Assembly (NCBI GenBank): GCA_947084985.1
Contig: CAMTUI010000023.1
Location: 98,266-162,265, forward strand
Length of the DNA: 64,000 nt
Reading direction: 5' to 3'
Source of the DNA: Methanobacteriota archaeon
Lineage (GTDB): Archaea > Thermoplasmatota > Thermoplasmata > RBG-16-68-12
Shown: positions 1 through 64,000 of the stretch, piece after piece
Layout of the letters: the number at the start of each line of letters is the position of its first letter
How positions within the stretch are numbered: position 1 is the stretch's first letter
Program-made: the position numbers and the translations under genes
Notes under the pieces: generated by a model
The model's database searches: none
Seen by the model: only the letters and a program-made list of their open reading frames with translations
What the model was told of the DNA's origin: nothing

Positions 1-1042
1 TCGTCGCGACGGCCGCCATCCCCTTGAGCGCCCGGAGCTGGCGAATCATCTCCGGGACGATCTCGAACAAGTCCCCGACGATCCCGTAATCCGCGATCTC
101 GAAGAGCGGCGCCTTCGGATCGCTGTTGATGACGACGATCTTGTCGGACTCCTGCATCCCCGCGAGATGCTGGACCGCGCCGGAGATCCCGACGGCCAGG
201 TATATCTTCGGCCGGACCGTCATGCCCGTCTGCCCGACCTGGAGCATCTTCGGCACCCAGCCGCTGTCCACCGCCTTCCGGCTCGCGGCGACCGCGCCGC
301 CGGCGAGGTCCGCGAGGTCCTGGAGCATCGTGAACGGCTCCGCCCCGCCGAGGCCGTAGCCTCCGGCCACGACGATGTCCGCTTCCTCCGGTCGGAGGCC
401 TCCCTCCTTGATGAACTCCTTGAACTCGACGAGGCGAACGTCCACGTCCCTCTCGCTCAGCTCGACGGACTCCCGGACGATCTCGCCGGTCCGCGACGGA
501 TCGTGGGGCGGCGCCACGAACACGTTCCGCCGAACGGAGGCCATCTGGGGGCGGTGCTTCTTGCAGAGGATGTGCGCGAGGGACTTACCCCCGAAGCTCG
601 GGCGGATCATGTCGAGGTTGCCGTCCGGGTCGATGTCGAACTTGACGCAGTCCGCTGCAAGGCCCGTCTCGAGGACCGCGTGCAGTCGCCCGCCGAGGTC
701 GCGGCCGTTCTTCGATGCCCCGAACAGGACGATCTCCGGCTTGTGTCGTCGGATCAGCTCCGCCATGACCTTCGTGAACGGGCGGGATTGGTAGAGCCCG
801 AGGATTGGATCGTCCACAATGATCACGCGATCGAGGCCGTAGCCGATCGCATGGCGGGCGTGTGCCTCGACGGCGTGACCCGGGAGGATGCCGGTCAGCG
901 TGGTCCCGCGGAGGTCCGCGAGCCTGCGCCCCTCGCCGATCAGCTGGATCGACACGTCCCGGAGGCCATGCTTCCGATGTTCCAGGAAGACCCACACGCC
1001 GCGGAAGTGGGACTTGTCCTCGAGGACATGACCTTCCGTCAT
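1..1042 (-). CDS. etfA: electron transfer flavoprotein alpha subunit (EtfA/FixB), C-terminal end outside window
   Basis: Minus-strand ORF running off the window edge, so it is absent from the ORF track. My translation starts MTEGHVLEDKSHFRGVWVFLEH and contains PKIYLAVGISGAVQHLAGM, typical of ETF alpha. Its ATG (1042-1040) overlaps the etfB stop as ATGA. Confidence 0.85.
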   Translation of the reverse strand, partial: MTEGHVLEDKSHFRGVWVFLEHRKHGLRDVSIQLIGEGRRLADLRGTTLTGILPGHAVEAHARHAIGYGLDRVIIVDDPILGLYQSRPFTKVMAELIRRHKPEIVLFGASKNGRDLGGRLHAVLETGLAADCVKFDIDPDGNLDMIRPSFGGKSLAHILCKKHRPQMASVRRNVFVAPPHDPSRTGEIVRESVELSERDVDVRLVEFKEFIKEGGLRPEEADIVVAGGYGLGGAEPFTMLQDLADLAGGAVAASRKAVDSGWVPKMLQVGQTGMTVRPKIYLAVGISGAVQHLAGMQESDKIVVINSDPKAPLFEIADYGIVGDLFEIVPEMIRQLRALKGMAAVAT

Positions 1043-1833
1043 AGGGGGATCCCCCCGTCGACCCGGAGCGCGTCGATCAGCTGACGCACGGCATCCTTCG
1101 GATCGCCGGAGAAGATCTTCGGGGACCGGGGCGGGAGCTTCACCGTGTCGACCTTCGCGACGATCGTGGGCGAGTTGAACAGTCCGACCTTCTTCGGGTC
1201 GATCCCGACCTCCGCGCAGGACCAGTGCGTGATGACGCCTCCGCGCTTCACGCGGATCTTGCCCGTCAGGGTCGGCTCGCGCGGCGTGTTGCACCCGAAA
1301 TTCACGGTCACGAGACACGGGAGCGTCGTCTCCCACCACTCCGTGCCGTCCTCCGCGGTCCGGCGAGCGCGGACCTTTCCGTCCACGATCTGAAGTTCCG
1401 AGATGTACGTGATCTGAGGGACGTCGAGATGCCCCGCAATCCCGGGGCCGACGTGGCCCGTCGATGCGTCCGTCGTCTCCTCGCCGCACAGGATCAGATC
1501 GTACCCGCCAATCTTTGCGATCGTCTCGCTGAGTGCGTACGCCGTCGGCACGGTATCCGAGCCTCCGAGAATCCGGTCCGTCAGGAGGACCGCGCGGTCC
1601 GCCCCCATGGCCACGGCCCGCTCGAGGGATTCGTCAAAGGACGTCGGACCCATCGATAGGACGATGACCTCGGCCGCGTGGCGGTCCTTGAGGAGCAAGG
1701 CCATCTCGAGTGCGTTCGCGTCGGGCGGGTTGATCTCGCTCGGGACGCCGACCCTCTTGAGCGTCTGCGTGACGGGGTCGACCTGGAGCTCCTGGGCCTT
1801 GGGCACCTGCTTGATGCACACGATCACGCGCAT
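1039..1833 (-). CDS. etfB: electron transfer flavoprotein beta subunit (EtfB/FixA)
   Basis: ORF 1039..1869. The canonical ETF-beta N-terminus MRVIVCIKQVPK begins at the ATG at 1833. The alternative start is GTG at 1869, which overlaps the fixC stop as GTGA. Confidence 0.85.
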   Translation of the reverse strand: MRVIVCIKQVPKAQELQVDPVTQTLKRVGVPSEINPPDANALEMALLLKDRHAAEVIVLSMGPTSFDESLERAVAMGADRAVLLTDRILGGSDTVPTAYALSETIAKIGGYDLILCGEETTDASTGHVGPGIAGHLDVPQITYISELQIVDGKVRARRTAEDGTEWWETTLPCLVTVNFGCNTPREPTLTGKIRVKRGGVITHWSCAEVGIDPKKVGLFNSPTIVAKVDTVKLPPRSPKIFSGDPKDAVRQLIDALRVDGGIPL

Positions 1834-1865
1834 CGGCCTTGCGCCCGGTGCCGCACCAGGCACCG

Positions 1866-3161
1866 TCACATCGATCGGGCCCCTTGGAGCAGGTCCATCA
1901 GCAGCCGGAGCTTCGGGACGCCCGCGGACGAGACCTCCTCAAGGACAATGTCGAGCAGCCGGTCCTTGCCGCTCCCGTTCACCGTGTACACGCGCTCCGC
2001 GATCTCGAGGAGCATGCGCGGATAGAGATCGAAAAGACGTTGGTTCTTCATGTACAGCGGCGCGCGGCGGAACCGCTCGAGGTCCGTCAGCACGTTCCGA
2101 GCGCGAAGGAACCGGTCGTAGGCGGACAGGTTTGCGGCGCTCATGCCTCCCGCCGCTCGCGCGGCCTCCGCGGCCTCCCCGGCCGCTGCGCCCGACGCGA
2201 TCGCGAGGTCGACGCCTCGGAATGTATAGCCGTTGTTGATCAGGAAGCCCGCCGCATCCCCGGCGACCAGGACGCCGTCCCCCGCGATGCGCGGCATCAT
2301 CCCGGCCCCGAGCTCGGGGACCAGATGGGCGCTGTACTCCGCGACCTTTCCCCCGTGGATGAGCCGCTGGACGCTCGGATGCATGCGGAACCTCGTCTGG
2401 AGGTCCTGGATCTCGATCTTCCGTCGGGCGAGGTCCTCGGAGGACACGACGAGGCCCAGGCTGATCGACGACTTGTTCGTATACAGGAAGCCGCCCCCGC
2501 GGAGGCCCATGGACGCCTGGCCGGCGTAGATGAACGCGGCGCCGTCTTTCTCCCCAAGGCCGAAGCGCTCCTGGATCGTTTCGGGCGGGAGCTCGATCGT
2601 CTCCTTCACCCCGACGGACACCTCTCGCGGCTCGAGGTCTGCCTTCAGACCCGCGCGGCGGACCAAGGTCGACGTCGCGCCCTCTGCAATCACGACGAGG
2701 TCCGAGGCCACGCGGTCGCTCGGCGCAACGAGGACCCCCTTCACTCGTCCGTCCTCCCGCCACAGGTCGTCCACGAGGATTCCCGTGACGAGGGTCGCGC
2801 CCGCCTCCTCGGCCTTCTTCGCAAGCCAGGCGTCGAACTTCGCACGGAGCGCGGTGAAGCTCGACGCGCGGCCCTGGCCGAGTTTCGGCGAGTCGAACGA
2901 GACGGCGAGAGACGCGTCCTCCGCGAGGAACGCCATGTTCTCCCGCGTGACGAAGCGCTCGACGGGGCAGTCCTTCGCCCAGTCCGGGACGAGGTCGTGG
3001 AGGGGCCACGCGTAGATCCGCCCTCCGAACATCCCCTTGGCCCCGGGCGTCCGCCCGCGCTCCACGAGGAGCGTCGAAAAGCCCTTCCGGGCGAGCGTGA
3101 GCGCGGCCGCAGATCCGGCAGGGCCGGCACCGACGACAATCGCATCAAAACGCTCTGCCAT
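1866..3161 (-). CDS. fixC: FixC-type FAD-dependent ETF oxidoreductase
   Basis: ORF 1866..3278. A Rossmann GxGxxG (FDAIVVGAGPAGSAAALTLA) follows directly after the ATG at 3161. Length is about 430 aa and the gene order is fixC-etfB-etfA. Confidence 0.85.
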   Translation of the reverse strand: MAERFDAIVVGAGPAGSAAALTLARKGFSTLLVERGRTPGAKGMFGGRIYAWPLHDLVPDWAKDCPVERFVTRENMAFLAEDASLAVSFDSPKLGQGRASSFTALRAKFDAWLAKKAEEAGATLVTGILVDDLWREDGRVKGVLVAPSDRVASDLVVIAEGATSTLVRRAGLKADLEPREVSVGVKETIELPPETIQERFGLGEKDGAAFIYAGQASMGLRGGGFLYTNKSSISLGLVVSSEDLARRKIEIQDLQTRFRMHPSVQRLIHGGKVAEYSAHLVPELGAGMMPRIAGDGVLVAGDAAGFLINNGYTFRGVDLAIASGAAAGEAAEAARAAGGMSAANLSAYDRFLRARNVLTDLERFRRAPLYMKNQRLFDLYPRMLLEIAERVYTVNGSGKDRLLDIVLEEVSSAGVPKLRLLMDLLQGARSM

Positions 3162-3217
3162 CTTCCGGTGACCCACGGCGGAAAAGCGGCACGGGTAAAA
3201 GGCTTTCCGGACATCCG

Positions 3218-3817
3218 CTACGGTGCGGGCATCGGCCGGAGCTCGAACTCGCAGAACTCGCGGCCCTGAGCCTTGCACGCGACTTCCTCACACAGCAACT
3301 CTCGCCCGACGAGGATCTGCGCCATTCCCGCGATCCAGCCGGCCACGAAATGGCACACGGGCTTCTTCGAGGGCCCATACGCGATCGCCATCGGGCTGTT
3401 CGCGATCCGCAGGACGAACCGCCCCTTCTCCGGGTCGACCGTCCCGATCTCCGCATGGCCCCAGCCGAGCAGGGACGAGGCGTCGATCATCCGCTTCGCC
3501 GCTTCGAAGGTCGGGGCACCGGTGTCCTCTCCCGAGAGCGCGCGGAGCGGCGATACGCCTTCCCGCGAACTCCGCTCTCCCGCGAGGTACATAATGCCCT
3601 TCGCGGACCCGCCGATCGTCAGCTCGAGCTGCTTCTGGATGTTCACGATCGCCGCGGGCCGGACAATCACGCACAGCTGGCCGTACAGCTGGAGGACGCC
3701 CGACTTGGGGTCCGGCGTCAGCGCGGCGGCAAGGAATCCGCGGGCCTCCTCGGGCGTGAGCGCGGTCAGGTCGGCCTGCGCGTCAATCGAGGAGGCCTTG
3801 CGGTCGCGCAACGTCAT
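3218..3817 (-). CDS. V4R (4-vinyl reductase-like) domain protein
   Basis: 199-aa ORF. The C-terminal pattern CHFVAGWIAGMAQILVGRELLCEEVACKAQGREFCEFEL matches the Cys-rich V4R small-molecule-binding domain. Stop codon is TAG. Confidence 0.6.
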   Translation of the reverse strand: MTLRDRKASSIDAQADLTALTPEEARGFLAAALTPDPKSGVLQLYGQLCVIVRPAAIVNIQKQLELTIGGSAKGIMYLAGERSSREGVSPLRALSGEDTGAPTFEAAKRMIDASSLLGWGHAEIGTVDPEKGRFVLRIANSPMAIAYGPSKKPVCHFVAGWIAGMAQILVGRELLCEEVACKAQGREFCEFELRPMPAP

Positions 3818-3956
3818 GGATTCCGCGTCCCTCGAGGCGGCTGTCCGCTCGCCCGAATCGCCACGGATGCCGAGGGAATCCTATAGAAAGTTTCCCCCTG
3901 GGTGCCCGCCCTGATAACAGGCTGTGAAGTCTCCGGTCGATCGAATCCGGTCCAAC

Positions 3957-3968
3957 GGTTTATTACCC
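3957..3968 (+). promoter_or_regulatory. TATA-like box (GGTTTATTACCC) about 30 nt upstream of the fixX ATG
   Basis: AT-rich island in GC-rich DNA, centred about 32 nt upstream of the ATG at 3995. The same spacing is seen at many genes in this window. Confidence 0.4.
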
Positions 3969-3994
3969 GGCCCCGGTTCTCTCGCACCGAGCGG

Positions 3995-4309
3995 ATGCCG
4001 GAGCCGGTGAAGCCCGACGCCTCGAAGGTCCTCACGGTGGATGAGCGCGTCGGACTCGACCGATTCGAGTTCGACGATGAGCCCTTCATCACGGTGGACA
4101 CGGACCTCTGCCGCACGTGCGACACGAAGCCCTGCCTGTACGTCTGCCCGTCCCTCGTCTACCGCGTCGAGGAGGGGGAGCTCGTGTACAACACGGAAGG
4201 GTGCATCGAACTCGGCGCGTGCGCGATCGTCTGCAAGCATCTCGGGAAGAATGCGATCCGCTGGGCCTACCCGCGCGGTTCCTACGGCGTCGAGTTCCGC
4301 TTCGGCTGA
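3995..4309 (+). CDS. fixX: ferredoxin-like protein FixX
   Basis: ORF 3902..4309. About 100 aa counted from the ATG at 3995. The Cys pattern CRTCDTKPCLYVCP ... CIELGACAIVC is typical of FixX. It lies next to the fixC/etfBA cluster. Confidence 0.8.
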   Translation: MPEPVKPDASKVLTVDERVGLDRFEFDDEPFITVDTDLCRTCDTKPCLYVCPSLVYRVEEGELVYNTEGCIELGACAIVCKHLGKNAIRWAYPRGSYGVEFRFG

Positions 4310-4331
4310 TCGTACGACGCGGCGTGAGTTA

Positions 4332-4341
4332 CATAGATAAA
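4332..4341 (+). promoter_or_regulatory. TATA-like box (CATAGATAAA) about 30 nt upstream of lipA
   Basis: AT-rich decamer centred 30 nt upstream of the ATG at 4367. Confidence 0.4.
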
Positions 4342-4366
4342 CGCCGGCGTCCTTAGCAACGGCGTC

Positions 4367-5263
4367 ATGCTCGCCGACCGGAAGCCCGACTGGCTTCGGG
4401 TGAAGCCGCCGTCCGGCGAGTCGTACGCGCACCTGAAGTCCTTGTTCCGATCCCTCGACCTGCATACGGTCTGCGAAGAAGCCCACTGCCCGAACGTCTG
4501 GGAGTGCTGGGGCGGGGGGACCGCGACGATTATGCTGATGGGCGATACGTGCACGCGCGGCTGCCGCTTCTGCGCGGTGACGTCCGGCAACCCGCACGGG
4601 CTCCTGGACCTCGACGAACCGCGGAAGGTCGCGATCGCCCTCGCGGAGATGGACCTCTCGTACGTCGTCCTGACGTCCGTCGACCGGGACGACCTAGCGG
4701 ACGGTGGGGCGAGGCACTTCGCGAAGACGATCCGCGAGATCAAAGCCCGGCGGCCGGACATGATCGTCGAAGCGCTCATCCCCGATTTCCAGGGGGACAT
4801 GGAGGCGGTGCGCGCGGTCGTCGACGCGGGCGTCGACGTCCTGGACCACAACGTGGAGACGGTCGAGCGGCTCCAGGCCGTCGTGCGGGATCGGCGGGCG
4901 ACCTATGCCCAGAGCCTTGCGGTCCTCCGAGGCGCAAAGGACGCCCGGCGCGACCTGTACACGAAGTCTTCGATCATGCTCGGTCTTGGGGAGATGCGCG
5001 AGGAGGTCCTTCAGACGATGCGCGATCTGCGCGCCGCGGACGTGGACATCGTCACCCTGGGCCAGTACCTTCGGCCGAGCGACTGGCATCTTCCCGTGCA
5101 GGAGTACGTCTCGCCGGAGGCGTTCGACGCGCTTCGCGAGGCGGGAGAGGCGTTGGGGTTCCTCTACGTTGCCGCGGGCCCGCTCGTTCGGTCCTCGTAC
5201 CGCGCCGGTGAATTCTTCACGGATAAGGTGATTCGGGACGGTCGCAGAGCCGCGGGGGGCTGA
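4367..5263 (+). CDS. lipA: lipoyl synthase
   Basis: Contains [12 protein letters not shown] (auxiliary cluster) and the radical-SAM motif [10 protein letters not shown]. 298 aa. Confidence 0.9.
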
Positions 5264-5267
5264 GGGG

Positions 5268-6380
5268 ATGGCAGGGGAGGACATCCTCCGGATCATCGAT
5301 CTCGATGGGACGTACGATTCCAAGGTCGAGCCGAAGCTCTCCGCGGAAGCCCTCAAGGCGGCGTACCGCCACCTCGTCCTCGTGCGCCTGCTCGACACGC
5401 GCATGCTTTCCCTCCAGCGCCAGGGCCGGATCGGATTCTACGTCCCGAGCACGGGCGAGGAGGCGTGCCAGGTCGGCAGCGCGATGGCACTCGAGAAGCA
5501 GGATTGGGTCTTCCCCGCGTACCGGGAGCCGGGCTGCGCGCTCTGGCGCGGGTTCCCCGTGCGGATGCTGATCGCCCAGGCGTACGGGAACGCCCTCGAT
5601 CCGCAGAAGGGCCGGCAGATGCCGAGCCACTACGGGGCACCGGACATCAACTACGTGACCGCCTCCAGCCCGGTCGGCACGCAGATCCCCCATGCAGTCG
5701 GCGCGGCCTGGGCCGCGAAGATCCGCAAGGACGACGTCGTGACCCTCGTGTACTTCGGCGACGGGGCGACGAGCGAGGGGGACTTCCATGCCGGGATGAA
5801 TTTCGCGGGCGTGTTCAAGACGCCGACCGTGTTCTTCTGCAAGAACAATCAGTGGGCGATCTCCGTGCCCGTCTCCCGGCAGACGGCCGCGAAGACACTC
5901 GCCCAGAAGGCACACGCATACGGCTTCGAGGGCGTCCGCGTGGACGGGAACGACGTCCTCGCGGTGTACGCGGCCACGAAGGCGGCCGCGGAAAAGGCGC
6001 GGTCCGGCGGTGGACCGACGATGATCGAGGCTCTCACGTATCGAATGGGCCCGCACTCCTCGAGCGACGATCCCACTCGCTATCGGTCCAAGGAGGAAGT
6101 CGAGCACTGGCAGCAACGCGACCCGATCGAGCGGATGCGTCGTTACCTCGAACTGAAGGGCGTTTGGTCGAAAGGGTACGATGAGCAGCTGCGCGCGGAG
6201 ATCGAGGAGGACCTCCAGAACACGATCAAGGAGGTCGAGCGGCATCCCCCGCCCCGAATTGAGACGCTCTTCGAGGACGTCTACGCCGAGATGCCGCCCC
6301 ACCTGAAGGAGCAACTCGAGGCGTTCCTCGCGAGCGGGGAGCGCCGCAGGCCCGAGCTGCTCGACAAGTTCCCCCTGTGA
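5268..6380 (+). CDS. 2-oxoacid (branched-chain/pyruvate type) dehydrogenase E1 component, alpha subunit
   Basis: 370 aa. TPP-binding region YFGDGATSEGDFHAGMNFAGV...FFCKNNQWAIS, typical of E1-alpha. No E1-beta follows it. Confidence 0.85.
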   Translation: MAGEDILRIIDLDGTYDSKVEPKLSAEALKAAYRHLVLVRLLDTRMLSLQRQGRIGFYVPSTGEEACQVGSAMALEKQDWVFPAYREPGCALWRGFPVRMLIAQAYGNALDPQKGRQMPSHYGAPDINYVTASSPVGTQIPHAVGAAWAAKIRKDDVVTLVYFGDGATSEGDFHAGMNFAGVFKTPTVFFCKNNQWAISVPVSRQTAAKTLAQKAHAYGFEGVRVDGNDVLAVYAATKAAAEKARSGGGPTMIEALTYRMGPHSSSDDPTRYRSKEEVEHWQQRDPIERMRRYLELKGVWSKGYDEQLRAEIEEDLQNTIKEVERHPPPRIETLFEDVYAEMPPHLKEQLEAFLASGERRRPELLDKFPL

Positions 6381-6934
6381 CCTCCATGGCGGACCCGATG
6401 CGGTCGGAGGAGGTCGTCCTCCGGGACGGCCGGAAGGTCGCAATCCGCCCGGCGACGCTCGACGACGCGGAGCGCCTCCTCGACAACATCAACCGCATCT
6501 GCGCGGAGGATGTCTACCTGATGATGGACGAGGTCCCGTGGGACCTCGACAGGGAGAGACGCTGGCTGTCCGAATTCGACGGGGAGCAGAACGTCCTCTT
6601 CGTCGCGCTGGCGCAGGACGGGTCGCTGGTGGGCCAGGTGGACTCCCACGCGGGACGATTCCCGAAGACCCGCCACGTCGGCACGATCGGGATCGCGATC
6701 CGGGACGGCTGGAGGGAGATCGGCCTCGGGCGGATCCTCATGGACCGAATCCTCGAATGGATGCGGGCTCGCGGTTTCCGGAAGGCGGACCTGAGCGTGT
6801 TCGCGACGAACGTCCGCGCGAGGCGATTGTACGATGCGAAGGGCTTCCGCGAAGAGGGCGTCCGCGCAAAGGGGGTCCGAATCCGCGGCGAATATGTCGA
6901 CGAGATCCTGATGGGGCTCTGGCTGGGGACCTGA
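6377..6934 (+). CDS. GNAT family N-acetyltransferase
   Basis: 185 aa with the acetyl-CoA-binding core IAIRDGWREIGLGRILMDRILEWMRARGF...RARRLYDAKGF. Its GTG start overlaps the E1-alpha stop as GTGA; the ATG at 6386 is an alternative. Confidence 0.8.
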   Translation: MTSMADPMRSEEVVLRDGRKVAIRPATLDDAERLLDNINRICAEDVYLMMDEVPWDLDRERRWLSEFDGEQNVLFVALAQDGSLVGQVDSHAGRFPKTRHVGTIGIAIRDGWREIGLGRILMDRILEWMRARGFRKADLSVFATNVRARRLYDAKGFREEGVRAKGVRIRGEYVDEILMGLWLGT

Positions 6935-7014
6935 CCGACGTTCCGGCGCATCGATTCGCAGATCCCCGCACTACGCTTAAGTGGTCCATGCGGCTACCTT
7001 AACGGGGGAGTCTC

Positions 7015-7575
7015 ATGGCTCGAAAGACGAAGCGAGCAGCAAAGCGGAAGAAGGCGGGGCGTACCAGGAAACCGGCGCGGGTGAGTCCGGTCCCGCCCGG
7101 GATGCGCAGCGTGACGCCGTACCTCGTGATCCAAGGCGCGGCCAGGGCGATCGAGTTCTACAAGAGGGCGTTCGGCGCGAAGGAGATCGACCGGTCGCCC
7201 ATGCCCGATGGCACGTTGCTCCACGCGACGATCAAGATCGGCGATTCCGTGATCATGATGTCCGATGAGTTCTCCGGGGGCGATTCGAAGTCGCCGACGT
7301 CCGCGGGGGCGACGACGTTCAACCTGCACATCTACTCGAAGGACGTCGACAAGCTCTGGAGCCAGGCCGTCGCCGCCGGCGCGACGCCGACGATGCCCTT
7401 GGACAACCAGTTCTGGGGCGAGCGCTACGGGAAGCTGCAGGACCCGTTCGGCCACATCTGGTCCGTCTCCATGCGGATCAAGATGAGCAAAGGGGAGATG
7501 GAGGCGAAGCGGCAGGCCGCCATGGCCATGTTCGAGAAGGGCGCGCATCCCGGCTTCGAGGATTCGCCGCGCTGA
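7015..7575 (+). CDS. VOC/glyoxalase-family (PhnB-like) protein with Lys/Arg-rich N-terminal tail
   Basis: The core SVTPYLVIQGAARAIEFYKRAFGA...DPFGHIWSV is PhnB/VOC-like. It is preceded by the 29-aa tail ARKTKRAAKRKKAGRTRKPAR. The internal ATG at 7102 is an alternative start. Confidence 0.7.
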   Translation: MARKTKRAAKRKKAGRTRKPARVSPVPPGMRSVTPYLVIQGAARAIEFYKRAFGAKEIDRSPMPDGTLLHATIKIGDSVIMMSDEFSGGDSKSPTSAGATTFNLHIYSKDVDKLWSQAVAAGATPTMPLDNQFWGERYGKLQDPFGHIWSVSMRIKMSKGEMEAKRQAAMAMFEKGAHPGFEDSPR

Positions 7576-7612
7576 CGCGATCCTTGAATCTAGCTTTATA
7601 CGGAACCTCGGC

Positions 7613-8551
7613 TTGCACGGGCCCGTGTCCCAGGAGGCCCTCCGCGCGGAGGACGTGCGGAAGGTGTACCGCGGCCGGACCAGGCCGCAAGTCGAGGCCT
7701 TACGGGGCGTGTCGCTCGCCTTCCGCCGAGGCGAACGGATCGCATTGCTGGGGCGGAACGGAGCGGGCAAGACGACCTTCCTGCGGATCGCATCGACCCT
7801 GCTGATCCCCACGTCGGGGACGATCGACGTGTTCGGATTCGATGTCGTCGAAGTCCCGGAGAAGGTCCGGCCGCTCATCGCAGTCGTGCCGCAGGAAGGC
7901 AAGCCGTTCTTCCACCTGACTCCGAGGGAACAAGTGTACTGCTACCTGCGCGCCCGCGGCATCTCGAAGGAGGTCGCGAAAGCCCGCACGGAGGAGGCCC
8001 TCGACCAGATGGGGCTGCAGGAGGTCGCGGACCGCCTGAGCGTGACCCTGAGCGGCGGGCAGAAGCAGCGGGCGATGGTCGCGACCGTCTTGGCGACGGA
8101 AGCCCCGCTCATGTTCCTCGACGAGCCGACGATCGGCCTGGACCCTTTCGCCCGGCGAGCCGTCTGGAACGTGCTCCGGGAGCTGACGCGGAAAGGCTCG
8201 ACGGTCCTCCTGACGACGCACTACCTCGACGAGGCGGAGGCCCTCTCCGAGCGGCTGTACATCATGGAGGAGGGACGCATCCTGTTCGAAGGGACCGCGG
8301 AGAGCGCGAAGCGCCAGATCGGCGGGACCCTGCGCGTCTCGATCCAGAACGGCGGGAACCATCGGGAGCTGTTCGCGTCGTTCGGGCAAAACGTCGCGGA
8401 AGGGACGTCCCTCTACGTGATTACAGAACCCGAGCGGATCCACGAGGTGATGGACGTCGCCCTGCGGGAGCACCTGTCCGCGACGGTCGGGCCCGTGACC
8501 CTCGAGGAGGCGTTCCTGACGATCGTCGGCCGTTCGATCGACGAAGAGTGA
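7613..8551 (+). CDS. ABC transporter ATP-binding protein
   Basis: Walker A GRNGAGKTT, signature LSGGQKQR and Walker B LMFLDEP. Start is uncertain: TTG at 7613 or GTG at 7625. A TATA-like CTTTATA sits at about 7594-7600. Confidence 0.85.
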   Translation: MHGPVSQEALRAEDVRKVYRGRTRPQVEALRGVSLAFRRGERIALLGRNGAGKTTFLRIASTLLIPTSGTIDVFGFDVVEVPEKVRPLIAVVPQEGKPFFHLTPREQVYCYLRARGISKEVAKARTEEALDQMGLQEVADRLSVTLSGGQKQRAMVATVLATEAPLMFLDEPTIGLDPFARRAVWNVLRELTRKGSTVLLTTHYLDEAEALSERLYIMEEGRILFEGTAESAKRQIGGTLRVSIQNGGNHRELFASFGQNVAEGTSLYVITEPERIHEVMDVALREHLSATVGPVTLEEAFLTIVGRSIDEE

Positions 8552-8554
8552 GGC

Positions 8555-9301
8555 ATGGTGTTCGGGCTCCGGTGGGCCGGTTCCGGCGTCTTCCTCGCGA
8601 CGGAGATTCGCGTGCAGCTCCACGAGTGGCTCGCGATCGTGACCGGCACCCTGACGCCAGGCGCGCTCCTCGTGTTCGTCGCCGTCCTCGCGCCGGACCT
8701 CCTAGCCGTGACGGTGATCGGCGCGCTCGTGTACTCGATGTTCCTGATCGGGCAGCGCGTGCTGAACGAGGCCGCGTACATCCGAATCGACCACAAGCTG
8801 AACGAGCTGTACCACGCGAGCCCGCTCACGCCGGAAGCCTATTTCATCGGAATCGCGGGCGGCATGCTTGTGGCGTATCTGCCCCCGAGCCTCGTGCTCC
8901 TCGTAATCCTGGAAATCCTGCATCCCCTGAGCCCATTCGCTTTCCTCGTTCTGGCGGCCTGCCTCCTCGCCGTGTGGGCCGTGTCCGCCACGATCGGTTA
9001 CGTCGTGTCGACGCTCTTCAAGGACATGAAGACGATCTGGCCGTACTCCGCGCTCCTCACGAATCTTTTCGGGATCCTCCCGCCTGTGTTCTATCCCCTC
9101 CGTCTCGTGCCGCTCGAATGGCGGTCTGCGGCCCTCGTCCTCCCGACGAGCGCGGCGGCGGTCCTCGTGAACGCGGCCGCGGGACTCGAGACCATCAGAG
9201 CGGACGAGGCGATCCTCGCGGCCATCTCCCTCGGCGCCGAGGCCCTCGCCCTGTTCGCATTCGGAATCTACTGGGCCCGTCGAACAGCCCGGGAGCGTTG
9301 A
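8555..9301 (+). CDS. ABC-2 type transporter permease
   Basis: 248-aa polytopic hydrophobic protein starting 4 nt after the ATPase gene. Confidence 0.7.
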   Translation: MVFGLRWAGSGVFLATEIRVQLHEWLAIVTGTLTPGALLVFVAVLAPDLLAVTVIGALVYSMFLIGQRVLNEAAYIRIDHKLNELYHASPLTPEAYFIGIAGGMLVAYLPPSLVLLVILEILHPLSPFAFLVLAACLLAVWAVSATIGYVVSTLFKDMKTIWPYSALLTNLFGILPPVFYPLRLVPLEWRSAALVLPTSAAAVLVNAAAGLETIRADEAILAAISLGAEALALFAFGIYWARRTARER

Positions 9302-9303
9302 GG

Positions 9304-10068
9304 ATGGCGACGGAAATCGGACTCTCTACGCAACCGCAGCGCGGCCGCGTCCTCCCGGCCTGGGCGTGGATCGGCTGGCGCTGGGTTTGGCGGAGCCCCG
9401 CGGCGGCCATCGTGCCCCTCCTTCAGCCGTTCTTCTTCCTGTACTTCCTCCATCTCATCGCGCCGGCTGAGTACTTTCCGCTCCAGGTGGCTGGTGCGAT
9501 GCTCTTCTCCACGCAGAACATCGGAAGCTGGTGCCTCTCCGACTCCGCGGTCTTCCGGATCGAACTCCGACTCCAGGACATCTTCGTCGCCTCGCCGCAC
9601 GACAAGATCCGATACCTGTTCGGGGTCGCGTTCTCGAACCTGATCCCCGCGGCGCCCGCGCTCATCGCCCTGGGGATCATCCTCGCAATCGTCACGTCCG
9701 TCTCGCTGGTGGGATGGCTCGTCCTCCTTGCATGCATCCTGACGATCTGGGTCCTATATTCCGCAATCGGCATCGCCGTGTCGAGCCGCTTAAGGAGCCA
9801 GCGAGAGGTATGGCCCGTCGGGAACCTGATCTTCACGCTGCTCGGGATCCTGTCGCCCCTATACTATCCGCTCTCGATCCTGCCGCCCGTCTGGAGGGAA
9901 TTCGCACACCTCTTGCCCGCCACGTACGCCGCGTTGCTCGTCCAAGGCGCGCTCGGGCTCGGACCCGCCGGTTCCGTGAACCTGGCGGCCGACGCCGGCC
10001 TCCTCGTCCTCTCGACGGCGGTCGGGCTCGTCGCCGCGTGGTGGCTGTACCAGTGGCGGGAGCGCTGA
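9304..10068 (+). CDS. ABC-2 type transporter permease (second subunit)
   Basis: The ATG at 9304 is in frame within ORF 8548..10068. From there the translation is MATEIGLS... followed by six hydrophobic stretches. It starts 3 nt after the previous stop. Confidence 0.7.
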   Translation: MATEIGLSTQPQRGRVLPAWAWIGWRWVWRSPAAAIVPLLQPFFFLYFLHLIAPAEYFPLQVAGAMLFSTQNIGSWCLSDSAVFRIELRLQDIFVASPHDKIRYLFGVAFSNLIPAAPALIALGIILAIVTSVSLVGWLVLLACILTIWVLYSAIGIAVSSRLRSQREVWPVGNLIFTLLGILSPLYYPLSILPPVWREFAHLLPATYAALLVQGALGLGPAGSVNLAADAGLLVLSTAVGLVAAWWLYQWRER

Positions 10069-10071
10069 GCG

Positions 10072-11202
10072 TCAGGCGACTCGCTTCGCGGCTTTCGGAA
10101 TAGCGGTGGCGATGGCGGTTCCGACCTCGCTGCACTTCGCGTTCCCGCCGAGGTCGTACGTGAGGCGCTTCCCTTCCTTCAGCACCGTCTCGACCGCGGC
10201 CTCGACCGCGTTTGCGGCTTCACGGAGCGCACGGTCCTGCTTCCGCCGGCCGAGCCAGTCAAGCATCATCTGCGTCGCGAGGACCATCGCGATCGGATTC
10301 ACCTCGTCCTTGCCTGCGTGCTTCGGCGAGCTCCCGTGGATCGGCTCGAACAGCGCGTGCCCGTCGCCGATGTTCCCGCCCGCGGCCATTCCCATGCCGC
10401 CCTGGAGGACCGCCGCGAGGTCCGTCGAGATGTCGCCGAACATGTTCGACGTCACGGCGACGTCGTACGCCTCCGGGGAGCGGATGAGCCACTGCTGGAA
10501 CGCGTCGATGTACGCGTAGTCCTTTTGGATGTTCGGGTAGCCGGCCGAGACCTCGTCGTAGATCCGCCGGAAGAGCTTGCATCCCGCGGTCACGTTCGAC
10601 TTGTCCACGCATGTCACGCGGCGCTTCCCGTCGGCGGGCGCGCCCTTTCGGGTCTTCGCCAGCTCGAACGCGAACCGGATGATCCGCTCCGCGCCCTTTC
10701 GCGTGATCACCCGACTGTCGATCGCGAGCTCCTTCACGCCGCCCCGATCCAGATAGCCCCGGATCGGCGTATAGAGGCCCTCCGTGTTCTCCCGCACGAT
10801 CACGAAGTCGACCTTTCCCGGCTCCCAGACCTGCTTGAACGTGTCGTGGACCTTGTGCCTCACGTTCGGGTAGAGTTTTGTCGGGCGGACGTTCGCGTAG
10901 AGGTCGAGGCCGAACCGTAGCCCGAAGAGCACGCCGATGCCCGCCAGGTCGCCGTTCGGAAGGACCGCCTCCGGCAGCCCGACCGCGCCGAGCAGGATCG
11001 CGTCCGCGGCCTTGCACGACTCGAAACAGCCATCCGGCCATTCCGCGCCTGTGTCGAGATAGTACTGGCCGCCCGCGGGGAAGGGGACCTTGTCGAAGGA
11101 CACGCCGAAGGAGTCCTCGACGGCCTTGAGGACCTTCACCGCTTCGCGCATTACCTCGGGTCCCGTGCCGTCACCCGGAAGAAGCACGAGTTTGTAGGCC
11201 AT
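10072..11202 (-). CDS. leuB: 3-isopropylmalate / homoisocitrate / tartrate dehydrogenase family protein
   Basis: 376 aa. MAYKLVLLPGDGTGPEV ... NMFGDISTDLAA ... EPIHGSSPKHAGK are hallmarks of the beta-decarboxylating dehydrogenase family. Substrate cannot be assigned from sequence alone. Confidence 0.8.
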   Translation of the reverse strand: MAYKLVLLPGDGTGPEVMREAVKVLKAVEDSFGVSFDKVPFPAGGQYYLDTGAEWPDGCFESCKAADAILLGAVGLPEAVLPNGDLAGIGVLFGLRFGLDLYANVRPTKLYPNVRHKVHDTFKQVWEPGKVDFVIVRENTEGLYTPIRGYLDRGGVKELAIDSRVITRKGAERIIRFAFELAKTRKGAPADGKRRVTCVDKSNVTAGCKLFRRIYDEVSAGYPNIQKDYAYIDAFQQWLIRSPEAYDVAVTSNMFGDISTDLAAVLQGGMGMAAGGNIGDGHALFEPIHGSSPKHAGKDEVNPIAMVLATQMMLDWLGRRKQDRALREAANAVEAAVETVLKEGKRLTYDLGGNAKCSEVGTAIATAIPKAAKRVA

Positions 11203-11274
11203 CCGCGCGCGGAACCTCGGGTCGCCAGATAAGGATTCGCGTGGGCCGTGACGCGTTCGGCGAGATCCGTGGAT

Positions 11275-11298
11275 TGTTAACCTTAAACAAGGTTAACC
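11275..11298. promoter_or_regulatory. palindromic element TGTTAACC-TTAAACAA-GGTTAACC (copy A)
   Basis: Read on the minus strand it is GGTTAACCTTGTTTAAGGTTAACA, 23/24 identical to 28985-29008. It lies between the leuD stop (11319) and the leuB-like start (11202). Confidence 0.6.
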
Positions 11299-11318
11299 GG
11301 ACTCCGCAATACGTCGAT

Positions 11319-11825
11319 TCACTCGGTCTTCGACGCGAGCTCGGCCCGGAGCTTCAAGACGAGGCCGCCCGCCTGCAGGATCTCGAGGATGTTCGGTGGG
11401 TATGCCGGGAAGCTGACCCTCTCGCCGCTCGGAAGGACCACATGGCCGGCCCCAAGGTCGACCGTGATCGTGTCGCCCTCCTTCACCCGGTCATGGAGGC
11501 CGGGGCATTCGATCACCGGGAAGCCGATGTTGATCGAGTTGCGGTAGAAGATTCGCGCGAACGTGTGCGCGATGACGCACGCGATGCCGACGGAATGCAG
11601 GGCCACCGGCGCCTGCTCGCGGCTCGAACCGCATCCGAAGTTCGTTCCCCCGACGACGATGTCTCCGGGCTTCACCTTCTTCGAGAACTGCGGATCGACG
11701 TTTTCCATCGCGTGCTCCGCGAGGACCTTCGGATCCGCCGAACCGAGGTACCTGCCAGAGATGATGTGGTCTGTCGAGATGTCGTCCCCGAACATCCAGA
11801 CGCGGCCGGTGAACTTGGTCTCCAT
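11319..11825 (-). CDS. leuD: 3-isopropylmalate/homoaconitate dehydratase small subunit
   Basis: The last 168 codons of ORF 11319..12425, starting METKFTGRVWMFGDDISTDHIISGRY and containing GTNFGCGSSREQAP, the LeuD signature. Confidence 0.85.
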   Translation of the reverse strand: METKFTGRVWMFGDDISTDHIISGRYLGSADPKVLAEHAMENVDPQFSKKVKPGDIVVGGTNFGCGSSREQAPVALHSVGIACVIAHTFARIFYRNSINIGFPVIECPGLHDRVKEGDTITVDLGAGHVVLPSGERVSFPAYPPNILEILQAGGLVLKLRAELASKTE

Positions 11826-11983
11826 CGAAGGCTCATCGCAACGTGGACCATAATGCTTCGCGGTTGGGTGACGTACTTCTACGAGGAAGGCCCATCGACT
11901 TCGGGATGCAGCCTCGCTCCATAGGCATCCCTCCGGCGAGGGCTCCGCAGGACCGATCGATACCTCGCCTTGCGAGCGGCTCG

Positions 11984-13246
11984 TCACAAACGGCGCGGAT
12001 CCGTGATCTCGCCGTAGAGCGCGGACGCCGCGACCGTGTACGGCGACCCGAGATACACCTGGGCCTCCGGGCTCCCCATGCGACCGGGATAGTTGCGGTT
12101 CGTCGACGAGATGCACACTTCCTTCGGGGCGAGGACGCCCATGTGTCCGCCGAAACACGGCCCGCAAGTGGACGACGTGAACGTCGCACCCGAATCGAGG
12201 AAGATGTCCACGAGCCCCTCCTTCATGGCCTGGCGATAGATTCCCTGGCTCGCCGGGGTCACGATCATCCGCACGCGCGGCGCGACCTTCTCGCCCTTCA
12301 GGATCTCTGCCGTGGCGCGGAGGTCCTGGATCCGTGCGTTCGTGCACGACCCGACGAAGGCCATGTCGATCTTCGTGCCGACGACGTCCTCGATCGGCTT
12401 GACGTTCGCGGGGTTGTTCGGGCATGCGACCTGCGGTCCCATGCCGTCGACGACGAGGTCGTACGTCTTCACGTAGCGCGCGTCGGGGTCCGCGTCCATC
12501 GATCGATACGCGTCCGCGGCGCCGACCTCTTCGAGGTACGCCTTCGTGGTCCCGTCCGCGGGCACCATGCCCGCCTTCGCGCCCATCTCCGTCGTCATGT
12601 TCGACAGGACGAAGCGCTCGTTCATCGGGAATCCCTGAATCGTGGAGCCGTGGAACTCGACCGCCTTGTAGGCCGCGCCGTCGTCCCCTGTCGTCTGGAT
12701 GACCTTCAGGATCACGTCCTTCGCGCCCGTGCGCCTCGCGAGCGCCCCATGCACGGTGATGTTCAGGGATTCCGGAACCTTAAGCCAAAGCTTGCCCGTC
12801 GCCATGACCGCGGCGGTCTCCGTCGCGCCGATCCCCGCGGCGAAGGCCCCCATGGCCCCGGCCATGTTCGTGTGGGAGTCGCAGCCGATCACGAGCTCGC
12901 CCGGATGGACGTAGCCCCGCTCCACCACGAGCTGGTGGATGATCCCGTGGTCTCCGACGTCGTGGAAGCGCTGAATCCCCTGGGCCCAGCAGAACTCGCG
13001 GATCGCCTGGTGCATCCGCGCGATCTGCTCGTTCGGCGGCGGGACCCAGTGGTCGACCGTGACGACGCACTTGGACGCGTCCCAGATCCGCTTGACCCCG
13101 ATCTCCTCGAACGGCTTGATCGCAAGGGCGAGCATCTCGTGCATGTAGAGCAGGTCGACGTACCCGTCGACGATCTGCCCGGGCTCAACGCGATCCATAC
13201 GGCTCGCGCGCGCGAGGATCTTCTCGGAGATCGTCTGGCCAGGCAT
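11984..13246 (-). CDS. leuC: 3-isopropylmalate/homoaconitate dehydratase large subunit
   Basis: ORF 11984..13573. The homologous part begins at the ATG at 13246 (MPGQTISEKILARAS). Aconitase-family Fe-S ligands are present: GCDSHT, VGSCTNARIQDL, CGPCFG. Confidence 0.85.
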   Translation of the reverse strand: MPGQTISEKILARASRMDRVEPGQIVDGYVDLLYMHEMLALAIKPFEEIGVKRIWDASKCVVTVDHWVPPPNEQIARMHQAIREFCWAQGIQRFHDVGDHGIIHQLVVERGYVHPGELVIGCDSHTNMAGAMGAFAAGIGATETAAVMATGKLWLKVPESLNITVHGALARRTGAKDVILKVIQTTGDDGAAYKAVEFHGSTIQGFPMNERFVLSNMTTEMGAKAGMVPADGTTKAYLEEVGAADAYRSMDADPDARYVKTYDLVVDGMGPQVACPNNPANVKPIEDVVGTKIDMAFVGSCTNARIQDLRATAEILKGEKVAPRVRMIVTPASQGIYRQAMKEGLVDIFLDSGATFTSSTCGPCFGGHMGVLAPKEVCISSTNRNYPGRMGSPEAQVYLGSPYTVAASALYGEITDPRRL

Positions 13247-13286
13247 CAGAATCGACAGGACCTCAGAGGCAGCCCGGCGTATAAAC

Positions 13287-14273
13287 ATGGCCCTAGAAGG
13301 GGCGAGGATTTTACGGAACGGCCGCGTTGCCCGCGGCGTGGCATCCCGGTTCGTGCGCGTCGCGGCCTTCGCGATGCTCTGCATCATCTGGGGTTCGACT
13401 TGGCTCGCGATCCGGATCGGCCTCGAGGGTGCGCCTCCGTTCCTCGCCGCGTCGTTGCGGTTCGTCGTCGCGTCCCTCACCCTCATCGCCCTCACGACCG
13501 TGTTCGGCGCTAGGTGGCCGCAGAACCGTACGGAATGGTCGCTCGTTGTGTTCGTCGGCCTCGTGCTCTTCACGGCGGACTATGGCCTCATCTACTGGGG
13601 CGAAAACAACGGCGTGGAGAGCGGGCTCTCCGCGATCCTATTTGCCACGCTGCCGCTCCAGACGGGTCTGGTCGCCCAAGGGATTCTCGCCGAGGAGAAA
13701 CTGACGCTCCAGAAGGTGGTCGGGATTGGCATGGGGTTTGGCGGAATCCTCGTGATCTTCCGAAGTCAACTCGTGACGGCGGGTCTGGACAAAGCATTCC
13801 CCATGCTCGCGATCGTCCTGTCCGCGACGTGCGCCGCCTTCGCCGGTGTCGCGATCAAGCGATGGGGGCACGACACGAGCCCGGTGAGCTTCAACGCATT
13901 CGCGATGGGCATCGGCGCCGCGAGCCTCGCGGCCGTATCCTTCGTTGCGGGCGAACCGTGGGCTGTGCCCTCCTGGCCCGAAGGGATTGGCGCGATCCTC
14001 TACCTCGCCCTCGCCGGATCCGTCGTGACGTTCGTCACGTGGCAGTGGCTCCTGAAGCGGGCCGAGGTCACGTCCACGTCGTTCATCGCCCTCATCACGC
14101 CGATCGTCGCAATCTTGCTCGGGACCACAATAGGGAACGAAACGTTCGACTTGGTCGATCTCCTCGGCGCGGCGATCGTCCTCGTGGGTATCTACGTGTC
14201 AATCTCTCGGCGCGCGGCGGCCTGGGCCCGCACCGCTCTCGGCGCGGGGGTCCTCCCGGACTCGAAGCGATGA
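13287..14273 (+). CDS. EamA/DMT family transporter
   Basis: About 10 hydrophobic segments, with CIIWGSTWLAIRIGL typical of EamA repeats. A TATA-like box directly abuts the ATG at 13287, so the GTG at 13338 is a plausible true start. Confidence 0.75.
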   Translation: MALEGARILRNGRVARGVASRFVRVAAFAMLCIIWGSTWLAIRIGLEGAPPFLAASLRFVVASLTLIALTTVFGARWPQNRTEWSLVVFVGLVLFTADYGLIYWGENNGVESGLSAILFATLPLQTGLVAQGILAEEKLTLQKVVGIGMGFGGILVIFRSQLVTAGLDKAFPMLAIVLSATCAAFAGVAIKRWGHDTSPVSFNAFAMGIGAASLAAVSFVAGEPWAVPSWPEGIGAILYLALAGSVVTFVTWQWLLKRAEVTSTSFIALITPIVAILLGTTIGNETFDLVDLLGAAIVLVGIYVSISRRAAAWARTALGAGVLPDSKR

Positions 14274-14288
14274 TCGACGACCCCTGGA

Positions 14289-15389
14289 TCAGGACCCGAT
14301 GTCCTCCGGGACGTGAATCCCGGCTTTGCGGGCCATAGCCCAGAATTCCGCCTCCGTGACCCCGCGATGCCGGACCGCGCGCTCGCGGACCATCGCGATG
14401 AACGCCTGCTGGCCCTCCTTCGACCGCGATTCCGCGAACGTCTTGATGAGCTGGACGAGCTCCGCGATCTGCTCCTGGGTCGCCTCGACCCCGCCCGCGC
14501 GGAGCTTGTCCGCGACAGCGAGGGAACCCGTGTGCTTCCCGAACACGAACGTCCGCTGCCGCCCGATTCGTTCGGGCTGGATCGGCTCGTACGTCGCGGT
14601 ATTCTTGATCACGCCGTGCGCATGAATCCCCGATTCGTGGGCGAACGCGTTGTGACCCACGAGGGGCTGGTGCATACCGATCGGGATCCCGCTCAGTCGC
14701 TCGACGAGCTGGGAGAGCTGGTGGATGCGGGAGATGTCGATCCCCGTGTCGTATCCGTAGAGTGCCTCGAGGGCGACGACGAGTTCTTCGAGGCTCGCGT
14801 TCCCGGATCTCTCGCCGAGTCCGTTCACGCAGACATGGGGCACGAGCGCACCCGCTTCGCACGCGGCGAGACTGTTCGCGACCGCAAGGCCGAAGTCGTT
14901 GTGTCCGTGGAAGGACAGCTCGATGGGCTTGAGGCGCGGTGTGATCTGCTCGAAGAACCAGAGGATCCCGGGAGGCGTCATCACACCGACCGTGTCGCAT
15001 ACCACGGCGCGGTGGGCCCCCGCATCCGCGCAGGCGTTGTACAGGTCCACGATGAAGTCGAGATCCGCGCGGACCGTGTCCTCCGTGACGAACGAGACCG
15101 CGACGCCGTGCGCGACTGCATACTCCACTTCCCGAACGGAGATCTCTTTCACCTGCTCGCGCGTCAGGTTCAACTTGTGCTTGATGTGCACGTCGGAACC
15201 GGCCGTGAACAGGGCAATCTCATCGACGCCGCAATCGATGCAGGCCTCAACATCCCGCCGCACGGTGCGGGCAGCGGCCATGACGGTGGCATCGAGCCCG
15301 GCGTTCGCAATCGCGCGCACAGCCCGAGTCTCCTCCTTTGAGACGACCGGGAGCCCGGCGTCTATGATCGGAACGCCGATCTCGTCCAT
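14289..15389 (-). CDS. 2-isopropylmalate / homocitrate / citramalate synthase family protein (N-terminus unresolved)
   Basis: DRE-TIM family motifs are present: HGHNDFGLAVANSLAA and GLGERSGNASLEE. The conserved IRIWDETLRDGEQTPGV lies in frame upstream of the first canonical start (see findings). The protein is short and lacks the LeuA C-terminal regulatory domain. Confidence 0.75.
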   Translation of the reverse strand: MDEIGVPIIDAGLPVVSKEETRAVRAIANAGLDATVMAAARTVRRDVEACIDCGVDEIALFTAGSDVHIKHKLNLTREQVKEISVREVEYAVAHGVAVSFVTEDTVRADLDFIVDLYNACADAGAHRAVVCDTVGVMTPPGILWFFEQITPRLKPIELSFHGHNDFGLAVANSLAACEAGALVPHVCVNGLGERSGNASLEELVVALEALYGYDTGIDISRIHQLSQLVERLSGIPIGMHQPLVGHNAFAHESGIHAHGVIKNTATYEPIQPERIGRQRTFVFGKHTGSLAVADKLRAGGVEATQEQIAELVQLIKTFAESRSKEGQQAFIAMVRERAVRHRGVTEAEFWAMARKAGIHVPEDIGS

Positions 15390-15619
15390 GAGCCGCGCAA
15401 TCTCGAGCTTCTCCTCCGGCGTGTACGCTACGCCGGGCGTCTGCTCCCCGTCCCGGAGGGTCTCGTCCCAGATCCGGATGCCCTTCGGCAGGCGCGAGGC
15501 GAGGCCCGACTCGGTCAGGTAGTTGCGGACGAGCGGTTCGTCTGCGATGATCGCTCCCCCGAGTCTCCGCGTGCGCGTATGGCCCGCGACGGCTTGAACC
15601 TCACGCGCACCGTTGCGGC

Positions 15620-15629
15620 GGATTTATCG
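15620..15629. promoter_or_regulatory. TATA-like box (GGATTTATCG) 28 nt upstream of the GTG at 15653
   Basis: The only AT-rich island in the divergent intergenic region. Its spacing fits a leaderless start at 15653. Confidence 0.4.
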
Positions 15630-15652
15630 CCGCGACGGCCCTTGCCCGCTCC

Positions 15653-16180
15653 GTGCCGAAGCCGATCAAATCCGGGCTCGAGTTCGAGGCGGCCTTTCCG
15701 GTGAAGGGGCGGATCCTCCAGGCGGTCATGTGCGAATGCGAGGAGGAGGGGGAGATCCGGATGCGCGTTGCAAGAGACCCGACAAAGGGCTGGTCCTATG
15801 ACCCCAAGGATCCCGCGAGCTACATCGACATCCACGCGTACGACGCACGGGACACGTGGGCGAAAGTGCGCGCGGGGGAGTGGGCGGAAGGCCGTATCGT
15901 CTGCTTCGGTTATCTAAAGAAGATTCACGCCCGGCGAATCGAGATGCTCGGCTCGGTCCTCCAAGGCGGCACACGCCTCATCGGCTCCGTGCGGGTGAAC
16001 CAGACCGTCGAGATCGACTTCGGTCTGTTCCAGACGCTCCTTGCGTTCGAGGACGAGGACCAGCGAAGGAAGGTCCTGAAGGACGCAGGGCTCAAGGACG
16101 GGTCCTTCGTCGCGACGGACGTCGGGGTGGACGTTGAGCTCAAACGGTGGGGGTCGCGCGACTCGATCCTGCGCCGCTGA
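15653..16180 (+). CDS. hypothetical protein (175 aa)
   Basis: Protein-like ORF with a GTG start and GC-rich third positions. I recognise no family. Confidence 0.5.
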   Translation: MPKPIKSGLEFEAAFPVKGRILQAVMCECEEEGEIRMRVARDPTKGWSYDPKDPASYIDIHAYDARDTWAKVRAGEWAEGRIVCFGYLKKIHARRIEMLGSVLQGGTRLIGSVRVNQTVEIDFGLFQTLLAFEDEDQRRKVLKDAGLKDGSFVATDVGVDVELKRWGSRDSILRR

Positions 16181-16251
16181 GCCGGACTCGGGCCGAATTC
16201 GGGCCTCAATCTGAGAAACGGGTATCCATCGCCGAGGGATGGGTCGGATCG

Positions 16252-16701
16252 ATGAGACCCACGAGGAAGCGGATCGTGATCCTGGCCGCCCTCGTCGTGA
16301 TCGGCGTGGGTGCGGCATGGGCCCTCGCACCTCTGTTCATCGAAACGCGCGCGAACGTTGCGCCCCCGACCGGATTCACGATCCTCGTGAGCCAAGGCAC
16401 CTGGCAAGGCGTCGACGACTTCCACTTCGCCCGAGGCATCGCCAAGATCCTCGGCAACGCCCAAGGGGAATACCTCCTGCGCCTCGAGAACTTCAGCGTG
16501 CGCAACGGTCCGGACATCCGTTTCTTCCTCTCCGGGGACCGCAGTGTCGGCCCAGGGGACATCGACCTCGGCTCGGTCCCCGCCACCACGGGGAACTACA
16601 ACGTCCCGATCCCGGGAGGGACGGACGTCGCCGGGTTCGGATACGCGCTCGTCCACTGCGTCCCTGCGAACTTCTTGTTCGGGAGCGCGGCCCTCGCGTA
16701 A
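16252..16701 (+). CDS. DM13 domain-containing membrane-anchored protein
   Basis: N-terminal signal anchor (RIVILAALVVIGVGAAWALA). This is followed by GTWQGVDDFHFARGIAKI...LRLENFSVRNGPDIRFFLS, which matches the DM13 pattern. Confidence 0.6.
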   Translation: MRPTRKRIVILAALVVIGVGAAWALAPLFIETRANVAPPTGFTILVSQGTWQGVDDFHFARGIAKILGNAQGEYLLRLENFSVRNGPDIRFFLSGDRSVGPGDIDLGSVPATTGNYNVPIPGGTDVAGFGYALVHCVPANFLFGSAALA

Positions 16702-16716
16702 TCCGTCCGCCGGACG

Positions 16717-17076
16717 TCACGCGCCATCGAGCGCGATTGCCTGCTTCAGAAGCGGCTTCAGGTCTGTGGGGCGGACGCCCTTGACGTCATGGATCTTCAC
16801 GTGCCGAAGGCCTTTGCCGGTGCCTTCGAGGAGGTCCTTCGGATCGTTCAGATCCGTTCCCCGGAAGAATCCGAAGTCGACGTGGTCCTTGTAGGAGATG
16901 ATCCAGCAGACGTTGCTCTTGCGTGTCCAGGTCGGGTTGCCCCACTTGATCTTCTCCTCGAGATTCGGGGCCGTGTCCTTCACGAACTTCCGCAGGGCCT
17001 GCACGATTTCCCGGTGGGGCGACCCCAGCTTCGCGACGTAGTCGTCGATGCTCTCGCCCGCCTTGGCCTTCGCCAT
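16717..17076 (-). CDS. DUF1801 (YdhG-like) domain protein
   Basis: The last 119 codons of ORF 16717..17664: MAKAKAGESIDDYVAKLGSPHREIVQALRKFV...KIKWGNPTW. Confidence 0.6.
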   Translation of the reverse strand: MAKAKAGESIDDYVAKLGSPHREIVQALRKFVKDTAPNLEEKIKWGNPTWTRKSNVCWIISYKDHVDFGFFRGTDLNDPKDLLEGTGKGLRHVKIHDVKGVRPTDLKPLLKQAIALDGA

Positions 17077-17140
17077 GTCTGCTCCCCGTCCGCGGAAGCG
17101 CAGCGCGGCTTGAGGCCCTTGCCGCGCCCCCGCAGGCCTG

Positions 17141-17902
17141 TCAGTCTTTCTTCTCCCGAAGCCGGTCCATCGCCGCTTTGTAGTCATCGGACCACAGGAG
17201 CTGCACGGCATGCTGTGACTCGAGGAGGAAGCGGTTGCGGTAGGGCTTCTCCTCGCCTTCCGTGAGCGCGCGTTTGATCGCCTTGACGGCGGACCTCGGC
17301 TTCGAGGCGAACAGAGTCGCGAGCTTGCGGGCTTCCGGGAGGGCACCGCCCGGCGACGCGAGATGGTCGACGAGGCCGAGCCGCAGGGCGTCGAGGGCGC
17401 GTACCTCCTTTCCCGACAGCAGGACCTCCAACGCCTTCGAACGACCAATGAGCCTCGGGAGGCGGGCCGTTGCACCGTGGCTCGGCATCCAGGCGACGCC
17501 AATCTCGGGATGGGAGAACATCGCGGTCTCGTCGGCAATCCGGAGGTCGCATGCGAAGGCGAGCTCCGCGCCCGCACCTCGACAGAGGCCTGCGACGGCA
17601 GCGACGGTCGGCTTCGTGAGGTGCTCGAGGGCCATGAACGCATCCGAGCCTCGCGTGATCGCATCCTGCGCGTCCTTCGGGGAAAGCCGGGACCATTCGC
17701 GAAGGTCCATCCCGCCGGAGAACTGCATGCCCGCGCCGGCCACGACGACCGCGCGGATGCCGTCGTCCTTCTCCAGGGCGGGCATGATTTTCGAAAGCTC
17801 GTCGACCATCGCCAGGGTCAGGAGATTCAGAGGGGGATGGTCGATCCAGAGGGTCGCGACGGCCTCGGACGTTTCGAGTCGGATCTTCAGGGCGGGGGGC
17901 AT
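17141..17902 (-). CDS. enoyl-CoA hydratase/isomerase (crotonase) family protein
   Basis: 253 aa with the crotonase core VVAGAGMQFSGGMDL...AAVAGLCRGAGAELAFACDLRIA. Confidence 0.8.
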   Translation of the reverse strand: MPPALKIRLETSEAVATLWIDHPPLNLLTLAMVDELSKIMPALEKDDGIRAVVVAGAGMQFSGGMDLREWSRLSPKDAQDAITRGSDAFMALEHLTKPTVAAVAGLCRGAGAELAFACDLRIADETAMFSHPEIGVAWMPSHGATARLPRLIGRSKALEVLLSGKEVRALDALRLGLVDHLASPGGALPEARKLATLFASKPRSAVKAIKRALTEGEEKPYRNRFLLESQHAVQLLWSDDYKAAMDRLREKKD

Positions 17903-17991
17903 GGACCCACCGCGGGGTCCAGAGGGTCGGCGCCGGATAATCGTTTCGCGCGGGGCGCACGCTTTTAGCCCGCGCCTACATTACGACTCGC

Positions 17992-19704
17992 ATGAAGGGG
18001 GAGGCCATGCTCGAGCGGCCATGGCATCGCCATTGGCCTGAAGGTGTCCCGAAATCGCTTGAGTATCCCGACGTCCCGGTCCACGAACTCCTCCGACGCT
18101 CCGCGCGGCAGTCCGGTGACCGGCCCGCCGTGACGTTCTACGGGAAAGTGATGACGTACGCGGATCTCGATGCCGCAGCGGACCGCTTCGCTGCGGGCCT
18201 GCGTCGGATTGGCGTGCGACCGGGAGACCGTGTGTCCCTCGTCCTGCCGAACACGCCGCACTTCTTCGTCGCGTTCTTCGGCGTCCTGCGGGCCGGGGGG
18301 ATCGTCGTGCAGACGAATCCGCTGTACACCGCTCGAGAGCTCGAGAACCTCTGGAACGACGCGGGCGTCGAGACCGTCGTCGCCCTGGACCTGTTCTGGC
18401 ATAACGTTTCGAAGGCGAAGGCGGCCACGAAGGTCGTGCGCGTGGTCGTGTGCGACGTCGGGGAGTTCCTGCGCACCCCGCTCCGGCAGCTGTACCCAAT
18501 CAAGAAGAAAAAGGACCTGAAGAAGCAGGGGCATTGGCCCCTCGAGATCCCAGCGGCCTCGTGGATCCACCGCTTCGCGGACGTGGCCGCGACGGCGGCG
18601 GAACCGGGAAAGGAGCCGACCGTCGGCGCGGAGGACGTCGCAGTCCTGCAGTACACGGGCGGGACGACGGGAATCCCGAAGGGCGCGATGCTCACGCACC
18701 GGAACCTCGTGGCGAACGCGATGCAGACGGCCGCGTGGCTCCCCGAGAAGGGAGGGGTCCAGGAGAAGTTCCTCGGGGCGATCCCCCTCTTTCACGTGTA
18801 CGGCCTGACGACGGTCCTCCTGACCGGAATCGTCCTCGGCGCGGAGACGGTCCTCCATCCGAATCCCCGGGAGATTAATCAGATTCTGAAGCTGATCAAC
18901 AAGACGAAGCCCTCAATCTTCCCCGGCGTCCCGACGATGTACATCGCGATCCTCCGCAACCCGAAGCTCTCGAAGTACGACCTGCGGTCGATCCGTGCCT
19001 GCGTGTCCGGGGCCGCGCCGCTCCCGAACGAAGTGCGGCACGAGTTCGAGAAGGTGACGGGCGGGCGGATCGTGGAGGGATACGGGCTCACGGAGGCCTC
19101 TCCGGTGACGCACGCGAACCCCCTGACGGGCGTCGTGAAGGAGGGCATCGGCATCCCCTTTCCGGACACGGATGCGAAGGTCGTCGACGCGGAAGACCCG
19201 TCGAAGGACCTCCCGCAGGGCCAGGCGGGCGAACTCGCGATCCGCGGGCCGCAGGTGATGAAGGGCTACTGGAACAGACCGGACGAGACCGCGGCGGTCC
19301 TCCGCGACGGCTGGCTCCTCACCGGGGACATCGCGACGATGGACGGGGACGGGTATTTCTTCATCGTGGACCGCAAAAAGGACATGATCCTAGCATCCGG
19401 ATACAACGTGTACCCGCGCGAGGTGGAGGAGGTCCTGTTCATGCATCCCGCGGTCGCGGAGGCCGCGGCGATCGGCGTGCCGGATCCGTATCGCGGCGAG
19501 ACGGTGAAGGCGTTCGTCGTTCTGAAACCCGGCGCGTCCGCGACGGGCGATGAGGTCATCGCGTTCTGCAAGGAACGCCTCGCGCCGTTCAAGGTGCCGA
19601 AGCAGGTGGAGTTCGCGAAAGACCTGCCGAAGTCCCTCATCGGGAAAGTCCTGCGGCGCGAGCTTCGTGAGCGGGAACTCGCGAGGACGAAAGCCGCAAG
19701 CTGA
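17992..19704 (+). CDS. long-chain fatty acid-CoA ligase (AMP-dependent synthetase)
   Basis: AMP-binding motifs LQYTGGTTGIPKGAMLTH, GYGLTEASP, TGDIATMDGDGYFFIVDRKKD. The ATG at 18007 is an alternative start. Confidence 0.85.
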   Translation: MKGEAMLERPWHRHWPEGVPKSLEYPDVPVHELLRRSARQSGDRPAVTFYGKVMTYADLDAAADRFAAGLRRIGVRPGDRVSLVLPNTPHFFVAFFGVLRAGGIVVQTNPLYTARELENLWNDAGVETVVALDLFWHNVSKAKAATKVVRVVVCDVGEFLRTPLRQLYPIKKKKDLKKQGHWPLEIPAASWIHRFADVAATAAEPGKEPTVGAEDVAVLQYTGGTTGIPKGAMLTHRNLVANAMQTAAWLPEKGGVQEKFLGAIPLFHVYGLTTVLLTGIVLGAETVLHPNPREINQILKLINKTKPSIFPGVPTMYIAILRNPKLSKYDLRSIRACVSGAAPLPNEVRHEFEKVTGGRIVEGYGLTEASPVTHANPLTGVVKEGIGIPFPDTDAKVVDAEDPSKDLPQGQAGELAIRGPQVMKGYWNRPDETAAVLRDGWLLTGDIATMDGDGYFFIVDRKKDMILASGYNVYPREVEEVLFMHPAVAEAAAIGVPDPYRGETVKAFVVLKPGASATGDEVIAFCKERLAPFKVPKQVEFAKDLPKSLIGKVLRRELRERELARTKAAS

Positions 19705-19729
19705 GGCCCGCGACAACGGTAAAACCCGA

Positions 19730-19739
19730 AACTATATGG
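19730..19739 (+). promoter_or_regulatory. TATA-like box (AACTATATGG) 30 nt upstream of the ATG at 19765
   Basis: AT-rich decamer at the spacing that recurs across this window. Confidence 0.4.
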
Positions 19740-19764
19740 AGGAGAATCCGCCCTATGTGAGGGG

Positions 19765-20721
19765 ATGCGGCTCCGGGAGGGATTGTGCCGCCTGGACCTC
19801 CCGACGCGCCTTCCGATCGGGACGGTCAACGCCTATCTGTTCACGGACGAGCCTCTCACGATCCTCGACACGGGCCCGAAGTGTCCCGAGGCGTATGACG
19901 AGTTGCGGCGGGAGCTGAAGGAACTGGGGCTCACGACCGCGGACATCGAGCAGATCGTCCTCACGCACGGCCATGTGGACCACCACGGCCTCGCGGAGAC
20001 GATTCGACGGGAGAGCGGTGCGAAGGTCCTCGTCCCGGAGGGGGATCGCCCGATGGTCGAGGCGTACAAGGAGACCTTCGCGGAGCGGACCCAGATGTAC
20101 CGCACGGAGGCGCTGCGGGGCGGGGCGCCGCCGGAGACGGTCGAACTCGTCTTGGAGTTCTTCGAGTACCTCGTGACGCTCGGCGAGCCCGCGAAGGTTA
20201 GCGCGAGCATCCGCGACGGCGACGCGATCTCCGCGGGCCGAACGGTCCTGAAGGCCGTCCACACGCCGGGCCATTCGTCCGGATCGACGTGCTATCTGTC
20301 CGCGGAAGGAGAGCTCTTCGCGGGGGACACGCTGCTGAAGGACATGACGCCGAACGCAGCGTTCGGCGGGGCGGATCGGGAGTCCGTCGGCCTGGCGGAC
20401 TACATCGGTTCGCTGCACCGGGTACGAGCCCTTCAGCCGGAGCGCGTCCATCCGGGGCATCGTGCGGCCCTCGAGGACGTGCACGCGTACGTCCGCTTCT
20501 CGCTGGACCAGTATCGCACGCGTCAGGCGGCGGTTCTACGGCTCCTCGAGGAGGGGCCTGCGACGCCGTTCGAACTCGTGGAGCGGCTCTTCGGTGCGCT
20601 CCCAATGGAGGAGGTCCTGCTCGGCCTGACAGAGGTCCTCGGGCATCTCGAGATCCTCGAGCGAGAAGGGGTCGTCTACGTCGACCGGTCGAACGACGTG
20701 ACAGTCGTTGGGCTCAAGTGA
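19765..20721 (+). CDS. MBL-fold metallo-hydrolase
   Basis: HxHxDH motif (LTHGHVDHHG) and downstream HTPGHS. 318 aa. Confidence 0.8.
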   Translation: MRLREGLCRLDLPTRLPIGTVNAYLFTDEPLTILDTGPKCPEAYDELRRELKELGLTTADIEQIVLTHGHVDHHGLAETIRRESGAKVLVPEGDRPMVEAYKETFAERTQMYRTEALRGGAPPETVELVLEFFEYLVTLGEPAKVSASIRDGDAISAGRTVLKAVHTPGHSSGSTCYLSAEGELFAGDTLLKDMTPNAAFGGADRESVGLADYIGSLHRVRALQPERVHPGHRAALEDVHAYVRFSLDQYRTRQAAVLRLLEEGPATPFELVERLFGALPMEEVLLGLTEVLGHLEILEREGVVYVDRSNDVTVVGLK

Positions 20722-21859
20722 CCGTCACTCGGACGTCTTCGGTCTTCAAGAACCGTCCGAGATCGCGGGCTTCATCCGTCACGAGGCGCCGAACATCCGT
20801 AGACATTCGGCGGAACGGATCGATTCGTACCTGCAGCGTCCGTCCCTTGCGTGCGTGGGACCAGACACCCGCCACGCGGCCGTCCACAAGGATGACGGGA
20901 GAGATCCAGCCTGCCTTGCGGTAGACCTGCTTGTAGTGGGCCGAATCGACGAGATGCTCCTTCGATCGGTGGCCGAGCAGGTATCCGTCGAAATTCGGGA
21001 GAAGCCGGACGCCAGGCGTATCCAGGTGGGCCCTGCGCAACGCGTCCAGATCCTCCCGGAGGAGAAGTCCCATGCGTCCGTCGATCGAGACCGAGGCGAC
21101 CTCGCTTGAGAGCCGATCGTGGAAGGTCGTCGCGGCTTTCGCGGGCACACCGGACCACGCGCTGAAGTCGCTCAGCCTTGCAGGACCGTACGCCCGAAGA
21201 TAGCAGCGGAGGAGGTCCGCTCCCGCCTCCCCGTACGGAATGTCCCGCCAATCCGGGAGCCACTGCTCTCTCCGGATGAAGGTCACCTCGCGGCCGCGAC
21301 TCGGCCCAAAGCACACGCGGCCCTCGAAGCACACGGGTCGGAGGAGTCCTCCCCAGCCCGACGCGAGCCACCTCCGGATCTTCACGGGGAACGACTTGCC
21401 TGCGTGCCGCACAATCTCGTCGCGCGTGCACGGGCCGCGAGAAAGAACTTCGAGAATAGCCTCATTCAGCGCGCGAATCTGTGCGGCTCGAAGGCCCTGT
21501 CGCACAAGCCAGGCCTCCAGCGTTCGATGGATCGTCTCCTTAATCACGGCGATGTAGAGCGGGAGATCCTCCGAAGGAAGGATGTGCACCGTGCCCCGGA
21601 GGGCCCACGTCCGAACGAGCGACCGGTCCGCATCGAGCGCTCGGTCGATCTCTTCATCGGCCAGCCCGTCGACGCGGGCCCATAGCGCCATCCGTGCCGC
21701 AGGCATGAGTTGCGCCTGGACCCCACAGACGTCCCGGACGACGCTGGCGAGGGCCCTCCGCGGGCCCCGGCGGAACAGATGTTGTCGGTTCAAGCGGAAT
21801 GCGGCCACTTCAGCTGGGCTCACGATTAAAGCCGCCGAATCGAGCCGCGATCGCGCCAT
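20714..21859 (-). CDS. winged-helix DNA-binding protein, YcaQ/AlkZ-like (DUF1006) putative DNA glycosylase
   Basis: 381 aa. The N-terminus (FRLNRQHLFRRGP...VVRDVCGVQAQ) and overall layout resemble the YcaQ family. Confidence 0.6.
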   Translation of the reverse strand: MARSRLDSAALIVSPAEVAAFRLNRQHLFRRGPRRALASVVRDVCGVQAQLMPAARMALWARVDGLADEEIDRALDADRSLVRTWALRGTVHILPSEDLPLYIAVIKETIHRTLEAWLVRQGLRAAQIRALNEAILEVLSRGPCTRDEIVRHAGKSFPVKIRRWLASGWGGLLRPVCFEGRVCFGPSRGREVTFIRREQWLPDWRDIPYGEAGADLLRCYLRAYGPARLSDFSAWSGVPAKAATTFHDRLSSEVASVSIDGRMGLLLREDLDALRRAHLDTPGVRLLPNFDGYLLGHRSKEHLVDSAHYKQVYRKAGWISPVILVDGRVAGVWSHARKGRTLQVRIDPFRRMSTDVRRLVTDEARDLGRFLKTEDVRVTVT

Positions 21860-21979
21860 AGGCGACGCGACCGGACGTCACGAACAAATACGTTTGTACC
21901 GGGATACTAAGCACCCGTCCGCCGCGAAGCCTTAAGGCCTTGGGAAGGTTCCGAGGTGCCGAACCGCTGAGGTCCAAGC

Positions 21980-22393
21980 ATGGGGAAGATCGAACGGCCG
22001 AGCCTCGAGAGCCTGATCATGGATTTCGCGATGTCCCTCACGCGACGGGCGACTTGCAAACGGTTCCAAGTCGGCTGTGTGATTACGGCCGAAGACATGA
22101 CCCAAATCTACGGATTCGGGTACAACGGGACGGCGAAGGGGCTCACTCATGACGATTGCAAGGCGGATCAACAAGGGGGGTGCGGCTGCGTTCACTCGGA
22201 GGTGAACGCCCTCATCAAAGTCCGAGTCAACGATCCGCAGAAAGTGGTCTTCGTTACCGCCCAGCCTTGCATCACGTGCGCGAAAGCCATCGTGAATTCA
22301 GGCGTCTCGAAGGTGTACTATCGCGCCACATATCGCTCGGACGAGGGCCTCGACATTATCCGGAAGGTCGGCATCGCAATCGAACGCGTCTGA
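21980..22393 (+). CDS. dCMP/cytidine deaminase family protein
   Basis: Zinc-binding motifs VHSEVNA (HxE) and PCITCAKAI (PCxxC). 137 aa. Confidence 0.8.
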   Translation: MGKIERPSLESLIMDFAMSLTRRATCKRFQVGCVITAEDMTQIYGFGYNGTAKGLTHDDCKADQQGGCGCVHSEVNALIKVRVNDPQKVVFVTAQPCITCAKAIVNSGVSKVYYRATYRSDEGLDIIRKVGIAIERV

Positions 22394-22405
22394 GCGTTCT
22401 GCCAG

Positions 22406-22678
22406 TCAGTCGACGAGTTTCTTCAGGAGCCGCCGTATCTGCGGGCTCTTCCTCACTTCCTTCGCGAGTGCTTGGACATGCTCCTCCGAGATGATGAGGG
22501 GCATCCGCTCGAAGGATGACTTGTGATAGACGCAGAACCGCAAAGATCTCGAACCGTCGTCGAACGCGAGGAGCTGGATTGTCGGCTCGTGGAATGGCGT
22601 CATGACGGATGCTTCCTCCGCAATGACTCCTTTGCCCCAATGGAGCTCGAAGGGACGTGGCACTTTTCGCGCGGACAT
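22406..22678 (-). CDS. hypothetical protein (90 aa)
   Basis: Protein-like ORF at the end of a co-directional minus-strand gene chain. I recognise no family. Confidence 0.45.
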   Translation of the reverse strand: MSARKVPRPFELHWGKGVIAEEASVMTPFHEPTIQLLAFDDGSRSLRFCVYHKSSFERMPLIISEEHVQALAKEVRKSPQIRRLLKKLVD

Positions 22679-22721
22679 GGTCTCCCAACACGGGAATCCC
22701 CGCGAGAGCTTGAAGGTGCCC

Positions 22722-23552
22722 TCAGCTGGGTCCGCGCCTGTGTCGAGCCTCGAGACCCAGGAAGTCCGTCACCGCGGCAACGAATTCCGGACGTCGCTCG
22801 ACAAAGGGCCAATGACCACATCCCTCGAAGACGACGAGCCTCGCCCCCGGGATGCCACGTCGCAGCTCCGCGGCCCGCTCGACGGGCATGACGCGGTCCT
22901 CCCTTCCGTGGAGGATCAAGGTTGGGACGCGAATCTCCGCAAGGCGATCGCTCACATCGTACCGGTCCCACTCGACCTCGCCCGCCCATCGGAACCGCTC
23001 GGGCGAGAACCGGATCTTCGGGATCAAGGAGTCCATCGCTCGCGCGACTCGCGTTGGATCAAAGACCGCCGTGCCGAGTGAGCTGCGGAACTGCTCCCGC
23101 ATTTCTTCTTCTGTCTGGGGATAGGGTAAGTCGGTACCTCCATCTCCGTCCCTCCACCGCGCCGCAGTCGCGATGAGGATGAGGTGCGACACGCGCTGCG
23201 GGAGCCGGAGGGCGTACGTGAGCGCGACGGCACCTCCGGACGAATGGCCGATCACAACCGTCCGGTCGAGACCGATGGCATCTGCGACCGCAGCCGCGTC
23301 CTGTGCGGTCATGTCCAATCCGAATTCGTCTGGGGTGCGGACGGGTTCGGATCGGCCGACGCCTCGCGGGTCGAATGTGACAAGGGCAAGGTAGAACTCC
23401 AAGGACGAGAGACCCTTCGTGTAAAGGTACGAGTCCATCCCCCAGTTCACGGGCATCACCTGGGCGAAAGGTCCCTTCCCCCCGATCCGATAGAAGATCC
23501 GACGGCCATCCGGCGTCTTCGCGAATCCTTCTTCCGCCTCGAGGGCGCACAT
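22722..23552 (-). CDS. alpha/beta hydrolase
   Basis: Nucleophile elbow GHSSGG. FDPRGVGRSE and the C-terminal CGHWPF are typical of the alpha/beta-hydrolase fold. Confidence 0.8.
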   Translation of the reverse strand: MCALEAEEGFAKTPDGRRIFYRIGGKGPFAQVMPVNWGMDSYLYTKGLSSLEFYLALVTFDPRGVGRSEPVRTPDEFGLDMTAQDAAAVADAIGLDRTVVIGHSSGGAVALTYALRLPQRVSHLILIATAARWRDGDGGTDLPYPQTEEEMREQFRSSLGTAVFDPTRVARAMDSLIPKIRFSPERFRWAGEVEWDRYDVSDRLAEIRVPTLILHGREDRVMPVERAAELRRGIPGARLVVFEGCGHWPFVERRPEFVAAVTDFLGLEARHRRGPS

Positions 23553-23556
23553 CCCT

Positions 23557-24618
23557 TCAGCTCGGCTCCGGCACGTACCCCGGCGACGGTGTCCGCTGGC
23601 GGGTTGGCGCTGGAGCCTCCGCGCTTGTGGGCTCTTCCTTCTTCGGCGGCCTCAGAAGATCCCGAATCACAGGGGTGTACGGGTCGACCAGGCCACCCGC
23701 GAGGCCGCGGTCCGCGAGAGCCGCGATATCTGTCTCTTTGATCCCGCCACCCACATACACTTCCATGTCAACTCCATCGAGCAGCGCGAGAAGTTTCGGG
23801 TCGGGTCCGAGTTCCGTCCCGAGCCGGCGAAGGTCCATCACGCAAATGGCCGTGAATCCGACGGCGCGAAGGCGGCGGACCACGTCGCCCATGTCCACGA
23901 GCGGCTCACGCGGGTCTCCCCATACGACACGCCCGTCCACGTCGAGGCACGGGAGGACATCGGCCGAGAGGCGGTAGAGCTCCTCGAAGGCTTGGAACGA
24001 GGAGAACGTCTTCGTCCCCGCGACGACTCGCTGCGCGTCGAGCATGTAGCCGTCCATGACCTCCTCCGGGTCCCGGCCTCCCGACTCGAGCCACACGTCG
24101 CATCGCTTCACGAGATGCCGCGTGACCTCGAAGTTCGGATTCGCGCGGTTGATCCCGCTCAGATCGAGCATGAACACGCGGGACGCATTGTATCGAGGCC
24201 CGCCGATCGCGTCCCAGTACTCCTGAAACGAGACGCGGTACGCAGTCGGCTGGAGGGCCTGGCCGTCCCACCGCACGCTCGTGACGGTCGCGACCCGCAC
24301 GGGGAACAGCTCGAGGATCTTCAGGTCGATCAGCGGATCCGTCTGGATCGGGAGGATCGGGATGCTGAGCGCCTCCTTCGGCTTCGGCGGAGACTCCGGG
24401 GCCCAGATGCCTTGCTTCTCCCGCTCGAACTGCGCTCGCTGGTCCGCCGTGTCGAAGAAGATCGGGAGGCCTTCGTGGCCGCACGCATGGCAGACGTACG
24501 AGCGGCTGTCGCTATCGATCCCCGCGATCGGACCCATCATGAGGAGCTTCGGATGCACGCGTCCGCTCCCACACCGCGCGCATGCGGCGAAATCCTTGGG
24601 CTGGAAGGCCCCTGCCAT
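23557..24618 (-). CDS. zinc-ribbon / HisA-HisF-like TIM-barrel fusion protein
   Basis: N-terminal CARCGSG...CHACGHEG (CxxC-x26-CxxC). The C-terminal half (VMDLRRLGTELGPDPKLLALL...VYVGGGIKETDIAALADRGLAGGLV) resembles the phosphate-binding halves of HisA/HisF-related barrels. It ends in a Pro-rich tail. Confidence 0.55.
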   Translation of the reverse strand: MAGAFQPKDFAACARCGSGRVHPKLLMMGPIAGIDSDSRSYVCHACGHEGLPIFFDTADQRAQFEREKQGIWAPESPPKPKEALSIPILPIQTDPLIDLKILELFPVRVATVTSVRWDGQALQPTAYRVSFQEYWDAIGGPRYNASRVFMLDLSGINRANPNFEVTRHLVKRCDVWLESGGRDPEEVMDGYMLDAQRVVAGTKTFSSFQAFEELYRLSADVLPCLDVDGRVVWGDPREPLVDMGDVVRRLRAVGFTAICVMDLRRLGTELGPDPKLLALLDGVDMEVYVGGGIKETDIAALADRGLAGGLVDPYTPVIRDLLRPPKKEEPTSAEAPAPTRQRTPSPGYVPEPS

Positions 24619-24627
24619 TGAGGAACC

Positions 24628-24774
24628 TCAGTCGACGCGGATGACCTTCACCCGCTTCCCGATCCAGTCCGGCGGAAGGTACACGCGACCCGAGGACCCG
24701 CTCTTCGCCACGACCTTCTCGACCATCTCCTGACCGAACACCTCGAACTTCGCTTCCTTGCGCCCGCGAGCCAC
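24628..24774 (-). CDS. DUF2080-family micro-protein (48 aa, AbrB/SpoVT-like)
   Basis: Below the ORF-track size cut-off. My translation from the GTG at 24774 is MARGRKEAKFEVFGQEMVEKVVAKSGSSGRVYLPPDWIGKRVKVIRVD. This matches the archaeal DUF2080 pattern (F-E-V-x-G ... GNSGR-[IV]-YLP..W.G..VK[IV]IR[IV]D). It ends 9 nt before the next gene. Confidence 0.6.
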   Translation of the reverse strand: MARGRKEAKFEVFGQEMVEKVVAKSGSSGRVYLPPDWIGKRVKVIRVD

Positions 24775-24894
24775 GTGCGCTCCCCCGACTGCGTACGCGT
24801 CTCCGGCGGATAAGGTTTGCCCGTCGCAATCATGTTGTAGCTATGCCCACGCCGAAGGAAGACTCAAGCCGGTCAGGGCCCATGCCGCCAGACG

Positions 24895-25644
24895 ATGACG
24901 AAACCGCGTCCCGAGCCCGGATCCTCCTACGAGCTGTACGCCCGGGCGATGCTCGACCACTGGCTTGGGAAGAAGGTCGTCGTGGAGTTCGAGCGGGACG
25001 ACGGATACGTCAGGCGTTCGAAGATCGAGAGCTACTTCGCGCCTCCGAGCAAGTGGCCCAGGATGGAGCAGGAGGCGATGCGCCACGTGCGCGGCCGTGT
25101 CCTCGACATCGGATGCGGGCCCGGGCGGCACGCGCTGTATCTCCAGAAGAAAGGGGTCCCCGTCATCGGGATCGACGCGTCGCCGACCCAGTGCGCACTC
25201 GCGCGGATCCGCGGGCTCCAGCAGGTGTACGAAGCGAGCGTCCATCGATTGCCTCGAGGCCTCGGAACGTTCGACACGGCGCTCATGATGGGGAACAACC
25301 TGGGGCTCGCGGGCGACATCCCGCGGATGCGCAAGTTCCTGAGGGACCTGCGGGAGATCATGAAACCCCGCGGCTGCCTGATCGGCAACAGCCGCATCCC
25401 AGGGACGTGGTCCGAGGACCACCTTCCCTACGTGAAGTCGAACATCCGGAGGAAGAGGCCGCCGGGCCTCATCACGCTCCGCGTGCGTTACAAGGGACGG
25501 GTCGGGGACTGGTTCGATCTCCTGCTCATCCCTCCGGAAGAACTCGCGCGGCTCGCCCACGAGACGGGCTGGGAGCTCATGCGGGTCGTCTGGGAGGGGG
25601 GATACATGCCCGGAGACTTCATCGGGATTCTCGAGCGACGCTAG
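24895..25644 (+). CDS. class I SAM-dependent methyltransferase
   Basis: SAM motif I VLDIGCGPGRHALYL followed by VIGIDASP. Stop codon is TAG. Confidence 0.75.
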   Translation: MTKPRPEPGSSYELYARAMLDHWLGKKVVVEFERDDGYVRRSKIESYFAPPSKWPRMEQEAMRHVRGRVLDIGCGPGRHALYLQKKGVPVIGIDASPTQCALARIRGLQQVYEASVHRLPRGLGTFDTALMMGNNLGLAGDIPRMRKFLRDLREIMKPRGCLIGNSRIPGTWSEDHLPYVKSNIRRKRPPGLITLRVRYKGRVGDWFDLLLIPPEELARLAHETGWELMRVVWEGGYMPGDFIGILERR

Positions 25645-25699
25645 GCGAACAAGAGAGGATCAAAAGGGGAAAAGGACGCCGGTGGCCTCCGCGCGGAGG

Positions 25700-25981
25700 T
25701 CAGGCCGGCGTGAGCCAGGTCGGGGTTCCTCCCGACGTGTTCGTCCACTCCGGCGGCCCGTATGGCGCGGATTCGTTCAGCCAGGTCGGCGGTCCCGGGG
25801 GAACGCCGTTGACCTCGGCGGTCGGGTGACCCGTCACGTCGGCGCCGGTTGCCCCTTGCGTCGCCTCGGCCGCGGTCGGACTCGCCTCGAAGGGCAGGTT
25901 CACGGCCACGGCGACGGTCGCGGCGAATACGAGGGCCACCGTGATCGCGGACGCCGCAAGTACGAACGCTTTGCTCGTCAT
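25700..25981 (-). CDS. small secreted/anchored Pro-Trp repeat protein (93 aa)
   Basis: The last 93 codons of ORF 25700..26275. Signal/anchor AFVLAASAITVALVFAATVAVA. Strong Shine-Dalgarno GGAGGTGA 7 nt upstream of the ATG at 25981. C-terminal repeats PPTWLNE / PPEWTNT / TPTWLTP. Confidence 0.5.
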   Translation of the reverse strand: MTSKAFVLAASAITVALVFAATVAVAVNLPFEASPTAAEATQGATGADVTGHPTAEVNGVPPGPPTWLNESAPYGPPEWTNTSGGTPTWLTPA

Positions 25982-26090
25982 CCGATTGTCACCTCCTCGG
26001 CCCCCGAGACCACGAGGGGGTCTAAATCCGTTATTGGACGCTCGTGGAATGGATAATGAAGCCTCATCGAGAGGGGACGAACCTGGGACG

Positions 26091-27578
26091 ATGCGCACCG
26101 CGCGTCGCCTCGCGCAATCCCGCGGGAAAGATTCATCCATCCCGGCGTGCATCGCTTCGACCGCGATGGCTCTCCTCGACCAATTCCGGATCGAGGCCCT
26201 CCCCGCGAAATGGCAGGACGAAGGGCGTCTCTGGCAGGAGACGTACTTCCCGGAGATGCCGACCGTCCTCGACACGCCGAACTGGAAGCGCTTCTACCCG
26301 GATACGCCCCTGCCCCGGCTGAGCGTGATCCTCGCGAAGCCGGACGGCTTCGCCTCGTTCGCCTCGAAGGTCGTCGGATCGACGGACGAGACGACCGACC
26401 TCTCCGGCCGCCTGTGGAAGGCGGACAGGATGCCGGACGCGCAGTTCATGACCGCGCTGAAGATCATCCGCGCGCAGGCCTCGACAGAGCTCGGCTCGAT
26501 CCAGCAGCACCGGATGGTGTACGAGCAGCTCGACTCCGGTTCCCTCACGGGGATGGACAAGGAGATTGTCGAAGGGATCCACCGAACCGACGCCGGCGGT
26601 CACCGGCTCGACTCGATCTCGTTCTCGAAGAAACGCGTGTGCGTCGAGGAGCTGCGGCATCACATGCAGATGGCCGGCGTGCTCACGCTCGACGAGACCT
26701 TCGACAAGGCGCGCTGGGGCCACCACTGGGCCACGGAGACCCTCGAAGAGCTGTTCGCGATGAAGCCGGGCGAGCACGTCCTCGACGCGTTCAACATCGA
26801 GTTCAAGAGCCTCCTCGATTCGGCGACGTTTATGTCGTTCATCGACCGCGTCGGGAAGTTCCAGCTCGAGATGCAGCACCACTTCCTCTACGGGCCGATG
26901 GCCGTCTCGATGCCGTGGATGCGGTTCCTCGAGGAGTCGTACCACCTGGCCGCGGGCGAGACGCTGATGAAGGCGATCGCGGTCGCGGCAACGCTCGACG
27001 GAGGCAACTTTGGGATCGAGGACCTCCAGAAGGCCCTGAACATGTGGTACCCGCGCGGTCTCGAGATGTTCGGCTCCGAGTTGGGCGGCGCCCTCGTGAA
27101 GGGCGTGTTCAAGACCCTGACGAATGGGGAGGCGCAGGCGATCTACATCGAGGAGGTCCGCGGCAAGGTGAAGGAGGTGAACCTGGCGATTATCCAAGCG
27201 AAGGCCCGATGCACTCGGGAGCAAGCGGAGGCTGCCTTGCGGCGCATCGAAGACGAAGGCGAGACAGTACACGGCCTCACGAAGGACGACCTGGTTTTCC
27301 TGCCGGACCGCCGCTTCTTCCGGATCCGCGGGCTCGCGGAGTTCGGCGACTTCCGGAATCCCGGAGCGGATGCGGCCGGTGTGGGCTACGTCTACCTGCC
27401 GTACGACGTGCATGGCAACATGCTCTCCCATCGGGGCAAGCCGATCGATCGTGACGACTACGCCGAGTACCTACGCACCGCGTTGCCAGAGCCATACATG
27501 ACGAGCCGTCACTGGGATTTCGTGAAAGAGGAATTCCTCTTCAATGGAAAGTGGGGCGAGCCCGAGCCCGTGCGCTAG
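26091..27578 (+). CDS. BoxB-like di-iron acyl-CoA (benzoyl-CoA type) epoxidase/oxygenase homologue
   Basis: Several segments line up with my recollection of BoxB: IIRAQASTELGSIQQH, VCVEELRHHMQMAGVL, FMSFIDRVGKFQLEMQHH, RFLEESYHLAAGE. Two E...ExxH pairs form a carboxylate-bridged di-iron site. Start is uncertain (26049, 26091 or 26166); third-position GC bias begins near 26091. Stop codon is TAG. Confidence 0.6.
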   Translation: MRTARRLAQSRGKDSSIPACIASTAMALLDQFRIEALPAKWQDEGRLWQETYFPEMPTVLDTPNWKRFYPDTPLPRLSVILAKPDGFASFASKVVGSTDETTDLSGRLWKADRMPDAQFMTALKIIRAQASTELGSIQQHRMVYEQLDSGSLTGMDKEIVEGIHRTDAGGHRLDSISFSKKRVCVEELRHHMQMAGVLTLDETFDKARWGHHWATETLEELFAMKPGEHVLDAFNIEFKSLLDSATFMSFIDRVGKFQLEMQHHFLYGPMAVSMPWMRFLEESYHLAAGETLMKAIAVAATLDGGNFGIEDLQKALNMWYPRGLEMFGSELGGALVKGVFKTLTNGEAQAIYIEEVRGKVKEVNLAIIQAKARCTREQAEAALRRIEDEGETVHGLTKDDLVFLPDRRFFRIRGLAEFGDFRNPGADAAGVGYVYLPYDVHGNMLSHRGKPIDRDDYAEYLRTALPEPYMTSRHWDFVKEEFLFNGKWGEPEPVR

Positions 27579-27639
27579 TCACGCGAAAGGGCCAGCATTT
27601 AATACCGCCAGGCCCCTTGCGACGGCCCGGGGCAGAGCG

Positions 27640-28428
27640 ATGGACCTCACGTACATTTCCCTGGAGAAGAAGGACCGCATCGCGATCGCGTGGCTGAACA
27701 AGCCGAAGGCGAACACGTACGACGCGGACCTGATGCGCGACCTGAGCGCCGTGGTCGACGACGTGCGCTTCGACGATGACGTCGACATGTGCGTGCTCGC
27801 ATCGAAGCTCGATGGCATCTGGTCCGCGGGCGCGGACATCAACCTCCTTGCGAGTTCGACGCCGGACTACAAGGCGATGTTCTGCCTCAACTGCCAGGAA
27901 ACTCTGAATAAACTGGAGAGCACGCCGAAGCTCTTCATCGCCGCGATCGACGGGCACTGCGTCGGCGGCGGCCTGGAGATCGCGATGGCCACGGACCTGC
28001 GGCTCGTGTCGGATGGGCCGTGGCGGATCGGCCTGCCGGAAGTGACGCTCGGCGTCCTGCCGGGGACGGGCGGCACGCAGCGCCTGCCGAGAATCGTGGG
28101 GAAGAGCCGCGCGATCGACCTCATGGTCACGGGACGCATGCTCACACCGAAGGAAGCGCTCGACTGGGGCTTGGTGAACCGCATCTTCCCGCGGGAGAAA
28201 TTCTGGGAGGAGACGATGGCCTTCGCCCGAGGCCTCACATACCCGCACCACGCGGCACGTGCCGTCGGCTTGATCAAGCGATCCGTGACGGAGGGCCTGG
28301 AGATGTCCATGTACGAAGGCCTCGCTCTCGAGCGGGAACTGCAGAACCGGCTCTTCGCGATGGCGGACGCGAAGGAAGGGTTCCGTGCCTTCCTCGAGAA
28401 GCGAAAGCCCGTCTTCCACGGCAAGTGA
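27640..28428 (+). CDS. enoyl-CoA hydratase/isomerase family protein
   Basis: Crotonase core WSAGADINLL...AAIDGHCVGGGLEIAMATDLRLV. The ATG at 27640 lies within ORF 27544..28428. Confidence 0.8.
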   Translation: MDLTYISLEKKDRIAIAWLNKPKANTYDADLMRDLSAVVDDVRFDDDVDMCVLASKLDGIWSAGADINLLASSTPDYKAMFCLNCQETLNKLESTPKLFIAAIDGHCVGGGLEIAMATDLRLVSDGPWRIGLPEVTLGVLPGTGGTQRLPRIVGKSRAIDLMVTGRMLTPKEALDWGLVNRIFPREKFWEETMAFARGLTYPHHAARAVGLIKRSVTEGLEMSMYEGLALERELQNRLFAMADAKEGFRAFLEKRKPVFHGK

Positions 28429-28467
28429 GCTCGACGGAGGCCTTTAGGGTTAGAGGGCCATAGGCCC

Positions 28468-28950
28468 TTGCATGGCCCAGCAGGCTCGGGTCCCCCTGCG
28501 ACACCGAAGGACATGCCGAGCCTCGTGCGGCTCTGGCGCGACCTCGTCCGATTCCACGAGGCCCTCGGAGGCCAGGACTTCCGCCTCGCGCCCGGAGCCG
28601 ACGCCGGTTAGAGGAAGTTCCTCCGCGGACATATCGGGAGGGAGGACAAGATGTGCCTCGTCGCGGACGTCAACGGCGGGATCGTCGGGTTCCTCACGGG
28701 CACGGTCCAGGAACGTCCGGGCGTCTTCATGGATCGGGAGTACGGGTCCATATCCGACGTCTACGTGGATGCCGCGCACCGGAGGAGAGGCGTCGGGAAG
28801 GCCCTCGTCGAGGAAGCCCTCCGATGGTTCGGCTCCCGGCGGCTGAGCCGCGTCCGGTTACAGACGGACGCGAAGAACTTGCTCGGCCTGAATTTCTGGC
28901 GGAACCTCGGCTTCGAGACGACCGTCCACACGATGGACAAGCTTGTCTGA
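28468..28950 (+). pseudogene. GNAT acetyltransferase interrupted by an in-frame TAG (28609-28611)
   Basis: The same reading frame gives (M)HGPAGSGPPATPKDMPSLVRLWRDLVRFHEALGGQDFRLAPGADAG-TAG-RKFLRGHIGREDKMCLVADVNGGIVGFLTG...VDAAHRRRGVGKALVEEALRWF. This is a complete GNAT fold split by one stop codon. Confidence 0.6.
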
Positions 28951-28984
28951 GAGCACCATGGGCGGTCTGAGCACAAGTCCGGAC

Positions 28985-29008
28985 GGTTAACCTTGTTTAA
29001 GGTTAACC
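28985..29008. promoter_or_regulatory. palindromic element GGTTAACC-TTGTTTAA-GGTTAACC (copy B)
   Basis: Two copies of the self-complementary octamer GGTTAACC separated by 8 nt. It is 23/24 identical to the reverse complement of 11275-11298 and ends 48 nt upstream of the crotonase ATG at 29057. Confidence 0.6.
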
Positions 29009-29056
29009 AAGGGGCGAGCCCTCAAGCCGGCCGATGGCCTTCCCCCGCCGAGTCGC

Positions 29057-29836
29057 ATGAACTACGAAACGATCCTCGTGGCCCACCGCGGTCCGTCGGC
29101 CCTGATCACGCTCAATCGACCCGAGAAGCTGAACGCGATGTCGCACATGATGAAGGAGGAGATGATCCGCGCGCTGCGAGACCTCGACGCGGACGACGGC
29201 ACCCGGGCGATCGTCATCACCGGCGCGGGTCAGAAGGCCTTCACCGCGGGCGCGGACATCCACGAGTTCCACGGGCGGACGCCGATGGAGCAGTGGCGGA
29301 TGTACGAGCACGGCACGCTGTACGATGCGGTCGATCGCTCGACGAAGCCCGTGATCGCGATGATCAACGGATACTGCTTCGGCGGCGGCCTTGAGCTCGC
29401 GATGGCGTGCGACATGCGGATCGCCTCGGACCGCGCGACGCTCGGACAGACGGAGATCAACATCGGGATCATCCCGGGCGGCGGCGCGAGCCAGCGCCTG
29501 CCGAGGCTCGTCGGCCTAGGGACCGCCCTGAAGCTCACTCTGACCGGCGAACGGATCGACGCGACGGAGGCCCAGCGGATCGGACTTGTGGACGAGGTCG
29601 TGCCTCACGCCCGGCTCGAACGACGCACGTTCGAGATTACGGAGCGTATGGCGTCGAAGAGCGCGGTCGCCGTGCGCCTCGCGAAGGCCGCCGTCCGCGC
29701 GTCTGCCCGACTGCCACTCGATCAAGGCCTTCGATACGAGCAGAGCCTCTTCGCCCTCGTCATGGCGACGGCGGACAAGGAGGAGGGCGTGGCGGCATTC
29801 CTCGAAAAGCGGGAGGCACAGTGGAAGGACCGCTGA
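29057..29836 (+). CDS. enoyl-CoA hydratase (crotonase)
   Basis: 259 aa. ITGAGQKAFTAGADIHEF...AMINGYCFGGGLELAMACDMRIA, the canonical crotonase signature. Confidence 0.85.
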   Translation: MNYETILVAHRGPSALITLNRPEKLNAMSHMMKEEMIRALRDLDADDGTRAIVITGAGQKAFTAGADIHEFHGRTPMEQWRMYEHGTLYDAVDRSTKPVIAMINGYCFGGGLELAMACDMRIASDRATLGQTEINIGIIPGGGASQRLPRLVGLGTALKLTLTGERIDATEAQRIGLVDEVVPHARLERRTFEITERMASKSAVAVRLAKAAVRASARLPLDQGLRYEQSLFALVMATADKEEGVAAFLEKREAQWKDR

Positions 29837-29928
29837 ATTCGTCGTTCTCAATCCTGATTCCTCGTTGTCACGGTCGATAACCACGGGATAGGGCTCTTAA
29901 CCGCACACCCGCCTCGTTTTTGAGGAAC

Positions 29929-31035
29929 ATGTCCGTCTGGTCTGGCCTAGCGGCCGCAGGCATAGCTATCGCCCTCGCCGTCGCGGTCTGGGGACAGCCC
30001 CTTTGGGAGTGGCGCCTCGACGGGCCGCAAGAGACGGAGGTCTGGTCGTATGGACCGTTCGCTGCGCGCCACACGCTCTTCAACAAGACGACCGGGAACT
30101 TGACGGAGGACCGGACGTACGCGTACGCGCAACTTCCGGGTCAACCTCGCATGGCTGCCGTGTTCGCGGAGTTCGGCCAGTTCTTCCTCATCAGCCTGCT
30201 CGCCGCGTTCGGGGGCATCGCACTGGCGGCCGTGTCCGCGTGGAAGAAGATTCGCGGGATCTTCGCGGGCGCCGCCCTGCTCGCGTCGTGCGCGACCTTC
30301 CTATACTCCGGCCTGAGCCTCGTCATCGGCGTGCCTCCGGCCGCGACAGGGGACGGCCTCGGCCTCGGAGGCGGACAGATCCCGGAGTTCCGCGGACAGG
30401 CCATCAGCGCGGGCACGACCCTCACCTGGACGCCCGTGATGGGCTGGATTGTCGTCCTCGCCGCCGGACTCGCCGCGGCCTGGGGCTCCTCCGATCTCTG
30501 GCACGTGCGGCCCTTGAAACGGGCGACCTCCAAGATCGCGAAGGCGTCCGCACAGAAATCGCCCGTGCGGATGATGCCGCCGCCTCCCCCGCCGCTTGTG
30601 GAACTCGTCCGCGAGGAGCCTCCCGAGCCGGACATTGAGGAGGTCTTTGTGATCGCTTCTAACGGCCTCTTGGTCAAGCACATGTCCCGTAGCCTGATGA
30701 CGGACAAGGATCGGGACGTCGTTGGCGGCATGATCTCCGCGATCTCGAGCTTCGTGCGCGAGGCCTTCACGGAACGGGATGGAGAGGTGCACGAGGTGAC
30801 GCTCGGCGAGCACCGGTTCGTGATGTGCAGCGATCCGTCGCTCGTCGTCGCGGTCCTCGTGAAGGTCGGTGAGACGGAGGACATCGTCCATCGTCTGCGG
30901 CACCTCATCGCTCTCCTCAAGGACCGCTACGCGGACCGGCTCGTGAACTGGCAGGGCGCTCCCCTCGACGGGATCGAGGACGAGCTCTCCGTCCTCTGGG
31001 AGCCTTACCATCTGCCGCCCCCGCCCGCTGTGTGA
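29929..31035 (+). CDS. membrane protein with C-terminal Roadblock/LC7-like domain (tentative)
   Basis: Four or five hydrophobic segments, then a PPPPPP linker. The soluble domain follows (VFVIASNGLLVKHMSRSL...DRDVVGGMISAISSFVRE...HEVTLGEHRFVMCS...VVAVLV); its strand-helix pattern resembles Roadblock/LC7/MglB. I use the ATG at 29929; the TTG at 29920 is an alternative. Confidence 0.5.
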   Translation: MSVWSGLAAAGIAIALAVAVWGQPLWEWRLDGPQETEVWSYGPFAARHTLFNKTTGNLTEDRTYAYAQLPGQPRMAAVFAEFGQFFLISLLAAFGGIALAAVSAWKKIRGIFAGAALLASCATFLYSGLSLVIGVPPAATGDGLGLGGGQIPEFRGQAISAGTTLTWTPVMGWIVVLAAGLAAAWGSSDLWHVRPLKRATSKIAKASAQKSPVRMMPPPPPPLVELVREEPPEPDIEEVFVIASNGLLVKHMSRSLMTDKDRDVVGGMISAISSFVREAFTERDGEVHEVTLGEHRFVMCSDPSLVVAVLVKVGETEDIVHRLRHLIALLKDRYADRLVNWQGAPLDGIEDELSVLWEPYHLPPPPAV

Positions 31036-31089
31036 GCACGCTAGGGTACGATGCGCACGTGAAATCGGAAACAGATTTTTAAGGTGCGG

Positions 31090-31129
31090 CCGACTCCCCC
31101 TCCGGGCCTACGTCCTCCCTCGGAGTCGG
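31090..31129 (+). promoter_or_regulatory. 8-bp stem hairpin in the queC leader
   Basis: CCGACTCC (31090-31097) pairs with GGAGTCGG (31122-31129), with a 24-nt C/U-rich loop. It lies between a TATA-like ATTTTTAAGG (about 31070-31080) and the queC ATG at 31156. Confidence 0.25.
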
Positions 31130-31155
31130 AGGAAGCGGGACACGGCGGCATACCT

Positions 31156-31809
31156 ATGGATCGAGCGATCGTCCTTCTGTCCGGAGGTGTCGACTCCGCC
31201 GTCACGCTGTGGTGGGCGCGGTCGAAGGGTTGGGACATCCGGCCCCTCACGTTCGACTACTTCGCCCGCCCGAAGCGGGAGCACGATGCGATCCGCGCGC
31301 TGACGTCCCGTGCCGGCGTCGGCCCCGTCCGCCATGTCGAGCTGCCGTTCCTCAAGGAGGTGGACGACCTCCGGAAGGAGGGGATCGACAACCCGATCCT
31401 CCGCGACTCCCCGGAAGGCTACATCCCCGGGCGGAACCTGATCTTCTACAGCCTCGCGGGGTACTACGCGGAGGTTGACGGGGTGCGGTACATCGTCGGC
31501 GGCCACAACGGGATCGATCCGGAGTCCTTCCCGGACTCAAGCCCGAAGTTCTTCAACTTTCTGAACAGCGTGTACCGGCTCGGCCTATGGTCGTACGAGA
31601 AGTCGCCCGTGCAGGTCCTCGTGCCCCTGAGCGGCAAGACGAAGGAGGAGGTCGTCCGGATGGGCCTCGAGATGAACGTCCCTTTCGACGTCACGTGGTC
31701 CTGCTACTGGGACCGCGCGGTCCACTGCGGCACGTGCGCCTCGTGCACGGAACGAAGGCAGGCGTTCGCGGCCCTCGACGTCGAGGACCCGGTGCCCTAC
31801 GAGTCTTGA
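31156..31809 (+). CDS. queC: 7-cyano-7-deazaguanine synthase
   Basis: PP-loop LLSGGVDS at the N-terminus and C-terminal zinc Cys cluster CYWDRAVHCGTCASCTERR. Confidence 0.85.
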   Translation: MDRAIVLLSGGVDSAVTLWWARSKGWDIRPLTFDYFARPKREHDAIRALTSRAGVGPVRHVELPFLKEVDDLRKEGIDNPILRDSPEGYIPGRNLIFYSLAGYYAEVDGVRYIVGGHNGIDPESFPDSSPKFFNFLNSVYRLGLWSYEKSPVQVLVPLSGKTKEEVVRMGLEMNVPFDVTWSCYWDRAVHCGTCASCTERRQAFAALDVEDPVPYES

Positions 31810-31867
31810 GGCAGGGCCGGCGGCGCAAAAAGGTTAATGAGATGTGCGGATTCCCCTGCAGTCCTCC

Positions 31868-32203
31868 ATGTACACGACCACCGTCCGGGCGGTCGCACCC
31901 GTGCGCTTCTTGGAAGAGGGCAGCCACAACGTGAAGATGCGCCAGCTCATCGGGCGGGAGGACGGCGCGCGCAAGACGGCGATGCATGAATTGACCCTGG
32001 GGAAGGGCGGTTACTCCGCGACGCACCGCCACGAATGGGATCATCAGCTCGTCGTAACGGAGGGACGGGGCACCGCGATCATCGGCGGAAGGAAGCTCCC
32101 GCTCCGGCCCGGCGTCGTCCTCCTCGTGCAGTCGAACGAGGAGCACCAGTTCGTGCAACGGGGCCGGGATTCGCTCCGGTTCCTGACCGTGACGCCGATC
32201 TGA
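31868..32203 (+). CDS. cupin domain protein
   Basis: Cupin metal motif pattern (SATHRHEWDHQLVVTEGRG...VQSNEEHQF). The ATG at 31868 lies about 33 nt downstream of the AAAAAGGTTAATGA box; the GTG at 31844 is an alternative. Confidence 0.65.
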   Translation: MYTTTVRAVAPVRFLEEGSHNVKMRQLIGREDGARKTAMHELTLGKGGYSATHRHEWDHQLVVTEGRGTAIIGGRKLPLRPGVVLLVQSNEEHQFVQRGRDSLRFLTVTPI

Positions 32204-32212
32204 TCCCGCGCA

Positions 32213-32221
32213 CGTTTATGC
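32213..32221 (+). promoter_or_regulatory. TATA-like box (CGTTTATGC) 27 nt upstream of the ATG at 32244
   Basis: AT-rich island at the recurrent spacing. Confidence 0.4.
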
Positions 32222-32243
32222 TCTCGCGCTGCATCGCCGCGCC

Positions 32244-32726
32244 ATGAGCCGCTTCACGTTGGAAGGCGTCGCGCGCGGCGTAGCCCGCGACGACCTGTAC
32301 GGGTTCTACATCGATTTCCGCGGCGATGACGAGGAAACCCTCCGCTCGGTGGGCGTTGACCCGGGCATCCGGTCCCGTCGCGTACGGAAGGAGGGAGATA
32401 TCATCTGGGTTGATCAGGAAATCCTCCAGGGAAAGCGCGCGCTGCCGTACCGCCAAAAGATCACTCTGCATCCGACGGACTACACATACGACGTAGCTTC
32501 CGAGATTCCGGGGATGATGCGCGACGTCCGGCACTACGTGTTCGAGCCGATTCCAGAAGGTTCCCGAGTGCGGGCTGAATGCCGGCTCGAGCCCCTGTCC
32601 GGGGGTCTGCGATTCCTCGACGCGATCGGCGTGTTCAAATCGATGGTCCGCAAGAAGTCCATGGAGGTCATGGACGGATACTGCCGCGCGGCGGAGGGCG
32701 AGTTCGCCGGCTCAAATCCTGGATAG
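32244..32726 (+). CDS. SRPBCC (START/polyketide-cyclase-like) family protein (tentative)
   Basis: 160 aa. Size and alternating beta-rich pattern with a C-terminal helix (KSMVRKKSMEVMDGYCRAAE) resemble SRPBCC ligand-binding proteins. The call is by resemblance only. Confidence 0.45.
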   Translation: MSRFTLEGVARGVARDDLYGFYIDFRGDDEETLRSVGVDPGIRSRRVRKEGDIIWVDQEILQGKRALPYRQKITLHPTDYTYDVASEIPGMMRDVRHYVFEPIPEGSRVRAECRLEPLSGGLRFLDAIGVFKSMVRKKSMEVMDGYCRAAEGEFAGSNPG

Positions 32727-32744
32727 GACGTTACGCGGGCCAAC

Positions 32745-32753
32745 CTTTATGGC
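32745..32753 (+). promoter_or_regulatory. TATA-like box (CCTTTATGG) 28 nt upstream of the queD ATG
   Basis: AT-rich island at the recurrent spacing. Confidence 0.4.
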
Positions 32754-32776
32754 CGCTCGGCCCTTGGTCTGGCGCG

Positions 32777-33103
32777 ATGAAGCTCGGGGTCACGGAGTAC
32801 ATCGACTGCGCGCATCATCTCCAGGGCCACGAACGATGCGGTTCAATTCACGGACACACATACCAGGTCGATGTCTACATTGAAGGCGATCACAAGGGCG
32901 GGATGCTGCTCGACTTCGCGGAGATCAAGAAGACGCTGCGCGGAATCCTCGCGGACTACGACCACAAGGATTGGAATGCGTTCCTCGAATACCCGACCGT
33001 CGAGAACATTTGCGAACTGATCACGGAGCGGCTCCGGGAGAAGATCAAGTTCCCCGTCCACGTGCGCGTGTGGGAAGGCTACGGCAAGTGGGCGGAGATC
33101 TGA
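32777..33103 (+). CDS. queD: 6-carboxy-5,6,7,8-tetrahydropterin synthase (PTPS/QueD family)
   Basis: 108 aa from the ATG at 32777, within ORF 32579..33103. Contains CAHHLQGHERCGSIHGHTYQVDV, the QueD/PTPS zinc and catalytic motif. Confidence 0.8.
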   Translation: MKLGVTEYIDCAHHLQGHERCGSIHGHTYQVDVYIEGDHKGGMLLDFAEIKKTLRGILADYDHKDWNAFLEYPTVENICELITERLREKIKFPVHVRVWEGYGKWAEI

Positions 33104-33246
33104 AGGAAGACCTCACATAAATTATGTCATGTTCCTATCGACTGACGCCAAGCTCGTGACAGGCGACCCTCACTTGCGCGGAATGCGAGAGACCGAATTC
33201 CTGGCCTAGGGTCAGCCTCATAAGGGCACGGGCGCTTGCCCGGTCC

Positions 33247-33858
33247 ATGTCCGACCTCGTCGAGGCGATCGAGGCGGAAGCCCGCGGCGATTTCGCGAAA
33301 GCCCTCGAGCACTACGCGAGACTGACGGAGTCCGGCTCCCCGCTCGACCGCGTGGGGATCTTCCAGGCACTCGCCCGGTGCAACGAGAAGGTGGGCCACC
33401 TCAAGGAAGCGGGCGCCTGGCGGCGGAAGGCGGGACAGGGCTACCTCGCGCTGAAAGACGACGAGATGGCCAAGGACGAACGACAGTACCTCGCCCTCGT
33501 GGAGTACCGCAACGCCGTGCAAGACCTCCTCGGGGATTCGTCCCTCGCCGACGTCGCGAAGGAATACGCAGCCGTGCTGAAGGACAACTTCTCCGGCGGC
33601 GCGGAGGGACTGACCCACGAAGGGCTATTCGCGGGCGCGTTCTTCCGCGGCTTAGGTGACTACCTGACCTCCGCGAAATACTTCTTCGACACGGCGGAGG
33701 CGATGAGCGAGCGGGCGACCGCGAGCAATGATACCGCGCTGCGCGAGGCGACGATCCTTGCGTACGAACGGGCTATGGAGGCCGCGACGAAGGCCGGCCG
33801 TCCGGACGTCGCCCGCGTGTCGCAGATGCGGGCCTACGATCTCAAGCAGATGAAGTGA
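33247..33858 (+). CDS. hypothetical all-helical (TPR-like) protein
   Basis: 203-aa helical, repeat-like protein (AKALEHYARL..., EAGAWRRKAGQGYLAL...). I recognise no family. It ends 10 nt before the NRDE gene. Confidence 0.5.
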   Translation: MSDLVEAIEAEARGDFAKALEHYARLTESGSPLDRVGIFQALARCNEKVGHLKEAGAWRRKAGQGYLALKDDEMAKDERQYLALVEYRNAVQDLLGDSSLADVAKEYAAVLKDNFSGGAEGLTHEGLFAGAFFRGLGDYLTSAKYFFDTAEAMSERATASNDTALREATILAYERAMEAATKAGRPDVARVSQMRAYDLKQMK

Positions 33859-33868
33859 GGCAGGAGCG

Positions 33869-34612
33869 ATGTGCACCCTCATCGCGCTGTGGCGCGCAGT
33901 GCCCGGCTACGACCTCGTGATCGGTATGAACCGTGACGAGTCGGCGGCACGGCCGTCGGATCCGCCAGGGATCCTGGAGGGGGACCCCATGATTGTCGCA
34001 GCTCGAGACCGGCAGGCCGGGGGCACATGGCTCGGGGCGAGCGGCGAGGGACTCGTCGCCGCTCTGTCGAACCGACGTGGCCGAACATCGCCTGAGGCGA
34101 GGTCGCGAGGACTTCTCGTCCTCGACGTGCTCCGCCAAGGAAGCGTGCCCGCCGTAGACGTCCTCCTCCAGCGGGCGATCCGCGAGCACGAGTACAACTT
34201 CTGGAACCTCCTCGTCGCGAGCCGGCGGGAGCTGCGGTTCTTCCGATACGACGGGGACCTGTCGATGGTTCGCGGCCAGGAGGGGCTGAACGTCATGACG
34301 AACGAAGGTGGGAATGTCTCGACGGATCCGAAGGCGCAGGCGGTCCAGAGTCTCTTTGCGAAGGCCTCCGGACAGTCAATCGCGGAAGTCATCCGCTCCC
34401 TCCAGTCGACCTTGCGAACACACGCCTCCGCATCGGAGCGCGTGAGCCTGTGCGTCCATGCGCCGGGAGGCGGGACGGTCTCGTCGACGATTCTCGCACT
34501 CAGCAACGCGGACCCGGGAGAGAACGTCCTCCTCTACGCGGACGGACCGCCGTGCTCGACGCCGTACCGCGACTATCACGAGGTCGTCCGCCGACTGCCG
34601 AACCCCGCCTGA
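33869..34612 (+). CDS. NRDE family protein (TANGO2/DUF833-like Ntn-hydrolase fold)
   Basis: Starts MC (the Cys2 nucleophile position) and contains the name-giving GMNRDE motif. Confidence 0.75.
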   Translation: MCTLIALWRAVPGYDLVIGMNRDESAARPSDPPGILEGDPMIVAARDRQAGGTWLGASGEGLVAALSNRRGRTSPEARSRGLLVLDVLRQGSVPAVDVLLQRAIREHEYNFWNLLVASRRELRFFRYDGDLSMVRGQEGLNVMTNEGGNVSTDPKAQAVQSLFAKASGQSIAEVIRSLQSTLRTHASASERVSLCVHAPGGGTVSSTILALSNADPGENVLLYADGPPCSTPYRDYHEVVRRLPNPA

Positions 34613-34657
34613 CGGGATACGAAAAGGCTTTCCCAGGCGGTCCGCTACGCCGCCGTA

Positions 34658-35509
34658 TTGGCCGGCATCACGGATGTGCACGTGCATCTGGAGCCCTACC
34701 GTTCGATGAAAGCCTCCGCGATGCAGATGCTGCTTCGCGAGATGCCAGACCCGGAGCGCGTCGGCCGCCTGCTGGACGATCCGCGGGCCTTCCTAGACCA
34801 CCTCGATTCCGTCGGGGTCGAGAGAGCCTGTCTGATCAACTACGTCGCCCCGGAGATCCTCGGGTTCACGGAGTCCGTGAACGAATTCGTCTCGGACTTC
34901 GCGAAGGCAGACCGAAGGCGCCTCGTTCCCTTCGGCTCCGTGCACCCACGCCGAACAAAGAACCCGAAGCGGGACGTGGAGCGCCTCGCGTCGAAGCTCG
35001 AAATTGGCGGCCTGAAGATCCATCCACCGCATCAGCTCTTTGCCGCGAACGCGTACGCGGACGGAAAACTGCCGGCTCTCAGGACGATCTATCGCACGGC
35101 GGAACGAATCGGCATGCCGGTCATGGTCCACACAGGCACCTCCGTGTTCCCCGGCGCGCGCTCGAAGTACGGGGATCCGATGACCCTCGACGACGTGGCG
35201 CTGGATTTCCCGGACCTCACGATCCTGATGGCCCACGGAGGCCGTCCGCTATGGTGCGACACGGCGTTCTACCTGCTCCGCCGCCATCCGAACATGTACC
35301 TGGACATCTCGAGCATCCCGCCCAGGCGACTCCTCGAGTGGTTCCCCCGCCTCGAAGAGGTCGCGGACAAGGTCCTCTTCGGATCCGATTGGCCCGGACC
35401 GGGCATTCCTGGGATCCGGGAGGAACTCGAGGCATTCCGCGCGCTCCCCTTGGCGGAGTCCGCGAAAGAACGAATCCTTCGGACGAACGCCGCGAGGATC
35501 TTGCGATGA
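34658..35509 (+). CDS. amidohydrolase-2 (TIM-barrel metal-dependent hydrolase) family protein
   Basis: N-terminal metal motif DVHVHL, then HPPHQ, VMVHTG, MAHGG and FGSDWP, typical of the PF04909-type family. TTG start. Confidence 0.7.
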   Translation: MAGITDVHVHLEPYRSMKASAMQMLLREMPDPERVGRLLDDPRAFLDHLDSVGVERACLINYVAPEILGFTESVNEFVSDFAKADRRRLVPFGSVHPRRTKNPKRDVERLASKLEIGGLKIHPPHQLFAANAYADGKLPALRTIYRTAERIGMPVMVHTGTSVFPGARSKYGDPMTLDDVALDFPDLTILMAHGGRPLWCDTAFYLLRRHPNMYLDISSIPPRRLLEWFPRLEEVADKVLFGSDWPGPGIPGIREELEAFRALPLAESAKERILRTNAARILR

Positions 35510-35573
35510 GGATTCCGGCAGAACCCTGGCAAAGCTTGATGTGCGACGAACCGGAATCGGAACCGGACGGACG

Positions 35574-36125
35574 ATGGTGACCGATACGAACGGCTTGGAC
35601 GTCGCGACGCTGGGTGGCGGTTGCTTCTGGTGTCTGCAACCCGTCTTTCAGGATCTGCGAGGCGTTGAGAAGGTCGAAGTCGGCTACGCGGGAGGCACGG
35701 TCAAGAATCCGTCGTACGAAGTCGTATGCACGGACACGACAGGCCATGCGGAGGTCGTCCAAGTCACGTTCAATCCGAAGGCGATCTCGTACGAGGAGGT
35801 CCTGAAGGTTTTCTTCTCCGTGCACGATCCGACGACGCTGAATCGGCAGGGCGGCGACGTCGGAATCCAGTACCGCTCCGTGATCTTCTACCATACGACT
35901 GCGCAGAAGGATGCCGCGAAGCGCGTGATGTCGGAGATTGCCGCGGCGAAGCTGTGGGACAATCCGATCGTCACGGAAGTCACATCGTTCACGGAGTTCT
36001 ACCGCGGGGAAGAGTACCACCAAGACTACTTCCGGAAGAATCCGGGCGCCGGCTATTGCCGCGCCGTAATCGCGCCGAAGGTCGCGAAGTTCCGGAAGCA
36101 CTTCGCGGACCGGTTGAAGAAGTGA
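35574..36125 (+). CDS. msrA: peptide-methionine (S)-S-oxide reductase
   Basis: Catalytic GGGCFWC, then GHAEVVQVTFNP and YHQDY. Confidence 0.9.
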   Translation: MVTDTNGLDVATLGGGCFWCLQPVFQDLRGVEKVEVGYAGGTVKNPSYEVVCTDTTGHAEVVQVTFNPKAISYEEVLKVFFSVHDPTTLNRQGGDVGIQYRSVIFYHTTAQKDAAKRVMSEIAAAKLWDNPIVTEVTSFTEFYRGEEYHQDYFRKNPGAGYCRAVIAPKVAKFRKHFADRLKK

Positions 36126-36172
36126 GGCGCGGACCCAAAGGCACTTATCCACACCGCGCTTCGTCTCATCCC

Positions 36173-38272
36173 ATGGCGAAGAACCGCCTCGCGAAGGAGA
36201 CGTCGACGTACCTTCGCGGCGCGGCGCACCAGCCCGTCGACTGGTATCCGTGGGGCGAGGACGCCCTCCGGAAGGCGAAGGAACTCGACCGGCCAATCCT
36301 CCTGGACATCGGGGCCACGTGGTGCCACTGGTGCCACGTGATCGACCGGGAGTCGTACGAGGACCCGGAGATCGCGAAGGTCATCAACGAACGTTTCGTC
36401 GCGATCAAGGTCGACCGGGACGAACGACCCGACATCGACGCGCGGTATCAGCAGGCGGTCGGCTCGATCACCGGCCAGGGCGGTTGGCCCCTGACCGCGT
36501 TCCTCACGCCGGACGGGAAGGTCTTCTACGGCGGCACGTACTTCCCGCCGAAAGATGCCTTCGGAAGGCCGTCCTTCCGCCGCGTGCTCCTTGCGATCTC
36601 GGATCACTACCGGGAGAACAAGGCGGACGCGCTCCGAGAGGCGGAGGCCCTGCACCAGGCCCTCGCGGCAGCCCGGGCGACCCTCGTCGACCAGGGCGCG
36701 GTGAACGAAGCGATGCTCAAGGAGAGCCTCGACGCGCTGAAAGGCCAATTCGATTCCGTGAACGGCGGGATCTCCGGGCCCCAGAAGTTCCCGCATCCGG
36801 GCACAATCGAGTGGGTCATGGCGCGATACCATCGTACGCGAGAGACAGGGCTCAAGTCGATCATCGACCGCACGCTCACGGCGATGGCGAAGGGCGGCGT
36901 GTACGACCAGGTGGGCGGAGGCTTCCACCGCTACGCGACGGACCCACAGTGGATCGTGCCGCACTTCGAGAAGATGCTCTACGACAACGCGGGCCTATTG
37001 CAGAATTATGTTCACGCATGGCAGCTCCTGGGTGACCCGCTCTTCCGCGAGACGGCAGAAGGAATCCTCCGATGGGCAGACGAGGTCTTGTCGGATCGGG
37101 AGCGCGGCGGATACTATGCGAGCCAAGATGCCGACGTCGGACTCGATGACGACGGGGACTACTTCACGTGGACTCTGGACGAGGTCAAGGGGGCGGTGAC
37201 CGAGGACGAAGCGCCCGCACTCGCACTCCGTTACGATGTCGGCGATCGCGGGGAGATGCGGCACAACCCGAAGAAGAACGTCCTCTACGTCGACAAAGGG
37301 GTAGAGGAAATCGCCAAGGAGCTCGGGATGCCGGCGAACCGCGTGGGCAAGCTCCTGGCGAGCGGCACGAAGAAGCTCAAGGCCGCACGGGACCGGCGGC
37401 CCATGCCGGCGGTCGATCGGACAATCTTCGCCTCCTGGAACGGCATGATGATCGCGGCGACCCTCGAGGCGGGGACGGCCTTCGGGCGCGGCGACGTGAC
37501 GGCCTTCGCCTTGAAGTCGCTCCAGCGGATCCTCGGAGAGATGTGGTCGACAGACCACGGGATGTGGCATGCCTCGGTGGACGGGATGCGGAAGGTGCGC
37601 GGCCTCCTCGAGGATCACGTCTACCTTGTCGACGCCCTCCTCGCAGCGCACATCGCGACCGCGGAGCGTGTGTACTTGCGGACCGCGGAGGAAATCATGG
37701 TGTTCACGCTCAAGCATTTCTGGGACGCGGAGCGGGGCGGCTTCCTCGACATCGCTCCGGGCCTGCACGAGGGCGTCGGGTCCACCCTGACCGAGGTCCG
37801 TCGCAGGCCCGTCGAGGATTCCCCGTATGCGAGCGCGAACGCCGTAGCGGCCCTCTGCCTTGAGCGGCTCCACGCGCTCACGGGCAACGATGAGTACCGC
37901 CTGAAGCACGACGAACTCCTGATCTCCTTCGCCGGAGAAGCGACCCGGTACGGGCCCGTCTTCTGCGGGACGTACCACCTCGCGGCGGAACTGTGGATTC
38001 ACCGGCCCGCGGAGCTGGTTCTCGTCGGATCGCGCGACGACCCGGGGATTCGGGAGCTGCGGGCCGCAGCCCTGGCGACGTATTCCCCCGGTATCACAGT
38101 CCTCGTCGTGGAGCGCGCGGAGACATACGTCCCGGCCCTCGTCCAGCCGATGCTCCAGACGAAGGAGGCGAAGGCGGGCGCCGTCGCGTTCATCTGCCGA
38201 GGCAATACGTGTTCGAGGCCGACGTCGGACCCCGCGCGAGTGCAAACCCTCCTCGCCCAACCGCCGACGTGA
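36173..38272 (+). CDS. thioredoxin-domain protein, YyaL/SSP411 (DUF255) family
   Basis: The ATG at 36173 lies within ORF 35726..38272. N-terminus [22 protein letters not shown]...[19 protein letters not shown], followed by a long alpha-toroid region. About 700 aa. Confidence 0.8.
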   Translation: [699 protein letters not shown]

Positions 38273-38308
38273 AACGGGGCGCCGCCCTGCGACAGACTGT
38301 CACGGGTC

Positions 38309-39556
38309 TTGAACCCCCGCGTCAGGTTTATTCCCCCGTGGACGCAGGGCTTATGGACCCCTCCCCACACTCAGGGGCCGAGGTTCGACAACATCCCCTC
38401 CGACCCCGCGAGTGTTCTCCTGATCGGGTGCGGAGCGGTCGGTTCCGTGGTCGCCCACCACCTCGCCTCGAGCGACGTCATCGCGGACGTCGTCCTAGCA
38501 GATGTGGACGCAGACCTCGCGAAGAAGACCGCCTCGCGCCTACGACGCCCGAACGTGAGAGCGATGCAACTGGATGCGAGCGACCCGCGCGCCCTCGCAG
38601 AGGCGACGCGCGGCTGTCGACTCGTGATCAACACGGCCCTCCCGCGATTCAACCGCGGAATCCAGGAGGTCGCCCTCGAGGCGGGCCTCGATTACCTCGA
38701 CCCGGCGAACGACATGGATCCCTTCGCCAGCGCGGACCGGTGGGTGGATCAGGGTCGTACCGCGATCTGCGGGATGGGCGAGGATCCGGGACTGAGCAAC
38801 GTCTTCGCCCGATACGCCGCGGACGGGATGGACCGCGTCGACTCGATCAAGGTGCGGGACGGGGACACGGCCTCGAGCCCCGAGCATCCGTTCATCGCGC
38901 TCTTCAGCCCGGAGACGTTCATCGAGGAGACCCTCGCGTCATCGAGGATCTGGACGGACGGTCGGTACGAGACCGTGCCTCCGTTCGGCGCGTTCGAGAC
39001 GTACGAGTTCCCGCCGCCCCTGGGACCCTTGCCCGTGTACTCCGTGGACCACGAGGAGGTCGACACGCTCCCCGGGTTCATCGGGAAGGGCGTGCGGTAT
39101 GTCGACTTCAAGCTGGCTCTCGACGCGACGACCGTGCAGACCCTCAAGCTGTTCCGGGACCTGCGTCTCCTCGAGCGAGGGCCACCTGGCGGCCCGAGCC
39201 CGCGCAAGGCCCTCTTCGCCGCCCTCCCGAAGCCCGTGGACCTCGCCGGCCATGTGGACGGGTTCGCCGCGGTCCTCGTCGAGGTGACGGGAGAGAAGGA
39301 CGGGCACCGGGTGACGCACACCCTCTATTCGATCCTCGGACACCGCGAGGCCTCCGAACGGTTCGGCGCGACGGCGACCGCATATCTCACCGGCACGGGC
39401 GCGGCGGTCGGCGCGATCCTCCTTGCATCCGGGGTCATCAAGAAGCCCGGGATGTTCTCCCCCGAGCAGCTCGACCCGAAGCCGTTCTTCCCCCTCCTGA
39501 AGGAGTGCGGCATCGAGGTCCGTGAGCGCAGCACGCAGGAGCGGGACCTCGCCTAG
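38309..39556 (+). CDS. saccharopine dehydrogenase-like NAD(P)-binding oxidoreductase
   Basis: Rossmann VLLIGCGAVGSVVAHHL and a GEDPGLSNVFARY segment as in the Sacchrp_dh family. Start codon is uncertain (TTG at 38309). Stop codon is TAG. Confidence 0.65.
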   Translation: MNPRVRFIPPWTQGLWTPPHTQGPRFDNIPSDPASVLLIGCGAVGSVVAHHLASSDVIADVVLADVDADLAKKTASRLRRPNVRAMQLDASDPRALAEATRGCRLVINTALPRFNRGIQEVALEAGLDYLDPANDMDPFASADRWVDQGRTAICGMGEDPGLSNVFARYAADGMDRVDSIKVRDGDTASSPEHPFIALFSPETFIEETLASSRIWTDGRYETVPPFGAFETYEFPPPLGPLPVYSVDHEEVDTLPGFIGKGVRYVDFKLALDATTVQTLKLFRDLRLLERGPPGGPSPRKALFAALPKPVDLAGHVDGFAAVLVEVTGEKDGHRVTHTLYSILGHREASERFGATATAYLTGTGAAVGAILLASGVIKKPGMFSPEQLDPKPFFPLLKECGIEVRERSTQERDLA

Positions 39557-40902
39557 CCGCGCGAATGCTTCCGCAACGCGGCTTCCATTACGTCGAGGGC
39601 CTTGGCGAGGAGGTCCTCCTCGATCGTGAGCGGCGGCTGGATCCGGAGCACGTTCATCTCGGTGTCGTACAACGGGATCACTCCGTTATGGACGCAATCG
39701 AAGAACACGTCGCGGGCCGTCTCGGCGTTGCGCGTCTTCGCCGCCTTGTCGGAGACGATCTCCACTCCGATCGCGAGGCCGAGGCCGCGCGTCTCGCCGA
39801 CGATCGGGAGGGCCTCCCACTCCTTCACGCGCTTGAGCGCATTCGCCCCCTGCCGCGCCGCACGCTCCGGGATGCGGTCCCGGCGCATCACATCGATCGT
39901 GACGGTGGCCGCGACGCACGCCGCGGGATGTCCGCCGAACGTCGTGCCCGCGACGATGTCCTGCTCGCCCATCGCCCGCTCGTCCCCTAGGACGGCGCCG
40001 AGCGGCATGAGCCCGCCACCGAGCGCCTTGCCGATCGAGACGAGGTCCGGCGCGACGCCGAAGTGCTCGATACCCCACATCTTCCCTGTCCGGCCCAGGC
40101 CCGACTCCACCTCGTCCGCGATGAAGAACCATCCGTGCGTGTCCGCGAGCTTGCGAAGGCCGCGAACGAAGTTCGTGGGTGGGATCCAGACGCCGGCCTC
40201 GAGGGCCACGGGCTCGAAGATCACGCCCGCGATGCGGTCCGGATCGGCCTCGTAGCGGAGGAGCTGCTCCTCCAGGTACGACAGGCACCACTCTCCGAAC
40301 TCCGCGTCTGTCATGCCGCGCGGCTTGCGGTACGTGTGCGGATAGGGTGCGTGCACCGCGCCTCCGGAGAACGCCTCCCAGTTTCGCCGCCACCGCGAAT
40401 TCAGGCTGCCGATCGCCGTCGTCCCGATGCTCAGGCCATGGTACTGGCCTAGGAACGACAGGATGAGCGGGCGGCCGGTCGCCTCGATCGCGTGTTTCAC
40501 GGCCCCTTCCGCCGCGCCGGTGCCCGAGAGCTCCAGGAAGACGCGCGTGAGGTTCTTCGACGGCCGGATCTCCAGGAGCTTCTCCGCGAGATCGATCATC
40601 GGGAGGTGCGGGTTCATAAACAGGATCAGGAAGCCGTAGCGCTCGAGGGCTTCCCGCGTCGCCTCGAGGATTTCCGGATGTACGTTCCCGAGGTTGTTCG
40701 TCCCCCACTGGCTCGTGAGGTCGATGTACTCGCGTCCGCCCACGTCGTACAAGGTGGAGCCCCTCGCCGACGAGAGGACGATGTCCGCGAGCTTCGTCTC
40801 GTCGGACCAGAAGTACTTCGGATAGAGTTCCGTGTAGCGCTTCCAGTACCACTCGGCCGCTCCCTTCGACCCAATCGGGGGTCTGGACCCTTTCTTCGCC
40901 AT
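39553..40902 (-). CDS. class III (omega) aminotransferase
   Basis: PLP-fold motifs FIADEVESGLGRTGKMWGIEHFGV.PDLVSIGKALGGG. 449 aa. Confidence 0.85.
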   Translation of the reverse strand: MAKKGSRPPIGSKGAAEWYWKRYTELYPKYFWSDETKLADIVLSSARGSTLYDVGGREYIDLTSQWGTNNLGNVHPEILEATREALERYGFLILFMNPHLPMIDLAEKLLEIRPSKNLTRVFLELSGTGAAEGAVKHAIEATGRPLILSFLGQYHGLSIGTTAIGSLNSRWRRNWEAFSGGAVHAPYPHTYRKPRGMTDAEFGEWCLSYLEEQLLRYEADPDRIAGVIFEPVALEAGVWIPPTNFVRGLRKLADTHGWFFIADEVESGLGRTGKMWGIEHFGVAPDLVSIGKALGGGLMPLGAVLGDERAMGEQDIVAGTTFGGHPAACVAATVTIDVMRRDRIPERAARQGANALKRVKEWEALPIVGETRGLGLAIGVEIVSDKAAKTRNAETARDVFFDCVHNGVIPLYDTEMNVLRIQPPLTIEEDLLAKALDVMEAALRKHSRG

Positions 40903-40974
40903 CCAACCGCGCGGGGAACGCGCGTCCGGTCATTGACCCTTTGGGTCGCCCTTTATGAAGCCGGGTAGGACCAC

Positions 40975-41379
40975 CTATGGCTCGAGCGCCGCCTCGAGGA
41001 TTGCGCGGAAGTCCTCGGGAATGCGCTTCGGCTTGTGGGTGTTGTAGTCGTACGACACGAGGACGCTCTTTGCCCGCGCGAGGACGCGACGCCCCTTCTT
41101 CTCCGCGATCTCGTAGCTCAGGGTGAACGACGAGCGTCCAATCTTCGAGGGCCATACGCTCACTCGAATCTCGTCGCCCCACTGCGCCTGATACTCGAAG
41201 TCGATGTCCACGTGGGCCAAGATGAAGTCGATGTCCTCGAGACGCTCCTTCTTCGCAATCTTCATGTAGAACTGGGTCCGGGCGAGCTCCGTGTAGGAGA
41301 GGTAGACCGCGTTGTTCACGTGACCCATGCCGTCGATGTCCCGGAATCGCATCTGTATGTCCGTCGTGAAGCGCGCCAT
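40975..41379 (-). CDS. acyl-CoA thioesterase (4HBT/YbgC-like hotdog fold)
   Basis: 134 aa. The N-terminal MRFRDIDGMGHVNNAVYLSY is the hotdog thioesterase signature. Confidence 0.8.
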   Translation of the reverse strand: MARFTTDIQMRFRDIDGMGHVNNAVYLSYTELARTQFYMKIAKKERLEDIDFILAHVDIDFEYQAQWGDEIRVSVWPSKIGRSSFTLSYEIAEKKGRRVLARAKSVLVSYDYNTHKPKRIPEDFRAILEAALEP

Positions 41380-41424
41380 TGCGCGGCCGATGCCGCATTG
41401 CGGCGAAAAACGTTTGGGTGGTCG

Positions 41425-41970
41425 TCATTCGCCGCGAATCAGACGGGTGAATTCCTCGGAGAGCTCGAGGACGACCTGCTTCGAGGAATCGCCCCGCATC
41501 GCGGGTCTGGAGGGCAGGGTGGCCTCCGCGAGGGTGCGGTAGATTGGCCAGGAGAGGTCGATGCGACGCCGCAGGACCTCGTCGACGTTCCGGATCACCT
41601 TCGCGGGAACTCCTGCGATCACGCTGCCCTCAGGGAACTCCGCGGATTCTCGGACCACAGCGCCGCTCGCGATGAGAGATCCGCGACCAATCCTCGCACC
41701 GCTGTTGACCGTGGCGTTCATGCCGATGAGGCAGTCATCGCCGATCGTGCATCCGTGGATCACCGCCCCGTGGCCTACGGTCACATGCGCCCCGATGAGA
41801 GCGGGCATCCCGCGATCCACGTGGACAACGACGTTGTCCTGGATGTTCGAATCGCGCCCGACGACGATGGAATCGAAATCCCCACGCAACACCGCGCCAT
41901 GCCACACGCTCGCGCCCTCCTCTACGGTCAAGTCTCCTACGAGGACCGCGCTCGGGGCGACGTAGATCAT
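41425..41970 (-). CDS. gamma-carbonic anhydrase / hexapeptide-repeat (LbH) family protein
   Basis: VWHGAVLRGD...IQDNVVVHV...VTVGHGAVIHGCTIGD, left-handed beta-helix repeats. ATGA overlap with the upstream MFS gene. Confidence 0.8.
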   Translation of the reverse strand: MIYVAPSAVLVGDLTVEEGASVWHGAVLRGDFDSIVVGRDSNIQDNVVVHVDRGMPALIGAHVTVGHGAVIHGCTIGDDCLIGMNATVNSGARIGRGSLIASGAVVRESAEFPEGSVIAGVPAKVIRNVDEVLRRRIDLSWPIYRTLAEATLPSRPAMRGDSSKQVVLELSEEFTRLIRGE

Positions 41971-43232
41971 CGAGGCGGCATGGGGCCGGCGGGCCTCAAG
42001 GTTTTGGCGCGTGTTTCCCGCATCGCGATTGCGATCACGACTCCCGAGACGAAGGTCACGGCACCGGTGGTCATGAGGGCGACCCCCAGGCCGGAGGCAT
42101 CCGCGACAAGACCCACGCCGATGGCGCCAATCGCGAACCCGAGGTCTCGCCAGAAGCGGTACACGCCCACGGTGGCGCCCCGCGCGGACGGCGGAGCGAG
42201 ATCCCCGACCGCCGACAGGAACGTCGGATAGACCAATGCCGTCCCGAAGCCCAGGAGGGCACTCGCTCCGGACCAGACAATCAAGTCATCGCCGAGGACG
42301 AACAGGAAGAACGCCGCGGCCTGGAGGGACATTCCCGCCACCAGGAGCGGCTTCCGTCCGAGGGCATCGCTCGCGGGACCCGTGATGAGTTGAAGGATTC
42401 CCCAGGTGAGCGGGTAGAGTCCTGCTACCCAGCCAATGGCATCCGGCGGGAGGCCGTGGGCCGCAAGGAACAGGGGAAGGAGTCCCCACGCGATGCCGTC
42501 GTTCAGATTGTTAACGAGGCCTCCTTGGGAGCACGCGAATAGGCTGCGGTTCCGCCAGCTGGCCTCGGCAAACGTCTCGCGGAAAGAAACCGGCACCTTG
42601 CTCCCACCCTCGAGGTCTGCATAGGGCTTCGTCTCCCGCACGGCCACCGCACTCAAAGGAAACCCGACGGCCAGGGCTACGAGGCCCACGGCAAATGGCA
42701 CGGGCCGAATCCCGTGCAGGGCCGCGAGGTATCCGGTGAGGAACGCCGTGACTCCGACCGCCACATAGCCCGCGAACTCGTTCAGGCCCATCGCAAGGCC
42801 CCGACTCTCCGGGCCCACGAGATCGATCTTGCTCACGACTGTCATGGACCAGCAGAGTCCTTGGTTCACGCCGAGGAATACGTTCGCGAGGACGATGAGC
42901 CACCAGTGCGGAGGGGGCGCGAACATTAGGAGGAAGGGCACCGGAATTCCGGCGACCCAGCCCACCAGGAGGACACGCTTCCTTCCGTGGGCGTCCGCGA
43001 GGCTTCCTGCGGCCGCGTTCGAGAAGGCCTTGACGACCCCGAAGGAAACGAGGAAGGACAGGATCGCCGCCTGGGATCCAATCCCGAACACGTCGCGGCC
43101 GAGGAGCGGGAGTAGGGTCCGCTCCATTCCGACCATCGCACCGACGAAGGCGTTCACGGCTACGAGAAGGGTGAATTGCCGCCAGTTCACGCGCAAGCCG
43201 AGGACGAGGGGGCGATCCGTCGAGGCCGTCAC
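41967..43232 (-). CDS. MFS transporter
   Basis: 421 aa with about 12 hydrophobic segments and the loop motif GSLADAHGRKRVLL. Confidence 0.8.
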   Translation of the reverse strand: MTASTDRPLVLGLRVNWRQFTLLVAVNAFVGAMVGMERTLLPLLGRDVFGIGSQAAILSFLVSFGVVKAFSNAAAGSLADAHGRKRVLLVGWVAGIPVPFLLMFAPPPHWWLIVLANVFLGVNQGLCWSMTVVSKIDLVGPESRGLAMGLNEFAGYVAVGVTAFLTGYLAALHGIRPVPFAVGLVALAVGFPLSAVAVRETKPYADLEGGSKVPVSFRETFAEASWRNRSLFACSQGGLVNNLNDGIAWGLLPLFLAAHGLPPDAIGWVAGLYPLTWGILQLITGPASDALGRKPLLVAGMSLQAAAFFLFVLGDDLIVWSGASALLGFGTALVYPTFLSAVGDLAPPSARGATVGVYRFWRDLGFAIGAIGVGLVADASGLGVALMTTGAVTFVSGVVIAIAMRETRAKTLRPAGPMPPR

Positions 43233-43243
43233 GTTCCGCGCCT

Positions 43244-44701
43244 CTAGCCGCGCACGACCTCAAATCCGGCCTTTTGCCATGCCACAAAGCCACCCTCAAG
43301 GAGGAACACGTCGCGGTAGCCTCGGCGCGTGAGGATAGACAGCCCTGCGGTCGACCGGTTCCAGCCGGCGCAGTGGACGACGACCGGCCGACCGCGGAAA
43401 ACGCCGAACTCCTGTTCCGGAAGCCGGCCGTTCTCGACGTGGACCGCACCAGGGATATGGCCCCCTTCCCATTCGTCATCTTGCCGCACGTCGAGGACCA
43501 CCGGAGCGTCCTTCGATCCGATCCGCTCCCGCAGATTGGCAGGAGAAATCAAGGGCACGCTTTCCGCCGGCAAATCCGCCGCCCTCCACGCGGCCATGCC
43601 GCCCCGCAGATACCCTCGCAAGTCGTCGTAGCCGATGCGGAGGAGTTGGCGAACCGCCTCCTCGAGATCCTTCCGACCCTTCGCGACGAGGACGAGGGAC
43701 GTGCCGTGTGGAATCAGCCACCCGGCCCACGTGACGAGAGGGGATTCCAGGGCAATGCCGTAGGCGCGGGGGATGTGGCCCGTTGCAAACTCCCTTGCGG
43801 GACGGATATCAAGAATCGCGCCGCCCCCTCCGCCCACTCGTTGACGTGTGCGGGTGACAGTGGCGGCGGGATCGGCAGGCCTTTGAGAACCTCGGGTCCG
43901 CGCTGGTTCACTGGACGCAATCGACGGAAGTACGTCGGGTACGAGGGAAGGCCTGCGAGGGCCCGCGTGACGAATTCGTCCTCGGTCTGGGGTTGCGCAA
44001 GTGGGTTCCGCTGTCGCTCCAGGCCCACCGTGGTCGTGCGGTCCTCGAAGGACGGAGCCGCACAGAACGATCCTGCGCCATGCGTGGGGTACACCGCCAC
44101 CTCGTCGGGCAGCCGGAGCAGTTTGTCATGAATCGTGCGGAACAGCTGCCTCGCGAGGGGTTGCGTCAACTCGTGTCCCAATAGGTCGGTACGGGCGGCG
44201 CCTCCGACGATGAGAGCTCCGCCGGTGAATATTGCACAAGGCGTCTGGGAGTCGTCCCTCAGGAGGAAAGAGATATGCTCGGGGGTGTGGCCCGGCGTTG
44301 CGAGAACCTCGAGGGACAGGCCATCGAGACGGATGCGGTCTCCTTCACGGAGCGGCTTATGATCGAAACGGAGATTCGCCTCCGCGCTCGCGCCGATCTG
44401 GGCGCCCGTTGCCGCTTGCACCTCCCGGCATCCGGAAAGGAAAATCGTTGTGGAGATGCGTGTCCAGTGCGTAGGCAATCCTGAGGCGCCGTCGCGATGC
44501 GGCCCTCAGGTATCGGTCCGCGTCGCGTAACGGATCGATGAGGACCGCTCCTTTGGCGGCCTGGGAGCCGACGAGGTACGCCGAGTTGCCAAGGCCTTCG
44601 TCGACGAAGGGAATGATGAACAGTTTCTCCCGTTCCGCGAGGGTCTGCACAGGCCTCGGCGTCCGGCTCCTCGGGCTGAGTCGGCACCACGCCTTCCTCA
44701 T
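43244..44701 (-). pseudogene. MBL-fold (persulfide-dioxygenase-like) / tandem rhodanese fusion gene, broken by two 1-nt frameshifts
   Basis: Three consecutive minus-strand ORFs (44357..44701, 43714..44478, 43244..43837) read through as one protein. The sequence runs ...DTHLHNDF|LSGCREVQAATGAQI...TPGHTPEH...YPTHGAGSFC...NEWAEG|GGAILDIRPAREFATGHIP...CAGWNRS. The joins fall at an A4/T4 run (44441-44444) and a C5/G5 run (43824-43828). Confidence 0.7.
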
Positions 44702-44704
44702 GGA

Positions 44705-46153
44705 TTACTCCAGGTTCACCAAGACGTTCTTCACGTGCGTGTAGAATAGGACCGCGTCCATCCCCTGTTCTTGCCCAAGTCCGGATTGCTTCCAGCCCAG
44801 GAACGGTGTCTGGGGGAACGTGACCGGATACTCGTTGATCGAGACCATACCCGCCTTCAGGCGGCGTGCAATCGTGTGGGCCTTCCCGATGTCCTGAGTC
44901 CAGACCCCGGCGGATAGGCCATAGGGCGTATCGTTCGCTTTTGCAATCGCCTCGTCAACATTCCGGAACTCCCACGCGCATACGACCGGGCCGAAGACTT
45001 CCTCCCGCGCAACGCGCGATCCTTCCGGAGCATCCTGGAGGACGGTCGGCAGGACGAAGTTGCCGTCCTTCAGTTCTGGCGACTCCGGACGTCGACCTCC
45101 GACGAGGACCTTTGAGCCCTCGAAAATGCCTTCGTCGATCGCCGAGAGAACGTTCGCGGCATGCCCGCGAGAGACCAGCGGACCCATCTGGACTCCTTCC
45201 TCGAGGGGTGGTCCGAGCCGCATCTCTTCTGTCGATTCCTTTAGCTTCGCGAGGAACGAGGGCGCGATCTCCTCGTGGACGAGAAGCTTCGACCCCGCCC
45301 AGCACATCTGGCCCGCATTCTGGAACGCGCCCCAGAGGGCGCCCTTGACCGCCTTGTCCAGTCGCGCATCCGACAGGACGATCTGCGGGTTCTTGCCGCC
45401 GAGCTCGAGGGTCGTCGGCACGACCCGATTTGCGACCGTTTTCAGAAGTTGCTTCCCCGTTTCCGTCGAGCCCGTGAACGTGACAGAGTCGACGTCAGGA
45501 TGGGTCACGAGGGCCTCGCCGACGGCTCGTCCGGGGCCCGTGACGACGTTCAGGGTTCCGGACGGGAAGCCGGCCGCCATCGCTAGTTCGCCCAGCTTGA
45601 GGGCCGTGAGGGGCGTGAGCGTGGCGGGCTTCAGGACGACCGTGTTCCCGGCGGCCAAGGCCGGCGCGATGCCCCGCGACGCAAGGAGAAGCGGGTAGTT
45701 CCACGGAGCGATGTGCGCCGTGACGCCGAGAGGCTCCCGGAGGGTGTAGTCGAGGCGACCGCCCGGAACGGGAATCGTGTCCCCTTGAATTTTATCCGCA
45801 AGACCCGCATAATATTCGAACAGCTTGTACACGTAGGCGATGTCGCCCTTCGCTTCGCGGAGCGGCTTGCCGACGTTCGTCGCCTCGAGTCCCGCGAGCT
45901 CGTCGAAATGGTCGCGGACCTGCTGGCCGAGGAGCCACAGGAGGCGGCCGCGCTTGCTCGGATCCAGGTCCCGCCACTCGGGAGATTCGAAGGCCAGGCG
46001 GGCGGCCTCCACCGCCGCATCGACATCGGCTCGGGTCCCCGCCGCCACCTTGGCGAGGGGGCGGTTCGTCGCCGGATCGATGACGTCTGCGTAGGCCTCC
46101 GAGGACGGGGTCACGACGCGACCGCCAATGAAGAGTCCGTGCCCTTCTTCCAT
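44705..46153 (-). CDS. NAD(P)-dependent aldehyde dehydrogenase
   Basis: 482 aa. ALDH motifs ELGGKNP and FQNAGQMCWAGS (catalytic Cys) and EEVFGPV. Confidence 0.85.
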   Translation of the reverse strand: MEEGHGLFIGGRVVTPSSEAYADVIDPATNRPLAKVAAGTRADVDAAVEAARLAFESPEWRDLDPSKRGRLLWLLGQQVRDHFDELAGLEATNVGKPLREAKGDIAYVYKLFEYYAGLADKIQGDTIPVPGGRLDYTLREPLGVTAHIAPWNYPLLLASRGIAPALAAGNTVVLKPATLTPLTALKLGELAMAAGFPSGTLNVVTGPGRAVGEALVTHPDVDSVTFTGSTETGKQLLKTVANRVVPTTLELGGKNPQIVLSDARLDKAVKGALWGAFQNAGQMCWAGSKLLVHEEIAPSFLAKLKESTEEMRLGPPLEEGVQMGPLVSRGHAANVLSAIDEGIFEGSKVLVGGRRPESPELKDGNFVLPTVLQDAPEGSRVAREEVFGPVVCAWEFRNVDEAIAKANDTPYGLSAGVWTQDIGKAHTIARRLKAGMVSINEYPVTFPQTPFLGWKQSGLGQEQGMDAVLFYTHVKNVLVNLE

Positions 46154-46260
46154 CGTCGACCTCGCGAGCCACCATCGAACCGCGGACTATAAGCGTGTGG
46201 CTTTCCCGCACGAACCGCTGCTGTCTTATCCCGTCCGTCCGATTCCGGCCGCGAGGATCC

Positions 46261-46983
46261 ATGCCGAACGTGGTCCGAGTGTCCCGGACGGTCCCGTGGC
46301 GGGAGGCCGCGACGGACTCGGAGGCCCTGCGTCCGATGCTCGTCGAACAACTAAGGCATGAGGACTTCCGCGGAAAGCATGCCCTCGACGTGGGCACGGG
46401 CGAAGGCCGACTCGCGTTCGCGGTCGCACGTCTCGGAGCCCGCGTGATCGGCGTGGACTTAGATCGGAACCGGCTGGCGCACGGCCGAGCCTACGCCGGC
46501 GTGAGGGACATCCGCAATGCGGACTTCGTCTGGGGGGACGTCGAGAAGACGCCCTACCACGAGTTCTCGCCCGAGCCGTTCGACGTCGTCGTGAGCAACC
46601 TGTGCATGTCCCCCGAGATCGTCTGGCATGCATCCCGCGCGCTTCGACCGGGCGGGCAGTTCATCTTCTGCTGCCACCACGGGGACCACTGGAGGGAGAC
46701 GCGGCGTGGCTCCCGGTGGGCGTTCTACGAGGACACGATGGCCCAGCTCCTCGAGGAGAACCGCTTCGACGTCGAGTTCATGGGCGTCGACACGACGGTG
46801 GCCCTGTTCGACGAACTCCGGGAGGTGCGGCTCTTCCTCCGTGACGCGACCGTGCGGAAGTGGGTCGGCGACGGCCGCTGGGACGAACTCGTCGACTCCT
46901 TCGGTCGCGGGGAGAAGCATCTGACGTTTTCGTATCTCATCGTGAAGGCCAGACGCGTCGCCGGCGAGTACACTGCGGAATGA
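46261..46983 (+). CDS. class I SAM-dependent methyltransferase
   Basis: SAM motif ALDVGTGEGRLAFAVARLGARVIGVDLD. The ATG at 46261 lies within ORF 46195..46983. Confidence 0.7.
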   Translation: MPNVVRVSRTVPWREAATDSEALRPMLVEQLRHEDFRGKHALDVGTGEGRLAFAVARLGARVIGVDLDRNRLAHGRAYAGVRDIRNADFVWGDVEKTPYHEFSPEPFDVVVSNLCMSPEIVWHASRALRPGGQFIFCCHHGDHWRETRRGSRWAFYEDTMAQLLEENRFDVEFMGVDTTVALFDELREVRLFLRDATVRKWVGDGRWDELVDSFGRGEKHLTFSYLIVKARRVAGEYTAE

Positions 46984-47263
46984 GGGACCGTCTCGACGAA
47001 TCGACCTACGCGCGCCGAGGGCGACGCAACGCGTAGCCCATCGTCGGGCCCGCCACGGGCACGAGTCGATCGTCTCGGCCGAGGCTCAGGACGCGCGCGA
47101 GCGGGAAAATCATCCCCGTGAATCGGGAATCCACCTCGGGCACGACCGACATCGCCTTCCTCCGGCCTATCGAGCGTGACGGCGGTCTAAATCCTTTGAC
47201 CCCAATTCCGCCCAAATCGGCAAAGCTCATCCGCGGCCAGGAGATTCCCGCCGCCTGGGAACG

Positions 47264-48148
47264 ATGTACCTCGGAGCTCACGTGTCGATCGCGGAGAGCA
47301 TCGCCCTCGCGCCGGAGCGCGGTCGAGCGGTTGGCGCCGACGCGATCCAGATCTTCTCTCGCAGCCCTCGAATGCTTCGAAAGACAAAGCCGATCACGGA
47401 GGAGGAGGCCAAAGCCTTCCAGGTCGCCATGACGGAGAACAAAATCGCTCGGGCCGTGATCCACGCAAACTACCTGATCAACCTCGGATCGCCGAAGAAG
47501 GCCGCGCTGAGATACAGCCGAGAGGCGTTCGTCGAGGAACTCGAGCGGGCCCAGGTCCTGGGCATCCGCGATGTGATCTTTCACCCGGGTGCCCACTTGG
47601 GCAAGGGAGAGGCGTACGGGCTCCGCACAATCCGCGAGAGCCTTGATGCGTGCCTCGAGGCCGCGAATGCGCCGGACGTGTACGCGGTCCTGGAAAACAC
47701 GGCAGGCCAGGGGAGCGTCCTCGGCCACACCTTCGAGCAGCTCGCGGAGGTCATGAAGGGGTCGTCCCATCCACAGCGGATGGCCGTGTGCATCGACACG
47801 TGCCACACGTTCGCGGCCGGATACGATTTCCGTACGCGCGACGGATACGACGACCTCATGAGGACGGTCGACGGGACCGTCGGGATCCCCCGCGTGCGCG
47901 CATTCCACCTGAACGACTCGAAGGGCGACCTCGGATCGCGCATGGATCGGCATGAGGACATCGGGAAGGGGGAGCTGGGCAAGGAGGCCTTCCGATTCCT
48001 CGTGAATGACGAACGCTTCCGCGAGCTCCCGGGCTGCCTCGAGTATCCGGGCACGGACGGCGGGTACAAGAGGAACCTGAAGCAGCTGCGCGCCCTGCTC
48101 AGTGGCTCGCGGCCCACGCCGAAGGCGCGGCGCGCACGCGGCACGTAA
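47264..48148 (+). CDS. nfo: endonuclease IV (AP endonuclease family 2)
   Basis: MYLGAHVSIA..., HANYLINL, IFHPG, LENTAGQG, IDTCHTFAAGYD, FHLNDSK. These are the Nfo metal-binding motifs. Confidence 0.85.
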   Translation: MYLGAHVSIAESIALAPERGRAVGADAIQIFSRSPRMLRKTKPITEEEAKAFQVAMTENKIARAVIHANYLINLGSPKKAALRYSREAFVEELERAQVLGIRDVIFHPGAHLGKGEAYGLRTIRESLDACLEAANAPDVYAVLENTAGQGSVLGHTFEQLAEVMKGSSHPQRMAVCIDTCHTFAAGYDFRTRDGYDDLMRTVDGTVGIPRVRAFHLNDSKGDLGSRMDRHEDIGKGELGKEAFRFLVNDERFRELPGCLEYPGTDGGYKRNLKQLRALLSGSRPTPKARRARGT

Positions 48149-48488
48149 GAGCATCTCGGAATCGCGCAGCGAAGCTGTACGCCCTGTGGGTGAGGGCCAA
48201 CAGAGCCGCCGATTCCTGGAGCAGACGCGCCGCACCCGCGCCCATCGGGAACGCCTCGACCAAGACGGGCACGGCGTCACCGCCCGTGGTGACGCGTCCG
48301 TCCGGGGAAACGACATGGAATGCGTCGAGAATCCGCTCGTCCGGGACCCCACGCAGGAGATCCCGGGAAGCCAGGATCGGCCGAACGTGGATGCGCCGCC
48401 GGATATCGACCGCACGGATGAGGCGACTCGCAGCGGAGCAGATGCCGCAATCTTCGTCGAAGAGTAGGACGTAGCGGCCCTCGACCAT
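48099..48488 (-). CDS. thiol-disulfide oxidoreductase DCC (DUF393) family protein
   Basis: The N-terminal LLFDEDCGICSAASRLI (DxxCxxC) is characteristic. The 3' end overlaps the convergent nfo by 50 nt. Confidence 0.65.
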   Translation of the reverse strand: MVEGRYVLLFDEDCGICSAASRLIRAVDIRRRIHVRPILASRDLLRGVPDERILDAFHVVSPDGRVTTGGDAVPVLVEAFPMGAGAARLLQESAALLALTHRAYSFAARFRDALTCRVRAAPSAWAASH

Positions 48489-48554
48489 GGTCTCGAGATT
48501 CCCTAGCCTCGGGCGGGCTTAAAGGAAACAGGCCCGCTCAACGAATAGTTATCC

Positions 48555-49217
48555 GTGCAGGGTCGTTTGGCCCCCGGGGATGATCCTACGATCCTCGACC
48601 CCGCCCGCATGACAGAGAAGGATTCCTACCGGCTCATGATCTCGGCATTCGTCCCGCGACCGATCGCGTTCGTCTCGACGCGGTCGCGCGATGGCCGCAC
48701 GAACTGTGCGCCGTTCTCGTACAGCATGGGGGTGTCAAGCCATCCGATGGTCCTCGCGCTCTCCGTTGGCGACCGGGACGGGCGGCCCAAGGACACCGCG
48801 GGAAACATCCTCGACACCCGGGAATTCGTCGTCAACATTGTCACGGAGGACATCGCAGAGAAGATGAACGTCGCGTCCGGCGACTTCGCGGAGAGCGTGA
48901 GCGAATTCGACGAAGCGGGCCTCACACCCGCGGCGTCGGAGGTCGTCGGAGCGCCGCGCATCGCGGAATCCCCGGTGAACTTTGAATGCCGGCTGATTCG
49001 CACGGTCCGTGTCGCCGATAACACCGTCTTCTTCGGAGAGGCTGTGCGGCTTCACGTCGACGACGCCGTCCTCACGGACGGTCTCGTGGACATCCGGAAG
49101 CTGCGGGCGGTCGGCCGCCTCGGGGGCCCGCGGTACTGCCGCACGCAAGACGTTTTCGAGATGGTCCGTCCGAAAGTCAGCGGACCCAAAGGCGCCCGGC
49201 GGACGGAGGCGCGATAG
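48555..49217 (+). CDS. flavin reductase-like (FMN-binding split-barrel) protein
   Basis: FVPRPIAFVSTRSRDGRTNCAPFSYSMGVSSHPMVLALSV, typical of the flavin reductase domain. The ATG at 48609 is an alternative start. Confidence 0.75.
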   Translation: MQGRLAPGDDPTILDPARMTEKDSYRLMISAFVPRPIAFVSTRSRDGRTNCAPFSYSMGVSSHPMVLALSVGDRDGRPKDTAGNILDTREFVVNIVTEDIAEKMNVASGDFAESVSEFDEAGLTPAASEVVGAPRIAESPVNFECRLIRTVRVADNTVFFGEAVRLHVDDAVLTDGLVDIRKLRAVGRLGGPRYCRTQDVFEMVRPKVSGPKGARRTEAR

Positions 49218-49543
49218 CCAAGCGGCGTACAATTATTCGCGTCGACGAATACCCGAATGAGCAACCGTGTGCATCCTTGACACGAACCCTTAAGTAGAGA
49301 AAATTCATGCGCCCGTTCGACACGATGCTGAGACCTGCGCGGTTCGGAAGGACGCACGCTGTTTGCCAATCGTCCCGCGTAGGATCGTCGGTGCTTCTTC
49401 TGTGACCGGCTCTCGGAGTTGAGGGGGCCGGTCATGGGTGGAAACAGGATGAGCTCAAGCTGGAAACGGGCAGGGGACGAGTCGGCAGGAGACGAGCGGA
49501 GCCGCTGCCGCGAACGTCACACGGTGGAGGAGGGGAATCTCGA

Positions 49544-50860
49544 ATGATGAGCGCACGTGAAATCGAGGCTGGCTGGAAGGAAGACGAGCGGTGGGCGGGC
49601 ATCATCCGCCCTTATCGAGCGGAGGACGTCGTGCGACTCCGCGGGTCCGTCCACATCGAGCACACGCTCGCGAGGATGGGCGCGGAGCGGTTGTGGAATC
49701 TATTCCACTCATTGCCGCAGGTCCTGGCGCTCGGCGCGCTGACAGGCAACCAAGCGATCGAGCAGGTCCAGGCGGGCCTGCCATCAATCTACCTGAGCGG
49801 CTGGCAGGTCGCCGCGGACAACAACGACGCGGGCCAGATGTACCCGGACCAGAGCCTGTATCCCGCGGACAGCGTGCCCAACATCGTGCGGCGGATCAAC
49901 AACGCCATGAAGCGCGAGGACGAGAAGCAGACGATGTCGGGCGAAGGCGAGACGTTCTGGTTCGCGCCGATCGTCGCGGACGCGGAAGCGGGATTCGGCG
50001 GGCCCCTGAACGCCTTCGAATTGATGAAGGCCATGATTGAGGCGGGCGCGGCGGGCGCCCACTTCGAGGACCAACTCGCGAGCGCGAAGAAGTGCGGCCA
50101 CGTGGGCGGGAAGGTCCTTGTGTCGACGGGCGTATTCCTGCAGAAGCTCGTCGCCGCTCGATTCGCCGCGGACATCTGCGGCGTGCCGACGATCCTGATC
50201 GCCCGCACCGATGCGAACTCCGCGAAGCTCATCACGACGGACGTGGATCCGCGCGACCAGCCGTTCATCCTGGACGGCGAGCGGACCGCGGAGGGCTTTC
50301 ACAACTTCCGGGGCGGCCTCGACGCGTCAATCGCGCGAGGCCTCGCGTACGCGCCGTTCGCGGACCTTTTATGGTGCGAGACGTCCGGGCCGGACCTTGA
50401 CGAGGCCCGGGTCTTCGCGGACGCGATCCACGCGCGCTTCCCGGGGAAGATGCTCGCCTACAACTGTTCCTCCTCGTTCAACTGGCGGAAGAAGCTCGAT
50501 TCCGCAGGGATCGCGCGATTCCAGCGGGAACTCGCGGACATGGGCTACAAGTTCCAGTTCGTGACCTTAGCGGGATTTCACTCCCTGAACCTCTCCATGT
50601 TCCGGCTCGCGAAGGGCTACCGGGAGAGAGGCATGACCGCCTACACGGAACTGCAGGACGAGGAGTTCGCCGCGAAGGCGGAGGGCTACCGCGCCGTCGA
50701 GCACCAGAAGTTCGTTGGCACGGCGTACTTCGACGAGATCACGCAAGTGGTCTCCGGCGGCCACGCGTCGACCTTGGCGATGCAGGGCTCCACGGAGCTA
50801 GAGCAATTCCGGGCACAGCCGTCTGTCGATCTCAGGGAGAAGCCGGTCCGTCCGCGGTGA
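49544..50860 (+). CDS. aceA: isocitrate lyase
   Basis: 438 aa with the catalytic KKCGH motif ([15 protein letters not shown]) and [19 protein letters not shown]. Shine-Dalgarno-like GGAGGAGGGG 8 nt upstream. Confidence 0.9.
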
Positions 50861-51010
50861 GGAACTCAGGAGACGCCTCGGGCTCGAAGGCGAGAATCCC
50901 CGCGGAACCGGTATCGTGACGATGAGAGCCGTCTGGACCTGAGGGGCGATTGTACCACTTTCGAGATACGACCCTCCGGCTTCGATAACACCGCGGAGGC
51001 GATCCGAAAA

Positions 51011-51030
51011 TTCCCATGACGATGGTAAAT
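51011..51030. promoter_or_regulatory. operator-like inverted repeat, copy 1 (TTCCCATGACGATGGTAAAT)
   Basis: 18/20 identical to 52835-52854. It overlaps the GGTAAATAACC TATA-like box about 26 nt upstream of the ATG at 51055 of the BlaI-like gene. Confidence 0.6.
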
Positions 51031-51054
51031 AACCATTGTCCGTACCGCGGCTTC

Positions 51055-51435
51055 ATGTCACCACGGGTCGATGGAGTCAACGTGCAACCCCTCGGGGACC
51101 TCGAGCTGCTCGTCCTCCAGGCCCTTGGCCGCCTCGGTGAAGCGCTGCCTGGCGATATCCACCGAGAGGTGGAGCGGCAGAGGCCCATCGCATACACCAC
51201 GGTCACGAACACCCTGTACCGTCTGGTCGACAAGGGGCTCGTCCGGACTCGAAAGGCGAGCAAAAAGAGGGCGTACTATCGCCTCGCCCCAGAGAGCCGG
51301 AGGTTCCAGTCCGCCTTGCGTGGTCTGGTAAATCGGCTCCTCGACACCTTTGGGGAGGCCGCCATCGCGCAGATCCTCGAGTCTCCCCGCGAGAGAACGA
51401 AGCGGAAGGGAGGTCGACGTCGTGGGCAGCCTTGA
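51055..51435 (+). CDS. BlaI/MecI/CopY family winged-helix transcriptional repressor
   Basis: LGDLELLVLQALGRLGEALPGDIHREVERQRPIAYTTVTNTLYRLVDKGLVRTRK fits the penicillinase-repressor wHTH. The longer ORF start at 51016 is possible but sits inside the operator. Confidence 0.65.
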   Translation: MSPRVDGVNVQPLGDLELLVLQALGRLGEALPGDIHREVERQRPIAYTTVTNTLYRLVDKGLVRTRKASKKRAYYRLAPESRRFQSALRGLVNRLLDTFGEAAIAQILESPRERTKRKGGRRRGQP

Positions 51436-52252
51436 GGCCCTCGAAGTCTACTGGTCCTCCCCTGGCGCGCTGACGGCCCTCATGGCCCACACGGTCCTCC
51501 TCATCGTCCTCGGGGTGACGTACCAGGTCACGTCGGGCCCTCGGCCACGGCTCCACATTCTGTATTCAGTCTACGCCGTGGATGTTTCCCTCTGGGCCTT
51601 CTTGGCCTCAAGCACCCTCTTGTGCGTGGCGCTGAGCGATCGTCTGGAATACGAGATTACTGGCGTCAAGCTTGCGACGTCCGTGTCCGTCTTCGGCGGA
51701 CTCGTCATCGGGGCCCTCGCGGGGATGGTCCTCACCTTCAGCGAGGCCGCCCAGGAGGCCCACATGGCCCGCTTGGGCGTGGACAGAATCCGCGTGACCC
51801 AGAGGGATGACGCACCGACCCTGGTATTCTCAGAACGGCCCGGACTCTTCGCTGCCTCATCCTCATTGCATGGGTCCGTCGTCATCCTGTCCCAGAGGCT
51901 CCAGCAGGTCCTCTCCCCCAACGAGCTCGAGGCGGTCATTGCCCACGAAGTCGCCCACCTGGCTAACAGGGATTCGCGTCGACGGCTTGCGTCTACGCTG
52001 CTTTCCAAATGCATGTTCTTTGATCCGCTCTCCAAGTTTGTCGACCCAGCCATCCATCGACAGGGCGAGTTCCTAGCCGATGACATGGCCGCGTCCGATC
52101 CGACCAAGGCGAGAGCCCTCGCGTCTGCGCTGGAAACCCTCGGGGCCGTTTGCTACGCGGATCACGGGGGCGGCAAGACTCCGGGCCTCCGTTCCCGCCA
52201 GGTCCCCCTGGAATTACGATTGCGTCGCCTAGCGAGGCGCTACAGCGGCTAA
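51422..52252 (+). CDS. membrane-bound HExxH zinc metalloprotease, M48/M56 (BlaR1/HtpX-like)
   Basis: Three N-terminal hydrophobic segments, then AVIAHEVAHLANRD and the downstream third-ligand motif RQGEFLADDMAA. The GTG at 51422 overlaps the repressor stop; the ATG at 51482 is an alternative. Confidence 0.65.
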   Translation: MGSLEALEVYWSSPGALTALMAHTVLLIVLGVTYQVTSGPRPRLHILYSVYAVDVSLWAFLASSTLLCVALSDRLEYEITGVKLATSVSVFGGLVIGALAGMVLTFSEAAQEAHMARLGVDRIRVTQRDDAPTLVFSERPGLFAASSSLHGSVVILSQRLQQVLSPNELEAVIAHEVAHLANRDSRRRLASTLLSKCMFFDPLSKFVDPAIHRQGEFLADDMAASDPTKARALASALETLGAVCYADHGGGKTPGLRSRQVPLELRLRRLARRYSG

Positions 52253-52357
52253 AGGAGAAGACCGGGGACGCTGCGGGTTCATTAGTTCCGCGGTGGTCGC
52301 CCCCAATCCGGACACGCCGCCCGTGCCGATCACAACGCGACGCGACTTCGAATCCAG

Positions 52358-52804
52358 CTATTCGAAGACCTCGATCACCATGCGCATCGTTTCCGTGTGG
52401 TCCGGTACGTGGCACACCATTTCGGCGATCCCGGCCTTGCTCGCCACGAACGTGACGTTCGTCCACTGCCCCCGGGTGACCGTGAAGCTCTGGTCGAACG
52501 CGTCGATTGTCGACGGGTGGCTAGCGCCGTTCACGCCGAAGATGTTCAGGCGGACCGTGTCGCCCTTGGAAACCCGGATGTAGCTCGGATCCCATCGATA
52601 CGCCTTGTAGGTCGTATTGGGAGGATTCTCGGTGGGTCCCGATGTTCCCTTGTATTCGACGGCGAGGACCACGAAGGTCCACTCTGTCGGCGCACGTGCC
52701 GGGACCGTTGACCGCGTGAGAACCAGGGTCGCACTGAATCCCGAAACGACCAGGGCGACGAGGGCCAATACGGCCAAGGTCACAATCTTCGATTTCTCGT
52801 TCAT
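52358..52804 (-). CDS. membrane-anchored cupredoxin (type 1 copper) domain protein
   Basis: N-terminal anchor IVTLAVLALVALVVSGF. Candidate Cu ligands are H (GASHPS) and C-x4-H-x3-M (MVCHVPDHTETM), an azurin-like spacing. Confidence 0.6.
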   Translation of the reverse strand: MNEKSKIVTLAVLALVALVVSGFSATLVLTRSTVPARAPTEWTFVVLAVEYKGTSGPTENPPNTTYKAYRWDPSYIRVSKGDTVRLNIFGVNGASHPSTIDAFDQSFTVTRGQWTNVTFVASKAGIAEMVCHVPDHTETMRMVIEVFE

Positions 52805-52834
52805 CGATTTCCTCCAGACCGCTTTCGCGGTGAA

Positions 52835-52854
52835 TTACCATCACGATGGTAAAT
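52835..52854. promoter_or_regulatory. operator-like inverted repeat, copy 2 (TTACCATC-AC-GATGGTAA-AT)
   Basis: Perfect 8-bp arms with a 2-nt spacer, lying 31-50 nt upstream of the cupredoxin start at 52804. Confidence 0.6.
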
Positions 52855-53020
52855 GCTCTAGAAGCATGTCCTCGTACTGTACGTATTGTACGACGGTGGG
52901 CAGCTGGGCATTGCCTCGGGCGGATCCACAGACCTCCCTACGCACGACGACAGGCAAGCCGCCGGAAGGGACCGGTTCATGGCCCGGTCGAAGCGACCGA
53001 GGGCCTGCCCTCCAAGAAGA

Positions 53021-54244
53021 TCAGAAGGGCAACTTGCTCAAGCCAATCGCGAGAGGGAGGAGCGCCTGCTCCCGGCCTAGGAACTTCGCCGTCTGAAGCA
53101 CCGCATTGAGGTAGCTGATCGTGTGCTCCTTCTCGCCGACGGTCCAGTGTCCGTAGAAATCGACCACCATCGCGAGGAGATCGTCAAGGAGCACGCCGGC
53201 TTCGAGGGCCTGCCGCACGGTCTGTTCCGCGGGGGGCGACTTGTACCGGAGGCTCGACTCGACGGCTGCGAGGATCGACTCTCGCTTGACAGCGCTCGGT
53301 TCGCCGAGGGCAAGAAATTCCGGATATCCGAAGCGCGTCGTGAGGGTACGGTACAGCTTCCACGAGAGCCAAGTATTCTCCGACGGAGTGAGGTATCGCG
53401 TCGCGAGCCGCGCCGCGTGGGCTTCGCTCAGGGTGTGGCCAAGGAAACCGGGGTCCGCACTCGCCGCGACGAGGAGGGGCCGATATGCGTCCTCTGCCAG
53501 ACCCTCCGTGGCGAGGGATTGCAAGACGGGCTCCACGCGATCGAACTCCCAGTCCTCGAGGAGTCGGCCGAGCAACTCGACGTCTGGCTCTGCCATGCGG
53601 CCCCCCGCGAGTTCGGGAATCTCCGTGGGCCGTACGCCCTGCAAGGCGACCGCTTGGATGTAACCAAGGTTCGCGAGGGGGACGAGTCCTCGTGGCAAGC
53701 CAAGAGACGAGGCGACATCGGAATACCCGACGCCCATCCCTAGGTTGTGCCCTAGTCGGCCGAGGTCATCCAGGGCGGTCCGGATCGCGAGGTGGGCCGC
53801 CGCATCGAGGCCCCCGTCCAGTGCGACGCGCGCGAGGAGAGTCGCCGCCTTCAGGCCGACACCGTCGAAGACCATTTTGCGATATACGCGTTCCATCTCA
53901 TCGAGGTTCGCGGGCGGCACGGCACGGGCTTCTGCCTCGACCCGCGCGAGTGTCAGGCCGCGTTTCTGCAAGCTGAAGTTGTAGAGGACGAGGAAACGCA
54001 GGAGCCCGAGCCCGCCCGGCGGACGCGTGAGACGCAGGAGGTCCCGCCCGGCCTGCAGCGTCAGCATGCCGTGCGGCGTGTGCAGCTGCGGATCGTCATG
54101 GTTCGAGACGACGAGGAGGAGCTCCTGCAGGATCGGCGCCGCATTCGCGGGGTCCTTCGCGAGCTCGTCGAACATCCGGATACCCTTCTGGTGTTCGAAG
54201 GTCGGGAGGAGAGCGAAGAACCGCTCCAGCTCTTTTGACGCCAA
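53021..54244 (-). CDS. hypothetical protein (407 aa, all-helical)
   Basis: Long protein-like ORF with GC-rich third positions and a TTG start, preceded about 30 nt upstream by GCTAATGT. I recognise no family. Confidence 0.55.
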   Translation of the reverse strand: MASKELERFFALLPTFEHQKGIRMFDELAKDPANAAPILQELLLVVSNHDDPQLHTPHGMLTLQAGRDLLRLTRPPGGLGLLRFLVLYNFSLQKRGLTLARVEAEARAVPPANLDEMERVYRKMVFDGVGLKAATLLARVALDGGLDAAAHLAIRTALDDLGRLGHNLGMGVGYSDVASSLGLPRGLVPLANLGYIQAVALQGVRPTEIPELAGGRMAEPDVELLGRLLEDWEFDRVEPVLQSLATEGLAEDAYRPLLVAASADPGFLGHTLSEAHAARLATRYLTPSENTWLSWKLYRTLTTRFGYPEFLALGEPSAVKRESILAAVESSLRYKSPPAEQTVRQALEAGVLLDDLLAMVVDFYGHWTVGEKEHTISYLNAVLQTAKFLGREQALLPLAIGLSKLPF

Positions 54245-54298
54245 GGCGCGGCAGGAAACGGAGCGCGGGACATTAGCTTGTGCATCCCTCTAAGGCAA

Positions 54299-54309
54299 CG
54301 CTTATGCTG
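54299..54309 (+). promoter_or_regulatory. TATA-like box (CGCTTATGCTG) 29 nt upstream of trxB
   Basis: AT-rich island at the recurrent spacing. Confidence 0.4.
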
Positions 54310-54332
54310 AACGGGGACTTTCAACCGCTGTC

Positions 54333-55262
54333 ATGGCCTTGTACGACGTCATCGTCATCGGCTCGGGACCCGCGGGACTCACCGCGGCGATCTACGCGAC
54401 CCGGGCGAATCTCAAAACACTCGTGATCACCGGGCAGGTCGCCGGCGGTCAACTCATGATCACGACGGACGTGGAGAACTACCCCGGGTTCCCGAAGGGC
54501 ATCCTCGGGCCGGAGCTCATGGAGTTGTGGCGGCACCAGGCGGAACGGTTCAAGGCGGACTTCGCGGACGAGGACGCCACCAAGGTCGACTTCTCCGCCA
54601 AGCCATTCAAGGTGTGGACGTCCAATGAGGCGCATGAGGGTCGCTCGGTCGTCATCGCGACGGGGGCGAACGCAAAGTATCTCGGCCTCCCAAGCGAGGA
54701 GCGCCTCAAGGGCCGAGGGGTGAGTGCGTGCGCGACGTGCGACGGGTTTTTTTTTAGGAATCTCGACGTCGTCGTGGTCGGCGGTGGCGACACCGCGATG
54801 GAGGAGAGCCTCTACCTCTCGAAGCTCTGCAAGACGGTCACGGTCGTCCATCGCCGCGACGCGTTCCGCGCGAGCAAGATCATGCAGGACCGACTGTTCA
54901 AGACGCCGAACATCAAGGTCGTTTGGGACTCCGGGGTCGTCGACATCCTCGGCGACCAGAAGATCGAAACCATCCGAATCAAGAACGTGAAGAGCGGTAA
55001 GGAATCCGACATCAAGGCGCAAGGCCTCTTCCTCGCGATCGGGCATGTGCCCGCCACGGAAATCTTTCGCGGGCAGCTCGCGATGGAGAAGGGCTACATC
55101 GCCCTGCGACCGCGCGACGGGTTTTCGACCGCGACCTCCGTCGACGGCGTGTTCGCCGCCGGGGACGTCCATGACTTCCGATACCGTCAGGCGGTCACCG
55201 CCGCGGGCTTCGGATGCATGGCGGCCCTCGACGCAGAGCGGTGGCTGCAGGGCCACGGCTGA
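54333..55262 (+). CDS. trxB: thioredoxin-disulfide reductase
   Basis: GSGPAG FAD motif, redox-active CATC (SACATCDGFFF) and second Rossmann VVVGGGDTAMEE. Confidence 0.9.
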   Translation: MALYDVIVIGSGPAGLTAAIYATRANLKTLVITGQVAGGQLMITTDVENYPGFPKGILGPELMELWRHQAERFKADFADEDATKVDFSAKPFKVWTSNEAHEGRSVVIATGANAKYLGLPSEERLKGRGVSACATCDGFFFRNLDVVVVGGGDTAMEESLYLSKLCKTVTVVHRRDAFRASKIMQDRLFKTPNIKVVWDSGVVDILGDQKIETIRIKNVKSGKESDIKAQGLFLAIGHVPATEIFRGQLAMEKGYIALRPRDGFSTATSVDGVFAAGDVHDFRYRQAVTAAGFGCMAALDAERWLQGHG

Positions 55263-55325
55263 GCCGCTCCAGCGTGAACGCACGCGCGAAATCCTCAAGT
55301 AGCGTGCGTGGGTTGGACGGCCTCC

Positions 55326-55763
55326 ATGGTTCGGATTTTCCGCGGCGGCGTGCTCGACGAGCGGTTCGAAGGATCCGTCGTGGTCATCGGCCCTCGTCCG
55401 ACGACGATGACGGGGCTCGTGCGCGGGGATCTCTTCGTACGCGACAACAGCGTCTGCGACGTCACAGGCATGGTGTCGGGAAACCTCCTTGCGGAACGGA
55501 CCGGTAAGGCAATCCTGCATGGCCTCGTCACGAAGGCCGCGAAGGCGGCCGGCGGGGACCTCGAGATCTACGGCATGGTCCAGGGCGACGTCGTGAACGA
55601 AGGAGGCCGCGTGTTCGTCGACAAGGGCGCAGTCGTACGCGGGAGGGTCGTCGGCCAGGTCCGCGATGCGCCCCTTCCGCCGCCAGAGAAACCGGCGACG
55701 CCCGCCCCGACCGGGGCGGCGACCGTACCGCCGAAGCCTCCCGCCCCGCCACCGAGCGGGTGA
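55326..55763 (+). CDS. bactofilin-like (polymer-forming beta-helix) protein with Pro-rich tail (tentative)
   Basis: Repetitive G-x-V/I beta-strand pattern (VRGDLFVRDNSVCDVTGMVSGNLLAE...IYGMVQGDVVNEGGRVFVDKGAVVRGRVVG), followed by PLPPPEKPATPAPTGAATVPPKPPAPPPSG. Confidence 0.45.
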   Translation: MVRIFRGGVLDERFEGSVVVIGPRPTTMTGLVRGDLFVRDNSVCDVTGMVSGNLLAERTGKAILHGLVTKAAKAAGGDLEIYGMVQGDVVNEGGRVFVDKGAVVRGRVVGQVRDAPLPPPEKPATPAPTGAATVPPKPPAPPPSG

Positions 55764-55767
55764 GTTC

Positions 55768-56505
55768 TCAGGCCTTCGCTTCGACGATGTCGACAGGTGT
55801 CTCCTTGAGGGGCATGCGGTCCGGCTGTTTCTCCCCGGCGGCGTACAGCTGCAGATACGGGATCAGGTTGCCGATGATCCGGTTCTCCGCCTTCCGGAGG
55901 TGCTCCTCGTACGTGGAGCGGCTCACCCCGAGGCCATTCGCGATGTTTTCCGTCGTGATGTCTCGGGGCGCGTTGTAGTACCCGTAGCGGTGCGCCTTCA
56001 ACATCGCATCCATCTGCTTCGACGTCATGTCGCCGAATAGGCTGTTCACCCAGATCGAGGAGGGGAGGATACTCAATGGCAGTTCTCGCTTCCGGATGAG
56101 CTCGGTCGGCCCGCGCTTGTTGAAGTCGCGGAACAGATCCCGCGTGTTCGTTTCGTCGAATGCAATCACGCGGAAGTGGCCCCAGCCGTCCTTGAAGATC
56201 GCGGGCGGCGCGTCGACCGCCTCGTGCGCCTCCCAGATCTTCCACGGACTGTCCAAGTTGCCGCAGGTGCATTTCAACATGAAGATCCGCGAGTCCGCCG
56301 CCTCGACCCACTGGTCGATGCACTTCCCCGCCTTCCGAATCTCCTTTGCGATGTCCGCGAGGGTGGTTTCGTCCAATGTGGGGACCTGGACCAGCTCGCG
56401 GTTCCAGATGCACCACATCGAGATCGGCAGGCCCGGATGGCGTCCCGAGATTTTCATGAACGGGTAGTCATACTGAGTCCGGAACGAGATCTCCCAGAGG
56501 CTCAT
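55768..56505 (-). CDS. HTH_10 (bacterio-opsin activator-like) DNA-binding protein
   Basis: C-terminal LTSKQMDAMLKAHRYGYYNAPRDITTENIANGLGVSRSTYEEHLRKAENRI, the archaeal Bat-type HTH. The ATG at 56505 lies within ORF 55768..56646. Confidence 0.75.
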   Translation of the reverse strand: MSLWEISFRTQYDYPFMKISGRHPGLPISMWCIWNRELVQVPTLDETTLADIAKEIRKAGKCIDQWVEAADSRIFMLKCTCGNLDSPWKIWEAHEAVDAPPAIFKDGWGHFRVIAFDETNTRDLFRDFNKRGPTELIRKRELPLSILPSSIWVNSLFGDMTSKQMDAMLKAHRYGYYNAPRDITTENIANGLGVSRSTYEEHLRKAENRIIGNLIPYLQLYAAGEKQPDRMPLKETPVDIVEAKA

Positions 56506-56792
56506 GGGACGTCCATCACGTTGCTCGGGGATATAGGTACTGCCGTCATATGACGGCCGCCGAAGGCGGGTCAAATCAGTTCGTCCCCAAAGTCCTTTCC
56601 CATCCCGAGGTGCAAGACATGTACCTAACCGGATTGGAAAACACACGCATTTGGACGGACAGCAACCGCAACTTCACTCTTCGGCAGTATGGCCGGATGG
56701 AGTACGGGTCCTCCGAGATCGGCTGGCTCCTGGCGTCTCCGAAGACGCCGCGGGCTCCGCAAGATCAGAGGCTTCTTCGGGAGGGCCGGCCG

Positions 56793-56882
56793 ATGAGCAC
56801 CTCGGCGTCCATCGCCGCCCTCGTGCTGTGGCTCTTGGTCACAATCTCCGCCCCGTTGGTGATATTCTGGCTCTTCCGCTGA
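56793..56882 (+). CDS. hydrophobic micro-ORF (29 aa)
   Basis: MSTSASIAALVLWLLVTISAPLVIFWLFR, one clear TM segment. It may be the first part of a frameshifted gene together with the next ORF. Confidence 0.3.
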   Translation: MSTSASIAALVLWLLVTISAPLVIFWLFR

Positions 56883-56908
56883 GGCGCAAGGCGCTCGTCG
56901 TCTTCGGC

Positions 56909-57052
56909 ATGGCGGCCGCCTCGCTCCTCGCGATGAACCTCTTCTACCCGGCCGTGTCGCGCGTCGCCGGGCCGCTCACCGGCTTAATAATGATCGCGTT
57001 CACCTTCTGGGTCGTGTTCATGGCGTCGTCGGTCGTGAGGGCGATGGGATGA
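56909..57052 (+). CDS. hydrophobic small protein (47 aa, two TM segments)
   Basis: MAAASLLAMNLFYPAVSRVAGPLTGLIMIAFTFWVVFMASSVVRAMG. The same frame is open upstream as LRRKALVVFG. Confidence 0.3.
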   Translation: MAAASLLAMNLFYPAVSRVAGPLTGLIMIAFTFWVVFMASSVVRAMG

Positions 57053-57177
57053 GGCTGCGGCTGCGGTACTTCCTGAACTCGTTTCGAGGCTTCGCCGCCT
57101 TCGACGTCCACGGCCACGACGAATCCGGCCACTGAAGGCGGCGCAGGTTTTTATCGCACGGCTCCGTCCACGGGACG

Positions 57178-57441
57178 ATGCCGGAAGTCCTAATCCGGTA
57201 CTGCCTCCCGTGTCGATATCAGACGAAGGCGATTCAGGACGCAGACGCGATTCTGGAGGAGTTCGGGGGGGAGTTGTCCGCCCTCCGATTGGTCCCGGGC
57301 GACCACGGCGTCTACGACGTCGAGGTGGACGGCAAGCTCGTGTTCTCCCTCGACAAGGCGACGCGGTTCCCGGAGACGCCCGAGCTGATCCGGGAAATCC
57401 GGGCTCGGATCGGAGCGAAGAAGGCCCGCAAGAAGGCGTGA
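57178..57441 (+). CDS. Rdx (SelW/SelT/SelH-like) thioredoxin-fold protein, Cys form
   Basis: N-terminal CxxC (IRYCLPCRYQ) followed by LVPGDHGVYDVEVDGKLVFS...RFPE, the Rdx family pattern. TATA-like GTTTTTATCG lies 26 nt upstream. Confidence 0.65.
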   Translation: MPEVLIRYCLPCRYQTKAIQDADAILEEFGGELSALRLVPGDHGVYDVEVDGKLVFSLDKATRFPETPELIREIRARIGAKKARKKA

Positions 57442-57553
57442 GCGGCCGCAGTTGACCGTGCCGACGCGGGATGGCATATCCCATTCGACCCGTCATTTGA
57501 CGGCCATCTACGGCGGGTCAACTTCTCTCGGTGAGGGCGTTGTTCTCCCGTGC

Positions 57554-57829
57554 ATGTTCGGAATCATGTACCCGATCTTCGAGCACGAGACGCGAACGAA
57601 CGACCGCGTGCGGAACCGCGAGCTGCACGATTACCTCCGGTGGGAGTACGGCCCGGCGGACCGGACGAGCGTGATTCTGTCCGTGCGGGGCGGTGCAATC
57701 GTGGGCCGCCGAAGCCGGACCGGTCCGCGGCCCCGCACGCTGGTCCGCCGGCTGCGGGCCTGGGCGAAGGCCCTCCGCGCTCCGACCGATGCCTCGGTCG
57801 TGGCGGCGGAACGGCCCGCGCGGGACTGA
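57554..57829 (+). CDS. hypothetical protein (about 91 aa)
   Basis: Third-position GC bias begins at the ATG at 57554, within ORF 57452..57829. I recognise no family. The C-terminus is Arg-rich. Confidence 0.35.
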   Translation: MFGIMYPIFEHETRTNDRVRNRELHDYLRWEYGPADRTSVILSVRGGAIVGRRSRTGPRPRTLVRRLRAWAKALRAPTDASVVAAERPARD

Positions 57830-57850
57830 GCGGAACCAGACCGGCCCGGC

Positions 57851-58885
57851 CTAGTCGATCGCGAGAACGACCTTCCCGAATTGCTTGCCCTTCGCGAGGT
57901 ACTCGTGGGCCTGGCGGGCCTGCTCGAGCGGGAAGACGCGGTCCACGACGGGCCTGAGGCGTCCCATGAAGACCAGCTTCATGACCTCCTCGAATTCCCG
58001 CTGGTTCGCCATGGTCGAGCCGAGGACGGAGAGCTGCCGCCAGAACAGGTAGCGCGCGTCGAGCTCGAGCATGGACCCGGTCGTCGCGCCCGGCACGACG
58101 ACCCGGCCTCCTTTCCGCAGCGTGCGGAGGGAGTCCTTGAACGTCGCCTCGCCGACGTGGTCCACGATCACGTCGACCCCCCGTTTCCCCGTCAGCTCGT
58201 AGACGGCCTTCGACCACGGGATCGCGGTGTAGTTGACGAGCACGTCGGCCCCGAGGGCCTTCGCCTTCTGCAGCTTCTCGTCGCTCGAACTCGTGACGAA
58301 GACCGTGCAGCCCGCGAGCTTCGCGACCTGGATGGCGGCCGTCGATACGCCGGATCCGGCGCCGAGGATGAGGACGTCCTCCCCCGGCCGGACCTTCGCG
58401 CGCGTGATGAGCATGCGCCACGCGGTCATGAACGCGAGTGGGGCCGCGGCCGCCGGGGCGAAGTCCATGTCCGTCGGGATTGCCAGGGCGTTCCGCGCGG
58501 GGACCGCGACCTTCTCCGCGTAGGCGCCGGGGAGGTGCTCCCCGAGGATCTTGTAGTCCACGCACTCGGAGTCCTCGCCCTTCAGGCAATACTCACACCG
58601 ACCGCAGGAGACACCGGGATTCACGACGACGCGGTCCCCGACCTCGAGGTCCGTCACGTCGCTGCCGACCTCCGCGATGTCCCCTGCGGCGTCGCAACCA
58701 AGGATGTGCGGGAGGGTCAGCTTGAGGGCGGGGATCCCCTCGCGCACGAACAGGTCAAGATGGTTCAGGGAGGTCGCATGGACGCGCAGGACGACCTGGT
58801 CCGGACCCGGCACGGGATCCGGATGGTCCGCGACGAGTTCCAGGACGTCGGGTCCGCCATACCGGGGCACGACGACCGCCTTCAT
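57851..58885 (-). CDS. zinc-type alcohol dehydrogenase / quinone oxidoreductase (MDR family)
   Basis: GCDAAGDIAEVG, structural-zinc CGRCEYCLKGEDSEC and Rossmann ILGAGSGVSTAAIQ. Confidence 0.85.
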   Translation of the reverse strand: MKAVVVPRYGGPDVLELVADHPDPVPGPDQVVLRVHATSLNHLDLFVREGIPALKLTLPHILGCDAAGDIAEVGSDVTDLEVGDRVVVNPGVSCGRCEYCLKGEDSECVDYKILGEHLPGAYAEKVAVPARNALAIPTDMDFAPAAAAPLAFMTAWRMLITRAKVRPGEDVLILGAGSGVSTAAIQVAKLAGCTVFVTSSSDEKLQKAKALGADVLVNYTAIPWSKAVYELTGKRGVDVIVDHVGEATFKDSLRTLRKGGRVVVPGATTGSMLELDARYLFWRQLSVLGSTMANQREFEEVMKLVFMGRLRPVVDRVFPLEQARQAHEYLAKGKQFGKVVLAID

Positions 58886-58940
58886 GGTCCCGCCTCGCGC
58901 GACGCCCGCGAAACGGGACGCGCGTACATAAGGAACGTCC

Positions 58941-59237
58941 TCAGCGGACCCGGTACCCTTTCTCCGTCAGCAACCGCACGACGTCCTTCCGGTGGTCGCC
59001 CTGCAGGACGATTACGCCGTCCTTGCCGGAGCCGCCGGTCGCGAGGCCCTTCTTCAGTTCCCGGGCGAGCTTCTCCGCCTCGTCCGGTTTCGACTCGAGG
59101 CCTCGGACGACGGTCACGGCCTTCCCGTATCGGCGCGTGTCCATATCGACGGAAAGCTGGGTCGTCTCGCGGCCCAGGTCCTCGCAGACGCAGATCTCCT
59201 TGGGCAACCCGCACGTTGGGCAAATCCCGGCGATCAA
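58941..59237 (-). CDS. translation initiation factor aSUI1 (eIF1 homologue)
   Basis: 98 aa from the TTG at 59237. (M)IAGICPTCGLPKEICVCEDL...RRYGKAVTVVRGL...LKKGLATGGSGKDGVIVLQGDHR, the archaeal SUI1 pattern. The start overlaps the tfb stop as TTGA. Confidence 0.8.
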   Translation of the reverse strand: MIAGICPTCGLPKEICVCEDLGRETTQLSVDMDTRRYGKAVTVVRGLESKPDEAEKLARELKKGLATGGSGKDGVIVLQGDHRKDVVRLLTEKGYRVR

Positions 59238-60217
59238 GCCGCCTCCGATGGGTTCTCCTTCCCCTCTATGAATTCCTTTAGTAGGCGATAGTGTTTTCGG
59301 ATGGTGACCTCGCTCACGCCCGTCAGGCGGGCGATCTGGGCCTGAGTCAGGGGGACATCGAGGTCCTCCGAGGCCAGGTAGATGGCGCCCGCGGCGATCC
59401 CGACCGGGCTGTTCGCCTCGAGGACCTTCGAGTCGTGGCCTTGGGCCACGAAAACCAAGGCCCGTTCGCTCACCCGGCCGTCGAGGCCGAGCTCGGAGGC
59501 GAAGCGCGGGACGAAGTCCTCCGCCCGCGTCGCGCGGGCGAACACACCGAGCTCCCGGCTGACCACTTTCGCCGTCAGGGACACGCGGTGGACCGTGACG
59601 CCCGTCGCCTGAGAGAGTTCGTGCAGACCGCGCGGGGCGCCGAGTTGCTTCGCGGCCAGGTAGATCACCGCTGCGACGATCGCGTCCATGGATCGACCGC
59701 GGGACAGGCCCGCCTCGATCGCGCGGCGCAGGAGGATCGCGGCCCGCTCCCGGAACGCGGGGGGGAGGCCCATCCGGGATGAGAGGCTCGAGAGCTGGGC
59801 CAGCCCGGGGGCCAGGGCGCGCTCCGTCCGATCGTACCGGGTCCACCGGCTCACGCGGCGCAAGCGGTTCAGGGCCGCCACGCTGCGCGCGTCGATCGGA
59901 TTGCCTTTCGCGTCGCGCAGGCCGTTCCCAACCATGGACCCGAGGCCCTTGTCCGGTGCCATGACGCTCGGCGGCGGACCCGCCCGGATGCGGTCGTCCC
60001 CCTCGAACGTCGTCCAGTCCGGGCCGAGGTCCACGAAGCCCTCGTCGACGACGAAGCCGCAGCTGTCGCACACGCGTTCGCCACGGACGGGGTCGACGTA
60101 CAGGGCGAAGCTGCCGCAGTTCGGGCAGCGGGACGGATCGGAGCCGCCGTCTTGGGAGGGATCGAGCTCTCGCTTGAACGTCAGGTCTTTCTCCGTCATC
60201 GATTCGAAGTTTTTCAT
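59234..60217 (-). CDS. tfb: transcription initiation factor IIB (TFB)
   Basis: N-terminal zinc ribbon CPNCGS...CDSCG, a B-finger/linker region and two cyclin-fold repeats (AVIYLAAKQLGAPRGLHELS..., AAGAIYLASEDLDVPLTQAQIARLTGVSEVTIRKHY). Start is ATG at 60217 or 60199. Confidence 0.9.
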   Translation of the reverse strand: MKNFESMTEKDLTFKRELDPSQDGGSDPSRCPNCGSFALYVDPVRGERVCDSCGFVVDEGFVDLGPDWTTFEGDDRIRAGPPPSVMAPDKGLGSMVGNGLRDAKGNPIDARSVAALNRLRRVSRWTRYDRTERALAPGLAQLSSLSSRMGLPPAFRERAAILLRRAIEAGLSRGRSMDAIVAAVIYLAAKQLGAPRGLHELSQATGVTVHRVSLTAKVVSRELGVFARATRAEDFVPRFASELGLDGRVSERALVFVAQGHDSKVLEANSPVGIAAGAIYLASEDLDVPLTQAQIARLTGVSEVTIRKHYRLLKEFIEGKENPSEAA

Positions 60218-60564
60218 GGTGTCACCTCGCGGGAACGGCCGTCCATGACCCAGCGAGAGGCCCACGTCTCCAGGTCCCGGATCGCCCCGAAGAGGTCCTC
60301 GCCCATCGCGGAGAGGCGGTACTCGACCGCCACGGGACGGTCGAGGAGCACCCGACGCTCCGCGATCCCCGTGTCCTCGAGTTCCTTGAGGGTCTTGGCG
60401 AGGGACGACTGGCACATCTGCGTGGCCGCGCGGATCTCGTTGAACCGCTTCGGCCCGGATAGGAGGCTGTGGAGTACCGTGAGCTTGAGCTCGGATCCGA
60501 TGATCTCGATTGCGAGCAACGCCCCGCATGCGGGACCTTCGCAGAGGATCTCCTTCTCGGACAT
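60214..60564 (-). CDS. HxlR family winged-helix transcriptional regulator
   Basis: 116 aa. IIGSELKLTVLHSLLSGPKRFNEIRAA...LAKTLKELEDTGIAERRV...VEYRLSAMGEDL, the HxlR pattern. N-terminal Cys8 and Cys13. Its stop overlaps the tfb ATG as ATGA. Confidence 0.8.
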   Translation of the reverse strand: MSEKEILCEGPACGALLAIEIIGSELKLTVLHSLLSGPKRFNEIRAATQMCQSSLAKTLKELEDTGIAERRVLLDRPVAVEYRLSAMGEDLFGAIRDLETWASRWVMDGRSREVTP

Positions 60565-60603
60565 GGTCTTCCGTTCGTCGCATCTCTATTATGGAGCCCC
60601 CGG

Positions 60604-60613
60604 CTATAAATAG
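60604..60613 (-). promoter_or_regulatory. strong TATA box (CTATTTATAG on the minus strand) upstream of hxlR-tfb-aSUI1
   Basis: The most AT-rich stretch of the intergenic region, 40-49 nt upstream of the hxlR ATG. A second box, CATAATAGAG, lies at 60581-60591. Confidence 0.45.
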
Positions 60614-60679
60614 TTTCGTTTTCGTACCACGTTCTAGGTTGAAACTTGGTTCGACCTGAAAACCGGTTGCCCGCGCAGC

Positions 60680-61114
60680 TCATCGGGGCGCCATCCGGAG
60701 ACGGACCGCGTTCCGCGCGCTGTCCTCGCCGAATTTCCGGAAGGCCCGGGCCGCATCCGCGAGGAGGGCCTTCGCCACCATCGCGGATTCGGAGTAGAAG
60801 CGGGCCGCGGTCTCCTCGAGGCTCACTCCGTGGGCAATCGCCTCCGTCCCGTCCGCGGGGCCCTCGTCGAACACGTACCGTCCGCCGTCGAGCCCGGAGA
60901 TCGGCTCGAGGATCATCTCGTTCACCCGGGCCCGTGTCTGCTCGAGGACTTTCCTCCGCTGTCGATGCTGGCCCGCCAGCTCGCGCGCGAGGCTCTGCAG
61001 TTCCTCCCCCGTCACGGCGGTCGCAAGCCCCTCGAAGAACGACGCCGCGGCATCCTCGAGGCTCAGCGCGAACCGGACGAGGGAGCCGAAGTTCGTCAGC
61101 TCGGGCGGGTCCAT
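60680..61114 (-). CDS. hypothetical helical protein (144 aa)
   Basis: Protein-like ORF starting 4 nt after the mmsA-like stop. I recognise no family (perhaps a ferritin-like four-helix bundle, unsupported). Confidence 0.5.
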   Translation of the reverse strand: MDPPELTNFGSLVRFALSLEDAAASFFEGLATAVTGEELQSLARELAGQHRQRRKVLEQTRARVNEMILEPISGLDGGRYVFDEGPADGTEAIAHGVSLEETAARFYSESAMVAKALLADAARAFRKFGEDSARNAVRLRMAPR

Positions 61115-61118
61115 CGGC

Positions 61119-62606
61119 TCAGAGCCACCGCGTGATGACGACCTTGCTTTCCGTGAAGAAGCGGATCGCGTCCCGGCCTTGCGGGTGGAGGTCCCCGAAG
61201 AACGAGTTCTTCATCCCGCTGAACGGGAAGTACGCCATCGGGGCGGCGACGCCCAGGTTGATCCCGATGTTACCGGCGCGGACGCGGTACCGGAACTCCC
61301 GCGCCGCCTTGCCGCTCGACGTGTAAATCGAGGCCGCATTCCCGTATGGACTGCGGTTGATCAGGTCGATCACGTCGTCGAGGCCGTCCGCCTCGAACAA
61401 GGACACGACGGGCCCGAAAATCTCCTCCTTGGCCACGGTCATGTCTGGCGTCACCCCGTCGAGGACCGTCGGGCCGACGAAATACCCGTTGTACCCGGAC
61501 ACCTTGACCTCGCGGCCGTCGAGGGCGACGTCGGCCCCTTCCTCCTCGCCCTTGTCGATGAAGCCGAGGACCCGCTGCTGATGCGTCCTCGAGATCACGG
61601 GCCCCATCTGGACCGTCTCGTCGAGCCCGTAGCCGACCTTGAGCCGCGAGGCGGCGTCCGTGAACTTCTCCCGGAGAGGCACGTGGACGTCTCCGACGCC
61701 GACGACGACGGACCCGGCGAGGCATCGCTCGCCCGCACAGCCGTAGCAGGAGGAGATCATGTTCGAGATCGCCTTGTCGAGCTTCGCGTCGGGCATGACG
61801 ACGAGCACGTTCTTCGCGCCGCCGCCCGCTTGCACGCGCTTCCCCGACGCCGCGGCGCGAGAGTAGATCAGCTTCGCGACCGCGCTCGACCCGACGAAGG
61901 ACACGCCCTTCACGTCCGGGTGGTCGAGGATCGCGTTCACCGTGTCCTTCGCGCCGTTCACGAGATTCACGACGCCGGGGGGGAAGCCCGCCTTCTCGAT
62001 GAGCTCGAAGATCAGCGTCTGGACGATCGGGTCCTGCTCCGACGGCTTCGAGATCCACACATTGCCCGTCGCGACCGCGTAGGGCCAGAACCAGAACTGG
62101 ACCATGGCGGGGAAGTTGAACGGCGAGATCCCCGCGAACACGCCGAGCGGCTGGTACAGGACCTCCTCGTCGATCCCCGCCGCCGCACCGTCCTCCAGGC
62201 TGTACCCCATCATGAGGCTCGGGATCCCACAGGCGGTCTCGACGTTCTCGATCGCGCGGCGCACCTCGCCTCGGGCCTCGTCGATCGTCTTGCCGTTGTC
62301 CTGCGCAATCACGCGGGAGAGGTCCTCGAAGCGCTGCTCCATGAGGTCCCGCAGCGTGAACAGATAACGAGCTCGGCTCAGGGGCGGCGTCTCCCGCCAC
62401 TCCTCCCATGCCGCGAGGGCGGCCTGGACGGCCTCGTCCACGTCGTCCTTCGTCGAGAGGGGCACGCGGCCGATCCCCTGGCCTGTGGCGGGGTTCGTGT
62501 CCTCCAGCCACTCCGTCGCCCGAGGCGTTCGCCATTCCCCGCCCACGTAGTTCTGGAGGTCTCCGTAGTGCGCCTTCACTTCCGGGAGCAGGGTCGCCTC
62601 GCCCAT
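61119..62606 (-). CDS. mmsA: methylmalonate-semialdehyde dehydrogenase (CoA-acylating) type aldehyde dehydrogenase
   Basis: 495 aa. ALDH catalytic region YGCAGERCLA and the MMSDH-typical C-terminus PMAYFPFSGMKNSFFGDLH. Confidence 0.75.
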   Translation of the reverse strand: MGEATLLPEVKAHYGDLQNYVGGEWRTPRATEWLEDTNPATGQGIGRVPLSTKDDVDEAVQAALAAWEEWRETPPLSRARYLFTLRDLMEQRFEDLSRVIAQDNGKTIDEARGEVRRAIENVETACGIPSLMMGYSLEDGAAAGIDEEVLYQPLGVFAGISPFNFPAMVQFWFWPYAVATGNVWISKPSEQDPIVQTLIFELIEKAGFPPGVVNLVNGAKDTVNAILDHPDVKGVSFVGSSAVAKLIYSRAAASGKRVQAGGGAKNVLVVMPDAKLDKAISNMISSCYGCAGERCLAGSVVVGVGDVHVPLREKFTDAASRLKVGYGLDETVQMGPVISRTHQQRVLGFIDKGEEEGADVALDGREVKVSGYNGYFVGPTVLDGVTPDMTVAKEEIFGPVVSLFEADGLDDVIDLINRSPYGNAASIYTSSGKAAREFRYRVRAGNIGINLGVAAPMAYFPFSGMKNSFFGDLHPQGRDAIRFFTESKVVITRWL

Positions 62607-62615
62607 TCCCGCACC

Positions 62616-63980
62616 CTAGGAGGCCTTCCCGGCGAGGGCCATGTCAATGCTGTCTTCGAGCAGGCCCAGGGCCTTGTCCATCAAGGGCAGGGGGATGTTG
62701 ATCGGAGGCAGCAGCCGGATGCAGTTGTTGTAGAATCCCGCGGTCAGGAGCATGAGCCCGTTCTTCAGGCCCACGAGCTGCACGGCCCGAGCGAGGTCCG
62801 CGTCAGGTTCCTTCGTCCTGCGGTCCTTCACGAACTCGAGCGCCCACATCGCGCCGATGCCGCGCGCCTCGCCGATTCGCTCGTGATCTCCGTAGAACCC
62901 GTTCAGACGCTTGCGGATAAGGGACTCGAGCTTCCTCGTCCTTGGGATGGCCTTCTCGATCTCGTCGACCGCCTTCAAGGCGGCCGCGCAGATCACCGGA
63001 TTGCCGCCGAACGTGCCCCCGAGGGAGGCGGGCCCGGGCACGTCCATGATTGCGGCTTTGCCCGTGACTCCGCCGATCGGCAGGCCGCCGCCGAGCGCCT
63101 TGCCACTCACGATGAGGTCCGGCACCGTGTTCCAGTGCTCGATCGCCCACATTTTCCCGGTGCGGCCCATGCCCGCCTGGACCTCGTCGTCCACGAGGAG
63201 GATCCCATATCGATCGCACAGGTTGCGGAGGAGCGGGAAGAACTCCTTCGGGGGCACGATGATCCCGCCCTCCCCCTGGACCGGCTCCGCGAGGATCGCG
63301 GCCACGCGACCCGCGACCTCCGGCTGGTTGATCAGCCGCTCGAGTTCCTCGACGCGGGCCTTCGCGACCTCCGCTGGCGGACGGCCTTGCGGATCTCGGT
63401 ACGGATACGCGTAGTCCGCGAGGAGCACTTCGCGGACGAGGGGCCCGAAGCCCTCGCGGTACGGCTTCTCCTTGCCCGTCAGGCTGATGCCGAGGAGCGT
63501 GCGACCGTGGAAGGCGGTTTTGAACGAGACGAGCCACGCCTTCTTCGTCGCGGACCGCGCGATCTTCACGGCGTTCTCGATCGCCTCCGATCCGGAGTTG
63601 AGGAAGATGGACTTCGTGAGGCCGGGCGGGCAGATCTCCGCCATCCGCTCCGCGAGGTCCGTGTACGGCCCGTACGTCGACACCATGTAGCAGATGTGCG
63701 TGAGCCGATCGAGTTGGTCCTTCGCGGCCTTGATCACGGACGGGGGTCGATGCCCTACGTTCTGCACGCCGATTCCGACGCCGAGGTCCACGTAGACGTT
63801 CCCATCCACGTCGCGGATGAACGGCCCTTCCGCCGAGGCGATCTCGAGCGGGAGGCCGACCCGCAGCGCGTTCGTGACGAACTTCTCTTTCCGCGCGAGT
63901 GCGGCCTTCGACTTCGGCCCCGGCGGGACCGTGACGATTTTCGGGCCGCGCAGTCTGCGCGGCGACGTTCGTTTCGGCAT
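62616..63980 (-). CDS. class III aminotransferase (4-aminobutyrate / beta-alanine type)
   Basis: LVDDEVQAGMGRTGKMWAIEHW...PDLIVSGKALGGGLP PLP-lysine region. 454 aa. Directly upstream of the mmsA-like gene. Confidence 0.85.
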   Translation of the reverse strand: MPKRTSPRRLRGPKIVTVPPGPKSKAALARKEKFVTNALRVGLPLEIASAEGPFIRDVDGNVYVDLGVGIGVQNVGHRPPSVIKAAKDQLDRLTHICYMVSTYGPYTDLAERMAEICPPGLTKSIFLNSGSEAIENAVKIARSATKKAWLVSFKTAFHGRTLLGISLTGKEKPYREGFGPLVREVLLADYAYPYRDPQGRPPAEVAKARVEELERLINQPEVAGRVAAILAEPVQGEGGIIVPPKEFFPLLRNLCDRYGILLVDDEVQAGMGRTGKMWAIEHWNTVPDLIVSGKALGGGLPIGGVTGKAAIMDVPGPASLGGTFGGNPVICAAALKAVDEIEKAIPRTRKLESLIRKRLNGFYGDHERIGEARGIGAMWALEFVKDRRTKEPDADLARAVQLVGLKNGLMLLTAGFYNNCIRLLPPINIPLPLMDKALGLLEDSIDMALAGKAS

Positions 63981-64000
63981 GGTATCTTGCTTCAGGCGAA

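Follow-up and report, generated by a model that had tools for sequence, protein, structure and literature searches.

A 64-kb contig window from an uncultured Thermoplasmata archaeon (the window being the whole stretch of DNA analysed here) contains a three-gene module that encodes a repressor, a protease and a cupredoxin (Table 1). We propose that this module is probably a BlaI/BlaR-type ("BlaIR") system, in which a palindrome-bound repressor, cleaved by the protease coupled to it, would control the cupredoxin gene together with its own operon. The gene identities and the operon structure are established directly. An initial annotation of this DNA had described a 20-mer pair, a repressor, a protease and a cupredoxin, all of which were found again, and its reading of the three identities and of a shared operator is supported by Pfam, profile, fold and synteny evidence. 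The neighbouring genes in the window encode an isocitrate lyase, a flavin reductase, an endonuclease IV, a thioredoxin reductase, an HTH_10 regulator and aldehyde dehydrogenases. The possibility that the module belongs to a cluster of copper-resistance or respiratory genes was considered and rejected, the neighbours being of other kinds and none of them being conserved in the other loci. No Rfam match to a structured RNA was obtained anywhere in the 64-kb window.

Table 1. Coordinates of the module and of its promoter elements in the window.
Feature	Position	Strand	Remarks
O_R, operator at the repressor promoter	51009-51030	.	core 51012-51027 = TCCCATGACGATGGTA; 12/14 consensus match
TATA-like box GGTAAATAACC	51024-51034	+	read directly; fused to the right half of O_R
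BlaI/MecI/CopY-family winged-helix repressor, 126 aa	51055-51435	+	PF03965, profile matches
Membrane zinc metalloprotease, M48/M56 clan, no sensor, 276 aa	51422-52252	+	Pfam M48, BlaR1 alignment
Single-domain cupredoxin, 148 aa, membrane-anchored or Sec-exported	52358-52804	-	ligands, fold, profile
Shine-Dalgarno-like GGAGG	52811-52815	-	read directly; 6 nt upstream of the cupredoxin ATG
O_C, operator at the cupredoxin promoter	52833-52854	.	core 52836-52851 = TACCATCACGATGGTA; 14/14 consensus match

The assignment of the first gene product to the winged-helix BlaI/MecI/CopY family is confirmed by its match to PF03965 (Penicillinase_R), which reached 59.4 bits over residues 13-110 for a cutoff of 22.6. 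In the PDB, the profile of the repressor family matched Mtb BlaI (2g9w, 2.7e-16), MecI (1e-14), CopR (7.5e-14) and BlaI (4e-11), 2g9w being its best relative of solved structure. This alignment is full length, profile positions 2-118 corresponding to residues 6-121 of 2g9w and 7-120 of MecI, and it includes the C-terminal helical dimerisation domain; the C-terminal tail of the protein is basic. GTG 51082 is an alternative start, and the reading frame extends upstream as far as ATG 51016/51022 inside the operator; the homologues align from residue 10-13 onward. Cysteine is absent from all 15 members of the family examined, which means that they lack the CopY CxC metal site, as had been noticed for the C-terminus of this repressor, and CopY-like direct copper sensing was rejected on this ground. 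The score against the CopY model TIGR02698 was 29 bits, for a cutoff of 122. Opposite MecI N101-F102 this protein has Gln-Ile, at a position that varies within the family, and the scissile Asn-Phe pair of BlaI/MecI is not conserved in the archaeal family; cleavage outside this position may still be compatible with the sequence.

The repressor gene is translationally coupled to the protease gene, its stop codon (TGA, 51433-35) overlapping the protease GTG (51422), as had been claimed, with an extent of 14 nt. The protease carries HEVAH at 175-179 and E216-FLAD, the HExxH, E, R and D residues are invariant across 15 homologues, and it aligns to BlaR1 residues 184-252, a segment spanning HExxH and ExxAD. 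The M48/M56 assignment stood for M48 (41.3 against a cutoff of 20.3), but the M56 score of 25.9 fell below the cutoff of 31; the orthologues carry precomputed PF05569 matches. The best curated matches are M48/HtpX and the best PDB sequence match is the HtpX fragment 3cqb. The AF2 model (pLDDT 73) gave ZMPSTE24, BlaR1 and BepA as top Foldseek matches, and since these are weak (E ~2e-3, TM ~0.45) the structure search adds little to the sequence evidence. Hydropathy predicts three TM segments (15-33, 53-71 and 88-106), and a topology with the N-terminus outside and the catalytic domain inside is suggested by the Arg-rich TM1-TM2 loop. The protein ends 60 residues past the Glu ligand and has no TM4 and no transpeptidase-like or other sensor domain. 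It would expose almost no extracytoplasmic surface, and the plausible sensing surfaces are limited to the 13-residue N-terminus, which is invariant in the orthologue alignment (MGSLEALxxYWxSP), the 11-residue TM2-TM3 loop and the TM helices.

The third gene product is predicted, from its ligand set and fold model, to bind copper as a type-1 (blue) copper protein. Its ligands H96, C131, H136 and M140, with the azurin-like spacing C-x4-H-x3-M, are invariant in 17 cupredoxin homologues, and these H/C/H/M residues together with the cupredoxin fold, a Greek-key beta-sandwich, bear out the type-1 assignment made initially. A hydrophobic helix occupies residues 7-25 at the N-terminus. Matches of the single sequence to cupredoxin models of Pfam and NCBIfam stayed below cutoff, which made profile and fold searches necessary, and these were positive. 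The family profile matched in the PDB the N-terminal cupredoxin domain of the NiR 6tfd (4.8e-11) and nitrosocyanin (1.3e-8), and the AF2 model, an 8-strand sandwich with a pLDDT of 88, retrieved nitrosocyanin first in Foldseek (3.6e-10), followed by the cupredoxin domains of NirK, laccase and NosZ.

The operator is present in two copies in the window, a duplication that is observed directly. The segments 51011-51030 (TTCCCATGACGATGGTAAAT) and 52835-52854 (TTACCATCACGATGGTAAAT) are identical at 18/20 positions, as first reported, and the match extends to 20/22 over 51009-51030 and 52833-52854. At ≤3 mismatches the 20-mer occurs at these two places only in the 64 kb, the third match listed being the palindrome read on the opposite strand. 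A chance repeat was rejected, the expectation being 0 (none matched in 100 shuffles of the window) and the motif being enriched in repressor and cupredoxin promoters. The second copy is, as had been described, an 8-bp inverted repeat without mismatch around a 2-nt spacer; five such repeats exist in the window, so that a perfect palindrome is by itself not special, and the significance of the operator comes from its duplication and its conservation at orthologous loci. The consensus TACCATC-NN-GATGGTA is a 16-bp palindrome of 7-2-7 layout. In O_R the left half-site is degenerate and the right one is perfect, while the O_C core is a perfect palindrome located 32-47 nt upstream of the cupredoxin ATG. 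As in the family, a two-fold symmetric site is thus found at the repressor's own promoter and at the target promoter, and its binding by the repressor is predicted from sequence. The family core TACA/TGTA (KACANNTGTA) is not found, the archaeal core being CATC/GATG, and only the 7-2-7 layout is shared with RNYKACANNTGTMRNY.

The position of both sites relative to the promoters agrees with the early description, the first copy overlapping the TATA-like box and the second ending 31 nt upstream of the cupredoxin ATG (52804, minus strand). A distance of 29 nt separates the T of TAAATAA (51026) from the repressor ATG (51055) downstream of it, and the spacing between TAAATAGG and the start is likewise 29 nt in L003, L006 and L017; this shared distance suggests a leaderless repressor mRNA. 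GGAGG/GGAGGTGA is kept at the same place in orthologous cupredoxin loci, which points to a leadered cupredoxin mRNA starting at or just downstream of the operator. The placement of the operators relative to TATA and transcription start is in both cases a reading of the sequence.

At least five Thermoplasmata lineages possess the three-gene module, and the genes that flank it are unrelated. The synteny comparison showed that the order repressor, protease, convergent cupredoxin is kept in all the listed loci (window, L003-7, L008-13, L014-20, L021 and L023), the flanks being of different kinds (ICL; MOSC/thiolase; FtsZ/Mre11-Rad50; Nuo/NrfD). The repressor and protease genes are adjacent and co-oriented in every related locus, with a junction that overlaps by 14 nt in the window and by 8 nt in L001 and L008, and that is abutting in L003. 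The palindrome TACCATC-N2-GATGGTA is itself kept at the repressor and cupredoxin promoters in every syntenic lineage, its conservation across lineages being observed at both promoters. Over 145.5 kb (window and loci), 12 sites at ≥12/14 were counted for 0.17 expected, and 12/12 lie in repressor or cupredoxin promoters; no occurrence was thus scattered at unrelated loci in the DNA scanned, and the motif is present upstream of the orthologues in every syntenic locus. Orthologues of O_R precede the repressor gene in L003, L006, L008, L012, L015, L017 and L023, and those of O_C, located 30-69 nt upstream of the cupredoxin ATG, score 13-14/14 in all syntenic loci but L006 (11/14). In intergenic alignments, only the operator and a few promoter elements are conserved. 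L025, which encodes a distant cupredoxin with no repressor-protease neighbour, has no operator upstream.

A sister sub-clade (L001, L028-L036, L040 and L043) possesses the repressor-protease pair and no cupredoxin. Its operator, TACTAT-N4-ATAGTA, lies directly between the TATA box and the leaderless repressor start, and a second copy precedes a different target gene, likewise between TATA and start. Both sub-clades share an operator of the type TACYAT-N4-ATRGTA, and their targets differ.

We hypothesise that a dimeric winged-helix repressor binds the 16-bp palindrome at both promoters. The overlap of O_R with the TATA-like box of its own leaderless operon would lead to autorepression, and O_C would have the presumed TATA region of the adjacent convergent cupredoxin gene on one side and its leader on the other, so that the bound repressor would block the recruitment of TBP/TFB or RNA polymerase in both cases. 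A membrane or extracytoplasmic cue would then activate the 3-TM protease, whose HExxH...E domain, predicted to be cytoplasmic, would cleave and inactivate the repressor, by analogy with BlaR1/MecR1 and Mtb BlaR. The loss of the repressor would derepress the cupredoxin gene and resupply the repressor-protease pair. Within the DNA examined, the single dedicated target would be a blue-copper electron carrier, and this leaves copper availability, oxygen or respiratory redox state, and envelope stress as candidate signals. We infer binding, repression and cleavage from sequence and from analogy, and the sub-threshold M56 score, the weak structural matches of the protease, the lack of conservation of the scissile pair, the location of O_R upstream of a separate TATA box in five lineages, where in archaea a bound factor can act as an activator, and the scarcity of protease surface on which a cue could act all weigh against this proposal.

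The protease could have a different role. A real repressor could be switched by a small ligand, a metal or sequestration, and the protease could be an HtpX-like quality control enzyme or one involved in the maturation or turnover of the cupredoxin. The M48/HtpX matches of the protease, 3cqb included, and the absence of the Asn-Phe pair are in line with this scenario, as are the protease and cupredoxin 3' ends, which abut or overlap in L003, L006 and L017. We nevertheless regard it as unlikely. The conserved unit is the repressor-protease pair, which is kept in the cupredoxin-less sister sub-clade, and 96% of bacterial M56 genes lie beside a blaI-like gene (PMC13492132). A metal site in the repressor is itself improbable, since the family has no cysteine and the single histidine of the window's repressor is outside conserved columns.

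The geometry of the promoters bears on the direction of regulation. In L003, L006, L015, L017 and L023, O_R occupies -63..-48 relative to the start codon and precedes a separate TATA box by ~18 nt, and a second distal site lies 48-49 nt upstream of the proximal cupredoxin site in L003, L006, L014, L015, L017 and L023; in the window, this distal operator was treated as absent, with a left half-site only of 5/7 (read by eye). Such an arrangement would suit an activator or dual regulator, which would recruit TBP/TFB from upstream and be switched off by the protease. Against this reading stand the overlap between O_R and a TATA-like box in the window, L008, L012 and L021, and the classical repressor position, between TATA and start, of the sites at both promoters of the sister sub-clade. 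In addition, every characterised BlaI, MecI and CopY is a repressor, as established for the family (PMC7253601), and activation appears to us improbable. That the palindrome is bound by another genome-encoded factor, or is a conserved non-regulatory element beside which the BlaI-like gene lies by coincidence, is very improbable: perfect inverted repeats are not rare in the window and the pairing of repressor and operator is predicted, but the site tracks the repressor gene through two sub-clades with different targets, is missing at the cupredoxin homologue with no repressor, has a length and a 7-2-7 symmetry that suit a BlaI/CopY dimer (PMC7253601), and is extremely enriched.

Within the proposed repressor-protease circuit, it can be speculated, at long odds, that the blue-copper protein serves as the missing sensor as well as the output, and that the sensor-less protease reads its copper-loading or redox state in trans. 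The contact would involve the invariant extracytoplasmic N-terminus, the TM2-TM3 loop or the TM helices. If this were true, the module would form a feedback loop in which regulated proteolysis links transcription to the supply of copper or oxygen; no switch of this kind would have been described before in Archaea, and the many sensor-less BlaR homologues might perceive their signals in a similar way.

BlaI/BlaR systems are textbook beta-lactam resistance circuits. Searches of the literature for an archaeal BlaI/BlaR or M56 system that has been characterised returned nothing relevant, in agreement with the initial annotation, which knew of none; the sensor-less design, by contrast, is common in bacteria (PMC13492132). 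In an InterPro survey of M56, ~96% of BlaR homologues adjoin a BlaI homologue and most are devoid of a beta-lactam sensor, ~94% of annotated M56 proteins having no C-terminal penicillin-binding sensor domain (PMC13492132). The majority of the bacterial BlaR family is thus considered, in this 2026 survey, as sensor-less and answering unknown cues (PMC13492132), which makes the archaeal design less unusual than the initial annotation implied. With a 126-aa repressor, a 276-aa protease and essentially no ectodomain, the module is near the minimal size for such systems, and its operator, conserved across lineages, can be read straight from the sequence. On sequence grounds, it appears to be a well-defined archaeal member of the BlaI/BlaR regulatory family, and it would be, if our proposal is true, a clear-cut example of a proteolytic switch of bacterial type that operates on a TATA/TFB promoter.

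The module shares with BlaI-BlaR1 and MecI-MecR1 of S. aureus and B. licheniformis a dimeric repressor with a winged helix and, at its C-terminus, a helical dimerisation domain, the pairing of this gene with that of an M56-type protease, palindromic operators at its own and target promoters, and the HExxH...ExxAD segment of BlaR1. Unlike BlaR1/MecR1, the archaeal protease has neither TM4 nor the extracellular transpeptidase-like sensor; the operator core and the Asn-Phe site also differ, the promoter is of the archaeal TATA type, and the target, a beta-lactamase or PBP2a in the bacterial systems, is a blue-copper protein. CopY/CopR of Firmicutes (2k4b) belong to the same Pfam family, and the DNA-binding domain of the archaeal repressor matches CopR at 7.5e-14. 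Refined to RNYKACANNTGTMRNY, the CopY operator is a 16-bp sequence that sometimes occurs in duplicate and has a 7-2-7 layout (PMC7253601), equal in this to the archaeal one, and both targets are related to copper; however, the archaeal repressor has a protease partner and no C-terminal CxC...CxC site, and a cupredoxin takes the place of the copper-exporting ATPase or chaperone as target. A BlaI-like repressor is also combined with an M56 protease devoid of a beta-lactam-binding domain in CenIR of Clostridioides difficile and other sensor-less BlaIR systems (PMC13492132), and the likeness extends to a small dedicated regulon. CenIR differs in being bacterial, in its regulon of cell-envelope genes and in the C-terminal extension kept by CenR, of which the archaeal protease has none.

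For the target protein, nitrosocyanin (1ibz) has the same cupredoxin fold, with a target-normalised TM-score of 0.79, but is a red copper protein whose ligands are Cys, two His and Glu, whereas the archaeal protein has the blue His/Cys/His/Met set. The latter resembles the small one-domain blue copper proteins of Thermoplasmata and Nitrososphaerales; membrane-anchored proteins of this type are abundant in soil and sediment Thermoplasmata (PMC9038741), and a text search of this groundwater/soil Thermoplasmata inventory gave no mention of a regulator of blue copper proteins (PMC9038741). The closest solved relative of the archaeal repressor is Mtb BlaI (Rv1846c), which it matches over its full length, and Mtb BlaR (Rv1845c) has no penicillin-binding domain (PMC13492132), as in the archaeal module. 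The Mtb system differs in being bacterial, with a sigma-factor promoter and another operator sequence, and in also controlling a beta-lactamase; compared with Mtb BlaR, the archaeal protease, with 276 aa and 3 TM, is a shorter protein whose catalytic domain is followed immediately by the C-terminus. The Mtb BlaI regulon nonetheless extends to energy metabolism, through the ATP synthase operon (PMC12565901), which parallels the respiratory electron-carrier target of the archaeal module.

The palindrome pair proposed in the initial annotation (51011-51030 and 52835-52854, 18/20 identical) is present and widens to 20/22 identity between 51009-51030 at the repressor promoter (candidate operator O_R) and 52833-52854 at the cupredoxin promoter (O_C). 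With up to three mismatches allowed, the 20-mer occurs at two places only in the 64-kb window, whose G+C is ~65% throughout, and 100 dinucleotide-preserving shuffles gave no match; an Rfam search of the window was likewise negative. In the second copy two 8-bp arms form a perfect inverted repeat around a 2-nt spacer, but five such repeats exist in the window, so that the palindrome by itself means little. Its significance lies in the duplication at two promoters and in the conservation in orthologous loci. Another inverted repeat, TCGTAC-N10-GTACGA (52872-52893), is found 20 nt past O_C, in the 216-nt gap separating the cupredoxin gene from an upstream 407-aa ORF; it could be the site of another factor, a weak terminator of the upstream gene, or a chance occurrence. 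The ORF itself (53021-54244, minus strand) has good coding statistics, matches no Pfam or NCBIfam family and is not conserved beside the module in other loci. Redox and central-metabolism genes surround the module in the window, none of them syntenic in the related loci.

Coordinates of the module genes, their neighbours and the second-type operators
Feature	Position	Strand	Assignment
Repressor gene	window 51055-51435	+	PF03965 match
Protease gene	window 51422-52252	+	Pfam M48 match; HEVAH, EFLAD
Cupredoxin gene	window 52358-52804	-	cupredoxin fold; His/Cys/His/Met ligands
Neighbouring genes	window 47264-50860 and 54333-57441		endonuclease IV, DCC1-like thiol-disulfide oxidoreductase, flavin reductase, isocitrate lyase, thioredoxin reductase, HTH_10/HVO_A0563_N regulator, Rdx-family protein
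Second-type operator	L001 5978-5999; L028-L036, L040, L043 repressor promoters		TACTAT-N4-ATAGTA
Further second-type coordinates	L036 3910-3928; L030 5494-5513; L035 1599; L040 1731

The order of repressor, protease and convergent cupredoxin is shared by the window and the related loci L003-L007, L008-L013, L014-L020, L021 and L023 (repressor identity 45-70%). Their flanking genes are not related to each other (in the window, isocitrate lyase; elsewhere MOSC/thiolase, FtsZ with Mre11/Rad50, or Nuo/NrfD), so that the trio acts as a module of its own. Scoring against TACCATC-NN-GATGGTA covered all positions in the window and in the non-redundant loci. The initial annotation would have the palindrome recur upstream of orthologous genes and not at unrelated loci, and this is the pattern observed: it occurs at both promoters in every syntenic locus, scoring 13-14/14 at the cupredoxin promoter, 30-69 nt upstream of the ATG, in all but L006 (11/14), and 10-13/14 upstream of the repressor. 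Across 145.5 kb, 12 sites reach at least 12/14 against 0.17 expected from base composition, and all 12 fall in the two promoter regions, none elsewhere. The distant cupredoxin homologue L025 (43% identity) has neither repressor nor protease nearby, and no operator site. Conservation in the intergenic alignments is limited to the operator, an AT-rich element and a Shine-Dalgarno-like GGAGG(TGA). A weaker site is added 48-49 nt farther upstream of the cupredoxin gene in six loci (L003, L006, L014, L015, L017, L023), an arrangement that recalls the operator pairs of CopY and BlaI systems (PMC7253601). Near the module, L006/L007 (3400-4680) encode a dCMP/cytidine deaminase with an intein (Hint_2/Intein_splicing domains), which is absent from the 137-aa orthologue of L004 and L005.

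The repressor scores 59.4 bits against PF03965 (cutoff 22.6), and a profile built from 15 members of the family gives full-length alignments with M. tuberculosis BlaI (2g9w, E 2.7e-16), MecI (1e-14), L. lactis CopR (7.5e-14) and BlaI (4e-11). No family member contains a cysteine, hence the CopY metal site is absent, as had been claimed. The protease GTG overlaps the repressor stop by 14 nt, and the product has three hydrophobic segments, with HEVAH at 175 and EFLAD at 216. It passes the Pfam M48 cutoff (41.3 bits; cutoff 20.3) and lies under that of M56 (25.9; cutoff 31); it also aligns with S. aureus BlaR1 residues 184-252, including both zinc-ligand motifs. The AF2 model (pLDDT 73) gives weak fold matches to ZMPSTE24, BlaR1 and BepA (E about 2e-3). 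The protein ends ~60 residues past the Glu ligand, without TM4 or a sensor domain, and its N-terminus MGSLEALxxYWxSP is invariant among orthologues; GTDB records of homologues are Thermoplasmata MAGs, one homologue being publicly named "M56 family metallopeptidase [Thermoplasmata archaeon]", and by such names the host belongs among uncultured Thermoplasmata. The cupredoxin begins with a hydrophobic helix, and H96, C131, H136 and M140, in azurin-like C-x4-H-x3-M spacing, are invariant among 17 homologues. Its AF2 model (pLDDT 88) is an eight-strand sandwich with nitrosocyanin as top fold match (E 3.6e-10, target-normalised TM-score 0.79), and with the family profile, three-domain nitrite reductases match in their N-terminal cupredoxin domain (4.8e-11) and nitrosocyanin matches as well (1.3e-8). 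The 3' ends of the protease and cupredoxin genes overlap or abut in L003 (1607-1610), L017 (1693-1696) and L006 (7189-7192) and are 105 nt apart in the window; such convergent transcription could bring antisense or collision effects.

The repressor genes of L003, L006 and L017 have (G/T)AAATAGG as a TATA box separate from the operator; its first base is 29 nt ahead of the start codon, a spacing that indicates a leaderless mRNA, and the operator lies ~18 nt upstream of it. In the window and the loci closest to it, L008, L012 and L021, the AT-rich box and the right half-site are fused (GATGGTAAATAAC in the window). The T of the window's TAAATAA lies 29 nt before ATG 51055, which supports this codon as a leaderless start; homologues match only from residue 10-13 on, which would fit the alternative start GTG 51082. 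The frame is open upstream through O_R (51016-51054, ATGs at 51016 and 51022), and likewise through the operator in L008 and L012, so that gene callers give 134-139-aa versions beginning inside the operator, probably miscalled starts. A GGAGG 6 nt ahead of the ATG suggests a leader on the cupredoxin mRNA, in which case O_C would span the TATA box to the transcription start. These placements at both promoters are readings of the sequence.

When metagenomes were searched with the protease alignment, about a dozen second-type loci came up (L001, L028-L036, L040, L043), with repressors 46-56% and proteases 31-33% identical to those of the window and no cupredoxin. Their repressor promoters run from a TATA box through TTACTAT-N4-ATAGTA to a leaderless ATG or GTG. 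A further TATA-fused copy precedes a ~300 to 346-aa ORF with a weak NTP_transf_2 match, adjoining a GT2 glycosyltransferase gene, which points to a target in the envelope or glycosylation. The presence of the operator at the promoters of both sub-clades gives a clade-wide form, TACYAT-N4-ATRGTA. In L044, a contig of low GC, the protease is followed on its own strand by a cupredoxin homologue (34% identity); ahead of the latter (640-690), CATTAAATAAC (TATA box) is followed by TACTAC-N5-GTAGTA, a single observation of a variant with different spacing.

The best-supported reading is a BlaIR-type switch, for which we infer cleavage, the direction of regulation and the signal. At each of the two promoters a repressor dimer would sit on the 7-2-7 palindrome, to be removed on a cue by the membrane metalloprotease translated together with it. 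Three features speak against carrying the bacterial model over unchanged: the repressor family does not conserve the Asn-Phe scissile pair, several lineages have the autoregulatory site upstream of TATA, and hardly any extracytoplasmic surface is present on the protease. The repressor could instead be under ligand or sequestration control, the protease having another job, which we consider unlikely; that the BlaI-like protein activates rather than represses is more doubtful still. Binding of the palindrome by a different factor is very improbable, given that the clade-wide operator tracks the repressor gene while the target gene varies by sub-clade, which of all the indirect evidence speaks most strongly for binding by the adjacent BlaI-like protein.

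The refined CopY operator, RNYKACANNTGTMRNY, has the same layout as the archaeal one but different core bases (PMC7253601). Sensor-less BlaR homologues are the commonest architecture of their family, in which only ~6% carry a transpeptidase domain and ~96% adjoin a blaI-like gene (PMC13492132); the mycobacterial BlaI system, its repressor being the nearest relative of solved structure, regulates the ATP synthase operon (PMC12565901). Automated annotation already names all three genes, a transcription-factor census counts Penicillinase_R in archaea (PMC8253408), and many small blue copper proteins are documented in soil and sediment Thermoplasmata, in a paper where searching the text for a regulator turned up nothing (PMC9038741). 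Our literature searches found no paper on a BlaI/BlaR system in archaea, on the operator of one or on a cupredoxin as its target. The host is uncultured and no new principle is involved; the module is a neat model, open to testing, of how sensor-less BlaR proteins signal and of how archaea regulate blue-copper proteins. Its logic is that of the known BlaI/BlaR systems, from which it differs in the domain of life, the operator core, the output and the minimal protease.
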